Source: Anaerolineales bacterium (GTDB taxonomy: Bacteria > Chloroflexota > Anaerolineae > Anaerolineales > Villigracilaceae). From it: a stretch of 64,000 bases of DNA. The notes below the pieces were generated by a model. That model ran no database searches and was not told the origin of the DNA. It saw only the letters and a program-made list of their open reading frames with translations. Of the stretch, positions 1-64,000 are shown piece by piece. The DNA lies in NCBI GenBank assembly GCA_034436335.1, contig DAOTVO010000025.1:28921-92920 (forward strand), given 5' to 3'. The translations under genes and the position numbers were made by a program. How positions within the stretch are numbered: position 1 is the stretch's first letter; each line of letters begins with the position of its first letter.

Positions 1-2219
1 TTACTTTTCGATGTTCTCACAAAGAGAAAGGCTGGCGCTGGCTGGAAGGAACCATCACCAACCTGCTTGGTGAACCGGCTGTGCAAAGCATTGTCCTCAA
101 CCTGCGCGATATAACCGAACGGCGTCTGGCTGAAGAAAATCTGGCGAAACGCCTTGCCGAGTTGGAAACGCTGCATGAGAACGGCCTGGCGCTTAGTGGT
201 CTGCTCGACGTGGATGAAATCTGCCAACAACTCATCCGCGCACTCAAAGAAAAGATGCACTGGCATCATCTGGCTGTGCGGCTGCTCGACCCAAAGACAA
301 ACGAGATTCGCGTGGCGGCCTTTAGCCAGCCCGGCCTGAAAGAAGAAGAAAAGGCGGCTTATATTGCGCGCTTGAACGAAAAGATAAGCCGCGCGGGCCA
401 GGGAATGAGCGGCTGGGTCATCGAGCATGGCGAACCTGTCCGCAGCGGCAATATCGGCGCAGATGAACGTTATATCGAGAGTTTCCCCGGAATCCGCTCC
501 GGGTTGTATGTGCCGCTCAAAACAGGCAAACACATTATTGGTTCGATTGCTGTCGAAAGCACGGAGGCAGATGCTTTCAGCGAAGAAGAGGAACGACTGT
601 TAATGACCGTCGCGGCGCAGGCGGCTATCGCCATTGAAAACGCGCATTCTTACCAGAACGCTATCCACACCGCCCGCCGCAACGCCGCGCTGCATCAGGC
701 CAGCCTGGAAATCGTCAGCGCAGGAAACAACCTGGAAAATATCTATGCTGCCCTGCACCATGCTGTGGAACGTATCATGCCTGTAGAGGCTTTCAGCATT
801 GCCTTTGTCGCCGACCCCGGCCAGAAGCATAGGAGAGCATATTTTGTCGAAAAAAACGGTAGCAGGAACGAATCGGCCTGTCCCTTAGAACCATTCAACC
901 TGTATGTTCTCCACACCGGTCAGTCGCTGCTCATTCGAAACATGAAGGAGCAGCAGAATCTAGGGCTTGAGGCGGCTTCTTCATGCTCCTATCTCGCTGC
1001 GCCGCTCATCTCGGGAGATAAAATTATCGGCGTCATCTCCATTCGCAGCGAGCAACCTGACCAGTATTCTGTAGAAGACCAGGCCTTTCTGGAAACGCTT
1101 GCCGCCGACGCAGTGATTGCCATCGAAAACGCCCGCCTGTTTGTCGAGACGCAAAAACGTCTGCGCTACATCTCTGCCCTGCACCAGATAGACGCCGCTA
1201 TCAGCGCCAGCATAGACCTGCGCGTGACCTTGGGAATCATTCTCGACACCATTCTCCAGGAATTGAATCTGGATGCTGCCGCGTTACTTCTCGCCAATCC
1301 CTTCACACAGACTCTCGAATACGTCGCCAGTAAAGGCTTTCGGGCTTACCTCGTGGAAGGCATGCGCGTGCGCATTGGAGAAGGGCTGCCCGGCAAAGCC
1401 GCCTTGCAGCGAAAACCGCTCAGCCTGGAAGAAGCCGGAGCAGATACTCCCGATATTTTCGAGAACGAAAACTTCGTTTCCCAATTTGCCATTCCCCTGA
1501 TTGCCAAAGGGCAGGTGCAGGGCGTTCTGCACATCTGTCTGCGCTCCGCCCTGACGCCAGATTCCGAGTGGACAAGTTTTCTCACCACTCTGGCCGGGCA
1601 AACCGCCATCGCAGTGGACAATGCCCACATGTTCGAAGACCTGCAGCGCTCCAACCTGGAACTGAGGCTGGCCTACGACGCTACCATCCAGGGCTGGTCA
1701 AACGCCCTCGACCTGCGCGACGAAGACACCGAGGGCCATTCCCAGCGCGTCACCGAATTGACCCTGCAATTGGCGTCCGCCATGAACGTTCCCGAGACTC
1801 AACTCGAACACATCCGCCGCGGCGCCCTGCTCCACGACATCGGCAAGATTGCCATCCCCGATTCCATCCTGCGCAAACCAGCCGCTCTCACTCCCAAAGA
1901 ATGGGACATCATGCGCCGCCACCCGCTGTACGCCTACGACCTGCTCTCCCCCATCGAATATCTGCAGCCGGCACTGGATATCCCCTACTGCCATCATGAA
2001 AAATGGGACGGCACAGGCTATCCGCGCGGCCTGAAAGGGGAACAAATTCCCCTTGCCGCCCGCATCTTCGCCGTCGCCGATGTGTGGGACGCTCTGACCT
2101 CTGACCGCCCCTACCGCAAAGCCTGGAGCAAAAGCAAGGCGCTCGACTACATCCGCGAGCAGGCCGGCAAGCATTTCGACCCCAAAGTGGTGGAAGCGTT
2201 CTTAAAAATTTACAAGTAG
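1..2219 (+). CDS. GAF-domain HD-GYP-type phosphohydrolase signalling protein, 5' end outside window
   Basis: ORF 81..2219. The same frame stays open back to nt 3, so the N-terminus is cut by the window edge. C-terminal HD-GYP signature LLHDIGK ... HHEKWDGTGYPRGL, with GAF-like segments upstream. Confidence 0.85.
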   Translation, partial: TFRCSHKEKGWRWLEGTITNLLGEPAVQSIVLNLRDITERRLAEENLAKRLAELETLHENGLALSGLLDVDEICQQLIRALKEKMHWHHLAVRLLDPKTNEIRVAAFSQPGLKEEEKAAYIARLNEKISRAGQGMSGWVIEHGEPVRSGNIGADERYIESFPGIRSGLYVPLKTGKHIIGSIAVESTEADAFSEEEERLLMTVAAQAAIAIENAHSYQNAIHTARRNAALHQASLEIVSAGNNLENIYAALHHAVERIMPVEAFSIAFVADPGQKHRRAYFVEKNGSRNESACPLEPFNLYVLHTGQSLLIRNMKEQQNLGLEAASSCSYLAAPLISGDKIIGVISIRSEQPDQYSVEDQAFLETLAADAVIAIENARLFVETQKRLRYISALHQIDAAISASIDLRVTLGIILDTILQELNLDAAALLLANPFTQTLEYVASKGFRAYLVEGMRVRIGEGLPGKAALQRKPLSLEEAGADTPDIFENENFVSQFAIPLIAKGQVQGVLHICLRSALTPDSEWTSFLTTLAGQTAIAVDNAHMFEDLQRSNLELRLAYDATIQGWSNALDLRDEDTEGHSQRVTELTLQLASAMNVPETQLEHIRRGALLHDIGKIAIPDSILRKPAALTPKEWDIMRRHPLYAYDLLSPIEYLQPALDIPYCHHEKWDGTGYPRGLKGEQIPLAARIFAVADVWDALTSDRPYRKAWSKSKALDYIREQAGKHFDPKVVEAFLKIYK

Positions 2220-2288
2220 GAGTCCAGTTGACCATTACCCACGAATGTCGCCAATTCAGCGAATAATGCGATTTTTTTCTTGAAGTGA

Positions 2289-3206
2289 TTTAACCTTTTT
2301 CAGAAACCAAGTGTCGGATGTTGATCATTGTGAAAGCGATGTAATGCTCATTCAGAAAGTATAGGTCACATCAATCAAAACGAACAAGCAGCGCTCGGAA
2401 TTTGTCAATCCAGGCAAAAGAACGTTCTGAAGTAAAACGATGCTTGTACACTTCTGCGTTGAAAATGCGCTTGCGACCTGGTTTATTCTTCTTGCGATTG
2501 CGCTTGTTCTCTGGAATGTTAGGCTTCAGGCCGTGATTGAAACAGGTCTTGCGAGCTTCCTGGGTGTCAAAAGCGCTGTCGGCGTTGAAGTAGGCGCCTC
2601 GGATGGATAAGCCTTGTTCCCTAATCCAGCGGAAAGCGGCTTGCAAGTGCGGTTTGAGATGGTAAGCATCGTTGTGATTCCCTGCCACCAGGCCTGTGGA
2701 AGCGATGATGAAGCCATTGGCGTCCGTGATCGGCAAGAGATTGGTTGTTTTAGCCTTCTTGCGCCCTGGATAGGCGACCGATTCGCCGCCTTTCTTGGCA
2801 ATGGTATGGGAGCCATCCAGGTTGAGTTCGGACAAGTCCAGCAAAGGCCGGATGGCAAGAATGCTCGCTTGCCAGACTCGTTTCAGGCTGCCATCCCGAC
2901 TCCACTTGCGGAAGTGGTAATACACCGCTTGCCGACTGATTTCTTTTTTTGCGGGTCCTGTGGATCTGCCTCAATGGGGAGGCGCTCCCATTGGCAGCCC
3001 GTATGCAGGCGATACAGAATGTAATTGAAGAGCCTGTAGAGTGGAATGCTGCACACATAACCGCGTTTGGCCTTGCTCAGGTAAGGATTGATATGTTCGT
3101 TGAACTGTTCTTCGGTTAAACTTATCGGGATAGTGCTCATGTTGGGTATCCTTTCTTTTCAGCAGCCCAATTAGGATGCACTATCACTTTTTCGCAAAAG
3201 GTTAAA
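2289..3206 (-). mobile_element. IS5-family insertion sequence (IS427/IS1031-like, about 0.92 kb)
   Basis: Imperfect terminal inverted repeats: TTTAACCTTTTTCAGAAA at 2289-2306 versus the reverse complement of 3189-3206 (15/18 match). They enclose a two-frame DDE transposase. Lower G+C than the flanks. TTAA is present at both ends, so the exact ends and target duplication are ambiguous. Confidence 0.75.
2371..3140 (-). CDS. IS5-family DDE transposase, OrfA/OrfB joined by a -1 frameshift
   Basis: ORFs 2883..3140 (HTH-like, ...YRLHTGCQWERLP...) and 2371..2925 (DDE domain). Slippery A AAA AAG on the minus strand (T7 run 2944-2950 on +). A -1 slip gives ...DPQKKEISRQAVYYHFRKWSRDGSL..., the typical IS5 junction. 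Confidence 0.8.
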
Positions 3207-3331
3207 GCAGTTCAACGTGAAATTCAAGGAAATTTAGTTTACGGCGTACTTAACCACCACCCCACTTACATTTGTATACACAGAGGGCGCGACATGGGCG
3301 CTCCATTTTTTAGACATCAGGGGAAAGTAGG

Positions 3332-3997
3332 CTATTTGTGAGAAGCATTTGTCTCTGCTGCCGCCATTGCCTGAAAAGTCTCCAACCGGTCGCGCAGCGC
3401 ATGGGCAGCCAGAATGCTGACCATGCTGACATACCCAAGAATCACCGGGAAGACCAGCAATAAGCCAATCAGTCCGAACAGCGCCAGAAAAACAAGTAAG
3501 CCAAGCAGGTAAAATGGCGAAGCGAGGCTGAGCAGCAAACTGTTGCGCCAAGCGTGCCACAAGGAAGGTTGACCTTCCTGCAACATGACGAAGGGAATGG
3601 CATAAAACTGGCTGATGAGCCATCCTGCTGCAGTCAGCAGGGTCAGGTCGTGTCCAACCTGCGCCGCCAATCCGCCAATACGGTCGTAGGCGTTCAGGCT
3701 GGCATAAAACACCCCCATAATCAACAGGTTGGTGAGCATCCAGCGCCAACTGACCCAAAAATATTTGCGCGCTCCTTCCCACATGCCGCGCAGGCCGGGG
3801 TTTTCACCGCGCACATATTGACTCTGAACGTAGTAAATACCAAAGGTCAGCGGCGGGGCGAGGACAACCGTCAGCAGCGAAATGCTCCAGAGCAGGCTCA
3901 TCACCGATTGCATCACCAGGTCATCCCACCAATCAAAGAACGCAAGCAGGATGGTGCGCAGGGGAGCGGGCAGTTTTTCAAGGAATTCCTGCTTCAT
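3332..3997 (-). CDS. multi-pass membrane protein, DUF624/YesL-like
   Basis: 221-aa ORF with about 6 hydrophobic segments. The resemblance to YesL-type proteins found beside sugar transporters is weak and judged by eye. Confidence 0.55.
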   Translation of the reverse strand: MKQEFLEKLPAPLRTILLAFFDWWDDLVMQSVMSLLWSISLLTVVLAPPLTFGIYYVQSQYVRGENPGLRGMWEGARKYFWVSWRWMLTNLLIMGVFYASLNAYDRIGGLAAQVGHDLTLLTAAGWLISQFYAIPFVMLQEGQPSLWHAWRNSLLLSLASPFYLLGLLVFLALFGLIGLLLVFPVILGYVSMVSILAAHALRDRLETFQAMAAAETNASHK

Positions 3998-4005
3998 GGT
4001 AGAAA

Positions 4006-4374
4006 TTATAACCCACTTTGCGGGGCGTGCAGGCTGGTATACAGGCCGTTTTGGCGGATGAGTTGCTCGTGCGCGCCCACTTCTACAATTCTTCCCTGCC
4101 GCATGACCACGATGGTATCGGCATTGCGGATGGTGGACAGGCGGTGGGCGACGATGAAGGTCGTGCGTCCGCGCATCAGGCGCGCCAGGGCTTCTTGAAT
4201 CAGGGCTTCCGATTCGGTATCCAGCGCAGAGGTGGCTTCATCGAGAATCAAGACGCGCGGGTTGCGGATGAGCGCGCCCGTCTGCGCGTGCTTTTGCCCG
4301 CCGCCGCCGAATCCGTCAGCAGCGTCACGGTAGACGGCGCGCCTGCGGCGTATCAAATCACTCCCCTCGAACAA
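4006..4374 (-). pseudogene. C-terminal remnant of an MsbA-type ABC exporter ATPase domain
   Basis: Retains ...GGGQK..ALIRNPRVLILDEATSALD...TTFIVAHRLSTIRNADTIVVM.GRIVE.G.H..L (signature, Walker B, H-loop). Walker A, the Q-loop and the whole TMD are missing, and the region around the signature motif looks internally deleted. Confidence 0.7.
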
Positions 4375-4453
4375 TCACGCTATCTGGAACTCGACCTGCC
4401 GCTGAACGGCGTCCAGACCGTTGAAATTATCCTGTAAATCATTGGAGATTCGT

Positions 4454-5665
4454 ATGCAACCCTTTTCCGAACGCCTCGCCGCTCTGCGCCAGCAGCATGC
4501 CGCCCTGCTCTCCCGCCCCAACGCCCCCGACCCGCGCTGGGAGAACGGCATTTACACCCGCTGGCAAAACCCGGTTGTCACCGCCGCGCATGTCCCGCTC
4601 GAATGGCGCTACGACCTGAACCCGCAGACCAACCCCTATCTGATGGAGCGGTTGGGGGTCAACGCCACGCTCAACCCCGGCGCCATTGAACACGAGGGCA
4701 AAATCCTGCTCGTCTGCCGGGTGGAAGGCTGGGACCGCAAATCGTTCTTCGCCATCGCCGAAAGCGAAAACGGGCTGGATAACTTCCGCTTTTGGGAAGA
4801 ACCCATCCTCATGCCCGAAACTGACAATCCCGATACCAACATCTACGACATGCGCCTGACCCGTCACGCCGACGGCTGGATTTACGGCGTCTTCTGCACC
4901 GAGCGCAAAGACCCCCATGCCCCGCCCGGCGACCTTTCCAGCGCCGTTGCCCAGGCGGGAATTGCCCGCACCCGCGACCTGAAAACCTGGCAGCGCCTGC
5001 CCGACCTGAAAACCCCCTCGCCCCAACAGCGCAACGTAGTTTTGCACCCCGAATTTATCGAAGGCAAATACGCCTTCTACACCCGCCCGCAGGACGATTT
5101 CATCACCGCCGGAAGCGGCGGCGGCATCGGCTGGGGCTTGAGCGATTCGATGGACCCGGCAATCATTGAGCGTGAAATCATCGTTGAGCCGCGCGCCTAT
5201 CACACCATCAAAGAACTCAAAAACGGCGAAGGCTCCGCCCCGCTCAAAACCGAACGCGGCTGGCTGCACCTGGCGCACGGCGTCCGCAACACCGCCGCCG
5301 GGCTGCGCTACGTCCTGTATCTTTACCTGACCGAGTTGGAGCGCCCCTGGGTCGTCACCCATCAGCCGGGCGGCTACTTCATCGCGCCGCAGTTCGAGGA
5401 GCGCGTCGGCGATGTCAGCAATGTTGTTTTTTCCAACGGCTGGGTGGCGCGCGCCGATGGCAGCGTACTCATCTACTACGCCTCGTCCGATACCCGCATT
5501 CATGTTGCCACCAGCACGCTTGACCAACTGCTCGATTACACCCTGAACACCCCGCCGGATGGTTTGCGCTCGTATGCCAGCGCCCAGACCCGCATCGAAC
5601 TGATTCGCCGCAACCGGAAGGTGACTGTCACTGACAAGTGTTCTACGCCAGTGACAGTCACCTAA
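4454..5665 (+). CDS. GH130 beta-mannoside phosphorylase (4-O-beta-D-mannosyl-D-glucose phosphorylase-like)
   Basis: Preferred start is ATG 4454, with GGAG 6 nt upstream. N-terminus NGIYTRWQNPVVTAAHVPLEWRYDLNPQTNPYLMERLGVNATLNPGAI..VEGWDRKSFFAIAESENGLDNFRFW closely resembles GH130_1 enzymes as I remember them. Confidence 0.85.
   Translation: MQPFSERLAALRQQHAALLSRPNAPDPRWENGIYTRWQNPVVTAAHVPLEWRYDLNPQTNPYLMERLGVNATLNPGAIEHEGKILLVCRVEGWDRKSFFAIAESENGLDNFRFWEEPILMPETDNPDTNIYDMRLTRHADGWIYGVFCTERKDPHAPPGDLSSAVAQAGIARTRDLKTWQRLPDLKTPSPQQRNVVLHPEFIEGKYAFYTRPQDDFITAGSGGGIGWGLSDSMDPAIIEREIIVEPRAYHTIKELKNGEGSAPLKTERGWLHLAHGVRNTAAGLRYVLYLYLTELERPWVVTHQPGGYFIAPQFEERVGDVSNVVFSNGWVARADGSVLIYYASSDTRIHVATSTLDQLLDYTLNTPPDGLRSYASAQTRIELIRRNRKVTVTDKCSTPVTVT
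5620..5662. repeat. perfect 14-bp inverted repeat GGTGACTGTCACTG / CAGTGACAGTCACC, 15-nt loop
   Basis: Read directly. It overlaps the last 15 codons of the GH130 gene (tail ...VTVTDKCSTPVTVT*). Confidence 0.85.
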
Positions 5666-5682
5666 TGACGCAGGAGACTCTC

Positions 5683-8097
5683 ATGCAATACGGCACGTTT
5701 GACGACCAGCGCAAAGAATACGTCATCACCCGCCCCGATACGCCCCAAGCGTGGAGCAACTACCTCGGCAGCGCCGAATATGGCGGCATCATCACCAATA
5801 ACGCCGGGGGCTACGGCTTCTACCAATCCGGTGCGCGCGGGCGCTTCCTGCGGTTGCGCTTCAACAGCATCCCCGCCGACCAGCCGGGGCGCTACTTTTA
5901 CCTGCGCGACCAGGCCAGCGGCGACTACTGGTCAGCCTCCTGGCAGCCGGTGGGTAAGCCGCTTTCAGAGTTTCAATCCACCTGCCGGCACGGCACAGGC
6001 TACACGGTCATCGAGTCGCGCTATGCCGGAATCCGCTCCGAAGCGGTCTATTTCGTCCCGCTCGGTCAGCATTTTGAGTACTGGCGGCTGACCGTGACCA
6101 ACGAGAGCGACCGTCCGCGTGACCTATCTGTGTTCACTTACTGCGAATTCAGCAACAACTGGGACACGACTCAAGACGGCGTGAACCTGCAATACTCCCT
6201 GTTCATCATTCGCGGCGAATATCTCGACAGGCTCGATAACCAGGCGCCCAATGGCCTGCTGCGCGTTGCCAGCCAGGATAACCTGCCCATCTCCACCGAC
6301 CTGACTCAGGGCGACGTGGGGCGCGGCGTGTGGATGGGATTGGCGGGCGCACCCCTGACCGGGTACGATACGGAACGCGCGACTTTCCTCGGTTCGTATC
6401 GCGGCTATCACAACCCGCTGGCAGTCGAGCGCGGTGCGTGCGGCAACAGCAACGCCTATGGCGATAACGCCTGCGGCGCGCTTCAGAGTAACATCACGCT
6501 CCAGCCCGGCGAGAGCCGCGCGGTGCTGGTCTTGCTCGGCATCGGCGAAGCGCGCACGGTGGGCGCGGAAACCTTTGAAAAATTCGGCACGCTGGAGCAG
6601 GCGGAGCGCGAACTAGAGAAACTCAAAACCCACTGGCACGCCCAACTCGGCGGGCTGACCGTGCAGACGCCGGACGCGGAACTCAATCACACCCTCAACG
6701 TTTGGGGGCTGTATAACTGCCTGATAACCTTCAACTGGTCGCGCGCTGCCAGCCTGGTCTATAACGGCGAGCGCGACGGGCTGGGATTCCGCGACTCCGT
6801 GCAGGACGTGCTGGGGGTGCTGACCGCCATCCCCGACCGGGCGCGCGAGCGGCTGGAACTCTTGCTCACCGGTCAGGTGCAGAACGGCGGGGCGATTCCG
6901 GTCATCCGCCCCTTCGAGCATCACCCCGGCCATGAAAAAGCCCCCGCCCCCGAAGAATTCCGCTCCGATGACTGCCTGTGGTTCTTCGACGCTGTCCCGG
7001 CTTATGTCAACGAAACCGGCGACCTGGCCTTTTACGACAAAGTTCTGCCCTATGCCGATTCCGGCGCGGATACTGTCTTTGGGCATCTGCGCCGGGCCTT
7101 GGAGTTCAACCTGGAGCGCACCGGGCGCAACGGCCTGACCTGCGGCCTGCTGGCCGATTGGAACGACTGCCTGAAACTCGGCTTTCACGGCGAGAGTTTG
7201 TTCGTGGCCTTCCAGGTCTATCGCGGGCTGAAGATTCTGGCCGAAATTGCCGAAATGGCCCACCGCCCGGCGGATAAAGCCTGGGCCGAAACCCAGCGCG
7301 CCCGGCTGGAAGAGCGCATTCAGGCCTGCGCCTGGGATGGCGAGTGGTTCATCTGGGCGGTTGGCGAGGATGGCACGGTCTATGGCACAAAGGATTTCGA
7401 GGAAGGGCAGGTCTATCTCAACACGCAGGTTTGGGCGGTCATCAGCGGCGCAGCCACGCCGGAGCAGGCGCAAACCTGCATGAAAACCGTCCGCCAGCGG
7501 TTGGCAACCCCCTACGGGCTGATGTTGTGCGCCCCGCCCTTCGTCAAGACTTCGGTTGATGTGATGCGGGCGGTGGTGTTCAACCCCGGCGTCAAAGAAA
7601 ACGCGGGCATTTTCAATCATACCCAGGGCTGGGGCATTATGGCGGAATGTCTGCTCGGTGAAGGCGACCGCGCCTACGAAGTGCTGCGCGCCGCCATGCC
7701 CGCCGCCTACAACGACCGCGCCGAAATCCGGCAGAGCGAGCCTTATGTGCAGGCGCAGACCACCTACTCGCGCTACTCGCCGCGCGAGGGCAACGCCCGC
7801 ACCGCCTGGCTGACCGGCGCGGCAGCCTGGTTCTACTTCAGCGCCACCCAATACCTTTTGGGCATCCGCCCGGAAGTGAACGGACTGCGCCTCGACCCAT
7901 GCATCCCATCTGCATGGGATGGGTTCAGCGTCCGGCGCATCTTTCGCGGCAAGACGCTCGATATCACCGTTCACAACCCGCAGCATGTCCAGCGCGGGGT
8001 GAGCAGACTCCTGCTGGATGGTGAACCGCTGGCGGGCAATCTCATCCCGTTCGAGCAGATGAAAGAGAACAGCCGGGTCGAGGTTTGGCTGAGATAA
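5683..8097 (+). CDS. GH94 disaccharide phosphorylase (cellobiose/chitobiose phosphorylase family)
   Basis: Start ATG 5683 after AGGAG. MQYGTFDDQRKEYVITRPDTPQAWSNYLGS..GGYGFYQS.RGRFLRLRFNSIP.DQPGRYFYLRD is the characteristic GH94 N-terminus. About 805 aa. Confidence 0.9.
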   Translation: MQYGTFDDQRKEYVITRPDTPQAWSNYLGSAEYGGIITNNAGGYGFYQSGARGRFLRLRFNSIPADQPGRYFYLRDQASGDYWSASWQPVGKPLSEFQSTCRHGTGYTVIESRYAGIRSEAVYFVPLGQHFEYWRLTVTNESDRPRDLSVFTYCEFSNNWDTTQDGVNLQYSLFIIRGEYLDRLDNQAPNGLLRVASQDNLPISTDLTQGDVGRGVWMGLAGAPLTGYDTERATFLGSYRGYHNPLAVERGACGNSNAYGDNACGALQSNITLQPGESRAVLVLLGIGEARTVGAETFEKFGTLEQAERELEKLKTHWHAQLGGLTVQTPDAELNHTLNVWGLYNCLITFNWSRAASLVYNGERDGLGFRDSVQDVLGVLTAIPDRARERLELLLTGQVQNGGAIPVIRPFEHHPGHEKAPAPEEFRSDDCLWFFDAVPAYVNETGDLAFYDKVLPYADSGADTVFGHLRRALEFNLERTGRNGLTCGLLADWNDCLKLGFHGESLFVAFQVYRGLKILAEIAEMAHRPADKAWAETQRARLEERIQACAWDGEWFIWAVGEDGTVYGTKDFEEGQVYLNTQVWAVISGAATPEQAQTCMKTVRQRLATPYGLMLCAPPFVKTSVDVMRAVVFNPGVKENAGIFNHTQGWGIMAECLLGEGDRAYEVLRAAMPAAYNDRAEIRQSEPYVQAQTTYSRYSPREGNARTAWLTGAAAWFYFSATQYLLGIRPEVNGLRLDPCIPSAWDGFSVRRIFRGKTLDITVHNPQHVQRGVSRLLLDGEPLAGNLIPFEQMKENSRVEVWLR

Positions 8098-8110
8098 AAG
8101 GAGCAGCAGC

Positions 8111-8914
8111 ATGGAAAAGACCATTCCCCTTTGGGAAAACAATATTCCGGGGTTTGACCCCAACATCCCCCAAGCCCCGCCCCATCTTAGGCCTTACCTG
8201 TTAGCAGGTGACACGCCGCGCGCTTGCATCATTGTCTGCTCCGGCGGAGGCTATGTTCAGCACGCGCCGCACGAAGGCGAGCCGGTAGCGCAATGGTTGA
8301 ACGGATTAGGAATTGCGGCTTTTGTGCTTTTTTACCGGCTCATGCCCTATCGCCATCCATTCCCCTTGCTGGATGCGCAGCGTGCCATTCGTCTTGTGCG
8401 CAGCCGCTGCCAGCAATATGGCATAGACCCACAGCGCATTGGCATATTGGGTTTTTCCGCTGGTGGACACCTGGCAGCCTCCGCCGCAACGCTCTTTGAT
8501 GCCGGACAGCCTGATGCCAACGACCCGATTGAGCGTGTCTCCTCCCGCCCGGACGCGCACATCCTCGCTTATCCAGTGATTAGTTTTGAAAGATTTCCCG
8601 ATACCTGGTCGCGTTTTGCCTTGTTGGGCGAAACCCCCTCTCCCGACCTGGTCCGCCTGCTTTCTTGTGAACAGCAAGTAACACCGCAAACCCCACCTTC
8701 CTTTGTTTGGCATACCACCAACGATGACAATGTGCCGGTGGAGAACAGCCTGCTGTTTGCCAACGCGCTGAGCCGTCACAAAGTGTCTTTTGAATTGCAC
8801 ATCTTCCGCGATGGTCAACACGGGCTGGGGCTGGCGCACGAACACCCCGCTCTTTCCCTGTGGACAAAAGCCTGTGAAAACTGGCTACTTGCCATCGGTT
8901 TTGCTGAGCAATAG
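8111..8914 (+). CDS. alpha/beta-hydrolase carbohydrate esterase (Aes/BD-FAE-like)
   Basis: GFSAGGHLA nucleophile elbow, HGLG near the C-terminus, AGGAG before the start. Confidence 0.75.
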   Translation: MEKTIPLWENNIPGFDPNIPQAPPHLRPYLLAGDTPRACIIVCSGGGYVQHAPHEGEPVAQWLNGLGIAAFVLFYRLMPYRHPFPLLDAQRAIRLVRSRCQQYGIDPQRIGILGFSAGGHLAASAATLFDAGQPDANDPIERVSSRPDAHILAYPVISFERFPDTWSRFALLGETPSPDLVRLLSCEQQVTPQTPPSFVWHTTNDDNVPVENSLLFANALSRHKVSFELHIFRDGQHGLGLAHEHPALSLWTKACENWLLAIGFAEQ

Positions 8915-8931
8915 ATGGACAAGAGTCCTGC

Positions 8932-9498
8932 ATGACCCACCCGACCCAAATTTTTCTCTCCAACCCGCAGGCCCTGCGCGTGGAATACCGCCTGGACGAT
9001 TCGCGCCTGCTCTTGTGGTGGTCGCCGCTGGCGGGCAAATCCACCGCTTGCGCCGACCGCAATTACTCGCACCGCGATGACCACCTGGAGATTTTCCAGG
9101 AAATCGTCCTGCCTGGCTGCGGGCTGGAGTCGTTCCTGCGCTGTGACTACGACCCGTATCACAGCGTTCTCTACTTCGAGGGGCAAACCCTGCACCTGGC
9201 GGTGCGCGCCGATACCGCCGCCGTTTTGCTGTGGGGCGAGAATCCGCTCGCGGTAGCGTTGAAAACCTTTCGGCACGATGAAATTCTCGCAGCAGAAGCG
9301 CGCCTGTTCTACGTCCAACACCCAGAGCCGCGCTTCACCTTCGAGTTCGCCGCCTGCGCCGGGGCGGGGCAAGGACACATCCGCTACAGCCCCATCCACG
9401 CGCCCGAAAACAGCCGCTACGCGCGGGCGGAACTCTCCGCCGGGCAGCTGTTCGTAATCGGGAGCGGGCTGCGGGCGAAAAAATCCACGCCCGTTTGA
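8932..9498 (+). CDS. hypothetical protein, probably the N-terminal domain of the next ORF (split gene)
   Basis: 188-aa ORF whose TGA (9496-9498) overlaps the TTG start of ORF 9495..11180. Adding one A to the A6 run at 9478-9483 fuses the two frames (...GLRAKKIHARLTEAAQ...). Confidence 0.5.
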   Translation: MTHPTQIFLSNPQALRVEYRLDDSRLLLWWSPLAGKSTACADRNYSHRDDHLEIFQEIVLPGCGLESFLRCDYDPYHSVLYFEGQTLHLAVRADTAAVLLWGENPLAVALKTFRHDEILAAEARLFYVQHPEPRFTFEFAACAGAGQGHIRYSPIHAPENSRYARAELSAGQLFVIGSGLRAKKSTPV

Positions 9499-11180
9499 CG
9501 GAAGCCGCCCAAAAGCCAGCAGCCAGCCACTTAAACGAGACCGAATCCCTTCTCCACGACATCGAAAAAAGCGGCTGCACCCGCTCACGCACTCATCCGC
9601 AACTGGAAGCCCTGCGCCGTAAGGTGATTCGCGGTTTGCATTCGATGATTGACGAGAGCGGGGCGTTTCGGGCTTCGCTCAAGGCGATTTATTACCTGAT
9701 TTGGGTGCGCGACGCCGGGTTTGCCTTCCCGTTCATGGCGGCAGCGGGCTGGGCGCATAAACTGGCAGAACTGGGGCGGCTCTTGCTCGACAACCCGACC
9801 CTGGTGGATGAACCCGCCCTGCCGCGCGGACAGATGTTTGGGCAGTTGATTCACCGCACGTTTGGGCGGCTGGAAGAAGACGGGATTTTTTACGTCGTCT
9901 GGACGCTTTTTACGCATTGGACGCAGTGCGGACACCTGGATTTCGTCACGCCCGCCGATTGGGAGTTGCTCGACGAAGCCCTGCATTGGGTGGAGCAGGC
10001 GACGTGGGACGAAATGCACGGGCTGTACGGCGGTCATTTTGCCGATGAGACGCCCACCGTCGGGCACCGCGACTGCGGCGTGGATTTTGCCATCGGCAAG
10101 CCCGTGCCGCTGGCGGGCGATGGGCTGCGCTGGCAGGGGCAGGGCGTGACGCGCAATTACGATGTCTATTTCAACCTGCTCCTGCACAGCACCTACGCCA
10201 TGCTGGCAGCCATGCGGCGCGAACCGCGTTACCTGGAGCGCGCCGGGCGCGTGTGGACGGAACTGGAACGCCTGCTGAAGACCCGCAGCGCGGGCATTCC
10301 GGTCTATGCCGAGCAAACCCTGGAGAGCGGCGCGCGCGTCACCGTGCCGCATTGGGGACAGGCGCCCAGCTGCGCCCTGTGGGGGCTGACTCTGCCCAAT
10401 TTTGCCCCGCTGGACGATTGGGACGCCGTGCTTGCCGCCGTGCTGGACGCAGTGATTGCCCAGCCCGATATGCACTGGATAAACGGGCTGTGTTCCGCGC
10501 TGGCTGCCGCCGACCCCTGGCTGTACCCGGAAGAAAAATTGCTCGCCCTGCACCAACGGATTGCCGAAGAGACCGAACGCCCCGGCAAATTCCTGCCGAT
10601 GGGCGGCGCCATGCCCGAAAAGTTCAACGCCCCGCAGGGCAGCCTGTATCACGACATCCGCCCGCAAGGCTTTGCGATGGGCGCCTGGCTGGGCGCGTGG
10701 ACGGCGCTCGGTCTGCGCCGCCTGCCCTATGGATTGGCGCTGCGCCCAACGGCGGCTTTCGAGCGTATCGAAGCCTATCCCTGGCGCGGCAGCACACTCG
10801 AAATCGAGTTTGGCGCGACCGGTCACGCGCTGGGGCTGGAGATAGACGGGCAGCCTGTCCCCGGCACGCTGCAACTGCCGCAAAATCGGCTAAAAGCGGG
10901 GGAGACGCACGCGATTCGACTCGTCCCCGCGCCGGAAAGCCCCCTGCTGCTGCGTTCATCGGTCCAATTGGAAGACGTGGAACGCGCCGAAGCCGAAACC
11001 TGTTACCGTTTCAGCGCCTTTGGACTCGCCCAAATGACCTTCTCCGCCCCGCTGCCCGCCGCCGCGCTGACCGATTCGGACGGCAACCCGCTTCCCTGCC
11101 GCTGGACGCAGGATTCCGGGCTGCATACCTGCTGGTTCGAGCATTTCGGCGCGGGCAGGCTGATGATAGGGGAGGCATGA
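9495..11180 (+). CDS. putative (alpha/alpha)6-barrel glycoside-hydrolase-like protein
   Basis: 561-aa ORF. The LIWVRDAGFAFPF motif is reminiscent of the GH15/GH63-type WxRD motif. The family is not assigned. The frame is open upstream of the TTG start. Confidence 0.55.
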   Translation: MTEAAQKPAASHLNETESLLHDIEKSGCTRSRTHPQLEALRRKVIRGLHSMIDESGAFRASLKAIYYLIWVRDAGFAFPFMAAAGWAHKLAELGRLLLDNPTLVDEPALPRGQMFGQLIHRTFGRLEEDGIFYVVWTLFTHWTQCGHLDFVTPADWELLDEALHWVEQATWDEMHGLYGGHFADETPTVGHRDCGVDFAIGKPVPLAGDGLRWQGQGVTRNYDVYFNLLLHSTYAMLAAMRREPRYLERAGRVWTELERLLKTRSAGIPVYAEQTLESGARVTVPHWGQAPSCALWGLTLPNFAPLDDWDAVLAAVLDAVIAQPDMHWINGLCSALAAADPWLYPEEKLLALHQRIAEETERPGKFLPMGGAMPEKFNAPQGSLYHDIRPQGFAMGAWLGAWTALGLRRLPYGLALRPTAAFERIEAYPWRGSTLEIEFGATGHALGLEIDGQPVPGTLQLPQNRLKAGETHAIRLVPAPESPLLLRSSVQLEDVERAEAETCYRFSAFGLAQMTFSAPLPAAALTDSDGNPLPCRWTQDSGLHTCWFEHFGAGRLMIGEA

Positions 11181-11202
11181 TTCGCTCTCTCCCTCACCCT
11201 AA

Positions 11203-11223
11203 CCCTCTCCCGCAGGGAGAGGG
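11203..11223. repeat. REP-like hairpin CCCTCTCCC-GCA-GGGAGAGGG
   Basis: 9-bp perfect stem and 3-nt loop, 23 nt after the stop at 11180. It translates as ...NPLPQGEGY, a pattern seen again in-frame inside ygiQ (42119-42158). Confidence 0.8.
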
Positions 11224-11405
11224 ATACTGACCACTGACCACTGATAACTGATAACTGCCATGACCATCTCCACCTACACCTACCCCCCTCCTGTCCGTCC
11301 TCTCCGACCTACCGCCTTGCCGCCGAAGGACAACCCCAATTCGTCTATCACACCGCCGTTGCCGATTTCGCCGCCTTTGGCGCGGATTCCCCCGTCTGCG
11401 TCGAA

Positions 11406-12563
11406 GTGACGCTGCCTGCCGGAACGGGCACGGCGGCGGTGCATCCGCTCAGCCGGGGCATTTCATCTGAACGCGCGGGGGATATTCTGCACTTCACCCT
11501 GCCGGGCGCGGGCAATTACCTCCTCCAGCCCGAAGGACTGAACCCGCTCTTTCTCTACGTCAACCCGCTCGACCTGAACCTGCCCGCCAACAGTTCAAAC
11601 GTGCGCCGCATCCCCGCCGGAACGCTGGTGGAAGCGGGCAGCCTGACCCTGCAAAGCGGCGAAACCCTGTGCATCGAACCCGGTGCGGTCTTGCGCGGCA
11701 CGGTGCGCGTCTCAAACGCCGAAAACGTCACCATTTGCGGCGGCGGGATTCTGGACGGCGGTTACACCGGCGCGCCGCTGGAGCGTCCGCGCACCCGCCT
11801 GCTGGTCGCCGAAGGCTGCCAGAACGTCACCATCCGCGACATCATCCTGATTCAGCCCGAAGTGTGGATGTTGGTCATCGGCGCGTGCCAGCAGGTGCAT
11901 ATCCACAACCTGCGTGAGATTGGCGAAGTCATCTCCTCCGATGGCATGGACGTAGTCGGCTCGCGCGATGTTCTCATCGAAAACTGCTGCCTGCGCAACA
12001 ACGATGACTGCATCGTCATCAAATCCACGCCCGGCGACAGCCCGCTGGGGGTGGACTGGCGCGGGGACGTGGAAAACGTCACGGCGCGCAACTGCGTCCT
12101 GTGGAACGCCCCGGCGGGCAACGCGCTCGAAATCGGTCACGAGTTGCAGGCGGAGCATATCCGCGACATCCGCTTTGAAGACATAGACATCATTTGCGTT
12201 CACGGTCACGGCGCGCCGTTCAGCATTCACAACGGCGACCGCGCAATGGTGGAGAACGTGGTCTTTGAAGCCATCCGCGTGGAGCATCACTTCGACAAAC
12301 TGATAGACTTTCGCATCATGCGCTCGCGCTACAACCTGGACGAAGAACGCGGACAGGTGCGCAACGTCACCCTGCGCAATATCGAAGTGACCGAGAGCGT
12401 CTTCAACCCTGGCTACACCATCTCGGTCATCGGCGGCTGGGACGCGCAGCACACCATCGCCGGCGTCCACTTCGAGAACTTCCGGCTGGGCGGGCGGCGT
12501 ATGTTGAAGCCCGAAGACCTGCCGCTCTACACCGCCCATTGTCGCGAGATTACGTTTTGTTAA
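11406..12563 (+). CDS. GH28-like right-handed beta-helix glycosidase (polygalacturonase/rhamnogalacturonase superfamily)
   Basis: SSDGMDVVGSRDVLIENCCLRNNDDCIVIKS matches the GH28 catalytic pattern (D..., DDC.[AV]IK). The frame is open and protein-like upstream to 11238. The probable true ATG at 11260 is out of frame. Confidence 0.75.
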   Translation: MTLPAGTGTAAVHPLSRGISSERAGDILHFTLPGAGNYLLQPEGLNPLFLYVNPLDLNLPANSSNVRRIPAGTLVEAGSLTLQSGETLCIEPGAVLRGTVRVSNAENVTICGGGILDGGYTGAPLERPRTRLLVAEGCQNVTIRDIILIQPEVWMLVIGACQQVHIHNLREIGEVISSDGMDVVGSRDVLIENCCLRNNDDCIVIKSTPGDSPLGVDWRGDVENVTARNCVLWNAPAGNALEIGHELQAEHIRDIRFEDIDIICVHGHGAPFSIHNGDRAMVENVVFEAIRVEHHFDKLIDFRIMRSRYNLDEERGQVRNVTLRNIEVTESVFNPGYTISVIGGWDAQHTIAGVHFENFRLGGRRMLKPEDLPLYTAHCREITFC

Positions 12564-12603
12564 ACCCGATCAGCCTAAAAGATGTTTTGAAAGAATTGAC
12601 CCC

Positions 12604-14055
12604 ATGACCCACTACCTCGCCCTCGACCTCGGCGCCGAAAGCGGACGCGCCATCCTTGGCAGCCTCGCTGACGGCAAACTGACCCTCACCGAAACGCACC
12701 GCTTCCCCAACGGCGCTGTCCAACTGCCCGACGGCTTGTATTGGGACGTGCTGCGCCTGTGGCAGGAAATTCAGCGCGCCATCGCCCTCTCCGCCGCGCA
12801 GGCTCCGCTTGCCAGCCTCGGCATTGACACCTGGGGCGTAGATTTCGCCCTGCTCGATGAAACCGGCGCGCTGCTTGCCAATCCCCGTCATTACCGCGAC
12901 CCGCGCACCGACGGCATCCTGGCAGCCGCCTTTCAGCGTGTGCCGCGTCCACAAATCTTTGCCCAAACCGGCATTCAATTTCTCCCATTCAACACGCTAT
13001 ACCAGCTGCTTGCCCTCTCGCGCCAGCAGCCCTCTCTGCTGCAGGCTGCCCACACCCTGCTCACCATCCCCGACCTGTTCAACTACTGGCTGAGCGGCAC
13101 AATTGTTTGTGAATTTACCAACGCGACAACGACTCAATGCTTCGACCCCCTCCGCCGCAACTGGGCTTTTCCCTTGCTCGAAGCGCTTGAACTTCCTACC
13201 CGCATCCTGCCTCCCGTTTGTGAACCGGGAACCCTCCTGGGGCATTTATCCGCTCCTCCGCAGCCGCAATCCGCTCCCATCTCCGTGATTGCCCCTGCCT
13301 GCCACGACACCGGCTCGGCGGTCGCTGCCGTCCCCGCTGAAGGCACAGATTTTGCCTGGCTCAGTTCCGGCACCTGGAGCATCATGGGCGTCGAAGCCGC
13401 TTCCCCCTGCCTCGATGAGCGCGCCCTCGCCTACAACTTCACCAACGAAGGCGGGGTGTTTGGCGCCTGGCGGCTCTCTAAAAACATCATGGGCTTGTGG
13501 CTTATGCAGGAATGCAAACGCGAGTGGGGACTCTCCTACGATGAAATCACCCAACTGGCTGCCCAAGTCCAACCCTTTCTGGCGGTGATTGACCCCGATG
13601 CCGACCTCTTCCTGCGCCCCGGCGGCATGCCCGCCCGAATTCAGCAGTTCTGCGCCCGCAGCCGACAGCCCGTCCCCCAAACGCGCGGCGAAATCGCCCG
13701 CGTTGCGCTCGAAAGCCTGGCGCTCAAATACCGTCTGGTGCTGGAACGCCTCGAAACCCTCACCGGCAAACGCCTCGCCCCCCTGCACATCATCGGCGGT
13801 GGCACAAAGAACCGCCTGCTCAACCAGTTCACCGCCGACTGCCTCAACCGCCCGGTCATTGCCGGTCCCGTCGAAGCCACCGCCATCGGCAACCTGCTGA
13901 TGCAAGCAATCGCCCTGGGGCATCTCTCCAGCCTGAAAGAAGCCCGCGCCCTGGTGCGCCGCTCGTTTGATGTGGAAACTTTCCTGCCCAGCCAGCGTGA
14001 TGGTTGGGATGCCGCCTACGCTCAATTGCTTTCTTTGCTCAAGGAGTCAGCATGA
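12604..14055 (+). CDS. rhaB: rhamnulokinase (FGGY family)
   Basis: MTHYLALDLGAESGRAILG...HRFPN...YWD N-terminus and FGGY C-terminal motifs. Followed by rhaD and rhaA. Confidence 0.85.
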   Translation: MTHYLALDLGAESGRAILGSLADGKLTLTETHRFPNGAVQLPDGLYWDVLRLWQEIQRAIALSAAQAPLASLGIDTWGVDFALLDETGALLANPRHYRDPRTDGILAAAFQRVPRPQIFAQTGIQFLPFNTLYQLLALSRQQPSLLQAAHTLLTIPDLFNYWLSGTIVCEFTNATTTQCFDPLRRNWAFPLLEALELPTRILPPVCEPGTLLGHLSAPPQPQSAPISVIAPACHDTGSAVAAVPAEGTDFAWLSSGTWSIMGVEAASPCLDERALAYNFTNEGGVFGAWRLSKNIMGLWLMQECKREWGLSYDEITQLAAQVQPFLAVIDPDADLFLRPGGMPARIQQFCARSRQPVPQTRGEIARVALESLALKYRLVLERLETLTGKRLAPLHIIGGGTKNRLLNQFTADCLNRPVIAGPVEATAIGNLLMQAIALGHLSSLKEARALVRRSFDVETFLPSQRDGWDAAYAQLLSLLKESA

Positions 14056-14864
14056 ACCATTCTCCCCTCCATGACCTGCTCGAACAAATCGGACAGGCAG
14101 GTCGCCGCCTTGCCGAAATCGAAGCCAGCGAAGGCGCGGCGGGTAATATTTCGGTTTGCCTGCGCCAGCCGCTCATGCCCGATGCGCTTTTCCCCAACGC
14201 AAGCCCGTTCACCCTGCCCCAGCCCGCCCCAGCCCTGGCAGGCGCAACCCTCATTGTCAGCGGCTCAGGACGGCGCCTGCGCGAAATTTTGGATGACCCC
14301 ACCGCACACCTGGCTTGTGTGCAAGTCAACGCCGATGGTGTCAGCGCCCAACTGCGCACCGCCCCCAACCGCCGCTTCGAGCGCATCAGCAGCGAATTTA
14401 ATTCGCATCTGGCAGTCCATCACGACCACATCAGCGCCAGCGGCATTGATTTCCATGCCGTCATCCATGCCCAACCCATGCGCCTGACCTACCTCAGCCA
14501 CATTCCGCGCTATGCCGACTTTCACGCCCTCAACACCCGCCTGCTGCGCTGGCAGCCAGAGACGATTGTCCACCTGCCCGAAGGGATTGGTTTCATGCCC
14601 TTCCGGGTGCCTGGCTCTAGCGACATGATGGCAGGCAATCTCGAACTGCTGCGCCGCCACAAAATTGTTGTCTGGGCAAAACACGGCGTCATGGCGCGCT
14701 CGTCTCACTCCGTCAAGCACGCCGCCGACCTGGTGGAATACGCCGAAACCGCCGCCAAATACGAGTACCTGAACCTGTGCGCGGGCGAAATTGGCGAAGG
14801 TCTCACTCCCGAAGAAATCCGCGCCATTTGCGCCGCGTTCAACATTCAGCAGGAGATTTTCTGA
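14052..14864 (+). CDS. rhaD: rhamnulose-1-phosphate aldolase (class II aldolase/adducin fold)
   Basis: ATG 14052 overlaps the rhaB stop (ATGA), with AGGAG 14042-14046. EGAAGNISV motif. Confidence 0.8.
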
Positions 14865-14865
14865 C

Positions 14866-15917
14866 ATGCCCACCGAATCCCAAATCCACTCCGCCTACGC
14901 CCTCGCCAAAGAGCGCTACGCCGCCCTGGGCGTGGACACCGATTCCGCCCTCAACACCCTCGCCACCGTCTCCCTCTCCCTGCACTGCTGGCAGGGCGAT
15001 GACGTGGGCGGCTTCGAGAACCCCGGCGGCGCGCTCACCGGCGGCATCGCCGCCACCGGCAACTACCCCGGCAAAGCCCGCAACGCCGACGAACTGCGCC
15101 GCGACCTGGACGTGGTCTACCGCCTGCTGCCCGGCACACACCGCCTCAACCTGCACGCCATCTACCTCGAAGCCGACACCCCAGTCGAGCGCAACGCCAT
15201 AGAACCGCGTCACTTTTCCGGCTGGGTAGATTGGGCGCGGGCAAACGGTCACGGGCTGGACTTCAACCCCGCCTGCTGCTCGAATCCCTCGACCGAATCC
15301 TGGCTGAAAAACTGCCCCACACCCTCGATTCCGTCGAACCCAAACTGTTTGGCATCGGTTCCGAGAGTTACGTCACCGGCTCGATGGAGTTCTACACCGC
15401 CTACGCCGTCAGCCGCCGCGTCCTGCTCACCCTCGACAGCGGACACTTCCACCCCACCGAAACCATCGCCGACAAAATCTCCTCCCTGCTGCTCTACCTC
15501 GATGAACTGCTGCTGCACGTCAGCCGCGGCGTCCGTTGGGACAGCGACCATGTGGTCACCTTCAACGATGACCTGCAAGCCATCGCGCAAGAAATCGTCC
15601 GCGCCAATGCGCTTCCCCGCGTCCACATCGGGCTGGATTACTTCGACGCCAGCATCAATCGAGTCGCCGCCTGGACAATTGGCGCGCGCAACACCCTGCG
15701 GGCGCTGCTCAACGCCCTGCTAGAGCCGCGTGAACTGCTCGCCCGCTACGAAGCCGAAGGCGACTTCACCAGCCGCCTGGCGCTGCAGGAAGAACTCAAG
15801 TCCATGCCCTCCGGCGCGGTTTGGGAGTATTACTGCCTGCAAAAAGGCGCGCCTTCCGGCATAGACGCCCTGCGCGTCATCAAAGCGTACGAACAGACTG
15901 AATTGTCGAAACGCTAG
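14866..15917 (+). pseudogene. rhaA: L-rhamnose isomerase with an internal out-of-frame deletion
   Basis: The N-terminal part lies in the frame of ORF 14791..15723 ([18 protein letters not shown]...GLDFNPAC). The C-terminal part lies in the frame of ORF 15231..15917 ([14 protein letters not shown]...[10 protein letters not shown]...GHFHPTE...[14 protein letters not shown]...). Total length is 1052 nt, which is not a multiple of 3. Confidence 0.8.
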
Positions 15918-15944
15918 CGTGCTTGGCGACAATCGCCCTCAATA

Positions 15945-15988
15945 CCGCCAGGTTCTGAAAAAAAACCGCCGTTTTTTGCACCTGGCGG
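15945..15988 (+). terminator. long interrupted hairpin downstream of rhaA
   Basis: CCGCCAGGT (15945-15953) pairs with ACCTGGCGG (15980-15988). An inner AAAAAAC/GTTTTTT stem lies between them. No U-run follows the outer stem, so a terminator role is uncertain. Confidence 0.4.
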
Positions 15989-16079
15989 CATGCGGCGCAG
16001 ACGAATGGCTGCTGACCCTGCCGCCCGTTTCGGGGGGCATTTATTCGCTCTAAAGCCGACCTCGTTTTTGTAGAATTGG

Positions 16080-19000
16080 ATGACCTGCCATGAAACGCGC
16101 CGTCCTGCTCTTTTTGACGCTTGGGATTCTCCTGCTCTCCGGCTGCTCCCCCGCGCCAGAACCTGCTCCCAGCCCAAGCCCTTCCATCACGCCGACTCCT
16201 GCTCCCGTTTCGACAGCGCCTCCCCCTCCTGGGACGGACTGGCGAACCCATCACTCTGGCAGGGCGGCGGCGACTATCTGCTCGAAGCGGCGGACGGCGC
16301 GCTCATCGTCCATGCCAACAAAATCAGCCCCAACGCCGCCCTCGAAGCCGCCTTCCCCCCGCTCGACCTGCGCGCCGCGCCCTACGCCAGCCTGACCGCC
16401 CTCTCCGACATCTTCGCGAATATCACCGTCGGGCTGGTGGACGCCAGCGGCGGCGAAGCCTGGCTGATTGGCAACTACGCCAACCGCGAGATGGCGCACG
16501 GCGCGCACCCGCTGACGCATTTCTTCGACTTCTCCGGCGCGCGCATTGACCTCAGCCGCGTGGCAGCCCTGCGCATCGTCTGCAATCGCGGCGCACCCAC
16601 CTGCCGCGCCGACTTCCGCCTGACCGACATCCGCCTCGGCGCAGACGCCATCCGTTCCCTCGCCTACGCCCCCCTGCCGGATGTCGAAGTCGTCCTCGGC
16701 GATACCCCTCTGCCGGTCGTCCCCTTCCCCCTCAGCCGCGACGACGCTGCCCAAACCTGGCGCGCCGACTTCCCCCCGGAACTCGTCGCTGCGGGCGAAT
16801 TTCGGGCTGGGCAGTTCGTCTACAGCCTCACCGGTCAGACCGGGCGCGGCACAATCACCCTGACGGGCGAACGGGACGGGAAAACCGTCCAACTCGCCTT
16901 CGACCTGACCGTCTCCGCCAACCAGCCGCCGCGCCTCTCGCCGCCCGATGACCAGACCCTCGCCGTCGGCGACACCCTCACCCTGCGCCTGACCGCTCTC
17001 GATGACGGCGACCCGGCTGCGGCGCAAGCCCTCGCCCTCAGCGCCGTCAGCGCCGACCCCGCCATCGCCGCTGTTCAAGCCCTCGAGCACGATGGGCGCA
17101 GCCGCTGGGCAAATCTTACCCTCCAGGCAGCCGCCGCCGGAGAGACGCAAATCACCCTGACGTTGACCGATGAGCGCGACGCGAGCGTCTCGCAAACCTT
17201 CGCCGTCACCGTCTACCCCGAACTCAACCGCCCGCCGTCCTTCGACCTGCCCGCTGTTCTTTCCCTGCCCGCTGGCGGCGAACTGCGCCAGCCCATCACC
17301 GACATCTCTGCCGGGGAGCCGGGGCAGCGCGTCACCTTCACGGCGCAATCCGACACGCCGGGGCTGACCGCCCGCCTCGAAGGCGCGACCCTCGTCCTGC
17401 GCGCCGACCCCGCCCTGAGCGGCGAAGCCCGCCTCACCCTCACCGCCACAGATAACGGCGGCAATCCGCGCAACCAGGGCAATGCCTCCGCCAGCCGCGC
17501 AGTCACCGTCCGCATCCTGTCCTCCGCCCTGACGGGCTTCCGCGACCCCTTCGACGGTCCCGCTGTTGCCCCTGCGCTCGCCGGAAGCGGCGAAGGCGCG
17601 CACAGCCTCGCCATCGAAGACGGTGCGCTGCGCGTGGACGTGGACAAATACGCCACCAACAACCCCTGGGCAGGCTTGTGGTACACGCCGCCCGGTCTGC
17701 TCGACCTGACGGAAAACCCGGTCATCACCCTGCGCATGAAAGCCGACCGCCCGACCGCCATGCTCATCTTCCTGTGGGACGCCGATGACCGCTACAACAC
17801 CGCCGGCACCGCCACCGTCATCGTGGGCACCGAGTGGAAGGACTACACCCTCGATTTTTCCGGCAAAAACCTCGATTCCGAAGGGCGCGCGGTGGATTTC
17901 TCGCGCCTGAAAGCCCTCTTGTTCAACTTCGCGCCCGGTCAAATGCACCGCGGCACGCTCTGGCTGGACGATATGCGCGTCGGGACGGAAGCCGCCGTCC
18001 GCGCCGCGCCGCCCGCGCTGGTCATCCACGCCCCGCCGCGCCTCACTCTCTTGCCGGGCAGCGCCGCCGCCGAAACGCTGACGGTCTCCGGTCTGCTGGG
18101 GGATGAAACGGTGGAATTGAGCGACGCCGCGCCCGGACTCTTGACCGACTCCCGGCTCGTTCCGCAGGGCGACGGGCGCTTCCTGCTCACGCTGAAAACG
18201 GCTGCCGATAAAACGGGTCTTGCCCGCCTGAAAGTGACCGTCTCCGCCCCCGATGGGCGCCGCGCCGAAAAATTCATAGACATCATCCTGCCCGACCTGC
18301 CCCCCGCCGACCTCTTGACCCTCGACCGCGCTGCCCGCTACCAGACGATAGACGGCTTTGGCGCGTTTCTCGGCACGGGCGTCTGGGGGCGCGACAAGCA
18401 AGACCTGGCGCTGCCCTTCGTGCAGGATTTGAACATCACCGTTGCCCGCTTCGGCATCATTGATACCGACTTCGAGCCGCGCAACGACAACGCCAACCCG
18501 TATGTGACCGATTTCGACGCTTTCGACCGCGCCGCCCTGCCCCTGGAGTGGCTGCGCCGCCTGCAAGCCGAAAGCGCCATAGACAAGTACATCCTCACCG
18601 TCTGGAGTCCGCCGGACTGGATGAAAAAGGGACGCACGCGGTCAGCCATCACCGGTTCGGGCGAGAACTTTGTGGAAGAACGCTACTACGAAGAATACGC
18701 CGAGTTTCTGGCGGCGATTGTTCACGTTGTCCGTGAAGAGACCGGCATTGAACTGTACGCCATCTCCGTGCAGAACGAGCCGCAGTTCAACGAGCCGTAT
18801 GCTTCCGCCCTCTTGCCCGCCGACAAAATGGCGCAGGTGCTGGATGTCGCCGCCCGCCGCTTCGCCGCCGAAGGCATTCAGACCCGCCTGTTCATGCCCG
18901 AAGCCCTGCCGCAGCAAAAGGGCATTGACGACTACATCGCCGAACTCGACCGCCTGCCCGCCGCCAGCCAAGCGGTGGAACTCATCGCCATTCACAACTA

Positions 19001-19556
19001 CGACAGCGACGGAATCAACGTCGGCGGGGCGGGGGCGCAGGAATGGGCGGAGATGTACGCCTGGGCGAACGCTGCCCGTCCGCGCCGGATGTGGATGACC
19101 GAAACCAGCGGACACCCGGACACCTGGTCGGGCGCGACCCTGCTCTTCGGCAACATTTACAACGCCCTGGCGTATGGCAACGCCTCCGCCTGGCTGTGGT
19201 GGACTCTGGCGGAAACTTCGGGCAACGCGGCGTATGGGCTGGTGGTGGATAATCAGCCGACGGCGCGCTACGCCGTTTCGCGGCATTTTTACCGCGCCGT
19301 GCAGCCCGGCGCCGTGCGGATTCAGGTGGACGCCCCAAAAGACCTGCTGGCGCTGGCGTTTGAAAATCCAGATGGCACGACCGTTCTCGTCCTTTACAAT
19401 CGCGGCAAAGCCCGGCTGGTCGCCTGCCCCGAAGCGGGAACGCTGACCGAAGCCTGGTTCTCGCACGATGGCTTGCTCAGCCACCCGGCGCAGGTCAGCC
19501 CCGCAGGGGTTCTCCTCCCCGCCGATGCAGTGATGACTCTGGTGTTTGGACCGTAA
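16080..19556 (+). CDS. large secreted multi-domain glycosidase, C-terminal GH30-like catalytic domain
   Basis: C-terminal YQTIDGFGAF...AISVQNEPQF...HNYD pattern fits GH30. There are cadherin/Ig-like repeats in the middle. A lipoprotein signal peptide (MKRAVLLFLTLGILLLSGC, ATG 16090) lies in a different frame and would join at about 16222-16226. Confidence 0.75.
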   Translation: MTCHETRRPALFDAWDSPALRLLPRARTCSQPKPFHHADSCSRFDSASPSWDGLANPSLWQGGGDYLLEAADGALIVHANKISPNAALEAAFPPLDLRAAPYASLTALSDIFANITVGLVDASGGEAWLIGNYANREMAHGAHPLTHFFDFSGARIDLSRVAALRIVCNRGAPTCRADFRLTDIRLGADAIRSLAYAPLPDVEVVLGDTPLPVVPFPLSRDDAAQTWRADFPPELVAAGEFRAGQFVYSLTGQTGRGTITLTGERDGKTVQLAFDLTVSANQPPRLSPPDDQTLAVGDTLTLRLTALDDGDPAAAQALALSAVSADPAIAAVQALEHDGRSRWANLTLQAAAAGETQITLTLTDERDASVSQTFAVTVYPELNRPPSFDLPAVLSLPAGGELRQPITDISAGEPGQRVTFTAQSDTPGLTARLEGATLVLRADPALSGEARLTLTATDNGGNPRNQGNASASRAVTVRILSSALTGFRDPFDGPAVAPALAGSGEGAHSLAIEDGALRVDVDKYATNNPWAGLWYTPPGLLDLTENPVITLRMKADRPTAMLIFLWDADDRYNTAGTATVIVGTEWKDYTLDFSGKNLDSEGRAVDFSRLKALLFNFAPGQMHRGTLWLDDMRVGTEAAVRAAPPALVIHAPPRLTLLPGSAAAETLTVSGLLGDETVELSDAAPGLLTDSRLVPQGDGRFLLTLKTAADKTGLARLKVTVSAPDGRRAEKFIDIILPDLPPADLLTLDRAARYQTIDGFGAFLGTGVWGRDKQDLALPFVQDLNITVARFGIIDTDFEPRNDNANPYVTDFDAFDRAALPLEWLRRLQAESAIDKYILTVWSPPDWMKKGRTRSAITGSGENFVEERYYEEYAEFLAAIVHVVREETGIELYAISVQNEPQFNEPYASALLPADKMAQVLDVAARRFAAEGIQTRLFMPEALPQQKGIDDYIAELDRLPAASQAVELIAIHNYDSDGINVGGAGAQEWAEMYAWANAARPRRMWMTETSGHPDTWSGATLLFGNIYNALAYGNASAWLWWTLAETSGNAAYGLVVDNQPTARYAVSRHFYRAVQPGAVRIQVDAPKDLLALAFENPDGTTVLVLYNRGKARLVACPEAGTLTEAWFSHDGLLSHPAQVSPAGVLLPADAVMTLVFGP

Positions 19557-19588
19557 AAAGTGCGCTGACCCAAAAGCCCATTAAGGCA

Positions 19589-19624
19589 AGCGGCGACCAC
19601 CTCACCGGGCGGTCGCCGCTTTTG
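19589..19624 (+). terminator. intrinsic terminator after the GH30 gene
   Basis: 10-bp stem AGCGGCGACC/GGTCGCCGCT with a 12-nt loop, followed by TTTTG. Confidence 0.7.
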
Positions 19625-19720
19625 ATTGCCGCCCAGCGTGCAGGAGAAATATCATTTCGCCCTTCATCCCTCCAGCGCTTCGAGTAGGAACGCAGCGTAG
19701 GGTTTGCCGGTCAGGGGGAG

Positions 19721-20326
19721 TTACGGGGGATATGGTTCAGAAAAATGATACGTCCCCGCCGCGAGTTCGCGCGTTTCGCCGCTGACGGGCAGGGTCAGGC
19801 TGGCGCGGGCATTGGGCGGGATGGTCACATCCCACGCGAAGTGTTCGTTTTCGATGCGCCAGGCGCTGACGATGAGTCCATAGGGCGAGTGGAGCGCGGC
19901 GCGGACGTGCGTCAGGCCGAGGCCGGGGTGCGGATGCAGCAGAATGTGCTGATAGCCGGGTTCGCGCGGATCGGCGTCAATGCCCACCGCCGCGCGGTAG
20001 AGCCGGTCGCCAATCGCGCCGTAGGCGTAGTGATTAAACGAGTTCATGCCGGGGTCTTGAAAGCCCTTTTCCGGCGTCCAGCCGTCCCAGCGCTCCCAGA
20101 TGGTGGTCGCGCCCTGGGTAACGGCGTACAGCCAGGAGGGCCAGGTTTTTTGCAGGAGCAGCGCATAGGCCAGGTCGGCGCGGCCATAGCGGGAGAGGAT
20201 GAAGGGCAGGTAGGAAGTCGCCACAAAGCCGGTGCTGAGGTGCTCCCCGTGCTCGCGGATGTCGCGCTCCAGCCAGTCTAGCGCGTTGGGAATGGCCGCT
20301 TCGGGCAGCAGTTCATGTTTCCTCAC
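19721..20326 (-). pseudogene. C-terminal remnant (about 200 aa) of a GH78 alpha-L-rhamnosidase
   Basis: HLSTGF..T.YL...L...G..DLAY.LLLQ...PSWLY....GATTIWERWDGW...FNHYAYGAIGD.LY is the distal third of GH78 enzymes, which are normally about 900 aa. Its GTG start overlaps the comM stop. Confidence 0.7.
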
Positions 20327-21861
20327 AGTATATTCAATCTCGGGCGATACTGCAAAGCCTCGGCCAGATGCGGCGGCTGGATGGAGTCACTGCCGGCCAG
20401 GTCGGCAATCGTGCGCGCCAGTTTCAGGATGCGGTGATAAGCACGCGCAGAAAGTTGCAACTGGCTCGTCGCCGCCTGCATCAGCGAGTGGCCGGTTTCG
20501 TCCAGCACGCAGTATTTGCGCACCTCCGCCGGGCGCATCTCGGCGTTGCAGGTGAGAGCCTTTCCTCCCTGAACGGTCGTCTCGCCGAACCGCTTTCTTT
20601 GGACCGCCCGCGCCCGCTCCACTCTCTCCCTCACCGCTGCGCTGCTCTCCCCCAGCCGCGCATCCGACAACTTCTCATACTCCACCCGCGGCACCTCGAC
20701 ATGGATGTCGATCCGGTCGAGCAGCGGGCCGGAGATGCGCTTCTGGTACTTCGTCACCGCCATGTTCGAACAGGTGCAGGGGTGCAGGGGGTCGCCGTAA
20801 TAGCCGCAAGGGCAAGGATTCATGGCCGCCACCAGTTGGAAATTGGCCGGGAAAGTCAGCGAGCCTTGCGCCCGGCTGATGGTCACCACCTTGTCTTCCA
20901 GCGGCTGGCGCAGCACCTCCAAGACGCGCGTCCCGAACTCGGGCAGTTCATCCAGGAAGAGGATGCCGCGATGGGCCAGCGAAATCTCGCCGGGATGCGG
21001 CCAGTTGCCGCCGCCGACCAGCCCGGCGTGGCTGATGGTGTGGTGCGGGGCGCGGAACGGACGCTGACGGATGAGCGGCGTCCCGGCCGGCAACTGATCG
21101 GCGACCGAGTAGATGCGGGTCACGTCCAGGGCTTCTTCGATAGTCATCTGAGGCAGAATCCCCGGCAGGGCGCGCGCCAGGAGCGTCTTGCCCGCACCGG
21201 GAGGGCCAATCATCAACACGTTGTGACCGCCAGCGGCGGCCACCTCCAGGGCGCGCTTGACATGCTCCTGCCCCTTGATTTCGCTGAAATCGGTCGGCGG
21301 GAAAAGCGGCGGATCGTCCCTTTCCTCGCGCCGGTAGGGCGGAATGATCTCCCGGCCGGTGAGATGGTTATAGAGTTGCGCCAAAGATGAAACGGGGATG
21401 ACTTCCAGGTCGGGAATGAGCGCCGCCTCGGCGGCATCCATTGCCGGGACAACGATGCGTTTGAAGCCGTGCTGGCGGGCCGTCGCCGCCATCGGCAGTA
21501 CACCGCGCGCATGGCGCACGCTCCCATCCAGGGAGAGTTCGCCCACCACCATCATCCCTTCCACTGCCTGCGGGAGCAGCATGCCGGTATAAATCAGCAC
21601 GCCGAGCGCAATCGGCAGGTCGTAGGCCGGCCCTTCCTTGCGCACAGAAGCCGGAGCCAGATTGACCACCAGCCGCCGGCGCGGGTACGGCACGCCGGCG
21701 TTGCGCACCGCCGCCTGAACGCGTTCGCGGCTCTCCTGCACGGCCGCATCCGGCAGGCCGACCACGGTCATGCCAGGCACGCCCTGGGTGTAGTCCACCT
21801 CCACCTCGACAACCACACCCTCGAGGCCGATAATCGCGCAGGAATAGACACGGGCAAGCAT
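20323..21861 (-). CDS. comM: YifB/ComM-family Mg-chelatase-like AAA+ ATPase
   Basis: MLARVYSCAIIGLEGVVVEVEVD..., Walker A GPPGAGKT, and a C-terminal ChlI-like region. Confidence 0.9.
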   Translation of the reverse strand: MLARVYSCAIIGLEGVVVEVEVDYTQGVPGMTVVGLPDAAVQESRERVQAAVRNAGVPYPRRRLVVNLAPASVRKEGPAYDLPIALGVLIYTGMLLPQAVEGMMVVGELSLDGSVRHARGVLPMAATARQHGFKRIVVPAMDAAEAALIPDLEVIPVSSLAQLYNHLTGREIIPPYRREERDDPPLFPPTDFSEIKGQEHVKRALEVAAAGGHNVLMIGPPGAGKTLLARALPGILPQMTIEEALDVTRIYSVADQLPAGTPLIRQRPFRAPHHTISHAGLVGGGNWPHPGEISLAHRGILFLDELPEFGTRVLEVLRQPLEDKVVTISRAQGSLTFPANFQLVAAMNPCPCGYYGDPLHPCTCSNMAVTKYQKRISGPLLDRIDIHVEVPRVEYEKLSDARLGESSAAVRERVERARAVQRKRFGETTVQGGKALTCNAEMRPAEVRKYCVLDETGHSLMQAATSQLQLSARAYHRILKLARTIADLAGSDSIQPPHLAEALQYRPRLNIL

Positions 21862-21925
21862 GGGGTAAGTTTATGCCGAATCCGCAGAGAAGTCAAAGGG
21901 AAAGCCCTGTCCGATGGGCATCCCG

Positions 21926-24388
21926 TCAGGGCGTGCGGCCCAGGTAGCGGGGATACCAGTACCACAGCACGTCCGCAGCAGGCTTGCCATAGACGGTGGC
22001 CGAGGTGTCATGCACCACCACCGGCGGGTAATAGCCGCGGCTGACGAAACCGCTCAGCCACGGCCGCTCATTGACCGCCGCCAGCAATGCCTGATAAATA
22101 TCCGCCTGCTCCTGCAAGTCCACCTTCCCCTGACCGTTGGCAGGCTGAAGAACCAGCGGCAAGGGCATCCAGGCCGTTGCCGCGCCGTCTGCGGATGGAT
22201 AGGCGGCGGCGAGAATAATCGGTTTTCCCAGCGCCTGCTGGAGCGGCAAAATTTCGCTATCAAGCAACAGGCCGGCCGCCAGCCGCATTTCCTCTACGCT
22301 GGCCGTATTGGAACCGGCCAGCGGCGCATACCAAAGCAGATAAATGCCGTCCAGGTCAGAAACAAAGTCAGGGATATTGCCGATTCCATCGGGGTAAGAA
22401 ACCGCCCATAGGATGGAGCCGCTGTAATGAGCGCGCACTTCCTGCAAAATGGCCTTCCAGCGGGCGGCCGCGTCTTCCGGGACCCCGGAACCGGCACCGT
22501 TAATCTGACCGCCGGGCAAGGCGGGCGTTACCCACTCCCCGCCCAGAATGAGCGCCGAAGCGCCGGTCTGCGCCGCCAGGTCAGCATGATAGACAGCAAA
22601 ATCTTCATAGCGTTTAAACCAGGCTGTCCACCAGACCGCGTCGCCGCGCGGGGCGCTTGTCCACCAGTCCATCGTATTCCCCGGCAGGTTGGCGGTGGGG
22701 AAAATAGCCGTGTTCAGGTCGAGAGAGCGGATACCGTTCACCTGGCGGGTCAGGTCACTCAGCAGCGCATCCCGGCCCGGGACGGGAGAAAAAACGTAGG
22801 GGCTGGTGCGGCTCACGGTCCAGGACGGAGCGAGGACAATCCAGTTGGCATAGAGCGCCTGCACATTGAGGATGGCATTCGGCATCCAGGCCTGCCAGGT
22901 CGGGTTGCCAGAAGGCAGAAATTCAACCCCCGCCCAAAATCCCGCCGGACGGACGGCGACCGGCAATCCCACTACCGTGTTTGGCGGCAGAGACTGGAAC
23001 CATGCCCAGGCGTCAACCGTATCTTGCAAATCCTGAGGGGTCAGGCTGGTGGTAACCGAACGCCCCGGGCGGCTCGGCGTAGTGGCCATGTCATCGGCTA
23101 CGCCACACTGGTCATTACGGCAATAACGGTAGGTAAAGGTATTGAGCGACTTAAGCGGACTATAAAGGCGATATACCCAGCGATTGTTGCCCATCGGCCA
23201 CATGGGGATGGGTTCCGTCCAGCCATAAGGATTGAACTGGATGGAAAGGATGTCGGAAACCGGCGTTTCGGGCGGGGCCTGGACCTGGAAGAGAATCGGC
23301 GAGGAGGCGCTATCCTGCCAGGTGCTGACGATATCCTGAACCTGATAACTGGGCTCTCCTGGCGGCAGAATCAACTGGCGCAGAACAAACGCTCCACCGG
23401 GAACATGTTCGGCGTTCCAGTACCCGTCGCCAAGGGTGTACTTGTAACGAATGTCTGCCCCGACAGGCAAACTGAGGGTGAGGGTGTACCGTCCATCGCC
23501 CACGGGGGAGAGGAGCGGCATGCGTGACGCCACCGTGCTAATACCGGCCTCAAGATCGCCAAAAGTGTTGCCAAGCGTGGTTAGGTTGCCGGCCAGCCGA
23601 ATGGGAGCATTGCCAACGGTATCCGACGGCACAGAGACCACAAAAGTAACCGTCACGAATGAGTTGGGAATCATGGAGATAGAAGCGGGCGTGGTTTTGC
23701 CTTCCATCACGATGGCGCCCTGCTGAAATGTCTGGTAAGCCCCGTCGAGGGCATAGGCCACCAGATTGTGCGTCCCGGCAGGCAACCCTTCGACGGTGAA
23801 AAAGCCTTTCGTGTCGGTCAACGTCTGTTGTCCGCCGACGGCAATCAGGATGTTGGGCAGGGGCTTGCCATCTGCGGCGTTGACCACCGTCCCCGTGACG
23901 CGGCCGGTGGGAGCAGAAAACGGGCTGTCGGTCCAGGAGGAGACGACATCCTGCACCACGCCCGGGGCAGTCACAGAATACATCCGATAGCGGACGATGC
24001 GGTCGCCCGAGTCATCCTCGAAAACGGGTAAAACCGCCTGACGCAGATAGCGGTACGTTACCACACTGCCGACCGGGAAGGGCAGGGTCAGCGTATAATG
24101 AGTGGCATCCATGGCCTGCATGGCATGATTCACCGGGTTGAGGCCGATGCCGGTCACTTCGTCCACCACGCTCAGGTAAAGGGTCTCGCCAGACAGGATT
24201 GGCCCCGGCAGGGTAACATTGAAGGTAACCGAGGCGGCCGGCATGGGCGTGGGTGTCGGCCCGGCGGGCGTAGGCGGGGTCTGGGTGGATGTCAGGCCGG
24301 GAATATCGAGCAAGGAAATTGTGCAACTGTTCAAAAAGAGCAAGCTCAGCAGTGCAAGGAACGAAGTGGCTTTGGCGAGGGGTTTCAT
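21926..24388 (-). CDS. large lipoprotein with a carboxypeptidase-regulatory-like domain and a C-terminal TIM-barrel-like region
   Basis: Lipobox LFLNSC. GTVVNAADGKPLPNILIAVGGQQTLTDTKGFFTVEGLPAGTHNLV is a CarboxypepD_reg-type beta-sandwich. Function unknown. Confidence 0.6.
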   Translation of the reverse strand: MKPLAKATSFLALLSLLFLNSCTISLLDIPGLTSTQTPPTPAGPTPTPMPAASVTFNVTLPGPILSGETLYLSVVDEVTGIGLNPVNHAMQAMDATHYTLTLPFPVGSVVTYRYLRQAVLPVFEDDSGDRIVRYRMYSVTAPGVVQDVVSSWTDSPFSAPTGRVTGTVVNAADGKPLPNILIAVGGQQTLTDTKGFFTVEGLPAGTHNLVAYALDGAYQTFQQGAIVMEGKTTPASISMIPNSFVTVTFVVSVPSDTVGNAPIRLAGNLTTLGNTFGDLEAGISTVASRMPLLSPVGDGRYTLTLSLPVGADIRYKYTLGDGYWNAEHVPGGAFVLRQLILPPGEPSYQVQDIVSTWQDSASSPILFQVQAPPETPVSDILSIQFNPYGWTEPIPMWPMGNNRWVYRLYSPLKSLNTFTYRYCRNDQCGVADDMATTPSRPGRSVTTSLTPQDLQDTVDAWAWFQSLPPNTVVGLPVAVRPAGFWAGVEFLPSGNPTWQAWMPNAILNVQALYANWIVLAPSWTVSRTSPYVFSPVPGRDALLSDLTRQVNGIRSLDLNTAIFPTANLPGNTMDWWTSAPRGDAVWWTAWFKRYEDFAVYHADLAAQTGASALILGGEWVTPALPGGQINGAGSGVPEDAAARWKAILQEVRAHYSGSILWAVSYPDGIGNIPDFVSDLDGIYLLWYAPLAGSNTASVEEMRLAAGLLLDSEILPLQQALGKPIILAAAYPSADGAATAWMPLPLVLQPANGQGKVDLQEQADIYQALLAAVNERPWLSGFVSRGYYPPVVVHDTSATVYGKPAADVLWYWYPRYLGRTP

Positions 24389-24468
24389 ATCCCTTCCTTT
24401 GCAAGGTGAATTTCTCTAATTGTACAATGGAATTCTACCTACAGGCCTCCCCCAATCTTGTCAGTCAT

Positions 24469-24900
24469 TCAGTCAACATGCAATAACTTGCGTATCTCTT
24501 GTTCGCGTTCAGATAGACTGCCGAGCACGCCGTTGACGAAGCGCGGGGCGCTGTCGGAGCCGTATTGTTTGGCCAGTTCCACCGCCTCGTTGATGGCCAC
24601 CTTGAGGGGGGTGGTGTCGGAAGCGGCGAATTCCCAGACGGCCATGCGCAGGATGTTGCGGTCAATGGCGGCGATCTGGTCGAACGGCCATTCGGGGGCG
24701 TAATGGGCGATCAACTCGTCCAGGCGAGCGCGCAGCGGCAGAACGCCAAAAACAATCTGGCGGACAAATTCCGCCAGTTCGTCAGGAAGTGGACTTTCCT
24801 CCAGGCGCGCCTGCATGGTCTCCACCGGGTTGTGGTCCACCATATCCACTTCGTAAAGAACCTGCAGGGCCAGACCGCGCGCCCTGGTGCGAGCCTTCAT
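24469..24900 (-). CDS. nusB: transcription antitermination factor NusB
   Basis: 143 aa, RARGLALQVLYEVD... and a typical NusB helical core. Confidence 0.9.
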   Translation of the reverse strand: MKARTRARGLALQVLYEVDMVDHNPVETMQARLEESPLPDELAEFVRQIVFGVLPLRARLDELIAHYAPEWPFDQIAAIDRNILRMAVWEFAASDTTPLKVAINEAVELAKQYGSDSAPRFVNGVLGSLSEREQEIRKLLHVD

Positions 24901-24906
24901 TGCGTC

Positions 24907-25254
24907 TTATGCCTCAGCTTTGTAGAAAATATCTTCGATGTGGACGTTGACGTGCCCGGCGTGGAGGCCGGTCATCTCGGTGATGGCGCGCGCCACCGCC
25001 GCCTGAACCGTGCGGCTGACATCGCGGACATTGACATCACTTTCGAGGACGAGGAAAAGGTCGAGAAATACCTGGCCATCCTCGATGCTCACGCGGACGC
25101 CGTCGCTGCGGTGGCCCAACAGGTCTTTCACCGCCACCCGGACGGGCGCCATGCCGTGCACGCCCTCGACCTCCAGCGCAGACTGGCGGGCGATGGTGAG
25201 CAGCACATCGGGGGTCAGGGTGGTCTTTCCGGGGGAATGATAGTCGCTGGTCAT
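24907..25254 (-). CDS. Asp23/Gls24-family alkaline-shock protein
   Basis: GKTTLTPDVLLTIARQSALEVEGVHGM...V.V.D motif. Preferred start is MTSDY at 25254 rather than 25329. Conserved pairing with nusB. Confidence 0.8.
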   Translation of the reverse strand: MTSDYHSPGKTTLTPDVLLTIARQSALEVEGVHGMAPVRVAVKDLLGHRSDGVRVSIEDGQVFLDLFLVLESDVNVRDVSRTVQAAVARAITEMTGLHAGHVNVHIEDIFYKAEA

Positions 25255-25495
25255 GCTACCTCCTAAAGGGATGGCGAAATTATAACACCTTGCGAAACGC
25301 ACATTGCGTCTCTTGTTCAGGAATAACACTGTCAGCGGAGTTTCGTCACTGCCGGAGGTTTAGTTTGCCTTCAACTAATGGCCTTTTTGGAGCCTGTTTT
25401 GGAGCCTACTGTAGGCTATATTTTAGTTAGTTTGTCTTCCAGGTGTATCGTTCGGTTCAGAATACCAAATTATTTCGACATGAGGAGATTTCTTC

Positions 25496-26062
25496 ATGAA
25501 GCACCATGGTCTTCAGCTACAGAATATGGTTTCTGTCTTAGTAACAGCACTCCTTGTCGTGCAAACGCTACTGCTGATACTTGTGCTTATAAATTTGAAG
25601 GTTATGAGACAGACGATAGCGGCAGGGGCGATATCCCAAAATGATCCATCTGCATCTCTCATCGGCAAACAGGCACCAGATTTTACGTTACCCGATGAAA
25701 AAGGGGATTTGGTGACGCTTTCCGAATATAAAGGTTATCTTGTGTTGTTGGTATTTACATCTCATACTTGTCCCTTTTGCCGTGATATGTACCCTGGCCT
25801 ACGCCAATTTTTAGACAGCAATCCTGATATTCAAGTTATGATTCTATCAACGAACACCACTTTAGAGAATCAAACCTTTCTTGAGGAGTTCAATCTCACC
25901 AACTATGTAAATCTACGCGTGTTGTCCACGACAAGAGAGGTGGTTGAGAAATACCTTATCAAAGGCACGCCCACTTTTGTTGTGATTGACACAGATGGAT
26001 CAATTTTGAATACCGGTTATGCCATAACCGCAGAACAAATATCGGGGCTTATCAGCAAATAG
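25496..26062 (+). CDS. membrane-anchored thioredoxin-fold thiol:disulfide oxidoreductase (TlpA/ResA-like)
   Basis: N-terminal TM helix, GKQAPDFTLPDEKG, active-site CPFC, cis-Pro region GTPTFVVID. First gene of the low-GC island. Confidence 0.85.
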   Translation: MKHHGLQLQNMVSVLVTALLVVQTLLLILVLINLKVMRQTIAAGAISQNDPSASLIGKQAPDFTLPDEKGDLVTLSEYKGYLVLLVFTSHTCPFCRDMYPGLRQFLDSNPDIQVMILSTNTTLENQTFLEEFNLTNYVNLRVLSTTREVVEKYLIKGTPTFVVIDTDGSILNTGYAITAEQISGLISK

Positions 26063-26088
26063 TCAATGACTGAGAAAGGAGAGTGCCA

Positions 26089-26373
26089 ATGACTTCTCTA
26101 CCGTTTTTGCCTTCAAGTAAATCTCTACAGCGTGTTGTCTCTTTAGTGCTGGTGAGCACGCTTGTTGCTCTAACAATATCAGCAGTATTTGCCAGCCCTG
26201 TAGAGGCAGTAACAAATTGTGACCCCTGGCTCGAGAGTGGGCAATGCTGTGACAACCCCTATTGGCCCTTCCACCAGGATTTAAAATACCGGATATGTCA
26301 AAATTGCTGGACTGGAGGATGTTCCGATCCTTGGACAGAGTGGATATGTCCTATCTTCACAATCTGTCCCTAA
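26089..26373 (+). CDS. secreted cysteine/tryptophan-rich peptide precursor (94 aa, 8 Cys)
   Basis: AGGAG 26077-26081 lies 7 nt before ATG 26089. Sec-type signal peptide ending ...AVFASPVEA. Predicted 54-aa mature part VTNCDPWLESGQCCDNPYWPFHQDLKYRICQNCWTGGCSDPWTEWICPIFTICP. Confidence 0.65.
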   Translation: MTSLPFLPSSKSLQRVVSLVLVSTLVALTISAVFASPVEAVTNCDPWLESGQCCDNPYWPFHQDLKYRICQNCWTGGCSDPWTEWICPIFTICP

Positions 26374-26450
26374 TAGCGTATTCCAAGTAAAATGAGTTTT
26401 TCTGCCCAAACTGATAAGCCCCGATTCAGTTTTGTGGAGATGGAATAAAA

Positions 26451-27341
26451 ATGGCCAGAACAAACTCGATTGTGATTAAAGATGTCGTCAAACGCTATCG
26501 AGGTACAGCCCGCGATGCGCTTCATCAAGTTTCATTAACCTGTGATTACGGCGTTTTCGGCCTATTGGGACCAAATGGCGCGGGAAAAACAACCCTCATG
26601 CGCATTCTTGCCACCCTGATTTTACCCACCTCAGGCCGGGTAACTGTGCAAGGCTATGATGTTGTGGATAAACCACATCTGGTGCGTTCGCTGATCGGAT
26701 ATGTGCCTCAAGAATATGCCTTATACTCTCATTTGACAGCGTGGGAGTTTTTAGATTATATGGGAACGTTGAGTGGGGTGCAACGCATCCGTCAGCAAGT
26801 GGAGCGGGTACTTGCCCAAGTAGGACTATTAACCGTCGCCCGTCGACGTCTTAACAATTTCTCAGGAGGCATGAAACAGCGTGTGGTAATTGCTCAAGCA
26901 CTATTACATAGCCCCCAAGTTCTGTTGGTGGACGAACCTACTGCCGGCTTGGACCCCGTTGAACGTGTTAAATTTCGCAACTTGCTGGCTGAGTTGGGGC
27001 GAGAGCGAACAATACTTCTCTCCACTCACATTGTCGAAGATGTTTCTGCTACCTGTAAACAAATGGCTGTTCTCCATGAGGGTTGTATTGCTTACCAAGG
27101 AAGTGTAGAAGATCTGGTTGCCCTCGCTAAAGGAAGAGTATGGAAGGCCACGATACACACAGATGAGTGGAATTATTTCCGTGACGCTCACTACGTTATC
27201 TCTTCTCGACCTGCGGAGCAGTCCAGTCTGATAGAGGTGAGGTTTCTCAAGCGAAATTCTCAACCAACCAGCAATGCAGAACCAGTTTCTCCTACCATCG
27301 AAGACGCCTATTTGTCACTCATTCAGGCAGGGAATTCTTGA
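26451..27341 (+). CDS. ABC transporter ATP-binding protein (ABC-2/DrrA-type)
   Basis: Walker A GPNGAGKT, signature FSGGMKQR, Walker B LLVDEPTAGLD, H-loop STHIVED. Confidence 0.9.
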   Translation: MARTNSIVIKDVVKRYRGTARDALHQVSLTCDYGVFGLLGPNGAGKTTLMRILATLILPTSGRVTVQGYDVVDKPHLVRSLIGYVPQEYALYSHLTAWEFLDYMGTLSGVQRIRQQVERVLAQVGLLTVARRRLNNFSGGMKQRVVIAQALLHSPQVLLVDEPTAGLDPVERVKFRNLLAELGRERTILLSTHIVEDVSATCKQMAVLHEGCIAYQGSVEDLVALAKGRVWKATIHTDEWNYFRDAHYVISSRPAEQSSLIEVRFLKRNSQPTSNAEPVSPTIEDAYLSLIQAGNS

Positions 27342-36071: not shown

Positions 36072-36103
36072 TGTCAACGTTTCAACGTGTCAACGTGTTA
36101 ACG
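36072..36103. repeat. 8-bp word stutter TCAACGTK x3-4
   Basis: TCAACGTT TCAACGTG TCAACGTG TTAACG. Encodes the last residues (VNTLTR*) and the stop of the S9 peptidase. Confidence 0.75.
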
Positions 36104-37992
36104 AAGAATTCGGTGATGGCATTGTAGCAGGCGACGCGGTTGGCATATTTCAGCACATCGTGGCCTTCGTCATCGAAGAGCAGCAGTTCGACCTGTTTGC
36201 CTTTGGCGCGCAGGTCGGCGACCAGTTCCTCGGACTCCTTGGCCACCACGCGCGGGTCGTTGCGCCCCTGGATGACGAGCAGGGGACAGGCGAGGTGGTC
36301 GAGGTAGGTCTTGGGCGAGCGTTCGGTCAGGAAGGCGCGGCCCTCGGGCGTTTCGGGGTCGCCGAGCGCCACCTTGAAGTAGGGCTTCCAGGTCTCCGGG
36401 ATGCGCGCCGAGAAGGTGAGCAGGTCGTAGGGGCCGAACATGTCGCAGGCGGCTTTCCAGAGTTCGGGATGCCGCCCGACCAGGGTCAGGGTCATGTAGC
36501 CGCCGTAGGAGCGGCCGACGACGGCGGCGCGGCTCACGTCCAGGCGCTTGTCCTTGGGCAGGACTTTGGTCATGGCGTGGACGTGGTCGAGGCGGTCGTT
36601 GCCGCCCCAGTCGCGGTCCACCTGCTTGGTGTAAGAGAGGCCGTAGCCGGTCGAGCCGCGCACATTCGGGACGAAGACGGCGAAGCCGCGCAGGGTCAGG
36701 AATTGGATGAGCGGCATGGAGAACCAGGCGAAATCGGGGCGCTCTTGGCTTTGCGGGCCGCCGTGGATGTAATAGACGAGCGGGCGCGGACCGGTGAAAC
36801 CGAGTTCGGGCGCGGGCAGGTAGAGGCGGGCCGAGACGCGCGTCCCGTCGAAGGAGGTGAACGAGGCGTCCTCGCCCTTCGAGAGCAGCGTTTCGGGGAT
36901 GCCGAGAATCCGCTCCTCGGTGTGCATGACGATGACCTCGCGCTCCTTGCCCTCGAGGGTGTAGATTTGGGTCGGGCTGGTGGCGGTGGAGAAGGAGATC
37001 ACGAAGCGGTCTTTGGCCTTGTCGTAGTGCCAGTGCTGGAGGACGCCGTCCGAGAGGTCGCCCTCGCCGACCAGGACATGCCGCAGGGACATGAGGCGCT
37101 TCTCCTCGTTGAAGACGCCTTCGTAGAGCCAGGAACAGCCGTCAATGTTGAACTGGACGGCATAGTGAGTCCCTTTCAGATGGCGGAAGCCTTCCATCAC
37201 GCCCACGCCGCTGTGCCGGACGCCTTCGAGTTTGACCGGCTCGACCTGGCCGGGTTGGTCAAGGGCAATCAGGCCGAGGCTGTACTTGTCATCGAAGAGG
37301 GCCGAGGAGATGAGCACGCTGCTCTCAGAAGGAGTCCACTCGACGCTCCCCAGGCCGTTGGGCGGGACGACCTCGCCCTCGGCGCGCTGCTCGAGGGGCT
37401 TGCCCAGCAGCAGGGTCTTGCGGCCGGCCTCCCACAGGGAGAGCACCGAATCGCCCAGGGTGTAGCCATCCACCAGGAACAGGCGGCGGTGATCTTTATC
37501 CGGCCCGCCCGGGTAGGCGCCCCAGGCTGATTCGTCCAGTTTCTCCAGTTTGCCGGTGCGCAGGTCGCCGCGGTAGGCCTCCTGGACGGGTTTGTCGCGC
37601 CGCTCGGCGTTGAAATAGACGATATTCTTCTCGATGTCGCACTCGACCAAATGGACGCGGTGGTCGGCGAAGAAATTGTCGAAGGCTGGTTCGGGGTAGC
37701 CGCCGTCGAGCGGGATGAGCATCGGCTGATAGTTCTCGTCGCCGTCGCGGTCGAGCATGACCAGGATTTTATCGAGCAGGGGGAAGACGTAGAACGCGTA
37801 ACCGCCGATCAGGTCGGGGTTCTGCAGGGCCAGATGCGGCGGCAGGAGCGGCTCCGGAACCGATCCGCCGTAGTACATGGCATAGAGACTGAGTTTGCCC
37901 GACAGGCTGCTGACGAAGAAAATGCGATCTTCGACAATTTGCGGCGAGAGATGCAGACGAGCCGAGAGAAAGGATTCGATGCGATAGGGCAT
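36082..37992 (-). CDS. S9-family serine peptidase (prolyl oligopeptidase / acylaminoacyl-peptidase-like)
   Basis: N-terminal beta-propeller region and a C-terminal alpha/beta hydrolase with GRSYGGYMT. Confidence 0.85.
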   Translation of the reverse strand: MPYRIESFLSARLHLSPQIVEDRIFFVSSLSGKLSLYAMYYGGSVPEPLLPPHLALQNPDLIGGYAFYVFPLLDKILVMLDRDGDENYQPMLIPLDGGYPEPAFDNFFADHRVHLVECDIEKNIVYFNAERRDKPVQEAYRGDLRTGKLEKLDESAWGAYPGGPDKDHRRLFLVDGYTLGDSVLSLWEAGRKTLLLGKPLEQRAEGEVVPPNGLGSVEWTPSESSVLISSALFDDKYSLGLIALDQPGQVEPVKLEGVRHSGVGVMEGFRHLKGTHYAVQFNIDGCSWLYEGVFNEEKRLMSLRHVLVGEGDLSDGVLQHWHYDKAKDRFVISFSTATSPTQIYTLEGKEREVIVMHTEERILGIPETLLSKGEDASFTSFDGTRVSARLYLPAPELGFTGPRPLVYYIHGGPQSQERPDFAWFSMPLIQFLTLRGFAVFVPNVRGSTGYGLSYTKQVDRDWGGNDRLDHVHAMTKVLPKDKRLDVSRAAVVGRSYGGYMTLTLVGRHPELWKAACDMFGPYDLLTFSARIPETWKPYFKVALGDPETPEGRAFLTERSPKTYLDHLACPLLVIQGRNDPRVVAKESEELVADLRAKGKQVELLLFDDEGHDVLKYANRVACYNAITEFFVNTLTR

Positions 37993-38030
37993 ATGACACT
38001 CTCCTAGGGATTAATCTTATCACGAAAAAC

Positions 38031-38059
38031 TTGACGGATTCCGCTCCGCCTGATAAACT
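38031..38059 (+). promoter_or_regulatory. sigma70-type promoter for the cold-shock gene (TTGACG-17-TAAACT)
   Basis: -35 at 38031-38036, -10 at 38054-38059. This leaves a ~130-nt 5' UTR, as is common for csp genes. Confidence 0.5.
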
Positions 38060-38195
38060 GCTGTCCAGGTTTGCATGTGTTCATGCTGGAAGAGAATGAC
38101 CGGCCGGAACAAAGCACCAATGTTCAGGCCGTTTTCTTATCCGGCAGATACAAGCAACAATTTCACTCTTTTTTGCAAAAGCAAGGAGAAGTACA

Positions 38196-38405
38196 ATGTC
38201 AGAACGTGTGACCGGCAAGGTCAAATGGTTCAACGCCTCGAAGGGCTACGGCTTCATCGAGCGCGAAGGCGGCCCGGACGTTTTCGTCCATTTCAGCGCA
38301 ATTCAGAACGAGGGCTTCAAAACCCTCAACGAAGGCCAGGAAGTTGAGTTCGAAATCGAACAGGGACCCAAAGGCCTGCAGGCGGCCAAAGTCAAGCCGA
38401 TGTAA
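38196..38405 (+). CDS. csp: cold-shock protein (CspA family)
   Basis: [15 protein letters not shown] (RNP1) and DVFVHFSAI (RNP2). 69 aa. Confidence 0.95.
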
Positions 38406-38423
38406 TTCGAAGAATTGCAAATT

Positions 38424-38456
38424 AAAAATCCCTTCCCGTGCTGGGGAGGGATTTTC
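38424..38456 (+). terminator. intrinsic terminator after csp
   Basis: Stem AATCCCTTCCC/GGGGAGGGATT followed by TTTTC. Preceded by an A-run, so it may act in both directions. Confidence 0.7.
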
Positions 38457-38475
38457 GATTCGGCTAATAAAAAAG

Positions 38476-38751
38476 TCAGGATTTACGCGGGTTGATCTCC
38501 ACCTGGCTGAGCCAGTCGCCCACAAACAGGAAGAGGACGCTCCCCAGCGTCCCCAGGCCGGCGTTCAGCGGCCCAATCTGTACGAAATTCCAGCCCAGGG
38601 AGGTGGCCAAAAAATGCCCGGCCCAGAAGCCGATTTCGGCAAACAAGATGAAAAGGAGCAATTTCTTGAGCGTTTCAGCGCGCCAGAAGTGGAACGCCGC
38701 GCCATAGAGCGCCGCGAGAAGGATGCCAAAAATCAGGGCGGGAACAGTCAT
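38476..38751 (-). CDS. small 3-TM membrane protein
   Basis: 91-aa hydrophobic ORF. No motif recognised. Confidence 0.55.
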   Translation of the reverse strand: MTVPALIFGILLAALYGAAFHFWRAETLKKLLLFILFAEIGFWAGHFLATSLGWNFVQIGPLNAGLGTLGSVLFLFVGDWLSQVEINPRKS

Positions 38752-38799
38752 GCGAACTCCAGGGAGGTCTCAATTGGGAGAAATTATACCACGAACTGG

Positions 38800-39873
38800 C
38801 TATACGAAGTTTCTAACTATCATCCCGCCGCCGAGGACGAGGTCGCCCTCGTAGAAGACGGCCGCCTGGCCCGGCGTCAGGTCGCGCACCGGCGCGTCGA
38901 AGCGGACCCGCGCCCGGCTCCCCGCTTCGAGCGGCGTCACCTCCGCCGGGACTTCGCGAGCGGTGTAACGCGTCTTGACCTCGGCGCGGAAGGAGGCGGC
39001 GGGCGGCGCCACCGAGGCCCAGTTCACGTTCGTCACCAGGCATTCCTGCACGCCCAGTTGCTCCGCCGCGCCGACGATGAGGGCATTGCGGGCAACGTCT
39101 TTTTCCAGCACATAGAGCGGCACGGGCGAGGCGATTCCCATCCCCTTGCGCTGGCCGATGGTGTAGTCGGCCAGGCCGGTGTGGGTGCCGAGCGTCCGGC
39201 CATCGCGGGTCAGGATGGGGCCGGGGATGAGCGTCTGCGGGGCATGACGGCGCAAGAAGGCGCGGTAATCCTCGCCGGCGAGGAAGCACAGGTCTTGGCT
39301 ATCGGGACGGTGGGCGGTGGGCAGGCCGAAGGTCTGGGCCAGGGCGCGGATTTCGGGCTTGGAGTACTCGCCCACCGGGAAGAGGGCGCGGGCGAGTTGC
39401 TCCTGGCTGAGGACGTGCAGAACGTAGGACTGGTCTTTGGCGCGGTCCACGGCGCGCAGCAACTGATGCCGGCCGCCGTCTACGGTCTTCCGTCGCACGT
39501 AGTGACCGGTGGCCATGAAGTCGGCGCCCATGTCGAGGGCGCGGCGGAGGAGGAAGTCCCAGCGGATGAGGCGGTTGCAGACCAGGCAGGGGTTCGGGGT
39601 TTGACCGGCAGCGTAGCCTTCCAAGAAGTACTCGACGACGGTTTGGCGGAAGAGGTCTTTGGCATCCAGCACGTAGAAGGGGATGTCGAGTTTGGCGGCG
39701 ACGCGGCGGGCGAGAGTCATCGCGTCGGGCGTGCAGCAGCGGTTGGAGTCTTCTTTGCCCGGTTCGGACCACAGCCGCAGCATGATGCCGATGACTTCAT
39801 AGCCTTGCTGTTTGAGCAGGGCGGCGGCGACGGAGGAATCTACGCCTCCAGACATGGCAACGACAACTTTCAT
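38800..39873 (-). CDS. mnmA: tRNA 2-thiouridine(34) synthase MnmA
   Basis: MKVVVAMSGGVDSSVAA PP-loop, CC.PD and C..C.R motifs. Confidence 0.9.
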   Translation of the reverse strand: MKVVVAMSGGVDSSVAAALLKQQGYEVIGIMLRLWSEPGKEDSNRCCTPDAMTLARRVAAKLDIPFYVLDAKDLFRQTVVEYFLEGYAAGQTPNPCLVCNRLIRWDFLLRRALDMGADFMATGHYVRRKTVDGGRHQLLRAVDRAKDQSYVLHVLSQEQLARALFPVGEYSKPEIRALAQTFGLPTAHRPDSQDLCFLAGEDYRAFLRRHAPQTLIPGPILTRDGRTLGTHTGLADYTIGQRKGMGIASPVPLYVLEKDVARNALIVGAAEQLGVQECLVTNVNWASVAPPAASFRAEVKTRYTAREVPAEVTPLEAGSRARVRFDAPVRDLTPGQAAVFYEGDLVLGGGMIVRNFV

Positions 39874-39909
39874 AACTAACCCGAGATAAACAAGATGAGG
39901 AGGTAAGAA

Positions 39910-40308
39910 TCAAGAGCGGGAGGACTTCCAATTTGGGGAGGGGTAGAGGCGGCGAATCTGGATGCGGGACTTGCCAAAGTTGATGAGCAGGCAAATCTCT
40001 AGTCCGCTGGCGCGCAGGTAATTGAGCGCTTGCGCCAGATGATCATCGGTCAATTCGGAAACAGCCTTCAACTCGACAAGGATTCGATCTTCGACAAACA
40101 TATCCGCAAAGAAATCGCCAACAATGACACCATCATACACCACTTTGATGGGATACTGCTGAATCACCTTCAGCCCCTCTTTTCTCATCCGATGGGCATA
40201 GGCATTTTCGTAAACTTTTTCCACAAAGCCGATGCCCAGCGCATTGCTGACCTCAAACGCGCAAGCAATCATCCTCTTGGTCAGTTCATCGAGCGTTGCG
40301 TCTGCCAT
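39910..40308 (-). CDS. GxxExxY-family protein (PD-(D/E)XK fold)
   Basis: GIGFVEKVYENAY ... VELKAV ... Q.LNYL...G...LLINFG. G+C is lower than in the neighbours. Confidence 0.85.
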   Translation of the reverse strand: MADATLDELTKRMIACAFEVSNALGIGFVEKVYENAYAHRMRKEGLKVIQQYPIKVVYDGVIVGDFFADMFVEDRILVELKAVSELTDDHLAQALNYLRASGLEICLLINFGKSRIQIRRLYPSPNWKSSRS

Positions 40309-40336
40309 CTTCGACCTCGTTCATCAAACCAAAAAC

Positions 40337-40564
40337 GTTTATCTCCGTTCATCTCCGTTTATCTCCGTTCATCTCTGGTTCATCTCTGGTTCATCTCCGT
40401 TTATCTCCGTTCATCTCTGGTTCATCTCCGTTCATCTCTGGTTCATCTCCGTTCATCTCTGGTTCATCTCCGTTCATCTCTGGTTCATCTCCGTTCATCT
40501 CCGTTCATCTCTGGTTCATCTCCGTTCATCTCCGTTTATCTCCGTTCATCTCTGGTTCATCTCC
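40337..40564. repeat. 22-unit tandem array of 10/11-bp words GTT(C/T)ATCTCC / GTTCATCTCTG
   Basis: Counted unit by unit: 14 ten-mers plus 8 eleven-mers = 228 bp, mean period 10.36 bp. A degenerate leader GTTCATCAAACC lies at 40319-40330. The last unit contains the stop of the cysteine desulfurase gene. Confidence 0.95.
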
Positions 40565-41714
40565 GGTTCCGGTTCGCCTTCTCGACCAGGCCAGGCAGGG
40601 CAGAGAGAAAGGCTTCAATTTGCGCGGTGGTCGTCCCGGCACCGAGGGTGACGCGCAGTGAGCCGAGACCCCACTCGCGCGGCAGGCCGAGGGCGGTCAT
40701 GACCTCGCTCGGCTGCGGGTTGCCGCTCTTGCAGGCCGAGCCGGAGGAACAGGCAAAGCCGGCGGCATCGAGCAATTGCAGCAAGTAGTTGCCGTCGGCG
40801 CCCTGGAAAACGAACGAGGCGTGATTGGGCAGCCGCTCAAAGGGATGGCCGGTCAAACGGGCCTCCGGCACGGACTCCAGCACCGCGCCGATGAGATGGT
40901 CGCGCAGCGGGCGGACGTGAGCCGCGCGGGCCTCGCGCTCCTCCGCCGTCAGGCGCAGGGCCTCGGCCAGGCCGACCAGGTACGGCACGTTCGAGGTCCC
41001 GGCGCGGCGACCGCCCTCCTGCCCGCCACCGGTCAATTGCGGCAGGAGCGGCGTCCCGGCACGGACGTAGAGCGCGCCGACGCCCTTCGGGCCATAGAAC
41101 TTGTGCGCGCCCAGCGAGAGCAAATCCACGCCCAGAGCCTGCACATCCAGCGGCAGGTAGGCCGCCGCCTGCACCGCGTCGGTGTGGAAGAGGACGCCGC
41201 GGGCGCGGCAGACGGCGGCAATTTCGGCAATCGGGTTGACCGTGCCGATCTCGTTATTGGCGTACATAACCGAGACGAGGGCCGTCTTTCGGTCAATCGC
41301 CCGCTCCACCGTCTCAGGCGAGAGGCGGCCGAATTCGTCCACCGGCAGCCACTCGACGCGGAAGCCGTAATGCTGCTCCAGGTCGGCGGCGGTCTTGCTG
41401 ACGGCGGGATGCTCGGCGCGGCTGGTCAGAATCCGGTCGGCACCGGTCTGTTCGCGCACGGCCAGGGCCGCGCCGCGCAGGGCCAGGTTGTCCGCTTCCG
41501 AGCCGCAGGAGGTGAAGATGATCTCGTCCGGACGGCAGTTCAGGACGGCGGCAACCGTCTCGTGGGCCTCGTCCACAGCCGCCTCGGCGCGCTGTCCGTA
41601 GCGGTGAACCGACGACGGGTTGCCGAACGTTTCGCTGAAGAAGGGCCGCATCGCCTCGAAGACGCGTTCGTCCACGGGCGTGGTGGCAGCGTAATCCAGG
41701 TAAATTCTGTCCAT
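40557..41714 (-). CDS. cysteine desulfurase (NifS/IscS-like class V aminotransferase)
   Basis: IYLDYAATTP..., SLGAHKFYGPKG (PLP Lys), SSGSAC active-site loop. Confidence 0.9.
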   Translation of the reverse strand: MDRIYLDYAATTPVDERVFEAMRPFFSETFGNPSSVHRYGQRAEAAVDEAHETVAAVLNCRPDEIIFTSCGSEADNLALRGAALAVREQTGADRILTSRAEHPAVSKTAADLEQHYGFRVEWLPVDEFGRLSPETVERAIDRKTALVSVMYANNEIGTVNPIAEIAAVCRARGVLFHTDAVQAAAYLPLDVQALGVDLLSLGAHKFYGPKGVGALYVRAGTPLLPQLTGGGQEGGRRAGTSNVPYLVGLAEALRLTAEEREARAAHVRPLRDHLIGAVLESVPEARLTGHPFERLPNHASFVFQGADGNYLLQLLDAAGFACSSGSACKSGNPQPSEVMTALGLPREWGLGSLRVTLGAGTTTAQIEAFLSALPGLVEKANRNRR

Positions 41715-41737
41715 AAATCACGATTATAATCCACTGC

Positions 41738-43489
41738 ATGTTCCTGCCAACGACCCCCGAAGAAGTCCGCCGCCTGGGCTGGGATGCGCTCGACGTCATC
41801 CTGGTGACCGGCGACTCGTACATTGACAGCCCCTTCATCGGGGCGGCGGTCATCGGCAAGGTGCTGTGGAACGCCGGCTACCGGGTCGGCATCATCGCCC
41901 AGCCGGACGTTTTGGACACGGGCGACATCGGACGCCTCGGCCTGCCGCGTCTCTTCTGGGGCGTGACCGCCGGCTGTGTCGACTCGATGGTCGCCAACTA
42001 CACCGCCCTGAAAAAGAAACGCCGCTCGGACGATTACACCCCCGGCGGCGAGAATACCCGCCGCCCCGACCGGGCGACAATCGTGTACAGCAATTTGATT
42101 CGCAGGTTCATGAAATCCGTCCCCTCCCCCTCCACTCTCTCCCGAGGGGAGAGGGGACCTGCCATCCCCATCGTCCTGGGCGGAATCGAAGCCAGTCTGC
42201 GGCGCGTGGCGCACTACGACTACTGGGACGACGCCATCCGCCGCTCGATTCTCTTCGACGCCAAAGCCGACTATCTCCTCTACGGCATGGCCGAGCGCAG
42301 CGTCCTGGACCTGGCGGCCTGTCTGCGCGACGGACGCGACCCGCGCGGCGTGCGCGGCCTGTGCTACATCGCCAAAGAGCCGCCCGCCGGCTACCTGGAA
42401 CTGCCCGCCTACGAGACCGTTGCCGCCGACAAAGAAGCCTTCACGCAGATGTTCCACACCTTCTACCGCAACAACGACCCCGTCAGCGCCCGCGGCCTCG
42501 CCCAGAAACACGCCGACCGCTACCTGGTCCAGAACCCGCCCGCTCTCACCGAGACGCAGGCCGAACTGGACGCCATCTACGCCCTCGACTTCGAGCGCCG
42601 CCAGCATCCCTTCTACGAGCAGCAGGGCAAGGTCAGGGCGCTCGAAACCATCGGCTTCTCCATCGCCACCCATCGCGGCTGCTACGGTGAGTGCAACTTC
42701 TGCGCCATCTCCGTCCACGAGGGGACGACCGTCCGCTGGCGCAGCCCCGAGTCCATCCTGGCCGAGGCCGAGCGCCTGACGCGCCACCCGGACTTCAAGG
42801 GCTACATCCAAGACCTGGGCGGCCCGACAGCCAACATGTACGGCTTTGAATGCCCCAAGAAACTCGCCAAGGGCATCTGCACCGCCAAGCGCTGCGTCTT
42901 CCCCGAAGTCTGCCCGCTCCTGCCGGTGAATCACCAGCCGCAGACCGAACTGCTGAAGAAAGTGCGCCGCATCCCCGGCGTGAAGAAAGTGTTCGTCGCC
43001 TCCGGCCTGCGCTACGACCTGCTGCTGTGCGACCGCGACCACGGCGACGCCTACCTGCGCGAACTGGTGGCGCATCACGTCTCCGGGCAACTCAAAGTCG
43101 CCCCGGAACACGTGGACGACCGCGTCCTGGGGCTGATGGGCAAACCGGGGAGTCAATCCCTGCTGGAGTTCAAGCGCCGCTTCGACGCCCTGAACCGCCA
43201 GGCGGGCAAGCGGCAGTTTCTGACCTACTACCTCATCGCCGCCCACCCCGGCTGCAGCGAGGCCGACATGCAGCGCGTCAAACACTTCGCCAGCCGTGAA
43301 CTCAAGATTCACCCGGAGCAGGTACAGGTCTTCACCCCCACCCCGTCCACCTACTCCAGCCTGATGTACTACACCGAGCGCGACCCGTTCACGGGCGAGC
43401 CGCTCTTCGTGGAGAAAGACCTGCGCCGCAAAGCGCGGCAGAAGGAAGTGGTGACCGGAGATGAACAAACCAGAGATAAACGGAGATGA
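41738..43489 (+). CDS. ygiQ: YgiQ-family radical SAM protein (UPF0313)
   Basis: N-terminus MFLPTTPEEVRRLGWDALDVILVTGDSYIDSPF and CYGECNFC cluster. Confidence 0.9.
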   Translation: MFLPTTPEEVRRLGWDALDVILVTGDSYIDSPFIGAAVIGKVLWNAGYRVGIIAQPDVLDTGDIGRLGLPRLFWGVTAGCVDSMVANYTALKKKRRSDDYTPGGENTRRPDRATIVYSNLIRRFMKSVPSPSTLSRGERGPAIPIVLGGIEASLRRVAHYDYWDDAIRRSILFDAKADYLLYGMAERSVLDLAACLRDGRDPRGVRGLCYIAKEPPAGYLELPAYETVAADKEAFTQMFHTFYRNNDPVSARGLAQKHADRYLVQNPPALTETQAELDAIYALDFERRQHPFYEQQGKVRALETIGFSIATHRGCYGECNFCAISVHEGTTVRWRSPESILAEAERLTRHPDFKGYIQDLGGPTANMYGFECPKKLAKGICTAKRCVFPEVCPLLPVNHQPQTELLKKVRRIPGVKKVFVASGLRYDLLLCDRDHGDAYLRELVAHHVSGQLKVAPEHVDDRVLGLMGKPGSQSLLEFKRRFDALNRQAGKRQFLTYYLIAAHPGCSEADMQRVKHFASRELKIHPEQVQVFTPTPSTYSSLMYYTERDPFTGEPLFVEKDLRRKARQKEVVTGDEQTRDKRR

Positions 43490-43566
43490 ACCAGAGATGA
43501 ACGGAGATGAACAAACCAGGGATAAACGGAGATGAACAAAGTCGGTTTATCTCTGGTTATCTCCGG
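43456..43566. repeat. same word family, seven reverse-orientation units followed by two forward units
   Basis: Reverse units CGGAGATGAAC, CAGAGATAAAC, GGAGATGAAC, CAGAGATGAAC, GGAGATGAAC, CAGGGATAAAC, GGAGATGAAC, then forward GGTTTATCTCTGGTTATCTCCGG. Contains the ygiQ stop (43487-43489). Confidence 0.9.
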
Positions 43567-43589
43567 TAAAACAAAAACTCAAAGGCTTT

Positions 43590-43726
43590 CTTCGTGAGCC
43601 TTTGTGCCCCCTTCGCGCCCTTCGTGTTAAAAACCCAAACAAACCTTCGTGAACCTTTGTGTCCCCTTCGCGCCCTTCGTGTTAAAAACCCAAACAAACC
43701 TTCGCGTCCCTTTCGTGTTGAAAAGG
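43590..43726. repeat. 2.5 tandem copies of a 55-bp unit built from CCTTCGYG words
   Basis: Copies at 43590-43644 and 43645-43699 differ at 2 of 55 positions. A partial third copy lies at 43700-43726. Confidence 0.9.
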
Positions 43727-43733
43727 TCTTGAC

Positions 43734-44879
43734 TTGGACATCTTCTTCGCCGTAACCGCTCCCGGTCTCGAGCCGTTTACCGCTCTCGAACTCTCCCGCC
43801 TCTTCCCGGACCGTGAGCCTGCCGCGTCCGAAGCGGGCGGCGTGACCTTCCGCGGCGATTTCGCTGACCTCGTGCGCGCCAACCTGCACCTGCGCACCGC
43901 CAGCCGCCTCCTCGCCCGCCTCGGCATGCCCTTCCTGGCGCGTGACTTCGACGAACTGCGCGCCAAAGCCGCCCGTCTGCCCTGGGAGCGTTTTCTCACG
44001 CCCGGACAGCCCGTCGCCCTGCGCGTCACCTGCCACAAGTCGAAACTCTACCACTCGGACGCGGTCGCCCGCACCCTCGCCTCCGCCCTCGCCAACCGCT
44101 TGGGACGGCCCTCTCCCCTTGTCAAAGCCGACGAGGAATCCGCCCAGCCGCCACAGTTGATTGTCGTCCGCCTGGCCGAAGACCGCGTCACCGTCAGCAT
44201 GGATTCGTCCGGGACAATCCTGCACAAGCGCGGCTACCGCCTGGCCTCGGCCAAAGCGCCCCTGCGCGAGACCCTAGCGGCAGGTCTCCTGCTGGCCTCC
44301 GGCTGGGACCTGCGCTCGCCGCTGCTCGATCCCTTCTGCGGCTCGGGGACGATTCCCATCGAGGCGGCGCTGATGGCGCTCGGCATCCCGCCGGGCAGCA
44401 GACGGCGTTTTGCGTTCATGGACTGGCCTGGGTATGATGAGACAGTGTTCAGGGAGCAGTGTTCAGCAGTCAGTGTTCAACCGTCAGAGGGCCGGGAAAG
44501 GCCGGTGATTCTGGCGTCGGACCGCGACGCAGGGGCCATCAAGATGGCACGGGAGAATGCCGAGCGCGCCGGGGTGGCCGAGTGCATCCAGTTCAGTCAG
44601 CGCGCCGTTTCGGCCCTCGAGCCGCCGCCGGGGCCGGGCTGGGTGGTCACCAACCCGCCCTACGGGGAGCGCATCCGCGGCGGCCGCGACCTGCGCGACC
44701 TCTACGCCCGCTTCGGCGACGTACTGCGCACCAAATGTCCCGGCTGGCAGGTTGCTGTGCTGTGCAACGACCTGGCTCTGCTCGGGCAGATGCGGCTGGA
44801 CCTGGACACGTCGCTGGCGCTGGTCAACGGGGGGATACACGTAAGGGTGGGGAGAGGAAGCGTTAAACAAGAGACGTAG
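43734..44879 (+). CDS. THUMP-domain class I SAM-dependent RNA (m2G-type) methyltransferase, RlmL/UPF0020-like
   Basis: TTG start, N-terminal THUMP-like region, DPFCGSGT and NPPYGERI motifs. Confidence 0.8.
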   Translation: MDIFFAVTAPGLEPFTALELSRLFPDREPAASEAGGVTFRGDFADLVRANLHLRTASRLLARLGMPFLARDFDELRAKAARLPWERFLTPGQPVALRVTCHKSKLYHSDAVARTLASALANRLGRPSPLVKADEESAQPPQLIVVRLAEDRVTVSMDSSGTILHKRGYRLASAKAPLRETLAAGLLLASGWDLRSPLLDPFCGSGTIPIEAALMALGIPPGSRRRFAFMDWPGYDETVFREQCSAVSVQPSEGRERPVILASDRDAGAIKMARENAERAGVAECIQFSQRAVSALEPPPGPGWVVTNPPYGERIRGGRDLRDLYARFGDVLRTKCPGWQVAVLCNDLALLGQMRLDLDTSLALVNGGIHVRVGRGSVKQET

Positions 44880-44967
44880 AAAAAAGCGCGGAAATCCATC
44901 AACTCCAGATAGTTTCGCCGCCAATGGCGCGAATTTTGCTCGCGCCACAGACAAGACATATGGGCAA

Positions 44968-45001
44968 GGGCTGTCCCAACAGATGGGGCAGCCCCTATTT
45001 T
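44968..45001 (+). terminator. intrinsic terminator after the methyltransferase gene
   Basis: Stem GGGCTGTCCC/GGGGCAGCCC with a 7-nt loop, then CTATTTT. Confidence 0.6.
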
Positions 45002-45024
45002 CATAAAGAGTATTTCACCCACCC

Positions 45025-46143
45025 TTATTGCTGCTTCGGCTTGCCCCCAAACAGCCCCAGCAGACGCTCCCAGCCGGAGCGAATCTGGAAAGATTTTAAC
45101 CTCCAGGTGCCGATGATGCCGTAGGGCAAGAAGAGGACAATTAGCACATAAACCACACCTATCAGGAAGGTGGACTGCTCGCCAACGAGACTCTTCAGCC
45201 CATATTCCAGCAAACGGTAGATGGCCGCTCCCACCAACGCGCCGCTCAACGTCCCGACCCCGCCGATGAGCGTCATCAACAGCGCCGCAATCGTAAAGCC
45301 CATGCCCGCAATGTGCGGGCTGACGATGGGCTGGAAGAGCGTATGCAGCATGCCCGCAATGGCCGCCGTGACGCTCGCCAGAATCAGCGAAATCAGTTTG
45401 AAATAAAACGTGTTGTACCCGAGCATACGCGCCCGCATCTCGTTCTCGCGAATGGCGACACAGACGCGACCGGTCGGAGAGTTGACGAAACGCCGGAAGA
45501 GCAGATAGAACGCCGTGAGCAGGCCGAGCGAGACATAGTAGAAGCGCATGCGATGGACGGCGGCATTGATGAACTCTGGAGCAATCACCCCCTGCAGGCC
45601 CACATCCGCGCCGGTGTAGGCGCTCAACTCGTGCGACTGAACGACGATGTAGAACACCGACGCAATCCCCAGCGTGACCAACGCAAAGGTCACGCCCTGG
45701 ACGCGCGGCAGGACAACGGCAAACAGGAGCGCCTGCACGATTGCCGCCAACAGTACCAGCCCCAGCGTGGCCCACAGCGACCAGCCAAAACTCTTGAGCA
45801 TCACACCGGTCAGGTAAGCGCCGACCGCGAAGAACATGGCATGACCGAACGAAAGCAGGCCCGTCACGCCCAGGATGAGGTCGTAACTCAGGGCAAACAA
45901 CGCCAGGATGAAAATCTCGATGGCCAGCCCCTGTACAAACTTGGCCGTCCCCGTTCCGTTGGCGAGCAGATCGGAGATAGGCTGACCGGTGACGATGGCG
46001 GTGAGGAACGGCAGGAGAATCATGACCAGCAGCACCCAGCCGCCGCCGACTTTGGCGAACACGTCGCGGAGCCGGGAAGCCGTTTTCGACAAATTGACTG
46101 TTGTCTGGCTCATGGCGTCACTCCTTCCGTCCCAGCAGGCCAC
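45025..46143 (-). CDS. Liv-type (HAAT family) ABC transporter permease, LivM-like
   Basis: 372 aa polytopic protein with LSFGHAMFFAVGAY motif. Confidence 0.85.
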   Translation of the reverse strand: MACWDGRSDAMSQTTVNLSKTASRLRDVFAKVGGGWVLLVMILLPFLTAIVTGQPISDLLANGTGTAKFVQGLAIEIFILALFALSYDLILGVTGLLSFGHAMFFAVGAYLTGVMLKSFGWSLWATLGLVLLAAIVQALLFAVVLPRVQGVTFALVTLGIASVFYIVVQSHELSAYTGADVGLQGVIAPEFINAAVHRMRFYYVSLGLLTAFYLLFRRFVNSPTGRVCVAIRENEMRARMLGYNTFYFKLISLILASVTAAIAGMLHTLFQPIVSPHIAGMGFTIAALLMTLIGGVGTLSGALVGAAIYRLLEYGLKSLVGEQSTFLIGVVYVLIVLFLPYGIIGTWRLKSFQIRSGWERLLGLFGGKPKQQ

Positions 46144-47689
46144 GCGGCAGCACCAGCAGGATAATGACCATCAGCAGGACGGTCGAGGCCGGGACGAGCG
46201 GCGGGGTAGGTTTGAACGGTTCGGTCAGGAACGGCAACTGGATACCTATCTGCCCGTACTTGATGATGAACTGCTGCATCAGCCCCACCAGCAGCGAGCC
46301 AAGCGCCGCGCCGGGGTAACTGGTCAGGCCGCCGATGGCGAGGGCAATCAGGGCGTTCAGCAGGAGACTTTCGCCCATGGCCGTGGAAATGCCCATCGAG
46401 GGCCCCGCCAGCGCACCGCCGAGGGCCGCCAGCCCCACCCCCAGGGCAAAGACGAAGGTGAAGACGCGCCGGACGTTGATTCCCAGCGCCTCCACCATCT
46501 CGCGGTCCTGAACGCCGGCGCGGATAATCATGCCGATGCGCGTCCGCTGGAGGAGAATCCAGATGCCGATCAGCACGATGAGTCCCACCAGCGGGATGAA
46601 AATCTCGTTGTAGACGCGGATGCGGCTTCCCATGAAGACAATTGTCGAGCAGTTGTCGCGGAAGATGCCCGCCAGCGTGGTCGCCGGGCAATTCGGGCCG
46701 CTGCCGTTGAAAACTGCCGGTTTGGGCATGGTGAACTCCGGGCGGCCCCAAATGGCACGCGCCAGTTCGATGCCCATCGCGCTCAGGCCAAGCGTAATCA
46801 TCAACTGGTAAATGGGGCGCGAATACAGCGGCCGGATGAGCGAGGACTCGATGAGGGCGCCAAGCCCGAAACCCGTCAGCAAGGCAACCAGAACAGCAAT
46901 GAAGAATAGCCAGTTGGACCCGAGTTTGACCAGCGCGTCGGTGAGCGGAGTATTGAAAAAGAAAACCAGCAGACCGGCGGCAAGAAGCACGGCAAAGGAG
47001 GCCAGGTATGACCACGACAGGCGCAGACTCTTGCGCGCCCCGCCTGCCCGGCGGCTGTTCTGCAATCCGGCCAAACTGAAGGCAAACAGGAAGCCGCCCA
47101 GAAGAATGCCGCTCAACACGAGCGCCGGATTTTTCTCCCCGAAGGTCTCCGGCGGCGGGATGAGGCGCGTGCCGCTGTCGGCAAAGAGCGAATAGGTGCC
47201 CGGGCTTTGGGTGTACACGGCGGGATTCCAAATCGTCACCGGGTAGGCGCGCAGGTTGAAGAAAAGCAGGGCGCCGGCAGTGAGCAGTCCCGCCCAGGGC
47301 CACAACCGCGCTGGCAGACTCTTCCCTGCCAGGCGGCTGGCGAGGAAATCCCACAGCGGCAGGAGGACGAACCCGGCCGCGGCCAGGCAGAGCGGGGTCA
47401 GCAAGTCAATGAAGGTATCAGGGCGCACATAAACGGTCCAGGCCACGTACGCGCCAATCATGAACAGCGTCCCGTGCGCCAGGTTGAGTACGTCCAGCAG
47501 GCCGAAGATGAGCGAAAAGCCAGAGGCCACCAGGAAGGTCACGGCAGCGACCGACAAACTGCGCAGGAGCGTCACCACCCAGTCCTGAGTTTCCATGCCC
47601 TGAATGGCAAGGAGAAGCAGGGAGAGCAGGACAGCAGTCGTGATGAGCAGGGAGCGGTTACGCCGCAAATAGAGCAAGAACGATTTCAT
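46118..47689 (-). CDS. Liv-type ABC transporter permease, LivH-like with large insertions (523 aa)
   Basis: Preferred start is ATG 47689, after GGAGG. NLAHGTLFMIGAY and C-terminal LivH-like motifs. The ORF-track start at 47932 would overlap the upstream ATPase gene. Confidence 0.8.
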   Translation of the reverse strand: MKSFLLYLRRNRSLLITTAVLLSLLLLAIQGMETQDWVVTLLRSLSVAAVTFLVASGFSLIFGLLDVLNLAHGTLFMIGAYVAWTVYVRPDTFIDLLTPLCLAAAGFVLLPLWDFLASRLAGKSLPARLWPWAGLLTAGALLFFNLRAYPVTIWNPAVYTQSPGTYSLFADSGTRLIPPPETFGEKNPALVLSGILLGGFLFAFSLAGLQNSRRAGGARKSLRLSWSYLASFAVLLAAGLLVFFFNTPLTDALVKLGSNWLFFIAVLVALLTGFGLGALIESSLIRPLYSRPIYQLMITLGLSAMGIELARAIWGRPEFTMPKPAVFNGSGPNCPATTLAGIFRDNCSTIVFMGSRIRVYNEIFIPLVGLIVLIGIWILLQRTRIGMIIRAGVQDREMVEALGINVRRVFTFVFALGVGLAALGGALAGPSMGISTAMGESLLLNALIALAIGGLTSYPGAALGSLLVGLMQQFIIKYGQIGIQLPFLTEPFKPTPPLVPASTVLLMVIILLVLPRGLLGRKE

Positions 47690-47699
47690 GAAAGACCTC

Positions 47700-48404
47700 C
47701 TACGCCGCGCCGAGATAGCGGTGGATGGCGGCCTCATCCTTGACCAGGTCGGCCATTTTTCCAGATTTGACCGACTTGCCTTCCTCGATGATGACGTACT
47801 CTTCGGCCAACTGGCTGGCGACGATGAAGTTCTGCTCGACCAGCAGGATGGTCGTCTCAGCTGAGAGTTGGCGGATGGCGAGGATGAGTTGTTCGATGAT
47901 GACCGGGGCGAGGCCTTCGGTCGGCTCGTCAATCAGGAGCAGGCGGTTGTCGGCTACGAGGGCACGGGCAATTGCCAGCATCTGCTGCTGACCGCCGGAG
48001 AGATGGTTGCCGGGCAGGTGAATCAACCGCTGGAGGTCGGGGAAGAGGCCGAAAATCATCTCCTGCTTGCGGCGCAGGTCGCCGCGTTTGCGCTCGGCAA
48101 TCTTCAGGTTCTCCTCCACGCTCAAGTCGCGGAAGATGGCGCGCTGTTCGGGGACGAAGCCGATGCCAAGAGCGGCAATGTCGAAACTGCGCATTTCGTG
48201 GATGGGGCGGCTGTCGAAAATCACTTCGCCCTGGCGGGGCGGCGTCAGGCCGAGGATAGACTTGAGTGTGGTCGTCTTGCCTGCGCCGTTGCGTCCCAGC
48301 AAAGCGGTGATTCCGCCGCGGCGCACCGAGAGACTGACGCCCTGAAGGATGTGATATTGGCCGATGAAGGTGTGGATATCGCGTACTTCGAGCAGGGTTT
48401 CCAT
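47700..48404 (-). CDS. Liv-type ABC transporter ATP-binding protein (LivF-like)
   Basis: GRNGAGKTT, LSGGQQQMLAIARAL, LLLIDEPTEGL. Confidence 0.9.
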   Translation of the reverse strand: METLLEVRDIHTFIGQYHILQGVSLSVRRGGITALLGRNGAGKTTTLKSILGLTPPRQGEVIFDSRPIHEMRSFDIAALGIGFVPEQRAIFRDLSVEENLKIAERKRGDLRRKQEMIFGLFPDLQRLIHLPGNHLSGGQQQMLAIARALVADNRLLLIDEPTEGLAPVIIEQLILAIRQLSAETTILLVEQNFIVASQLAEEYVIIEEGKSVKSGKMADLVKDEAAIHRYLGAA

Positions 48405-48406
48405 GC

Positions 48407-49189
48407 CTAGGCCTCCTTCCCCTGCAGGTCGCCGTAAAGTTTACCCAGATAGGCGCTCTGGACTTCGGGATTGGCGGCGATTTCGGCAGGCGTTCCCTCG
48501 GCCAGGATGCGCCCCTGATGCATGACGGTGATGCGGTCGGAAATGTTCATGACAACGCTCATGTTGTGTTCCACCAGGATGATGGTCTTTCCGCCCGCTG
48601 CCTTGATCTTGCCGATGAGGGCCATCATCTCGGGGACCTGTTCGGCGGCCATGCCTGCCGTCGGTTCATCGAGCAGGATGAGTTTCGGGTCGGGGGCGAG
48701 GAGGATGGCCAGTTCGAGTTTGCGCTGGTCGCCGTGCGGCAGGGCGCGCGCCGGCATGAGCGCGCGTTCCGCCAAGCCGACGAGGGTCAGCGCTTCCCAA
48801 GCGCGCTCTTCATAGTGCTTGAAGTAACCGGCCGGGCGCAGGAAGCGAAAGTTATCCTTCCCCAGCGCCTGCACAGCCAGCCGGACATTCTCGAAGGCGG
48901 TCAGGTTGGGGAAGAGATTGGTAATCTGGAACGAACGCCCAATACCCAAATGCGCGATGCGGTGCATCGGCAGGCGGGTAAGCTCGCGGCCTTCGAAAAA
49001 GACCCGACCAGCAGTCGGCTCGAAGGCGTTGCTCAACAGGTTGAACAGGGTTGTTTTCCCGGCTCCGTTCGGCCCGATGATGGCGTGAATGGTATTGGCC
49101 TGCACGCGCAGGTCAACATTGTCCACGGCCACCAGGGCGCCGAATTCTTTGCGCAGGGCACGGGCTTCTAGAATGACGGAATCATCCAT
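48407..49189 (-). CDS. Liv-type ABC transporter ATP-binding protein (LivG-like)
   Basis: GPNGAGKTT, GDQRKLELA, LILLDEPTAGM. ATG 49189 preferred over TTG 49216. Confidence 0.9.
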   Translation of the reverse strand: MDDSVILEARALRKEFGALVAVDNVDLRVQANTIHAIIGPNGAGKTTLFNLLSNAFEPTAGRVFFEGRELTRLPMHRIAHLGIGRSFQITNLFPNLTAFENVRLAVQALGKDNFRFLRPAGYFKHYEERAWEALTLVGLAERALMPARALPHGDQRKLELAILLAPDPKLILLDEPTAGMAAEQVPEMMALIGKIKAAGGKTIILVEHNMSVVMNISDRITVMHQGRILAEGTPAEIAANPEVQSAYLGKLYGDLQGKEA

Positions 49190-49252
49190 GGAATCTTCTC
49201 TCGGCTTGGAATACAAGATCGCTTTAGAGAATGTTTGAGAAATTCTGATTCA

Positions 49253-49349
49253 CCAGAGAGAAACAGAGATGAACAAGGGTATTTTGGCCTTTCGACAGCC
49301 GAAAGGCGGTGTTCATCAAACAAATCCTGTTTATCTCCGTTCATCACCG
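49253..49349. repeat. word-family palindrome around a perfect 8-bp hairpin
   Basis: Reverse units CAGAGAGAAAC/CAGAGATGAAC (49254-49274), hairpin GCCTTTCG-ACAGC-CGAAAGGC (49287-49307), then forward units GTTCATCAAAC, GTTTATCTCC, GTTCATCACC (49311-49348). Confidence 0.85.
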
Positions 49350-49456
49350 ATTAAATTTTTTGACTTTCAAAACGCTCTCTTAAGAGAACGGCATCATCCT
49401 CCCGCACCCGGGAGAGGAGCCAAGGGACAAGCAAAAGGTGCGAAAATGATAATTGC

Positions 49457-49490
49457 AAAACGGGGCAGGCGCAATGGCTGCGCCCGCCCC
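49457..49490 (-). terminator. intrinsic terminator after the substrate-binding-protein gene
   Basis: 12-bp stem (one mismatch) at 49462-49473 / 49479-49490. A U4 run follows on the minus strand (A4 at 49457-49460). Confidence 0.65.
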
Positions 49491-49507
49491 AGGGAATGAA
49501 GAACCGA

Positions 49508-50869
49508 TTACTTGCCGCTCAGGCTGCCATAGGGCAGGGAGCCGCAGCGGTCTTTAAGAGTCTCGGGCAGGAGGCACGGAGGCTCCGGACGGTTGGTGCC
49601 GACATATTCGTAATACTTGAATTCCGGGTCGGTGACGTTGGTCAGTTTCAGGATATACATATCCTGAATGGCGACATGGTCTTCGGGGCGGATGTAAATT
49701 GTGCCTTTAGGGCCGTCGAAGGTCATGCCTTCCATCGCTGCAATCAGCGCCGAGGCGGTGGTGTCGCCATTGGTGGCTTTGATGGCTTCCACGAGCATGA
49801 GGGCGGCGTTCATGCCGTCCGCATCGAACAAGTCGGGCGGCACGCCATAGCGAGCGCGGGTCTCGAAGACCAGCCAGCCGTTGATGGGGTTGTCCTGCGG
49901 AGCGGTGTAATGATAGAGAATGCCGGAGGTGGTGCCAACCGCGTTTGAGAAGAAGATCGGCATCAGGGCGTTATCAATGAAGGTCGAGCCAAGAGTCATG
50001 GTCTCGTTGACGCCCTGATCGGCCGCAGCCTGCATCATGGCAATGAAGCCGCCGCCAGCCCAGGTGACGATCCAGGATTCGGCGCCGGAGGCTTTGATTT
50101 GTTCCATGTAGGGGGTGAAATCAGTTGTGGTGGCCGGGGCGAAGATATCATCGGCCACGAAAGTGCCGCCGTTGAGCGTGCAGGAATCGCGGAAGGCGGC
50201 CGCTGAGCCGCGTCCAAACGCATAGTCCGGGGCAATCTGGACGAAGGTCTTGTATTGCGTTGGCAGGTAGGCGCACAGGTTCATGGCATCCTGGTAGTTG
50301 TTGCGGCTGACGCGGAAGGTGTACTCGTTGAAGTTTGCGCCGGTAATATCGTTGGCGGCAGCGGGGGCCACAATCAGTGGAATTTTGTTCTCGGCAGCGA
50401 TGCCCTGCAAGGTGGCCGTCGCGCCCGAAGAGACCGTGCCGACCAGGATGTCCACGCCTTTGACCTCAATCATCTCGCGGGCGATGGTGGCAGTGGTATC
50501 GGCATTGCTCTGGTCATCGGCCACATAGACGATAATCTGGCAATTCTCCAGGGTGAAGGTGTTTTCCTGGGTGGCGGTGAAATCGAACTTCTCACCGGCC
50601 GTGCCGGGAGCGCCGGTGGCGTATTCCATGCCGAGCATGAAGGAGCGCAGAATCATCTGACCGTAGATGGCCAGCGCGCCGGAGGCGTCGGTAATCAGGC
50701 CGACCTTAATCGGCTCGGCGCAGGTCAGGCCGGTGGGAGCGGGCGGCTCGGTGGCCGGGGGTTCGGTGGCAGGCGGCTCTGTGGGAGCAGGGGTTTCAGT
50801 TGGGCCGCAGGCCGAGAGAACGAGCGAGCCAAGCAGGACAACGAACAGCAAGAAACGAGCGGTTTTCAT
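49508..50869 (-). CDS. Liv-type ABC transporter periplasmic substrate-binding lipoprotein
   Basis: MKTARFLLFVVLLGSLVLSAC lipobox, a Pro/Thr/Glu-rich linker, then a type I PBP fold. Start ATG 50869 after AGGAGGAG. Confidence 0.85.
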   Translation of the reverse strand: MKTARFLLFVVLLGSLVLSACGPTETPAPTEPPATEPPATEPPAPTGLTCAEPIKVGLITDASGALAIYGQMILRSFMLGMEYATGAPGTAGEKFDFTATQENTFTLENCQIIVYVADDQSNADTTATIAREMIEVKGVDILVGTVSSGATATLQGIAAENKIPLIVAPAAANDITGANFNEYTFRVSRNNYQDAMNLCAYLPTQYKTFVQIAPDYAFGRGSAAAFRDSCTLNGGTFVADDIFAPATTTDFTPYMEQIKASGAESWIVTWAGGGFIAMMQAAADQGVNETMTLGSTFIDNALMPIFFSNAVGTTSGILYHYTAPQDNPINGWLVFETRARYGVPPDLFDADGMNAALMLVEAIKATNGDTTASALIAAMEGMTFDGPKGTIYIRPEDHVAIQDMYILKLTNVTDPEFKYYEYVGTNRPEPPCLLPETLKDRCGSLPYGSLSGK

Positions 50870-51001
50870 GGACTTACTCCTCCTAAAAGATTTGAAATTG
50901 GGTGTTCGGCAATTAGACAATCCAGAAGAAAATCAATTTGCAGGAATCACCTCCTTTGCTCACGATGACTCTCGTTTGAGAATGAAGGCCGTCTGCGTCA
51001 A

Positions 51002-51415
51002 TCAGGGTTGGAAGCCGAGAAAGGTCTTGGCAGACTCACCTTCGCCGCGCGTCAGGAACGTCGCCGCGACCGGCATGCCGATCTGGATGCTTTCTGGGTG
51101 AACCACATCCACGCCGACCAGTTGGGCGCAGATGCTGGGGCCTTCCTCCAGTTTGACCACCGCCGCGCAGTAGGGATTCTTGCGGTCGTAGCCGGCCTGG
51201 AGCATGGCCGTGGGGGCGATATAGATGACCGAGTAAGCGGCAAGATAACCTTTGCCAGAAAGTTCAACGGCTTCCATGTCCTTGCCGTAACATTCGGGAC
51301 ACATCGGGCGGGCCGGGAAGTAGAGGCTGCCGCAGGCCTTGCAGCGGCTGGCGATCAGTTTGTGCTCGCCGAGCGCCTGGTAATAACTGGTGTGGGTAAA
51401 TTCGATGTCGCTCAT
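51002..51415 (-). CDS. DUF35 Zn-ribbon/OB-fold protein (thiolase partner)
   Basis: CKACGSLYFPARPMCPECYG zinc ribbon followed by an OB-fold. 3 nt downstream of the thiolase-like gene. Confidence 0.85.
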   Translation of the reverse strand: MSDIEFTHTSYYQALGEHKLIASRCKACGSLYFPARPMCPECYGKDMEAVELSGKGYLAAYSVIYIAPTAMLQAGYDRKNPYCAAVVKLEEGPSICAQLVGVDVVHPESIQIGMPVAATFLTRGEGESAKTFLGFQP

Positions 51416-51418
51416 GAT

Positions 51419-52681
51419 TTATCTCCGTTCGAAGATATGCACCGTGCAGGTCTGGCCGGTGCCGCCGACGTTGTGCGTCAGGCCAAGGTGGGGGTCGCCG
51501 GGCAACTGGCGCGCCCCGGCTTCGCCGCGCAACTGCTTCCAGATTTCCACCACCTGACCCACGCCCGAAGCGCCGACCGGGTGCCCCTTGGACTTGAGCC
51601 CGCCGGATGTGTTGATGGGGCGCGACCCGCCGCGGGCCGTCTGCCCCTCTTCCACCGCCCGCCAGCCTTGCCCCGGCTCGAAGAAGCCCAGGTCTTCGCT
51701 GGCGATGATTTCGGCAATCGTGAAGCAATCGTGAACTTCGACAACCTGAATATCGGCAGGCCGCACACCGGCCATCTCGTAGGCAATCTGGGCCGCGCGT
51801 TTGGCCGAAGGCAGGGAGGTCAGCGTGGGGCGGTCGTGGGTGGCGGAATCGCTGGCCTGACCGGAGCCAATGATGTAGATTGGCTTGTCGGTGAAGCGGC
51901 GGGCGAGGTCCTCGCTGACAAGAATCACCGCTGCCGCGCCGTCCGAGACCGGTGAGCAGTCGTAGAGGCGCATCGGCCAGGCAATGATCGGGTTGGCGCG
52001 GTCATCCTTGAGAAAGGCCATCTCATCTGCCCATTCAGGGATGGGCAGCCCCTTCTTGGCAGCGCTCTTCTTGCGGATTTCCATGATGTCGGCAATGCGC
52101 TGGCCAAACTGGGCTTTGTCATTGAGCGAACCGTTCTCGTGGTTCTTGTAACCGACCTTCAGGAAGACATCCATGTTTGCGCCGTAGTCATGCATGTAGG
52201 CGGTCGCCATCGAGGCATAGAGACCGGGGAAGGTAAAACCAGCCGGGACCTCGTATAGGGAGTCGGCAGCGATGGCGAGGGAATCGGTGACGCGCTCGGT
52301 GGGCAGGTCGGTCATCTTCTCGATGCCGCCCACCAGCACGATGTCATAGAGACCGGAAGCAATCGCCAGAATGCCCTGGCGTAGAGCCGCGCCGCCCGAT
52401 GCGCAGGCATCCTCGATGCGGGTGGCAGGACGCGGCGTCAGGCCGACCCAGTCGGCCATGATGGGGGCAGTGTGAGCCTGGTTCTCAAACAGGTCGCTGC
52501 TGAAGTTGCCGATGAAGAGCGCTTCGATGTCTCGGGGGTCGAAGCCCTTGTCCACCGAGGCCAGCATCTCCTGAAAGGCATCTACAAACAGGTCACGGCT
52601 GGATTTGCCGGGAAAAGCACCGAATTTGGACATCCCTGTCCCAACGATAGCCACTCCCCGGCCTAGTTTGCGTTTGGTCAT
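51419..52681 (-). CDS. thiolase-superfamily protein, SCP-x/archaeal-type
   Basis: VAIVGTGMSKFG..., IEDACASGG (active Cys), C-terminal GHPVGASG...NVGGTG. Start ATG 52681 after AGGAG. Confidence 0.85.
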   Translation of the reverse strand: MTKRKLGRGVAIVGTGMSKFGAFPGKSSRDLFVDAFQEMLASVDKGFDPRDIEALFIGNFSSDLFENQAHTAPIMADWVGLTPRPATRIEDACASGGAALRQGILAIASGLYDIVLVGGIEKMTDLPTERVTDSLAIAADSLYEVPAGFTFPGLYASMATAYMHDYGANMDVFLKVGYKNHENGSLNDKAQFGQRIADIMEIRKKSAAKKGLPIPEWADEMAFLKDDRANPIIAWPMRLYDCSPVSDGAAAVILVSEDLARRFTDKPIYIIGSGQASDSATHDRPTLTSLPSAKRAAQIAYEMAGVRPADIQVVEVHDCFTIAEIIASEDLGFFEPGQGWRAVEEGQTARGGSRPINTSGGLKSKGHPVGASGVGQVVEIWKQLRGEAGARQLPGDPHLGLTHNVGGTGQTCTVHIFERR

Positions 52682-52715
52682 GCTTTCACTCCTTGATAAG
52701 ATTTCCATTTGGCCG

Positions 52716-52770
52716 CAGAGAAACGCGGATGGACAACGAGGGTGATCTAACTAATCTGCGTTCATCTGTG
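52716..52770. repeat. degenerate word-family pair in inverted orientation
   Basis: CAGAGAAAC GCGGATGGACAAC (52716-52737) and GTTCATCTGTG (52760-52770), in the spacer between the hydrolase stop and the thiolase start. Confidence 0.6.
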
Positions 52771-52780
52771 ATTGCTAAAA

Positions 52781-53845
52781 CTACGCCTTCTTCAAAAAAG
52801 CATGGAAGAGGAGGTTGAATTCTGCTGGTTTCTCGATGTGCGGGCTGTGCGCCGTGTCGGCGATGACATGCTCTTCGAAACTGCCTCCGGCGGCAGCGTA
52901 TTTTTCCAGCACGGCGCGGGTCTGCGCAATCATCGGCTGGGGCGGATACACGTCCTCGCCCGGCCAGCCTGGGATGAAGCCCAGTTTGCCGAGAGTGCCG
53001 AAGTCGAACATCGAGTTGTCGGAGACAATGCTGTCGCTGTCGCCGCGCACCCACAGGACGGGCGGCTTGGGGGTCACGGCCAGCAGGTCGGGAACATCCT
53101 GGCGCAGGTATTTGGGCGACCAGCAGTTGACGATGCCCTTCGTCCCCGGAGCGACATTCGGCCAGTTGGGCGAGGGGACGAAATCGCCGGGGTAGGCATC
53201 GGGGCCGGTCTTCTGGGCCAGCGAGGCGGTCAGGAAGTCCTCTTCGCGGGCGGCGCGGAAGGGCGGCTTGTAGTAAAAAGCATTGATAACGTTGCGCGGC
53301 GAGTTCGGATCGTCCTGGCTGCGGTCGCCTTGCTGGATGAACTGGACGAACATCGGGTTGACCACCCCGCCGCCGGAACCGGCGAAATCCTCGTAGCAAG
53401 ACGTCCCTTCGATATCTTTCGTCCCGCCGAAGCCGTAGGGCGAGACGGGGCAGATGAGCGTCAGCGAGTGGGCGCGGCCGGGATAGTCAATGATGAAGCG
53501 GTAGAGCACCCCTGCCCCCATGGACCAACCGACGAAGTGCGCCTTCTGAATGTTTAAGGCATCCAGCAGAGCGGCGACATCGTCCGAAAGGTCGCGCAGG
53601 CCGCGGGTCGAGTTGATAGGCTTGTCCTCCGTCCAGCCGTAGCCGCGCAGGTCGGGGGCAATGCCCCGGTAGGCCTCCGGCAAGGCGAGCATGGTCTCTT
53701 CCCAGTAGAGCGCGGCGGAAAAGTTTCCATGCAGGAAGACAACCGGAATGCCGGTCTCGGGGCCGGAGAAGTACACGTTCTGGCTCAGGCGGGCGGTCTC
53801 CACCATTTTGTTGGCAATACCCTTCAAAGGCAAAGGCTTGTCCAT
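52781..53845 (-). CDS. alpha/beta-fold hydrolase
   Basis: VVFLHGNFSAALYW and the nucleophile elbow GWSMGAGV. 354 aa. Confidence 0.8.
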   Translation of the reverse strand: MDKPLPLKGIANKMVETARLSQNVYFSGPETGIPVVFLHGNFSAALYWEETMLALPEAYRGIAPDLRGYGWTEDKPINSTRGLRDLSDDVAALLDALNIQKAHFVGWSMGAGVLYRFIIDYPGRAHSLTLICPVSPYGFGGTKDIEGTSCYEDFAGSGGGVVNPMFVQFIQQGDRSQDDPNSPRNVINAFYYKPPFRAAREEDFLTASLAQKTGPDAYPGDFVPSPNWPNVAPGTKGIVNCWSPKYLRQDVPDLLAVTPKPPVLWVRGDSDSIVSDNSMFDFGTLGKLGFIPGWPGEDVYPPQPMIAQTRAVLEKYAAAGGSFEEHVIADTAHSPHIEKPAEFNLLFHAFLKKA

Positions 53846-53882
53846 AAGGCTCCTTTTGTGAGCGAGAGAACCATTGAGAAAC

Positions 53883-53921
53883 GGGATAAACTCTAGTTCA
53901 TCTCCGTTTATCCTGATGAAT
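53883..53921. repeat. word-family hairpin GGATAAAC ... GTTTATCC enclosing GTTCATCTCC
   Basis: 8-bp complementary arms at 53884-53891 and 53906-53913. Followed by GATGAA. Confidence 0.75.
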
Positions 53922-54235
53922 CAACCGATCTTCTTGTAGACGCGGCGGTTTTTGCTGTCGAGACTTTCGGGGCGCGGGCCGCCGGGGTCGCTGAGGGTCA
54001 TAATCATCGTGTCGCCTTCGATGGAATACAGTCCCTGGAACTTGCCGAGCAGGCCGAGGGTATGCTGGGTCTGCTCCATGTCAATCTGACCGTTTTCGGC
54101 GCGATAGGTTCCGCTAGAAGTAATGCCCATTTCTTCGAGCGCCGCCTGGTAGGTACCATCAGCGCGGAACTCGAACCACAGACCGGGGAAGGGCTGTCCC
54201 TTCGGCTGCTGCCATTTTCCGAGAATGTCATTCAT
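53921..54235 (-). CDS. small lipocalin-like / TIGR03067-like protein
   Basis: 104 aa. The GKW....F.ADGTY......G.Y....G.I.....L.G.Y.IEGD.M pattern is similar to lipocalin-like repeat proteins. Weak call. Confidence 0.45.
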   Translation of the reverse strand: MNDILGKWQQPKGQPFPGLWFEFRADGTYQAALEEMGITSSGTYRAENGQIDMEQTQHTLGLLGKFQGLYSIEGDTMIMTLSDPGGPRPESLDSKNRRVYKKIG

Positions 54236-54299
54236 AGGGTCCTCCTGTGTTGGGCAAATTTTTTGCTTGCCTCATCATGGGACAGACTGAAAGTCTGTC

Positions 54300-55616
54300 C
54301 TACGAAACTTTTTTTGGGACGATGCCCAACCGGTGGGCTTCCTCGCGCAGCCAGTCGCGGAAGTTCGGATGGGCAATGCGGATGAGCGCTTCCATGCGGT
54401 CGCGCACGCATAGACCTTTCAATTCGGCGACGCCATACTCGGTGACGATGGTATCCACATCCTGACTGGGGACGGTCACTTCCGCGCCCTCAGAGAGGAT
54501 CGGCACGATGGTTGAAATCGTCCCATCCTTGGCAGTGGAGCGCAAGGCGATGATGCCGCGCCCGCCGGGGGAAAGTTGCGCGCCGCGGTGCGTATCCAAC
54601 TGACCGCCGGTGCCGCTGAAATGTTTGTAGCCGATGCTTTGTGAGCAGACCTGTCCGAAGATGTCCACCTGCAGGGCCGTGTTGACGCTGACCATCTTGT
54701 AGTTCTGACCGATGATGTAGGGATTGTTGGTCACTTTGCCCTGCTGGAATTCGACGCCCAGGTTGTTATTGACGAAATCGTAGAGTTTCTGCGTGCCGAG
54801 CGCAAACGCGCCGACCATTTTGCCTTTCCAGAGCGTCTTGCGCTTGTTGGTGACCACGCCCGCCTCGTAGAGGTCCACCATGCCGTCGGTGAACATCTCC
54901 GTGTGAATGCCGAGGTCGCGGCGCTTCATCAGGAAGGGAGTGATGGCGTTGGGAATGCCGCCGATGCCCAGTTGCAGGGTCGAGCCGTCCTCGATGAGTT
55001 CGGCGATGTAACCGCCGATGGCCTGCTCGGCCTCGGTGGGCGGAGCAGACGGCAGTTCGAAGAGCGGGACATGGTTCTCGACGACGTAATCCACATCATC
55101 AATGTGCAGTTGCGTATCGCCCAGCGTCCAGGGCAGATTTTCGTTGACCTCGATGATGACCAGGTCGGCGGCCTCGATGAGTTGCTTCTCAAGAACCAGC
55201 CCCAGCGAAAGCGACATGTAGCCGCGTGCATCGGGCGGGGTGGCCGTCCCCCAGAAAACGTTGACCTTGTTCCCGGCGGCCAGCAGTTTGTTGGTCGCCG
55301 CCTGGTGCAGATTGTTTGGGATATACGAAACGCGCCCTTCGGGATGCACCTTGCGGTCGGGCGCGCCGTAGAACCAGTTTTCCACGAAGAAGTGGCCGGT
55401 CATTTCCGGCTTCTGGATGAAATCGTAGATGCGCAGCGGCAGGCAGACCCAAACGGTCACGTCTTCGAGGCGGTCTTTGTGGCGGCCTAGTTCGGTCAGC
55501 AGACCGGGCGGTTCTGAGGCGGCCATCGCCACGCCCAGCGACTGATGCGACTGGAGCAGGGAGACGGCTTCGGGAATGCTGATGAGTTTCTTCTTGTATG
55601 TTTCTTGAGGCGTCAT
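54300..55616 (-). CDS. acetyl-CoA hydrolase/transferase family protein (4-hydroxybutyrate/butyryl-CoA:acetate CoA-transferase-like)
   Basis: 438 aa. HTEMFTDG and GSGGQLDT-type motifs (FSGTGGQLD). Confidence 0.85.
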   Translation of the reverse strand: MTPQETYKKKLISIPEAVSLLQSHQSLGVAMAASEPPGLLTELGRHKDRLEDVTVWVCLPLRIYDFIQKPEMTGHFFVENWFYGAPDRKVHPEGRVSYIPNNLHQAATNKLLAAGNKVNVFWGTATPPDARGYMSLSLGLVLEKQLIEAADLVIIEVNENLPWTLGDTQLHIDDVDYVVENHVPLFELPSAPPTEAEQAIGGYIAELIEDGSTLQLGIGGIPNAITPFLMKRRDLGIHTEMFTDGMVDLYEAGVVTNKRKTLWKGKMVGAFALGTQKLYDFVNNNLGVEFQQGKVTNNPYIIGQNYKMVSVNTALQVDIFGQVCSQSIGYKHFSGTGGQLDTHRGAQLSPGGRGIIALRSTAKDGTISTIVPILSEGAEVTVPSQDVDTIVTEYGVAELKGLCVRDRMEALIRIAHPNFRDWLREEAHRLGIVPKKVS

Positions 55617-55643
55617 GGCGTTTCTTCCCGGACCTCGAGCCTG

Positions 55644-56630
55644 CTACGGCATAATGAACGCGGAGCCGGCCTGGTTGTATCCCACGCCTGAGCCAACAAA
55701 GGTTACCAGGTCGCCGGATTTGATTTTGCCCTGCTGACGGGCGTCGTGGAAGGCCATCGGGATGCAGGCCGAGCCGGTGTAGCCCCACTTGTCCATCACC
55801 CAATGAGCCTTCTCGATGGGCAGTCCCAGCGCCTGCTGGACGATGTGGATGCTGTTCAGGCGAACCTGCGTGTAGAGGGCCATGTCCACGTCATTCAGGT
55901 CGAAATTACCGTTTTTCGCCAGTTCGCGCATGCGCGCCGGCCAGCCTTCGTTGTTAACTTCGGCCGGGAAGGGGATGAGGAAGCGCACCTGCGTCCGTCC
56001 GGCGGTGACGCTTTCCACGGTAGCAGGTTCATACGTGCCGCCGGAGTAGATGCCCCAGTTCTTGTGATAAGAGCCGTCGGCGAAGAACGTACCGGAAACG
56101 AAGCCCGGTTTGTCGCTGGCGGTCAGGATGGCCGCTCCGGCGCCGTCGCCGTAGAAGAAGGACATCAGGTCGTTCTGCCAGTCTGAGAGTTTGTGCATCA
56201 TGTACGCGCCGATGACCATCACATACTTGATGTGCGGATTGGCCTGAATCAGCCCCGCGGCCGTGTTCAGGCCGGTGGGGAAGGAGGCGCAAGCGCAGCC
56301 GATGTCGAAGGTCCCGGCGTTGGTGGCGCCAATTTTGTGCTGGACAACGACCGAGGTGGCCGGGGTAATGTAATCGGGGCTGTCGGTGCCGAGCAGGATC
56401 ATGTCCAGGTCGGTCGCCTGCAGGCCGGTTTCCTTGAGGGCGGCGCGAGCGGCCTCGGCGGCCAGGTCGGAGGTGGCCCAGTCGTCGGGAGCATACCAGC
56501 GGGTTTTGATGCCGGTGGAGGCCTCGAATTTGTCCACCGGTTCGCCGAATTTTTCGCGCATCGAGGCGTTCGTCCGCTCGATGGGTGGGACGTAGATGCC
56601 GGAACCGATGATGGTAGCGTAGCGGGTCAT
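55644..56630 (-). CDS. KAS III (FabH)-like protein with a non-canonical catalytic triad
   Basis: Colinear with E. coli FabH as remembered. The Cys is retained (TFDIGCACASF). HQAN is replaced by TQVR (Thr254) and GNTSAAS by GYTGSAC (Tyr284). Confidence 0.8.
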   Translation of the reverse strand: MTRYATIIGSGIYVPPIERTNASMREKFGEPVDKFEASTGIKTRWYAPDDWATSDLAAEAARAALKETGLQATDLDMILLGTDSPDYITPATSVVVQHKIGATNAGTFDIGCACASFPTGLNTAAGLIQANPHIKYVMVIGAYMMHKLSDWQNDLMSFFYGDGAGAAILTASDKPGFVSGTFFADGSYHKNWGIYSGGTYEPATVESVTAGRTQVRFLIPFPAEVNNEGWPARMRELAKNGNFDLNDVDMALYTQVRLNSIHIVQQALGLPIEKAHWVMDKWGYTGSACIPMAFHDARQQGKIKSGDLVTFVGSGVGYNQAGSAFIMP

Positions 56631-56642
56631 GGGGCGCCTCCC

Positions 56643-57407
56643 TTAAGTGCCGATGACGATGCCGCCGTCCACACTGATAGTTGCGCCGTGGACGAAGGAA
56701 GCCTCATCGCTCGCCAGCCAGAGATAGGCGTTGGCGATATCGCGCGGGTCGCCGAGGCGGCCGAGCGGGGTGTGGGCTTTCATGTCAGCGAGGACATTTT
56801 CGGGCATCTTCTGCACCATCTCGGTCAGGATGAAGCCCGGCGCGACCGCGTTGACGCGCACGCCGAACCTGCCCAGTTCGCGCGCCCAGACTTTGGTCAT
56901 GCCGATGACGCCCGCTTTGGTGGCGACGTAGTTGGTCTGGCCGAAGTTGCCGTACAGGCCGACGACCGAAGAGGCATTGACAATGACGCCGCCGCCCTGC
57001 TTAATCATGAACGGGACCACAGCCTGGGTGCAGTTGAAGACGCCCTTCAGGTTGACCAGCACGACCAGGTCGAAGGCGCTCTCGTCCATCTGCTTGACCA
57101 GTTCGCCGTCCTTCATCTTGACGAAGAGAGCGTCACGGGTGATGCCGGCATTGTTGATCAGCACGTCCACACGCCCGTACTGGGCGACGACCGACTCGAC
57201 CCACGCTTGCACCTCTTTCCGGTCGGCCACGTTGACCTTGTCGAAACGCGCCGCAGGCCCGAGGTCCGGGAGGAGCGCCGCCCCGGCCTCTTCGTTGATG
57301 TCGCAGATGACCACTTTCGCGCCTTCTTCGGCAAAGCGCAGGGCGGTGGCCTTTCCGATTCCGGCCGCGCCGCCGGTGATGAGAGTAACTTTGTCTTTCA
57401 GCCGCAT
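56643..57407 (-). CDS. short-chain dehydrogenase/reductase, FabG-like 3-oxoacyl reductase
   Basis: TGGAAGIGKA, NNAG, and the S...Y..TK catalytic pattern. Confidence 0.85.
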   Translation of the reverse strand: MRLKDKVTLITGGAAGIGKATALRFAEEGAKVVICDINEEAGAALLPDLGPAARFDKVNVADRKEVQAWVESVVAQYGRVDVLINNAGITRDALFVKMKDGELVKQMDESAFDLVVLVNLKGVFNCTQAVVPFMIKQGGGVIVNASSVVGLYGNFGQTNYVATKAGVIGMTKVWARELGRFGVRVNAVAPGFILTEMVQKMPENVLADMKAHTPLGRLGDPRDIANAYLWLASDEASFVHGATISVDGGIVIGT

Positions 57408-57465
57408 TTTGAATCTCCTTTCGAGTGACTTGGATGATCGAATGAATCATGCCAGCGCAGAGAGC

Positions 57466-57499
57466 AAAAGCCCTCTGCACATAAATGGTAGCAGAGGGC
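57466..57499 (-). terminator. intrinsic terminator between the regulator and the SDR gene
   Basis: 9-bp stem GCCCTCTGC/GCAGAGGGC with a 12-nt loop. A U4 run follows on the minus strand (A4 at 57466-57469). Confidence 0.7.
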
Positions 57500-57500
57500 C

Positions 57501-57601
57501 GTTACAGGGCAGTTACACGAGAGTTACAGGGGCAGGGTCGAAAACCAAACGGAGACGAACAAAGAGAAATGGGATCGTTGGATGAGCGGCTGTTCATCCA
57601 A
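57501..57601. repeat. three 11-bp GTTACA words, then degenerate GTTCATC-family units with an 8-bp hairpin
   Basis: GTTACAGGGCA / GTTACACGAGA / GTTACAGGGGCA (57501-57534). CGGAGACGAAC (57550-57560). Hairpin TTGGATGA-8 nt-TCATCCAA (57578-57601). Confidence 0.75.
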
Positions 57602-57615
57602 CAAATCGGTTTTTA

Positions 57616-60600
57616 TTAGAAACCCCTGGTAATCAATTGGTAAATGCGCTGTGTTTCTTCGGAGGGTGCATCCAGCCCCAGTTCCTCTTTCAGGACGGCG
57701 GCGCAGCGTTGATATGTCTGCCGGGCTTGCGGCAGGTTGCCCTGCGCGGCGTAGGCCTGCATCGAGAGGGCGTAACCCGGCTCCCAGCATTTCTCGCGCC
57801 GCAGGGCGGTCTGACAAACCGTCAGCGCCATCTCCCATTGCTGGGTTTGGAGGGAGCGCCGCGCCAGTTTTTCGGCGATGTCGAGGAATTTGCGGCGGCG
57901 GGCGTCGCGTTCCAGGGAGGCCCAATCGTAGTAGCAGCATTCGGGTAAAAAATCGTCTTCATAGAGAGAGAAGGCGGCCTGGAGTTTTTCCGGGTCGTCG
58001 GAGTCGGCGAGACGGTCGAACAGGTCGGCATCGGTGACCAGGGCGGCTTGCGGGTTGAGGCCGTAGGCGCTGCCTTTGCGGATGACAAAATAGGGCGGCG
58101 CGCTACGCGGCCGGCGCGGGTCGAGGGCGCGCTGGAGGGCGTTGAGGGCCACCTTGAAGTCGCGGACGGCAGACTCGGCAGGCAGGTCTGGCCAGAGCAT
58201 GTCGGTAATTTGCTCGCGCAGCAGCCATTGGCCGCGCGTGGCAAGGAACAACTGGAACAACTGACGGGCTTTTTCTCGCTGCCACTCGGCGGCCGGGAGC
58301 GGAGTTCTGCCGCGCCATACCTGGAAGGGGCCCAGCGTACGCACCCAGAGGGTGTAGCCGGGGTGATAGCCCAGACCGCGCTTGCCGGCTTGGGAGAGGA
58401 GTTTTATCACGAAGTCGCGTTCGATGTTCTGGTGGTAGGCTTCGAGCAGGAGGGGGATGGCCATCTGGTCGTCGCGCAGGCCGAGGTGGGTGCGGCGGGT
58501 GAGGAGGAAATTGTAGCCGTTTTCGGCGGCGACCGGCAGAAGGGCTGAAAGATGCCGCAGAGCGGTTTCCTGCTCGCCCTGTTCCCATGCGTTGACGGCC
58601 AGCCACAACTGCGCCGCGCACCAGCCGAAGGAGTCCTGCACGCGGTCGAGGCCTTCGGCGGCTTCCTTGAGCCAGCGGGCGGCGGTGGCATGGCGTCCGT
58701 CCAGCGAGAGAACCGCGCCCATGCTGACGCGGACGAGATTGCCAATCCACTCGTCCCCGGCGGCGCGGGCCATATCGAGGGCGCGCAGGGCGTTGCTTTC
58801 GGCGGCTTCCACATCGCCGGCGTAGCCGTAGGCGCGGCAAAGTCCCCAAAGCGGCTCAAGACTCACCCGCGGCACTTTGAAAGGACGCACGGTTTCAATT
58901 GCGCCCTGATAACAACGGATAGCCGCCTGCTGCCAGGGACGGTCCCAGGGAGAATCGGCGTCCAGTTGCAGGGCGTGGCCGAGGCGCATGAAGCCGACGG
59001 CTTCGACGAATTCGGATTGAATTTTCTGCCCGATAGCAATGCCCTGGCGGGCGTATTCTTCGGCGTTTTGGCGGTCGCCCTGTAGACTGCATAAAAGAGA
59101 AAGGAGCAACTGCTTTTCGCGGTGAAAATGCTGGGGGCGGGGCAGGCCGGCCTTTGGCTCATCCAGTTCGTAACTTTCGAGCAGGCGGCGGGCTTCGTTC
59201 AGTTTGCCGGTTCGGAGAAGGATGCGCGCTTCGAGGTAGATGTCGGTGGCGAGGGTTTCGCCGCGCAATTGGAGGGCTTCGCGATGCAGGTCGCGCGCCT
59301 GGTCGGGGAAGCCGGAATTGAGTTTGTTCTCGGCCAGTTGTTCGAGAAGACGGGCGGTCTCGGCGCGGTGGGTCACGGGGTCGAGGAGGTCGAGGGCTTC
59401 GGAAAGGATGGCGGCGGCCTGCAGGGGGCGGACGGTATCCAAGTACACCTGGGCCTGGCCGCGCAGGGCGCGGCTCTGACCGAGTGGGTCATCTGCCTGG
59501 CAGTAGAAGCGCCCGGCGGCGGCGTAGTGCTGAAGAGCCTCCTCGAAGTTGGCGCGCAGGCGGCAGACATCTCCACGCAGAATTTCCAACTGCGGACGCT
59601 GGTGGCAGGTCTCGTCAGGCAGGCGCGTCAGCCAGTTGTTGAGGCTGTCGAGCCGCCCCGCTTCGAGCAGAGCGGGGCCGATTTTTTCAATCAGGTCGGC
59701 GGCCTGGGAATACTGGTGGGCCTCCAACAGGTGGTGCAGGGCTTCTTCGGGATGGCCGCCCTGCAGGAAGTAGGCCGCAGCGCGGGCATGAAGGGTCATT
59801 TTTTCGTTCGGCCGGCGTTGAATCTGGCTGAGGAGAAAGTCATGAAAAAGACGCTGGTAGCGATAGGTATCCTCCCCTACCCGGTCCACGAACAAGCCCA
59901 TCTCGTGCAGTTGGCGCAAAGTGTCAAGGCTGTCTGCGGCATCGAGCAGGGCATCGCAGGCCGGGCCGGTCAGTTCGCGCAGGATGGCGGTAGTGAGCAA
60001 AAACTTCTGCAGATGCGGCGGCTGACGGTTGAGCACTTCGGGAGCAAGGTAATCGAAGAGCCGGTCAAAGGCGGAGGGGAGTTTTTGCAGGGCAGAGTCG
60101 AGGTCCGGCACCGTACCGGATTGAATGCCCTGCCAAATCATCTGCAGGGCAATCACCCAGCCTTCCGTCTCGGCGACAAGGGTCTGCGCCTGGGAGGGGG
60201 TAATCGGCAAATGATATTGTTCACGAAAAAGGCTTTCGATTTCCTCGGCTGTGAAAGCCAGGTCGGTCGGGCCAATGATCTGGAGAATGCCTTTCACCCG
60301 CCAGCGGTTGAGGTCGGGGAGGGCCGGCATCTGCCGCGTTGAAAGGATAACGTGCAGGTGCGGCGGGCAGTAATCCACCAGTTTGCGGAGCAGGGCGGAA
60401 ATTTCTTCAACATGGGCGACGAGGTGGAAATCGTCCAGCACCAGGACGGCCTGACCTTTGATCGAGCGGGTAAGAGCATTCAGGAGGGGCGTGAGGGAGG
60501 CGGGAGTGACCAGGCCGTTGTTGGCTTCCAGCGATCGCAGTGCAGCCGAGCCATAGTCGCCAAAAGCCGAGAGCAGGTGGACAAGGAAGAGAAGCGGCTC

Positions 60601-60876
60601 GCAGTCGGGTTCGGTAATCGTGTACCAGAATAACTCCCGTCCCGCGCCGCCCAGCGAGGCGAGGGCAGTGCTTTTGCCGTAGCCGGTTCCGGCCTGGACG
60701 ATGGTAAGCGGGTAATCGAACACCCTTTCTAGCAATTGCTCCAGCCGCGGCCGGCGCAGGAGAGAGCGGCGCGGCTTTGGAGGCTGTAACTGGCTCTGGA
60801 TGACCAAGTCCTGAAGTTGCATGGCAGGACGATTGTAGTGCAAAACGGATGGGCTGGCAATAAGGGGACATGACAA
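57616..60876 (-). CDS. STAND (MalT/LAL-like) ATPase - TPR - C-terminal SARP (winged helix + BTAD) transcriptional regulator
   Basis: Walker A QAGTGYGKST, Walker B VLVLDDFH, long TPR-like middle region. C-terminal LWVRTLGPFQVWRG...W.REKARQLFQLFL (OmpR/SARP wHTH) plus BTAD (YEDDFLPE...YYDWA...). An alternative start MQLQDLV lies at about 60822. Confidence 0.8.
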   Translation of the reverse strand: MSCPLIASPSVLHYNRPAMQLQDLVIQSQLQPPKPRRSLLRRPRLEQLLERVFDYPLTIVQAGTGYGKSTALASLGGAGRELFWYTITEPDCEPLLFLVHLLSAFGDYGSAALRSLEANNGLVTPASLTPLLNALTRSIKGQAVLVLDDFHLVAHVEEISALLRKLVDYCPPHLHVILSTRQMPALPDLNRWRVKGILQIIGPTDLAFTAEEIESLFREQYHLPITPSQAQTLVAETEGWVIALQMIWQGIQSGTVPDLDSALQKLPSAFDRLFDYLAPEVLNRQPPHLQKFLLTTAILRELTGPACDALLDAADSLDTLRQLHEMGLFVDRVGEDTYRYQRLFHDFLLSQIQRRPNEKMTLHARAAAYFLQGGHPEEALHHLLEAHQYSQAADLIEKIGPALLEAGRLDSLNNWLTRLPDETCHQRPQLEILRGDVCRLRANFEEALQHYAAAGRFYCQADDPLGQSRALRGQAQVYLDTVRPLQAAAILSEALDLLDPVTHRAETARLLEQLAENKLNSGFPDQARDLHREALQLRGETLATDIYLEARILLRTGKLNEARRLLESYELDEPKAGLPRPQHFHREKQLLLSLLCSLQGDRQNAEEYARQGIAIGQKIQSEFVEAVGFMRLGHALQLDADSPWDRPWQQAAIRCYQGAIETVRPFKVPRVSLEPLWGLCRAYGYAGDVEAAESNALRALDMARAAGDEWIGNLVRVSMGAVLSLDGRHATAARWLKEAAEGLDRVQDSFGWCAAQLWLAVNAWEQGEQETALRHLSALLPVAAENGYNFLLTRRTHLGLRDDQMAIPLLLEAYHQNIERDFVIKLLSQAGKRGLGYHPGYTLWVRTLGPFQVWRGRTPLPAAEWQREKARQLFQLFLATRGQWLLREQITDMLWPDLPAESAVRDFKVALNALQRALDPRRPRSAPPYFVIRKGSAYGLNPQAALVTDADLFDRLADSDDPEKLQAAFSLYEDDFLPECCYYDWASLERDARRRKFLDIAEKLARRSLQTQQWEMALTVCQTALRREKCWEPGYALSMQAYAAQGNLPQARQTYQRCAAVLKEELGLDAPSEETQRIYQLITRGF

Positions 60877-60963
60877 AAATGGAGCGGCGCAAAAGTAAGC
60901 GCTGCTCTTGACATCGCTTAAAAAATGACCGCTATCGAAAAAAGCGCGCCGATAAAATGACGT

Positions 60964-64000: not shown

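Follow-up and report, generated by a model that had tools for sequence, protein, structure and literature searches.

A putative Sec-exported, disulfide-rich peptide encoded with a thioredoxin-fold protein and an ABC module in a low-GC cassette of Anaerolineales

What does a secreted peptide of only 54 residues with eight cysteines do in Anaerolineales, and which of the genes around it work with it? The question is raised by a short ORF in the window, by which we mean the whole stretch of 64,000 nucleotides that was analysed. A sequence-only reading had taken its product for the precursor of a knottin- or defensin-like toxin or pheromone; the low-GC island, the ABC module with its pseudo-M1 domain and the RNA helix described below had gone unnoticed in it. 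We give a probability of roughly 0.45, slightly short of even odds, to the reading that the ORF encodes a Sec-dependent, disulfide-rich, bacteriocin-like peptide served by an oxidoreductase of its own and by an ABC module, for immunity or as receptor, that is matched to it in specificity. The features on which the argument is built are collected in Table 1.

Table 1. Features of the peptide cassette, with positions counted from the first nucleotide of the window.
Feature	Position	Strand	Evidence or remark
Conserved five-gene low-GC cassette (island), 4.9 kb	25449..30342	+	GC 0.454 vs flanks 0.62 and 0.61
Membrane-anchored thioredoxin-fold CxxC (CPFC) oxidoreductase, TlpA/ResA/MauD-like	25496..26062	+	Pfam, NCBIfam
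Helix 5' arm, inside the 3' end of the thioredoxin-fold coding sequence	26013..26055	+	perfect 15-nt core 26041-26055
Shine-Dalgarno AGGAG of the peptide gene	26077..26081	+	sequence; 7 nt 5' of ATG 26089
Peptide ORF	26089..26373	+	ATG at 26089, stop codon at 26371-26373
Sec-type leader, 40 aa	26089..26208	+	n-region K11 and R15, 20-aa hydrophobic core, PVEA cleavage motif
Mature 54-aa Cys/Trp-rich domain and stop codon	26209..26373	+	homologue alignments, AF2
Helix 3' arm, intergenic, extending across the ABC ATPase gene's SD and AUG	26411..26454	+	folding, covariation
ABC ATPase, DrrA/GldA/lantibiotic-protection type	26451..27341	+	PF00005, 114 bits
730-aa membrane protein, ~7 TM helices and an extracytoplasmic M1-peptidase-like domain without zinc site	27338..29530	+	AF2, Foldseek
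228-aa polytopic membrane protein, presumed second permease subunit	29579..30265	+	gene order

The precursor is a 94-aa product in which a 40-aa Sec-type leader ending in VEA precedes the Cys/Trp-rich domain (leader MTSLPFLPSSKSLQRVVSLVLVSTLVALTISAVFASPVEA, mature part VTNCDPWLESGQCCDNPYWPFHQDLKYRICQNCWTGGCSDPWTEWICPIFTICP). The Shine-Dalgarno sequence had been described correctly, and homologues share the same start Met, so that a GTG further upstream at 26083 is unneeded as a start. The proposal of a Sec-type precursor encoded by a real gene was borne out: the n-, h- and c-regions are present in the sequence, and the signal peptide was judged from these, from the cleavage motif conserved in the family, and from a helix predicted at residues 11-35 in the model of the precursor. 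A40 is invariant and V38 nearly so in an alignment of 13 sequences, and both are mostly retained in an alignment of 34, which corresponds to an SPase I-type (A/V-x-A) site. We infer that the precursor is exported by the Sec pathway, with a predicted cleavage after VEA. As had been read from the translation, the mature part contains 8 Cys with the spacing C-x8-CC-x15-C-x2-C-x4-C-x8-C-x5-C and 5 Trp, and the leader contains no Cys.

Two of the findings named in advance as grounds for discarding the ORF, namely a Cys pattern without conservation at homologous loci and a chance reading frame, were not encountered. The 34 homologues, which are 26-81% identical to the precursor of the window, keep the reading frame, the V-x-A end of the leader and the Cys scaffold. 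Comparison with the closest homologue gave a dN/dS of 0.48 for the peptide gene, with every Cys and Trp kept; the ratio was ~0.5 in the mature part, so that positive selection is not demonstrated. Within the clade of the window, conservation was higher in the leader (0.68) than in the mature part (0.52). These comparisons indicate that the peptide ORF is a real and conserved gene, far beyond chance. An exhaustive HMMER search of 1.84 billion proteins grouped the family into ~25 representative clusters at 50% identity, hosted by Anaerolineae/Caldilineae-type bins. The cluster lengths are ~85-97 aa, except for truncated calls of 47 and 54 aa, one call of 126 aa and one spurious repeat protein of 1004 aa. 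The family is undescribed and unannotated: the peptide had no match in Pfam, NCBIfam, PADLOC or PDB-sequence searches, and no description of the family was found in literature searches.

The cysteines appear to be used in pairs, as the earlier proposal of up to four disulfides presupposed. Their number is even, either 6 or 8, in 34 of 34 family members. All eight are invariant in the 13 closest sequences, whereas in the set of 34 sequences the core consists of six Cys and the C5/C6 pair is optional. C5 and C6 are missing together in nine clear cases, C1 and C4 are missing together in the member P0030, and extra Cys were gained two at a time in P0041-43. The co-losses imply C1-C4 and C5-C6 disulfides; the likely map would thus comprise four bridges, C1-C4, C5-C6, and C2 and C3 with C7 and C8. 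In the AF2 model the mature part contains only beta strands (block-mean pLDDT 79-89 over residues 41-90), and the mature peptide is predicted to be all-beta. Foldseek with the peptide model, signal helix included, returned no significant match of any kind (best E 0.7). The best small-domain likeness was to a thrombospondin type-1 repeat (7r84/7r85), which was rejected as too weak (E 1-2.7, TM <=0.5 on target). The net charge is -4 for the peptide of the window and ranges from -6 to +4 in the family.

The label defensin-like does not hold for such a peptide. Its cysteines do not follow the CS-alpha-beta motif, a helix packed on a sheet and a cationic charge are both missing from the predicted anionic all-beta domain, and there was no defensin among the Foldseek matches. 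A knottin-like fold gained no support from Foldseek, which returned no knottin, but the joint loss of C1 and C4 is compatible with knottin bridge I-IV of the 6-Cys core. Actifensins and laterosporulins are small ribosomal, unmodified, secreted peptides with invariant Cys and wide variation elsewhere, members of the defensin-like bacteriocin family being ~50% identical; the motif is C-X5-12-C-X3-C-X9-10-C-X4-5-C-X-C with bridges 1-4, 2-5 and 3-6, and ABC transporter genes in the operon may give immunity (PMC6989792). The present peptide resembles these and the Sec-dependent class IId bacteriocins in that it is a small secreted Cys peptide with ABC genes in its operon. It differs from actifensin and laterosporulin in having 8 Cys with another spacing, in a predicted all-beta fold without alpha-helix, and in being anionic instead of cationic. 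Its leader is a Sec signal and not a GA/GG leader, and it has no sequence or fold match to disulfide-rich bacteriocins.

Three other views of the peptide sequence were discarded. The motifs CDPWLE and CSDPWTE, reported as an internal repeat, are both present in the window, but as a repeat they are confined to the window and, in part, its closest relative; an internal duplication is wanting across the 13- and 34-sequence alignments and was rejected as a family feature. A lipoprotein was rejected, because C1 is not preceded by a lipobox and is missing, along with C4, from P0030. A RiPP or quinone-cofactor peptide comparable to the MauA or QhpC small subunits was rejected because the cassette contains no radical-SAM, MauG, protease or other modification gene.

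The gene directly upstream had been read as encoding an extracytoplasmic CxxC oxidoreductase, and the profile searches agreed. Its product is a thioredoxin-fold redoxin that scored above gathering with PF00578 (63.2 bits, cut-off 26) and PF08534 (50.5, cut-off 26.6) and has a CxxC and a cis-Pro (T-P) motif. Both motifs and an N-terminal TM segment are conserved in 13 loci. The best NCBIfam matches, MauD (59.2 vs 188.6) and ResA (56.1 vs 170), remained below the curated cut-offs, and the protein is not an equivalog of PedC_BrcD (18.5 vs 120). Wherever upstream sequence is available, the gene immediately precedes that of the peptide; this holds also for L038 and L036, which lack ABC genes. Dedicated oxidoreductases include PedC/BrcD for pediocin-like bacteriocins, BdbA/BdbB for sublancin, and MauD for the small subunit of methylamine dehydrogenase. 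As in these systems, a thioredoxin-fold CxxC gene here stands beside the gene of a Cys-rich product that is its presumed folding substrate; unlike in these systems, the scores are far below the cut-offs and the other mau, ped and sun genes are absent. We infer that the thioredoxin-fold protein is the dedicated oxidoreductase of the peptide, and its redox direction likewise.

TlpA/ResA-type proteins are usually reductants. With MauD and ResA as the best NCBIfam matches and 8 Cys per 54 residues, the peptide might be a thiol metal-binding or redox peptide that is kept reduced by a TlpA-like reductase; after secretion it would chaperone or scavenge metal, and the ABC system would handle it. This is extremely improbable, as strictly pairwise loss and gain of Cys, always leaving an even number, are consistent with structural disulfides. 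Moreover, conserved His or Met ligands are absent, and the domain is Trp-rich with a predicted compact beta fold.

At most loci of the family an ABC module follows the peptide gene. The ATPase matched TIGR03522, TIGR01188 (212 vs 312) and TIGR03740 (154 vs 309.75) in NCBIfam, each below its cut-off; an anti-phage defence system was rejected, as nothing beyond generic ABC ATPase similarity was found. The 730-aa protein had no match in Pfam or NCBIfam. Its topology, with an outward-facing ectodomain at about residues 296-730, was deduced from the sequence by the positive-inside rule, and its AF2 model is of moderate confidence (pLDDT 62). The top 50 Foldseek matches of this model were all M1 metallopeptidases (E from 4e-9, probability 1.0), and the beta N-domain and thermolysin-like domain of the M1 fold were thereby recognised; the TM-scores are low (0.17-0.36) because of the pLDDT of the model. 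The zinc site of M1 enzymes has the form HExxH-x18-E and their exopeptidase motif is GxMEN. HExxH, HxxEH and GxMEN are absent from all 13 family members, and the loss of both zinc-site and exopeptidase motifs in these members indicates that the ectodomain is a pseudo-peptidase. The gene of the 228-aa protein always comes after that of the 730-aa protein, and its product has no family match. A permease role of the membrane proteins is presumed from gene order alone.

The ABC module is a separable unit. Three-gene modules without a peptide gene were found in L008/L011 and L010/L021-23, as expected for orphan immunity, and in L016 the peptide gene is interrupted by a nonsense codon, with the ABC genes intact. 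Pairs of thioredoxin-fold and peptide genes without a nearby ABC module also occur, one of them within a type III CRISPR-Cas locus (L038). In L035-37, likewise without a nearby ABC module, the peptide gene is followed by a gene for a tandem SBP_bac_1 protein; the 871-aa protein 3' of the peptide gene in L036 was considered as a relative of the 730-aa protein and rejected, since it is unrelated and consists of tandem SBP_bac_1 domains. If the peptide is a toxin, immunity in such cases would have to come from genes at another place.

These neighbourhoods also bear on a non-toxic role, in which the peptide would be an extracellular accessory of the transporter or envelope, either capturing a ligand or binding, in the manner of an inhibitor, to the M1-like domain or to real peptidases, and the cassette would serve physiological export or uptake. 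Protease inhibition is a frequent function of small disulfide-rich proteins. The peptide is anionic, its gene is linked to that of a peptidase-like ectodomain, another clade has the tandem solute-binding protein after the peptide gene, and subtilisin inhibitor and cystatin were among the weak Foldseek matches, at a non-significant E of ~2.4. We nevertheless consider this role unlikely: there are genomes in which the ABC module functions in the absence of the peptide, no inhibitor family was matched significantly by fold or by sequence, and a mobile low-GC island with mosaic exchange would be unusual for a housekeeping function.

LanFEG and the neighbours of lactococcin 972, an ABC ATPase and a large membrane protein, are ABC-type bacteriocin immunity modules. 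Like these, the present cassette has an ATPase and two membrane subunits after the gene of a Sec-exported peptide, and orphan modules exist. Unlike in these, the large subunit has an M1-like ectodomain without a zinc site, and we know of no M1-peptidase-like ectodomain in LanFEG or lactococcin 972 systems. The module does not belong to the LanFEG/ABC-2-type immunity transporters, the likeness being one of architecture. The membrane proteins of the cassette had no match to any ABC-2 membrane family, and the lactococcin 972 families PF09683 (peptide) and TIGR01654 (membrane protein) gave no match even at E up to 1-10.

The cassette is collinear with, and 82% nt-identical to, the metagenome contigs L001-L006, whose flanks are unlike those of the window. 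Its GC content is lower than that of the flanks also in L002-4, L010, L015, L021, L024 and L031. Hence the whole cassette appears to move horizontally. The island boundaries contain no tRNA, integrase or flanking direct repeats. Carriage by phage or plasmid was rejected because no relative was found in viral contigs or plasmids.

When the window was compared with L017, the nt identity was ~85% over the thioredoxin-fold gene and the leader, fell to ~45% in the mature part, and remained at 45-70% along the ABC genes. Between L001 and L017 the identity likewise drops from 91% to 41-46%. The recombination breakpoint is at the leader/mature junction, around position 26200, which shows joint exchange of the mature peptide with the ABC genes. 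In polymorphic toxin/immunity loci the variable effector half recombines together with the adjacent cognate gene or genes (PMC3482391), and Cys-rich effector families show a conserved pre-region, a hypervariable mature part and invariant Cys (PMC4558851). The present locus is like polymorphic toxin loci in its conserved leader half and exchanged variable half, with the breakpoint at the junction between them. It is unlike them in that the product is a tiny single-domain peptide in which no toxin domain is identifiable, and in that the partner is an ABC transporter instead of a small immunity protein. The cassette could represent an unrecognised polymorphic effector system of Chloroflexota, composed of a new-fold peptide with its own thioredoxin-fold protein, a pseudo-M1 ABC recogniser and helix-based operon control; we hold this as a tentative possibility, with the odds clearly against it.

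Joint exchange of the mature peptide and the ABC genes, with the thioredoxin-fold gene and leader conserved, would also be seen if the peptide were a signal. A pherotype-style pheromone would be sensed by the pseudo-M1 ectodomain of the ABC protein as its specific receptor, and communication groups would be set by ligand and receptor varying together, as they do in polymorphic pheromone/receptor loci. A dead peptidase domain is suited to ligand binding, an anionic peptide is not AMP-like, and two loci, L028 and L034, have ECF sigma genes in divergent orientation upstream. The cassette, however, contains no kinase, response regulator, RRNPP-type receptor or other output domain, and no sigma or regulator gene adjoins it in the window. 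ABC modules and peptides each occur also without the other, and a four-disulfide domain of 54 aa would be large for a bacterial pheromone. Such signalling is therefore quite improbable. Either a toxin or a pheromone role, as first proposed, is plausible for the peptide, and the co-exchange with the ABC genes lends indirect support.

A long-range RNA helix of 25-31 bp brackets the peptide cistron. The extended helix was present in both the MFE and the centroid folds, with ~355 nt looped out. Covariation was assessed across 12 loci: 84.5% of the cells were paired, vs 36-41% in slid controls, and compensatory changes were observed in 21 of the 31 helix pairs, a value reached by none of 500 shuffles. 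The pairing probability exceeded 0.9 in all 12 loci folded; in L031 the pairing was weaker and shifted 3'. The 3' arm is conserved amid otherwise diverged sequence. A comparable helix was not found in three examined loci without a downstream ABC gene, and Rfam 15 gave no covariance-model match at E up to 1 in the region 25200-26600. In a nine-locus alignment of the arms, G-U pairs outnumbered A-C mismatches 26 to 8, which points to RNA of the + strand.

Since the arms bracket the peptide gene exactly and the locus is mosaic, one might suppose that the inverted repeat functions as DNA, being a site of recombination or inversion that marks a swappable cassette. This is very unlikely. The breakpoint lies at the leader/mature junction and not at the core of the 5' arm, the orientation of the peptide gene is identical in all loci, and there is no recombinase gene nearby. 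In addition, the excess of G-U pairs is meaningful only for + strand RNA, and the three loci without a downstream ABC gene have no comparable repeat.

The RNA helix probably either couples ABC expression to the thioredoxin-fold gene or serves as an RNase III-type processing site. In the former case, pairing of the end of the thioredoxin-fold gene with the leader of the ABC ATPase gene would tie ABC expression to translation of the thioredoxin-fold gene, through unmasking of the ABC ribosome-binding site; this site is masked by the helix in only some loci. Long-range RNA pairing controls a downstream cistron in the MS2 coat-replicase 'Min Jou' interaction, and stems around the 16S and 23S rRNA flank units that are excised by RNase III. 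Like the Min Jou interaction, the present helix joins upstream coding sequence to the initiation region of a gene far downstream, and like the rRNA stems it is long enough to be an RNase III substrate. It differs in its location in a cellular operon, in enclosing the whole peptide cistron and in belonging to no Rfam family.

We favour the bacteriocin-like reading, which would work as follows. The precursor would be exported by Sec and cleaved after VEA to give an all-beta, Trp-rich peptide of ~54 residues locked by four disulfides, with the membrane-anchored thioredoxin-fold protein serving, on the outer membrane face, as its dedicated oxidoreductase or isomerase. The released peptide would be a receptor-specific bacteriocin-like effector against related Chloroflexota. 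The ABC module, consisting of the ATPase, the 7-TM permease with the dead M1-like ectodomain and the second permease, would be its matched partner, probably an immunity pump or a sequestering receptor, with the pseudo-peptidase domain as the part that recognises the cognate peptide. The specificity half, that is, the mature peptide and the ABC genes, would be swapped by recombination at the leader/mature junction.

Several lines of evidence were counted for the bacteriocin-like reading: the conservation of the gene, the adjacency of the thioredoxin-fold gene, the paired Cys, the separable ABC module, its co-exchange with the peptide, horizontal transfer, the M1-like ectodomain without zinc motifs, the lantibiotic-protection-like ATPase and the covarying helix. 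Counted against it were the anionic to neutral charge of the peptide, in which most membrane-active bacteriocins differ, and the absence from the cassette of a C39 peptidase, a regulator and any small immunity protein of the canonical kind. An ABC module is adjacent to, and co-exchanged with, the mature peptide, as would be expected of linked immunity, yet pairs of thioredoxin-fold and peptide genes occur without one.

Filamentous Chloroflexota are abundant in sludge, sediments and hot springs, and to our knowledge antagonism and communication among them are almost unstudied. The locus offers a compact, testable cassette of five genes for this purpose. Its peptide is a new disulfide-rich scaffold without a structural relative in the PDB, and the peptidase fold minus its zinc site on an ABC permease is probably a peptide-recognition module. 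The mosaic variants of the window type and the L017 type form a natural set with which swaps can test specificity directly. The helix is a clean case of covariation between a coding sequence and an intergenic region 355 nt apart, and would be a good model for the way in which bacteria set expression ratios within an operon.

The product of the peptide gene is very probably (roughly 0.85-0.9) a real peptide, secreted and held by disulfides, that represents a new family, has a dedicated thioredoxin-fold partner, and belongs to a horizontally mobile cassette. The sequence-only reading had described an ORF with an ATG at 26089, in which a leader ending in SPVEA is followed by 54 residues that include 8 Cys and 5 Trp, and we recovered this ORF of 94 aa, its composition, and the Cys spacing C-x8-CC-x15-C-x2-C-x4-C-x8-C-x5-C as given. 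The motifs CDPWLE and CSDPWTE, which had been regarded as an internal repeat, are both present in the peptide of the window but were not kept in homologue alignments, so that the repeat is not a conserved feature. The upstream gene, reported as an oxidoreductase, does encode a thioredoxin-fold protein (trx) with CPFC and an N-terminal membrane anchor. When compared with its closest homologue, the peptide gene showed a dN/dS of 0.48, from 13 synonymous against 24 non-synonymous differences, and no Cys or Trp was replaced; the neighbouring genes gave 0.14-0.30.

Features of the cassette and of the rest of the window (window positions)
Feature	Position	Strand	Remark
Five-gene block	25449-30342		cassette
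trx gene	25496-26062		thioredoxin fold
Peptide gene SD AGGAG	26077-26081	+	upstream of ATG 26089
Peptide gene	26089-26373		94 aa
ATPase gene	26451-27341		ABC module
730-aa protein gene	27338-29530		ABC module
228-aa protein gene	29579-30265		ABC module
Perfect 15-nt inverted repeat	26041-26055 and 26411-26425		brackets peptide cistron
Extended helix (predicted fold)	26013-26055 paired with 26411-26454	+	3' end of trx coding sequence with ABC ATPase leader
Perfect palindrome	30445-30472		14+14 nt, GC-rich
cspA thermoregulator match	38052-38457	+	Rfam RF01766
Cold-shock protein gene	38196-38405		69 aa

In a first search, a single homologue with 81% identity was returned, from six metagenome contigs, and the same five genes are present on each of these (6/6). 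With the 730-aa neighbour as query, 13 protein clusters and 21 loci from genome bins and metagenomes were obtained, and a peptide gene of the same type lay upstream in nine distinct loci. Only ~25 peptide clusters emerged from a profile search covering 5.8 billion proteins together with an exhaustive HMMER search over 1.84 billion representatives. All but four of these are ~85-97 aa long, the outliers being truncated gene calls of 47 and 54 aa, one 126-aa call, and one spurious 1004-aa repeat protein. No member is named beyond "hypothetical protein", and searches of Pfam, NCBIfam, and PDB sequences with the peptide gave no match. The named bins containing the family are Anaerolineaceae, Anaerolineae, Caldilineaceae, Ca. 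Mesolinea, and one KSB1 bin.

The 13 closest sequences share all eight Cys, CCD, P60, and Q63 without exception. The mature part contains either 6 or 8 Cys in every member of a 34-sequence alignment, and C5 and C6 (numbered by order in the mature part) are jointly absent in nine clear cases. The family member P0030 jointly lacks C1 and C4, and P0041-43 gained two additional Cys each. Because the cysteines are lost and gained in pairs, this pattern argues for structural disulfides in the mature peptide and gives a partial putative map, in which C1 would pair with C4, C5 with C6, and C2/C3 with C7/C8. That the cysteines belong instead to a metal-binding or redox peptide appears highly improbable. 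Most members have a leader terminating in V/A-x-A, compatible with cleavage by signal peptidase I. AlphaFold2 with the 13-sequence alignment predicted that residues 11-35 of the leader form a helix and that the mature part contains beta strands; the block-mean pLDDT was 79-89 across residues 41-90. Foldseek of this model against the PDB found nothing significant (best E 0.7); the thrombospondin type-1 repeat was the sole small domain with any, non-significant, resemblance.

The trx gene lies directly upstream of the peptide gene in all loci having upstream sequence, and its CxxC, cis-Pro motif, and TM anchor are conserved. Its best curated matches, MauD and ResA, are both far under cut-offs. 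In the locus L038 (5333-6291), a trx-peptide pair occurs without ABC genes and without the long-range helix described below, within a type III CRISPR-Cas locus (neighbours Cas6, RAMP, Csx19). In L036 the pair is followed by a tandem solute-binding protein; in this 6-Cys clade (L035, 401-2941; L036, 535-3150) an 846-871-aa lipoprotein-like protein with two SBP_bac_1 domains takes the place of the ABC module. Two distant loci (L028, 10-603; L034, 1208-1765; both on the - strand) have an ECF-type sigma-70 gene upstream of the cassette in divergent orientation, that of L034 being followed by a 403-aa gene. These may be regulators; none adjoins the window cassette.

The ATPase of the ABC module is of the DrrA/GldA/lantibiotic-protection type. 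In L004/L012 (840-1729) its gene is split by an apparent frameshift into calls of 55 and 231 aa, on one contig that otherwise shares 99.8% identity with its siblings. The 730-aa protein has ~seven TM helices, and from the strongly positive loop (TAPRLEGKKAQRCNR) before the last helix we read its 440-aa C-terminal domain as probably lying outside the cell. Its AlphaFold model (pLDDT 62) matched M1 zinc metallopeptidases (Foldseek E 4e-9, probability 1.0), and HExxH or GxMEN was present in 0 of 13 family members, indicating that the domain is M1-like and unable to coordinate zinc as M1 enzymes do. The domain also contains four Cys that are invariant or nearly so (C300, C431, C595, C600), which would agree with a position outside the cytoplasm. 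Some loci have the three ABC genes but neither trx nor the peptide gene (L008/L011, L010/L021-23). In L016 (140-415) the peptide gene contains an in-frame TAG (…ECQSW*KAG…) at the Tyr position of L017, and the downstream ABC genes are intact; possible explanations are loss of the peptide with the transporter kept, or an assembly error. A peptide that served this transporter as a non-toxic accessory or inhibitor partner is an unlikely alternative.

The window and L017 share ~85% nucleotide identity across trx and leader, which drops to ~45% at the start of the mature peptide and then runs at 45-70% through the ABC genes. Between L001 and L017 the identity declines there from 91% to 41-46%. This is a sharp recombination breakpoint at the leader/mature junction (window ~26200, L017 ~990, L001 ~780), and the mature peptide is thus exchanged jointly with the ABC genes, separately from trx and leader. 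Conservation within the window's clade is 0.68 for the leader versus 0.52 for the mature part. Polymorphic toxin/immunity loci are known for such a pattern (PMC3482391), and Cys-rich effector families combine a conserved pre-region with a hypervariable mature part (PMC4558851). Polymorphism of a pheromone and its receptor would be expected to produce the same pattern as toxin/immunity exchange; we consider such a pair quite unlikely here.

The inverted repeat around the peptide cistron belongs to the extended helix, which is present in both MFE and centroid structures (z = -3.6) and whose 3' arm spans the SD and AUG of the ABC ATPase gene in the predicted fold. The bracket was found in 12/12 loci with ABC genes after the peptide gene (weaker and shifted 3' in L031), with a pairing probability > 0.9 in all loci folded; three loci examined without a downstream ABC gene had no comparable helix, and the helix had no match in Rfam. 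The arm sequences vary by clade (ATCGGGGCTTATCAG; TAGTGGAACTTACC; TAGTGGAGCTGATAA; GCGCGGAGGGG), and the 3' arm of L017 is a conserved patch amid diverged sequence. In the 12-sequence arms alignment, 84.5% of cells were paired versus 36-41% with the partner slid, and compensatory changes occurred in 21 of 31 pairs, values reached by none of 500 shuffles; the alignment was anchored on complementarity, which favours pairing, whereas the between-clade compensatory changes are independent of anchoring. The nine-locus arms alignment contained 26 G-U pairs versus 8 A-C mismatches, and this excess points to a helix acting as RNA of the + strand. The ABC SD and AUG lie within the helix in the window, L001, L034, L031, and L027, and outside it in L015, L007, and L028. 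Covariation across the 12 loci is strong. The conserved duplex of 25-31 bp would fit either of two mechanisms. It may be melted by ribosomes that complete trx, which would expose the ABC start and result in long-range translational coupling, or RNase III may cut it and so release the peptide mRNA from the remainder.

The five-gene block is a 4.9-kb island of 45% GC within 62% GC DNA. It is 82% nucleotide-identical to L001-L006, whose flanks differ from those of the window and from each other, and the cassette GC is below that of the host DNA in many loci. No relative was found in the viral contigs and plasmids searched, and no tRNA, integrase, or flanking repeat in the surroundings of the island. 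The palindrome abuts its right end and precedes a T-run on the - strand; transcription of the gene for Lit (lipoprotein transacylase) probably terminates there. Elsewhere in the window, the RF01766 match (78.5 bits, slightly over the gathering score) overlaps the cold-shock protein gene.

As to function, we tentatively favour, at a little under even odds, a bacteriocin-like effector with ABC-type immunity or recognition. This reading is based on how the genes are arranged, on the joint exchange of mature peptide and ABC genes, on ABC modules that occur as orphans, on the L016 nonsense allele, and on cassette mobility; the anionic charge (net -4 for the window peptide, mostly negative to neutral in the family) and the trx-peptide pairs lacking the ABC module count against it. 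The closest known systems resemble the locus in architecture only: actifensins, laterosporulins (PMC6989792), and Sec-dependent class IId among disulfide-rich unmodified bacteriocins, PedC/BrcD, Bdb, and MauD among dedicated oxidoreductases, and LanFEG and the lactococcin 972 operon among ABC immunity modules. By their defining features the locus is a member of none of these kinds, and its new elements are the fold of the peptide, an ABC permease that carries a pseudo-M1 ectodomain, and the RNA helix.

Follow-up and report, generated by a model that had tools for sequence, protein, structure and literature searches.

The window analysed here is a stretch of 64,000 nucleotides (64 kb) from an Anaerolineales bacterium. 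On its minus strand a gene for a cysteine desulfurase of the NifS/IscS type is followed by one for a GxxExxY protein (TIGR04256) and then by mnmA, and a tandem array of short words stands in the 248-bp spacer between the stop of the first (40557-40559) and the start of the second (40308). The features of the locus are as follows.

38800-39873, minus strand: mnmA (tRNA 2-thiouridine synthase), the downstream operon partner
39878-39891, minus strand: remnant of the 3′ arm, a single degenerate antisense word, GTTTATCTCGGGTT, 4 nt ahead of the mnmA ATG
39910-40308, minus strand: GxxExxY gene, 132 aa (PF13366 PDDEXK_3, TIGR04256)
40309-40336, minus strand: conserved leader GTTTTTGGTTTGATGAAC with an SD-like GAGG and 6 nt, leading to the GxxExxY ATG
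40337-40564, minus strand: 22-unit tandem array, probably the 5′ (upstream) arm of the GxxExxY cassette in amplified form; the homologous arm in relatives has two words
40565-40570, minus strand: outer terminus GGAACC, before the first word, fitting the consensus of such termini in the family, t(g/t)(g/t)AACC[G/A]CAGATGAAC
40557-41714, minus strand: cysteine desulfurase gene, its final codons and TGA stop drawn from the first word (..CGG AGA TGA)
41723-41750, minus strand: promoter-like TTGGCA-16-TATAAT (11/12; consensus scan only), ahead of the cysteine desulfurase

The initial annotation of this DNA had named the same three genes and given the same spacer length, and both are upheld. The last two residues of the cysteine desulfurase (RR*) are encoded by a repeat word (40557-40566). 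Consensus scans of the minus strand found no promoter- or terminator-like site between the promoter-like site of the desulfurase and mnmA so that, as far as such scans alone can indicate, the array is most likely transcribed within one operon. The other neighbours of the array are CspA, a peptidase S9, a TrmI-like methyltransferase, YgiQ and RlmL. There are no tRNA genes in the window and, according to Rfam, no rRNA; the sole Rfam match, away from the array, is a cspA thermoregulator at 38052-38457 (78.5 bits, at the gathering threshold) covering the cold-shock gene at 38196-38405, its flanks and its 5′ leader. Elsewhere, at about 25300-30300, a 5-kb island of 43-48% GC lies within a genome of around 60% GC. 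Its four co-directional ORFs encode an AhpC/TSA-thioredoxin-like protein, an ABC ATPase and proteins of 730 and 228 residues without a Pfam match, and it was possibly acquired horizontally.

The 228 bp from 40337 to 40564 split exactly into 22 head-to-tail units, ten of GTTCATCTCC, four of GTTTATCTCC and eight of GTTCATCTCTG. Start-to-start spacings are exclusively 10 or 11 bp, with 14 units of the former length and eight of the latter, and TRF reports periods of 21, 31 and 52. Across the window there are 32 matches to the word GTTYATCTCY, whereas shuffles predict 0.34 and never exceeded 2. The array of 14 plus 8 units first described is thus borne out by exact parse, TRF and word count alike. 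On the transcribed minus strand the units read GGAGAT[G/A]AAC (10 bp) and CAGAGATGAAC (11 bp), and the terminus beside them, GGAACCGGAGATGAAC, conforms to the family consensus. All three plus-strand frames are free of stop codons, and the three phantom plus-strand ORFs said to cross the array (from 40030, 40232 and 40296) are indeed present. The minus strand carries 22 stops (4, 9 and 9 by frame) and 18 AUGs; the initial annotation had described an SD-like GGAG plus AUG/UGA in each unit. By itself the array is unstructured (fold z +0.33). It has no Rfam match at gathering thresholds and, its units being of 10 and 11 bp, it does not belong with the 7-bp STRR or TAACTGA heptamers.

The GxxExxY protein matches PF13366 and TIGR04256 only, a PD-(D/E)XK family whose function is listed as unknown (PMC3424549). 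In a cross-phylum alignment of 14 sequences, E30, D69, E79 and K81 never vary. An AF2 model (pLDDT 72) gave weak matches to PD-(D/E)XK folds alone (E at least 0.05) and so does not point to any particular nuclease subtype. PADLOC returned no defence-system match, a PDB sequence search no significant match, and there was no match to a recognised transposase family. With this one query, 2,385 homologs in several phyla were found at E ≤ 1e-10.

Homologs at 65-95% identity are numerous, and the order cysteine desulfurase-GxxExxY-mnmA is kept across a Chloroflexota (Anaerolineales-like) clade. The loci collected from this clade (L019, L040-L050 and L138-L143) all adjoin the cysteine desulfurase, mnmA or both, most of them lying between the two; L019 was seen after the desulfurase only and L050 before mnmA only. 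Wherever the contig covers both flanks, the ORF is bracketed by sense words upstream and antisense words downstream. Upstream, the order is desulfurase stop, AACC, sense words, GTTT..TTTGATGAAC, a ribosome-binding site (GAGG) and the ATG. Downstream it is ..GTTCATCAA..ATCC, antisense words with CCGGT at their end and, a few bases on, the mnmA ATG. The leader TTGATGAAC of the window has in relatives a mirror copy, GTTCATCAA, 3′ of the gene. The array therefore forms one side of an inverted repeat that encloses the neighbouring GxxExxY gene, a relationship that the initial annotation had overlooked.

The usual state in relatives is two words on each side, constant across the six contigs of a group at 80-81% identity. 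In L143 the upstream arm consists of CCAGAGATGAAC and GGAGATGAAC, an 11-mer and a 10-mer that together make 21 bp and are identical to the alternating super-unit of the window; the downstream reverse-complement words of relatives are GTTTATCTCC GTTCATCTCTGG. Amplification of such an ancestral two-word arm (11 + 10 = 21 bp) would account for both the 10/11 alternation of the array and its mean unit of 10.36 bp. Word numbers at the orthologous site run from two in relatives through about nine in L019, which has around nine sense and four antisense units, to 22 in the window. The opposite arm varies too: the 95% identical relative L040 has three antisense words downstream, as against one degenerate word in the window, where the gap between the GxxExxY gene and mnmA is 36 bp. 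In three metagenome samples encoding an identical GxxExxY protein (L043, L044 and L045) the distance from the gene to mnmA is 113, 181 and 271 bp, the differences being differing numbers of 22- and 24-bp antisense super-units, and the upstream arm differs as well. The earlier suggestion of a hypervariable tandem repeat is thus supported by comparison of unit numbers, both with the two words of close relatives and among samples of one sister lineage.

L082 occupies the same spacer between the cysteine desulfurase and mnmA, but its protein is nearest to copies found in other contexts (70.7% identity, whereas the main clade reaches no more than 63.8%). In a nearest-neighbour bootstrap its closest relative lay within the main clade in only one of 200 replicates. 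As judged from these protein comparisons, the pattern hints at mobility or replacement, with an independent occupation of the spacer.

The same words occur at four further intergenic sites in the window, none of which has a GxxExxY gene of its own.

43456-43567, plus strand: gene-less element of seven sense units followed by two antisense units (43545-43567); hairpin, z -4.7
49253-49349, minus strand: gene-less 'empty cassette' of two sense words, a central small hairpin (49286-49307), GTTCATCAAACAAATCC and two antisense words; z -4.0
53866-53913, no strand assigned: short palindromic copy, GAACC..GAGAAACGGGATAAAC / GTTCATCTCCGTTTATCC; z -1.8, weak
about 57545-57610, no strand assigned: degenerate copy, GGAGACGAAC ... 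GTTCATCCAACAAATCGG

The initial annotation had proposed a genome-wide word search and held that confinement of the word to one locus would count against it; the word is present at these four sites and in relatives. Gene-less palindromes are also seen in metagenomes, at L073 (z -14.8), L124 (z -8.1), L078 and other loci. Five gene-less copies were folded, the first three of the list together with L073 and L124, and four of them form hairpins with z from -4 to -15, the exception being that at 53866-53913. In the first element the words at 43456-43489 supply the 3′ end of the YgiQ radical SAM gene, 11 codons and the stop (TGDEQTRDKRR*). The TIGR03904 model stops at residue 572 of the 583 of YgiQ.

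Other short-word arrays are found in the window. Immediately after the 43456-43567 element, a 55-bp unit is repeated 2.3 times at 43590-43718, with CTTCGTG, CTTTGTG and CTTCGCG words. Between convergent gene ends at 34545-34651, a 40-bp super-unit is present in 2.7 copies with the words CACGGATT/CACAGATT. At 36053-36103, about five octamers GTTTCAAC/GTGTCAAC form an array in the spacer, on a 34-bp scale, between minus-strand genes for the TrmI-like methyltransferase and the S9 peptidase. The reverse complements of the 43590-43718 words, CACGAAGG/CACAAAGG, are present in another Anaerolineales MAG (L015). A heptamer array at 11226-11266 (two ACTGACC and two ACTGATA) contains (TAACTGA)n, here in a Chloroflexota-like genome; the TAACTGA intergenic heptamer has been reported in Beggiatoaceae, Cyanobacteria and some Bacteroidetes (MacGregor 2015, PMC4679880).

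The architecture extends well beyond the orthologous locus. A metagenome scan with the GxxExxY alignment yielded 80 loci at 50-74% identity, 74 of them with both flanks, and these show the same arrangement with lineage-specific word variants such as CACAGATGAAC, CGCAGATGAAC, CGCCGATGAAC and CACGGATGAAC. A gene-bracketing inverted repeat (z > 4) surrounds 81% of the 74 GxxExxY genes, compared with 2.4% of 82 control ORFs from the same loci. The median z of these repeats is 9.9 and the median arm is 34 nt, the two arms being 87% identical, and the outer terminus t(g/t)(g/t)AACC[G/A]CAGATGAAC is common to both. Word spacing is exactly 10 bp in 82 of 85 cases, around the consensus C[G/A]CAGAT[G/A]AAC, and word positions outside the search pattern are 94-96% conserved. 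The near-helical phase pointed out for the window (10.36 bp) is accordingly a family-wide property. Since none of 67 loci has an arm of six or more words, the 22 units of the window are an extreme outlier. No consistent target-site duplication was seen by eye in the flanks of the metagenome loci. The orientation of the cassette is modestly shared with that of its neighbours, in 43 cases against 17 upstream and 33 against 26 downstream by crude ORF calling.

A second scan sought runs of three units in a single genome from each species and produced 35 loci. Several of these, in Anaerolineales, Chloroflexia and Acidobacteriota, have the same mixed-word look, L019 being the orthologous locus itself, while the matches in Prevotella, Legionella, Shewanella and elsewhere possibly have nothing to do with the family and fit the pattern by construction. 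With the exception of L019, the arrays found by pattern have no GxxExxY gene within 4 kb. The idea that every array adjoins such a gene was therefore rejected, and gene-less copies would appear to outnumber gene-bearing ones. Also rejected was the idea that the upstream gene always ends in a word, as it does so at only 8 of 63 loci. The three-unit scan gave no matches in viral contigs, and hence no link to phage.

Seven distant plasmid-borne homologs (31-42% identity, from seven phyla) lie between housekeeping genes and beside other short word repeats, namely CACAGAGGA, CACAGAGA, ACACGGATTCG, CGCGAAGG, CGCGGAT and AATCCGTG. A significant bracketing inverted repeat is present in two of the seven, from Bacteroides (z 10.9) and Bernardetia (z 7.6). 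The words CACGGATT and CACGAAGG, seen near distant homologs, also form arrays in the window. In Treponema (L053), ACACGGATTCG is the inverted-repeat word around the GxxExxY gene; AATCCGTG flanks the gene in Fusobacteria (L051) and CGCGAAGG words lie upstream of it in Sphingomonas (L056). GxxExxY cassettes recur between normally adjacent operon partners, as at ruvC-ruvA (L061), fabD-fabG (L056), radA and its neighbour (L057) and ade-manC (L054).

Taken together, these data make it probable that the array is the amplified upstream arm of an inverted-repeat cassette, foldback- or REPIN-like in character, which carries a gene of the PD-(D/E)XK family within the cysteine desulfurase-mnmA operon. 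The ground state would be that seen in relatives, where the AACC terminus leads into a pair of sense words (21 bp), and a short leader, the ORF, reverse-complement words and the mnmA start follow in that order. In the present strain the 21-bp arm would have been amplified about elevenfold in tandem, presumably because tandem words mispaired on slipped strands or recombined unequally, and the downstream arm would have decayed to a single word. The words themselves may be sequence-specific recognition sites for a protein, phased on one face of the helix, and the candidate binder is the cassette's own PD-(D/E)XK nuclease. The system would then behave as semi-selfish DNA of the foldback or REPIN/RAYT type, its arms expanding, contracting, decaying and seeding gene-less copies. 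Amplification would also have placed 248 nt of transcribed sequence between two operon genes, in which all three frames are closed by stops and 18 short mini-ORFs begin at an AUG. It probably has no dedicated function, there being no sign that 22 units outdo two. As a counterpoint, the cassette is stably and vertically inherited here across proteins of 65-95% identity, unlike an active transposon, and in this it resembles the RAYTs. It also speaks against the reading that a significant bracketing repeat is confined to two of the seven distant plasmid-borne homologs.

Alternatively, the arms might pair into a long stem in the operon transcript, with the GxxExxY ORF in the loop and the 22-unit arm as an overgrown half-stem. 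RNase III or a similar enzyme would process the stem, excising the ORF or insulating it from the cysteine desulfurase and mnmA messages, much as the ORF-bearing selfish element of the Coxiella 23S rRNA, the intervening sequence (IVS), is cut out by RNase III (PMC4990558). The cassette is co-directional within the operon, and consensus scans found nothing promoter- or terminator-like inside it. As RNA, gene-less copies fold strongly, and the arms co-vary among lineages (GGAGAT, CACAGAT, CGCAGAT). Furthermore, the predicted minimum free energy structure of the L046 cassette RNA joins both arms across some 440 nt (z -4.1), a further counterpoint to our reading. Nevertheless, specific bases and a strict one-turn, 10-bp register are kept in both arms, which a helix would not need. 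The partner arm in the window is nearly lost, leaving an array that is unstructured alone. The mismatches between arms, which are 87% complementary, also bear on the matter. Transversions (145) are as common as transitions (147), and the mismatches that G.U pairing would tolerate number 80, no significant excess over the 67 of the A.C type (p = 0.32), although the power of this test is limited and tandem words leave the register of the alignment ambiguous. An RNA element thus seems rather unlikely and, from the conservation of bases and register and the pattern of mismatches, we infer that the words are protein recognition sites rather than mere halves of an RNA helix.

We consider it distinctly improbable that the array serves as a translational or transcriptional buffer, one of the roles put forward originally, in which modules of SD-like GGAG, AUG and stop would stop ribosomes arriving from upstream, whatever their frame, and load or sequester ribosomes before the GxxExxY gene. 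The sense-strand stops in three frames and the AUGs fit the proposal, the 18 mini-ORFs spanning 4-35 codons, and the R position of GAT[G/A]AAC preserves TGA or TAA either way. The stops of the cysteine desulfurase and of YgiQ fall in words, and in many of the loci an ORF probably starts at the ATG of a word. However, words occur in both orientations with respect to neighbouring genes, and antisense arms are free of stops. Two words suffice as the ground state in relatives, upstream ORFs ending in a word are confined to the small minority of loci given above, and GGAG directly abuts its own AUG.

An assembly artefact, in which mis-assembly of a short repeat created the array or its length, is very improbable. 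Independent short-read assemblies of the same organism were located by exact-protein look-up, and in both GCA_964575045.1 and Logan SRR8581213 contigs stop within the array; one scaffold has an N gap inside it. The contig ends in GCA_964575045.1 nevertheless match the array exactly over units 22-15 and 1-14 (ends of 8 and 13.7 units), so the array and both its ends are real, and a contig of the 95% identical L040 likewise terminates at its array. The junction between units 14 and 15 is outside both contig ends and thereby outside independent coverage and, given this and the N gap, 22 is possibly a lower bound. Many close GxxExxY homologs are known solely on contigs of 0.5-3 kb, which is consistent with flanking arrays breaking short-read assemblies. 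In practical terms, such arrays split short-read assemblies right at conserved operons.

Iterons and the parC site of plasmid R1 are direct repeats of 10-11 bp near the helical period, and the array shares with them a phase that could load protein cooperatively, so that this part of the initial proposal of an iteron- or centromere-like array stands; but a partition or replication site proper is highly unlikely in a chromosomal housekeeping operon, where the Pfam lists of the neighbouring genes lack ParA, ParB, ParM, ParR and Rep, with just two words at the orthologous site in relatives and with words recurring at many intergenic sites, elsewhere in inverted pairs.

The closest likeness in architecture is with the foldback (FB) transposons of Drosophila. 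As described by Potter and colleagues in the early 1980s, these reportedly have long terminal inverted repeats of 10-, 20- and 31-bp tandem units, with arm length said to vary among copies, some of which carry an internal ORF while most do not. Tandem short-unit arms of variable length, in copies with and without an ORF, are likewise the picture here, though as an analogy of architecture only, since FB elements are eukaryotic, far longer and encode other proteins. Terminal inverted repeats with defined outer ends (AACC[G/A]CAGATGAAC on both arms) also recall MITEs and DNA transposons, but there is no recognised transposase here. With micro- and minisatellites (VNTRs) the array has in common head-to-tail units whose copy number differs between close strains, as among L043, L044 and L045 or between the two words of relatives and the 22 of the window.

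In its working, the system would come closest to the REP/REPIN sequences and their RAYT transposases (Bertels & Rainey 2011, PMC3116915; PMC3337134; PMC5581495). In each there are dispersed extragenic palindromic repeats, here the four further copies in the window and many metagenome palindromes. In each, too, a vertically inherited gene of nuclease or transposase type lies between inverted repeat copies, as 81% of the 74 GxxExxY genes do, and the repeat sequence is lineage-specific. The protein differs, being of the PD-(D/E)XK family (PF13366) where RAYTs are Y1 HUH (IS200/IS605-like) transposases, as does the arm, which here has tandem 10-bp words where a REP is a single hairpin. Lacking a Y1 HUH transposase, it is best considered an analogue of REPIN/RAYT and not a member. 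The Coxiella burnetii 23S IVS is similarly a small selfish ORF within complementary flanks, inserted in an essential transcribed unit, and was horizontally acquired and vertically inherited thereafter (PMC4990558). It resides, however, in rRNA helix 45 rather than between the protein genes of an mRNA operon, and its ORF encodes an S23p four-helix bundle rather than a PD-(D/E)XK protein; the mismatch pattern seen here has no RNA signature. Finally, the STRR heptamers and TAACTGA repeats (PMC4679880) are also short intergenic direct repeats of variable number near start and stop codons, shared by distant phyla, but their units are of 7 bp and neither an inverted-arm architecture nor an associated gene has been reported for them.

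A broader reading is that GxxExxY (PF13366) nucleases and phased 10-bp words constitute an undescribed cross-phylum class of foldback- or REPIN-like systems. The protein would recognise the decamers at the ends of its own cassette and generate or maintain gene-less hairpins in Chloroflexota, Acidobacteriota, Bacteroidota and others, and the other arrays of the window (CACGGATT, CACGAAGG and the TAACTGA type) would be footprints of sister systems. We advance this extension tentatively, as a possibility that may well prove too broad. The searchable literature yielded nothing relevant on the words, on related words, on GxxExxY or on PF13366, and no account of arrays flanking GxxExxY genes, although the curators of TIGR04256 may have noted something; the same had been said at the outset, where no description of the element was known.

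The array is apparently the visible tip of a widespread, undescribed family of elements. What had looked like an anonymous microsatellite becomes a testable system, in which the genes of GxxExxY proteins, a large multi-phylum family without known function, are systematically bracketed by inverted, helically phased arrays of decamers. If the nuclease acts on its own words, REPIN/RAYT would gain a second counterpart, with a different mechanism, that could account for many of the intergenic tandem repeats of filamentous and environmental bacteria.
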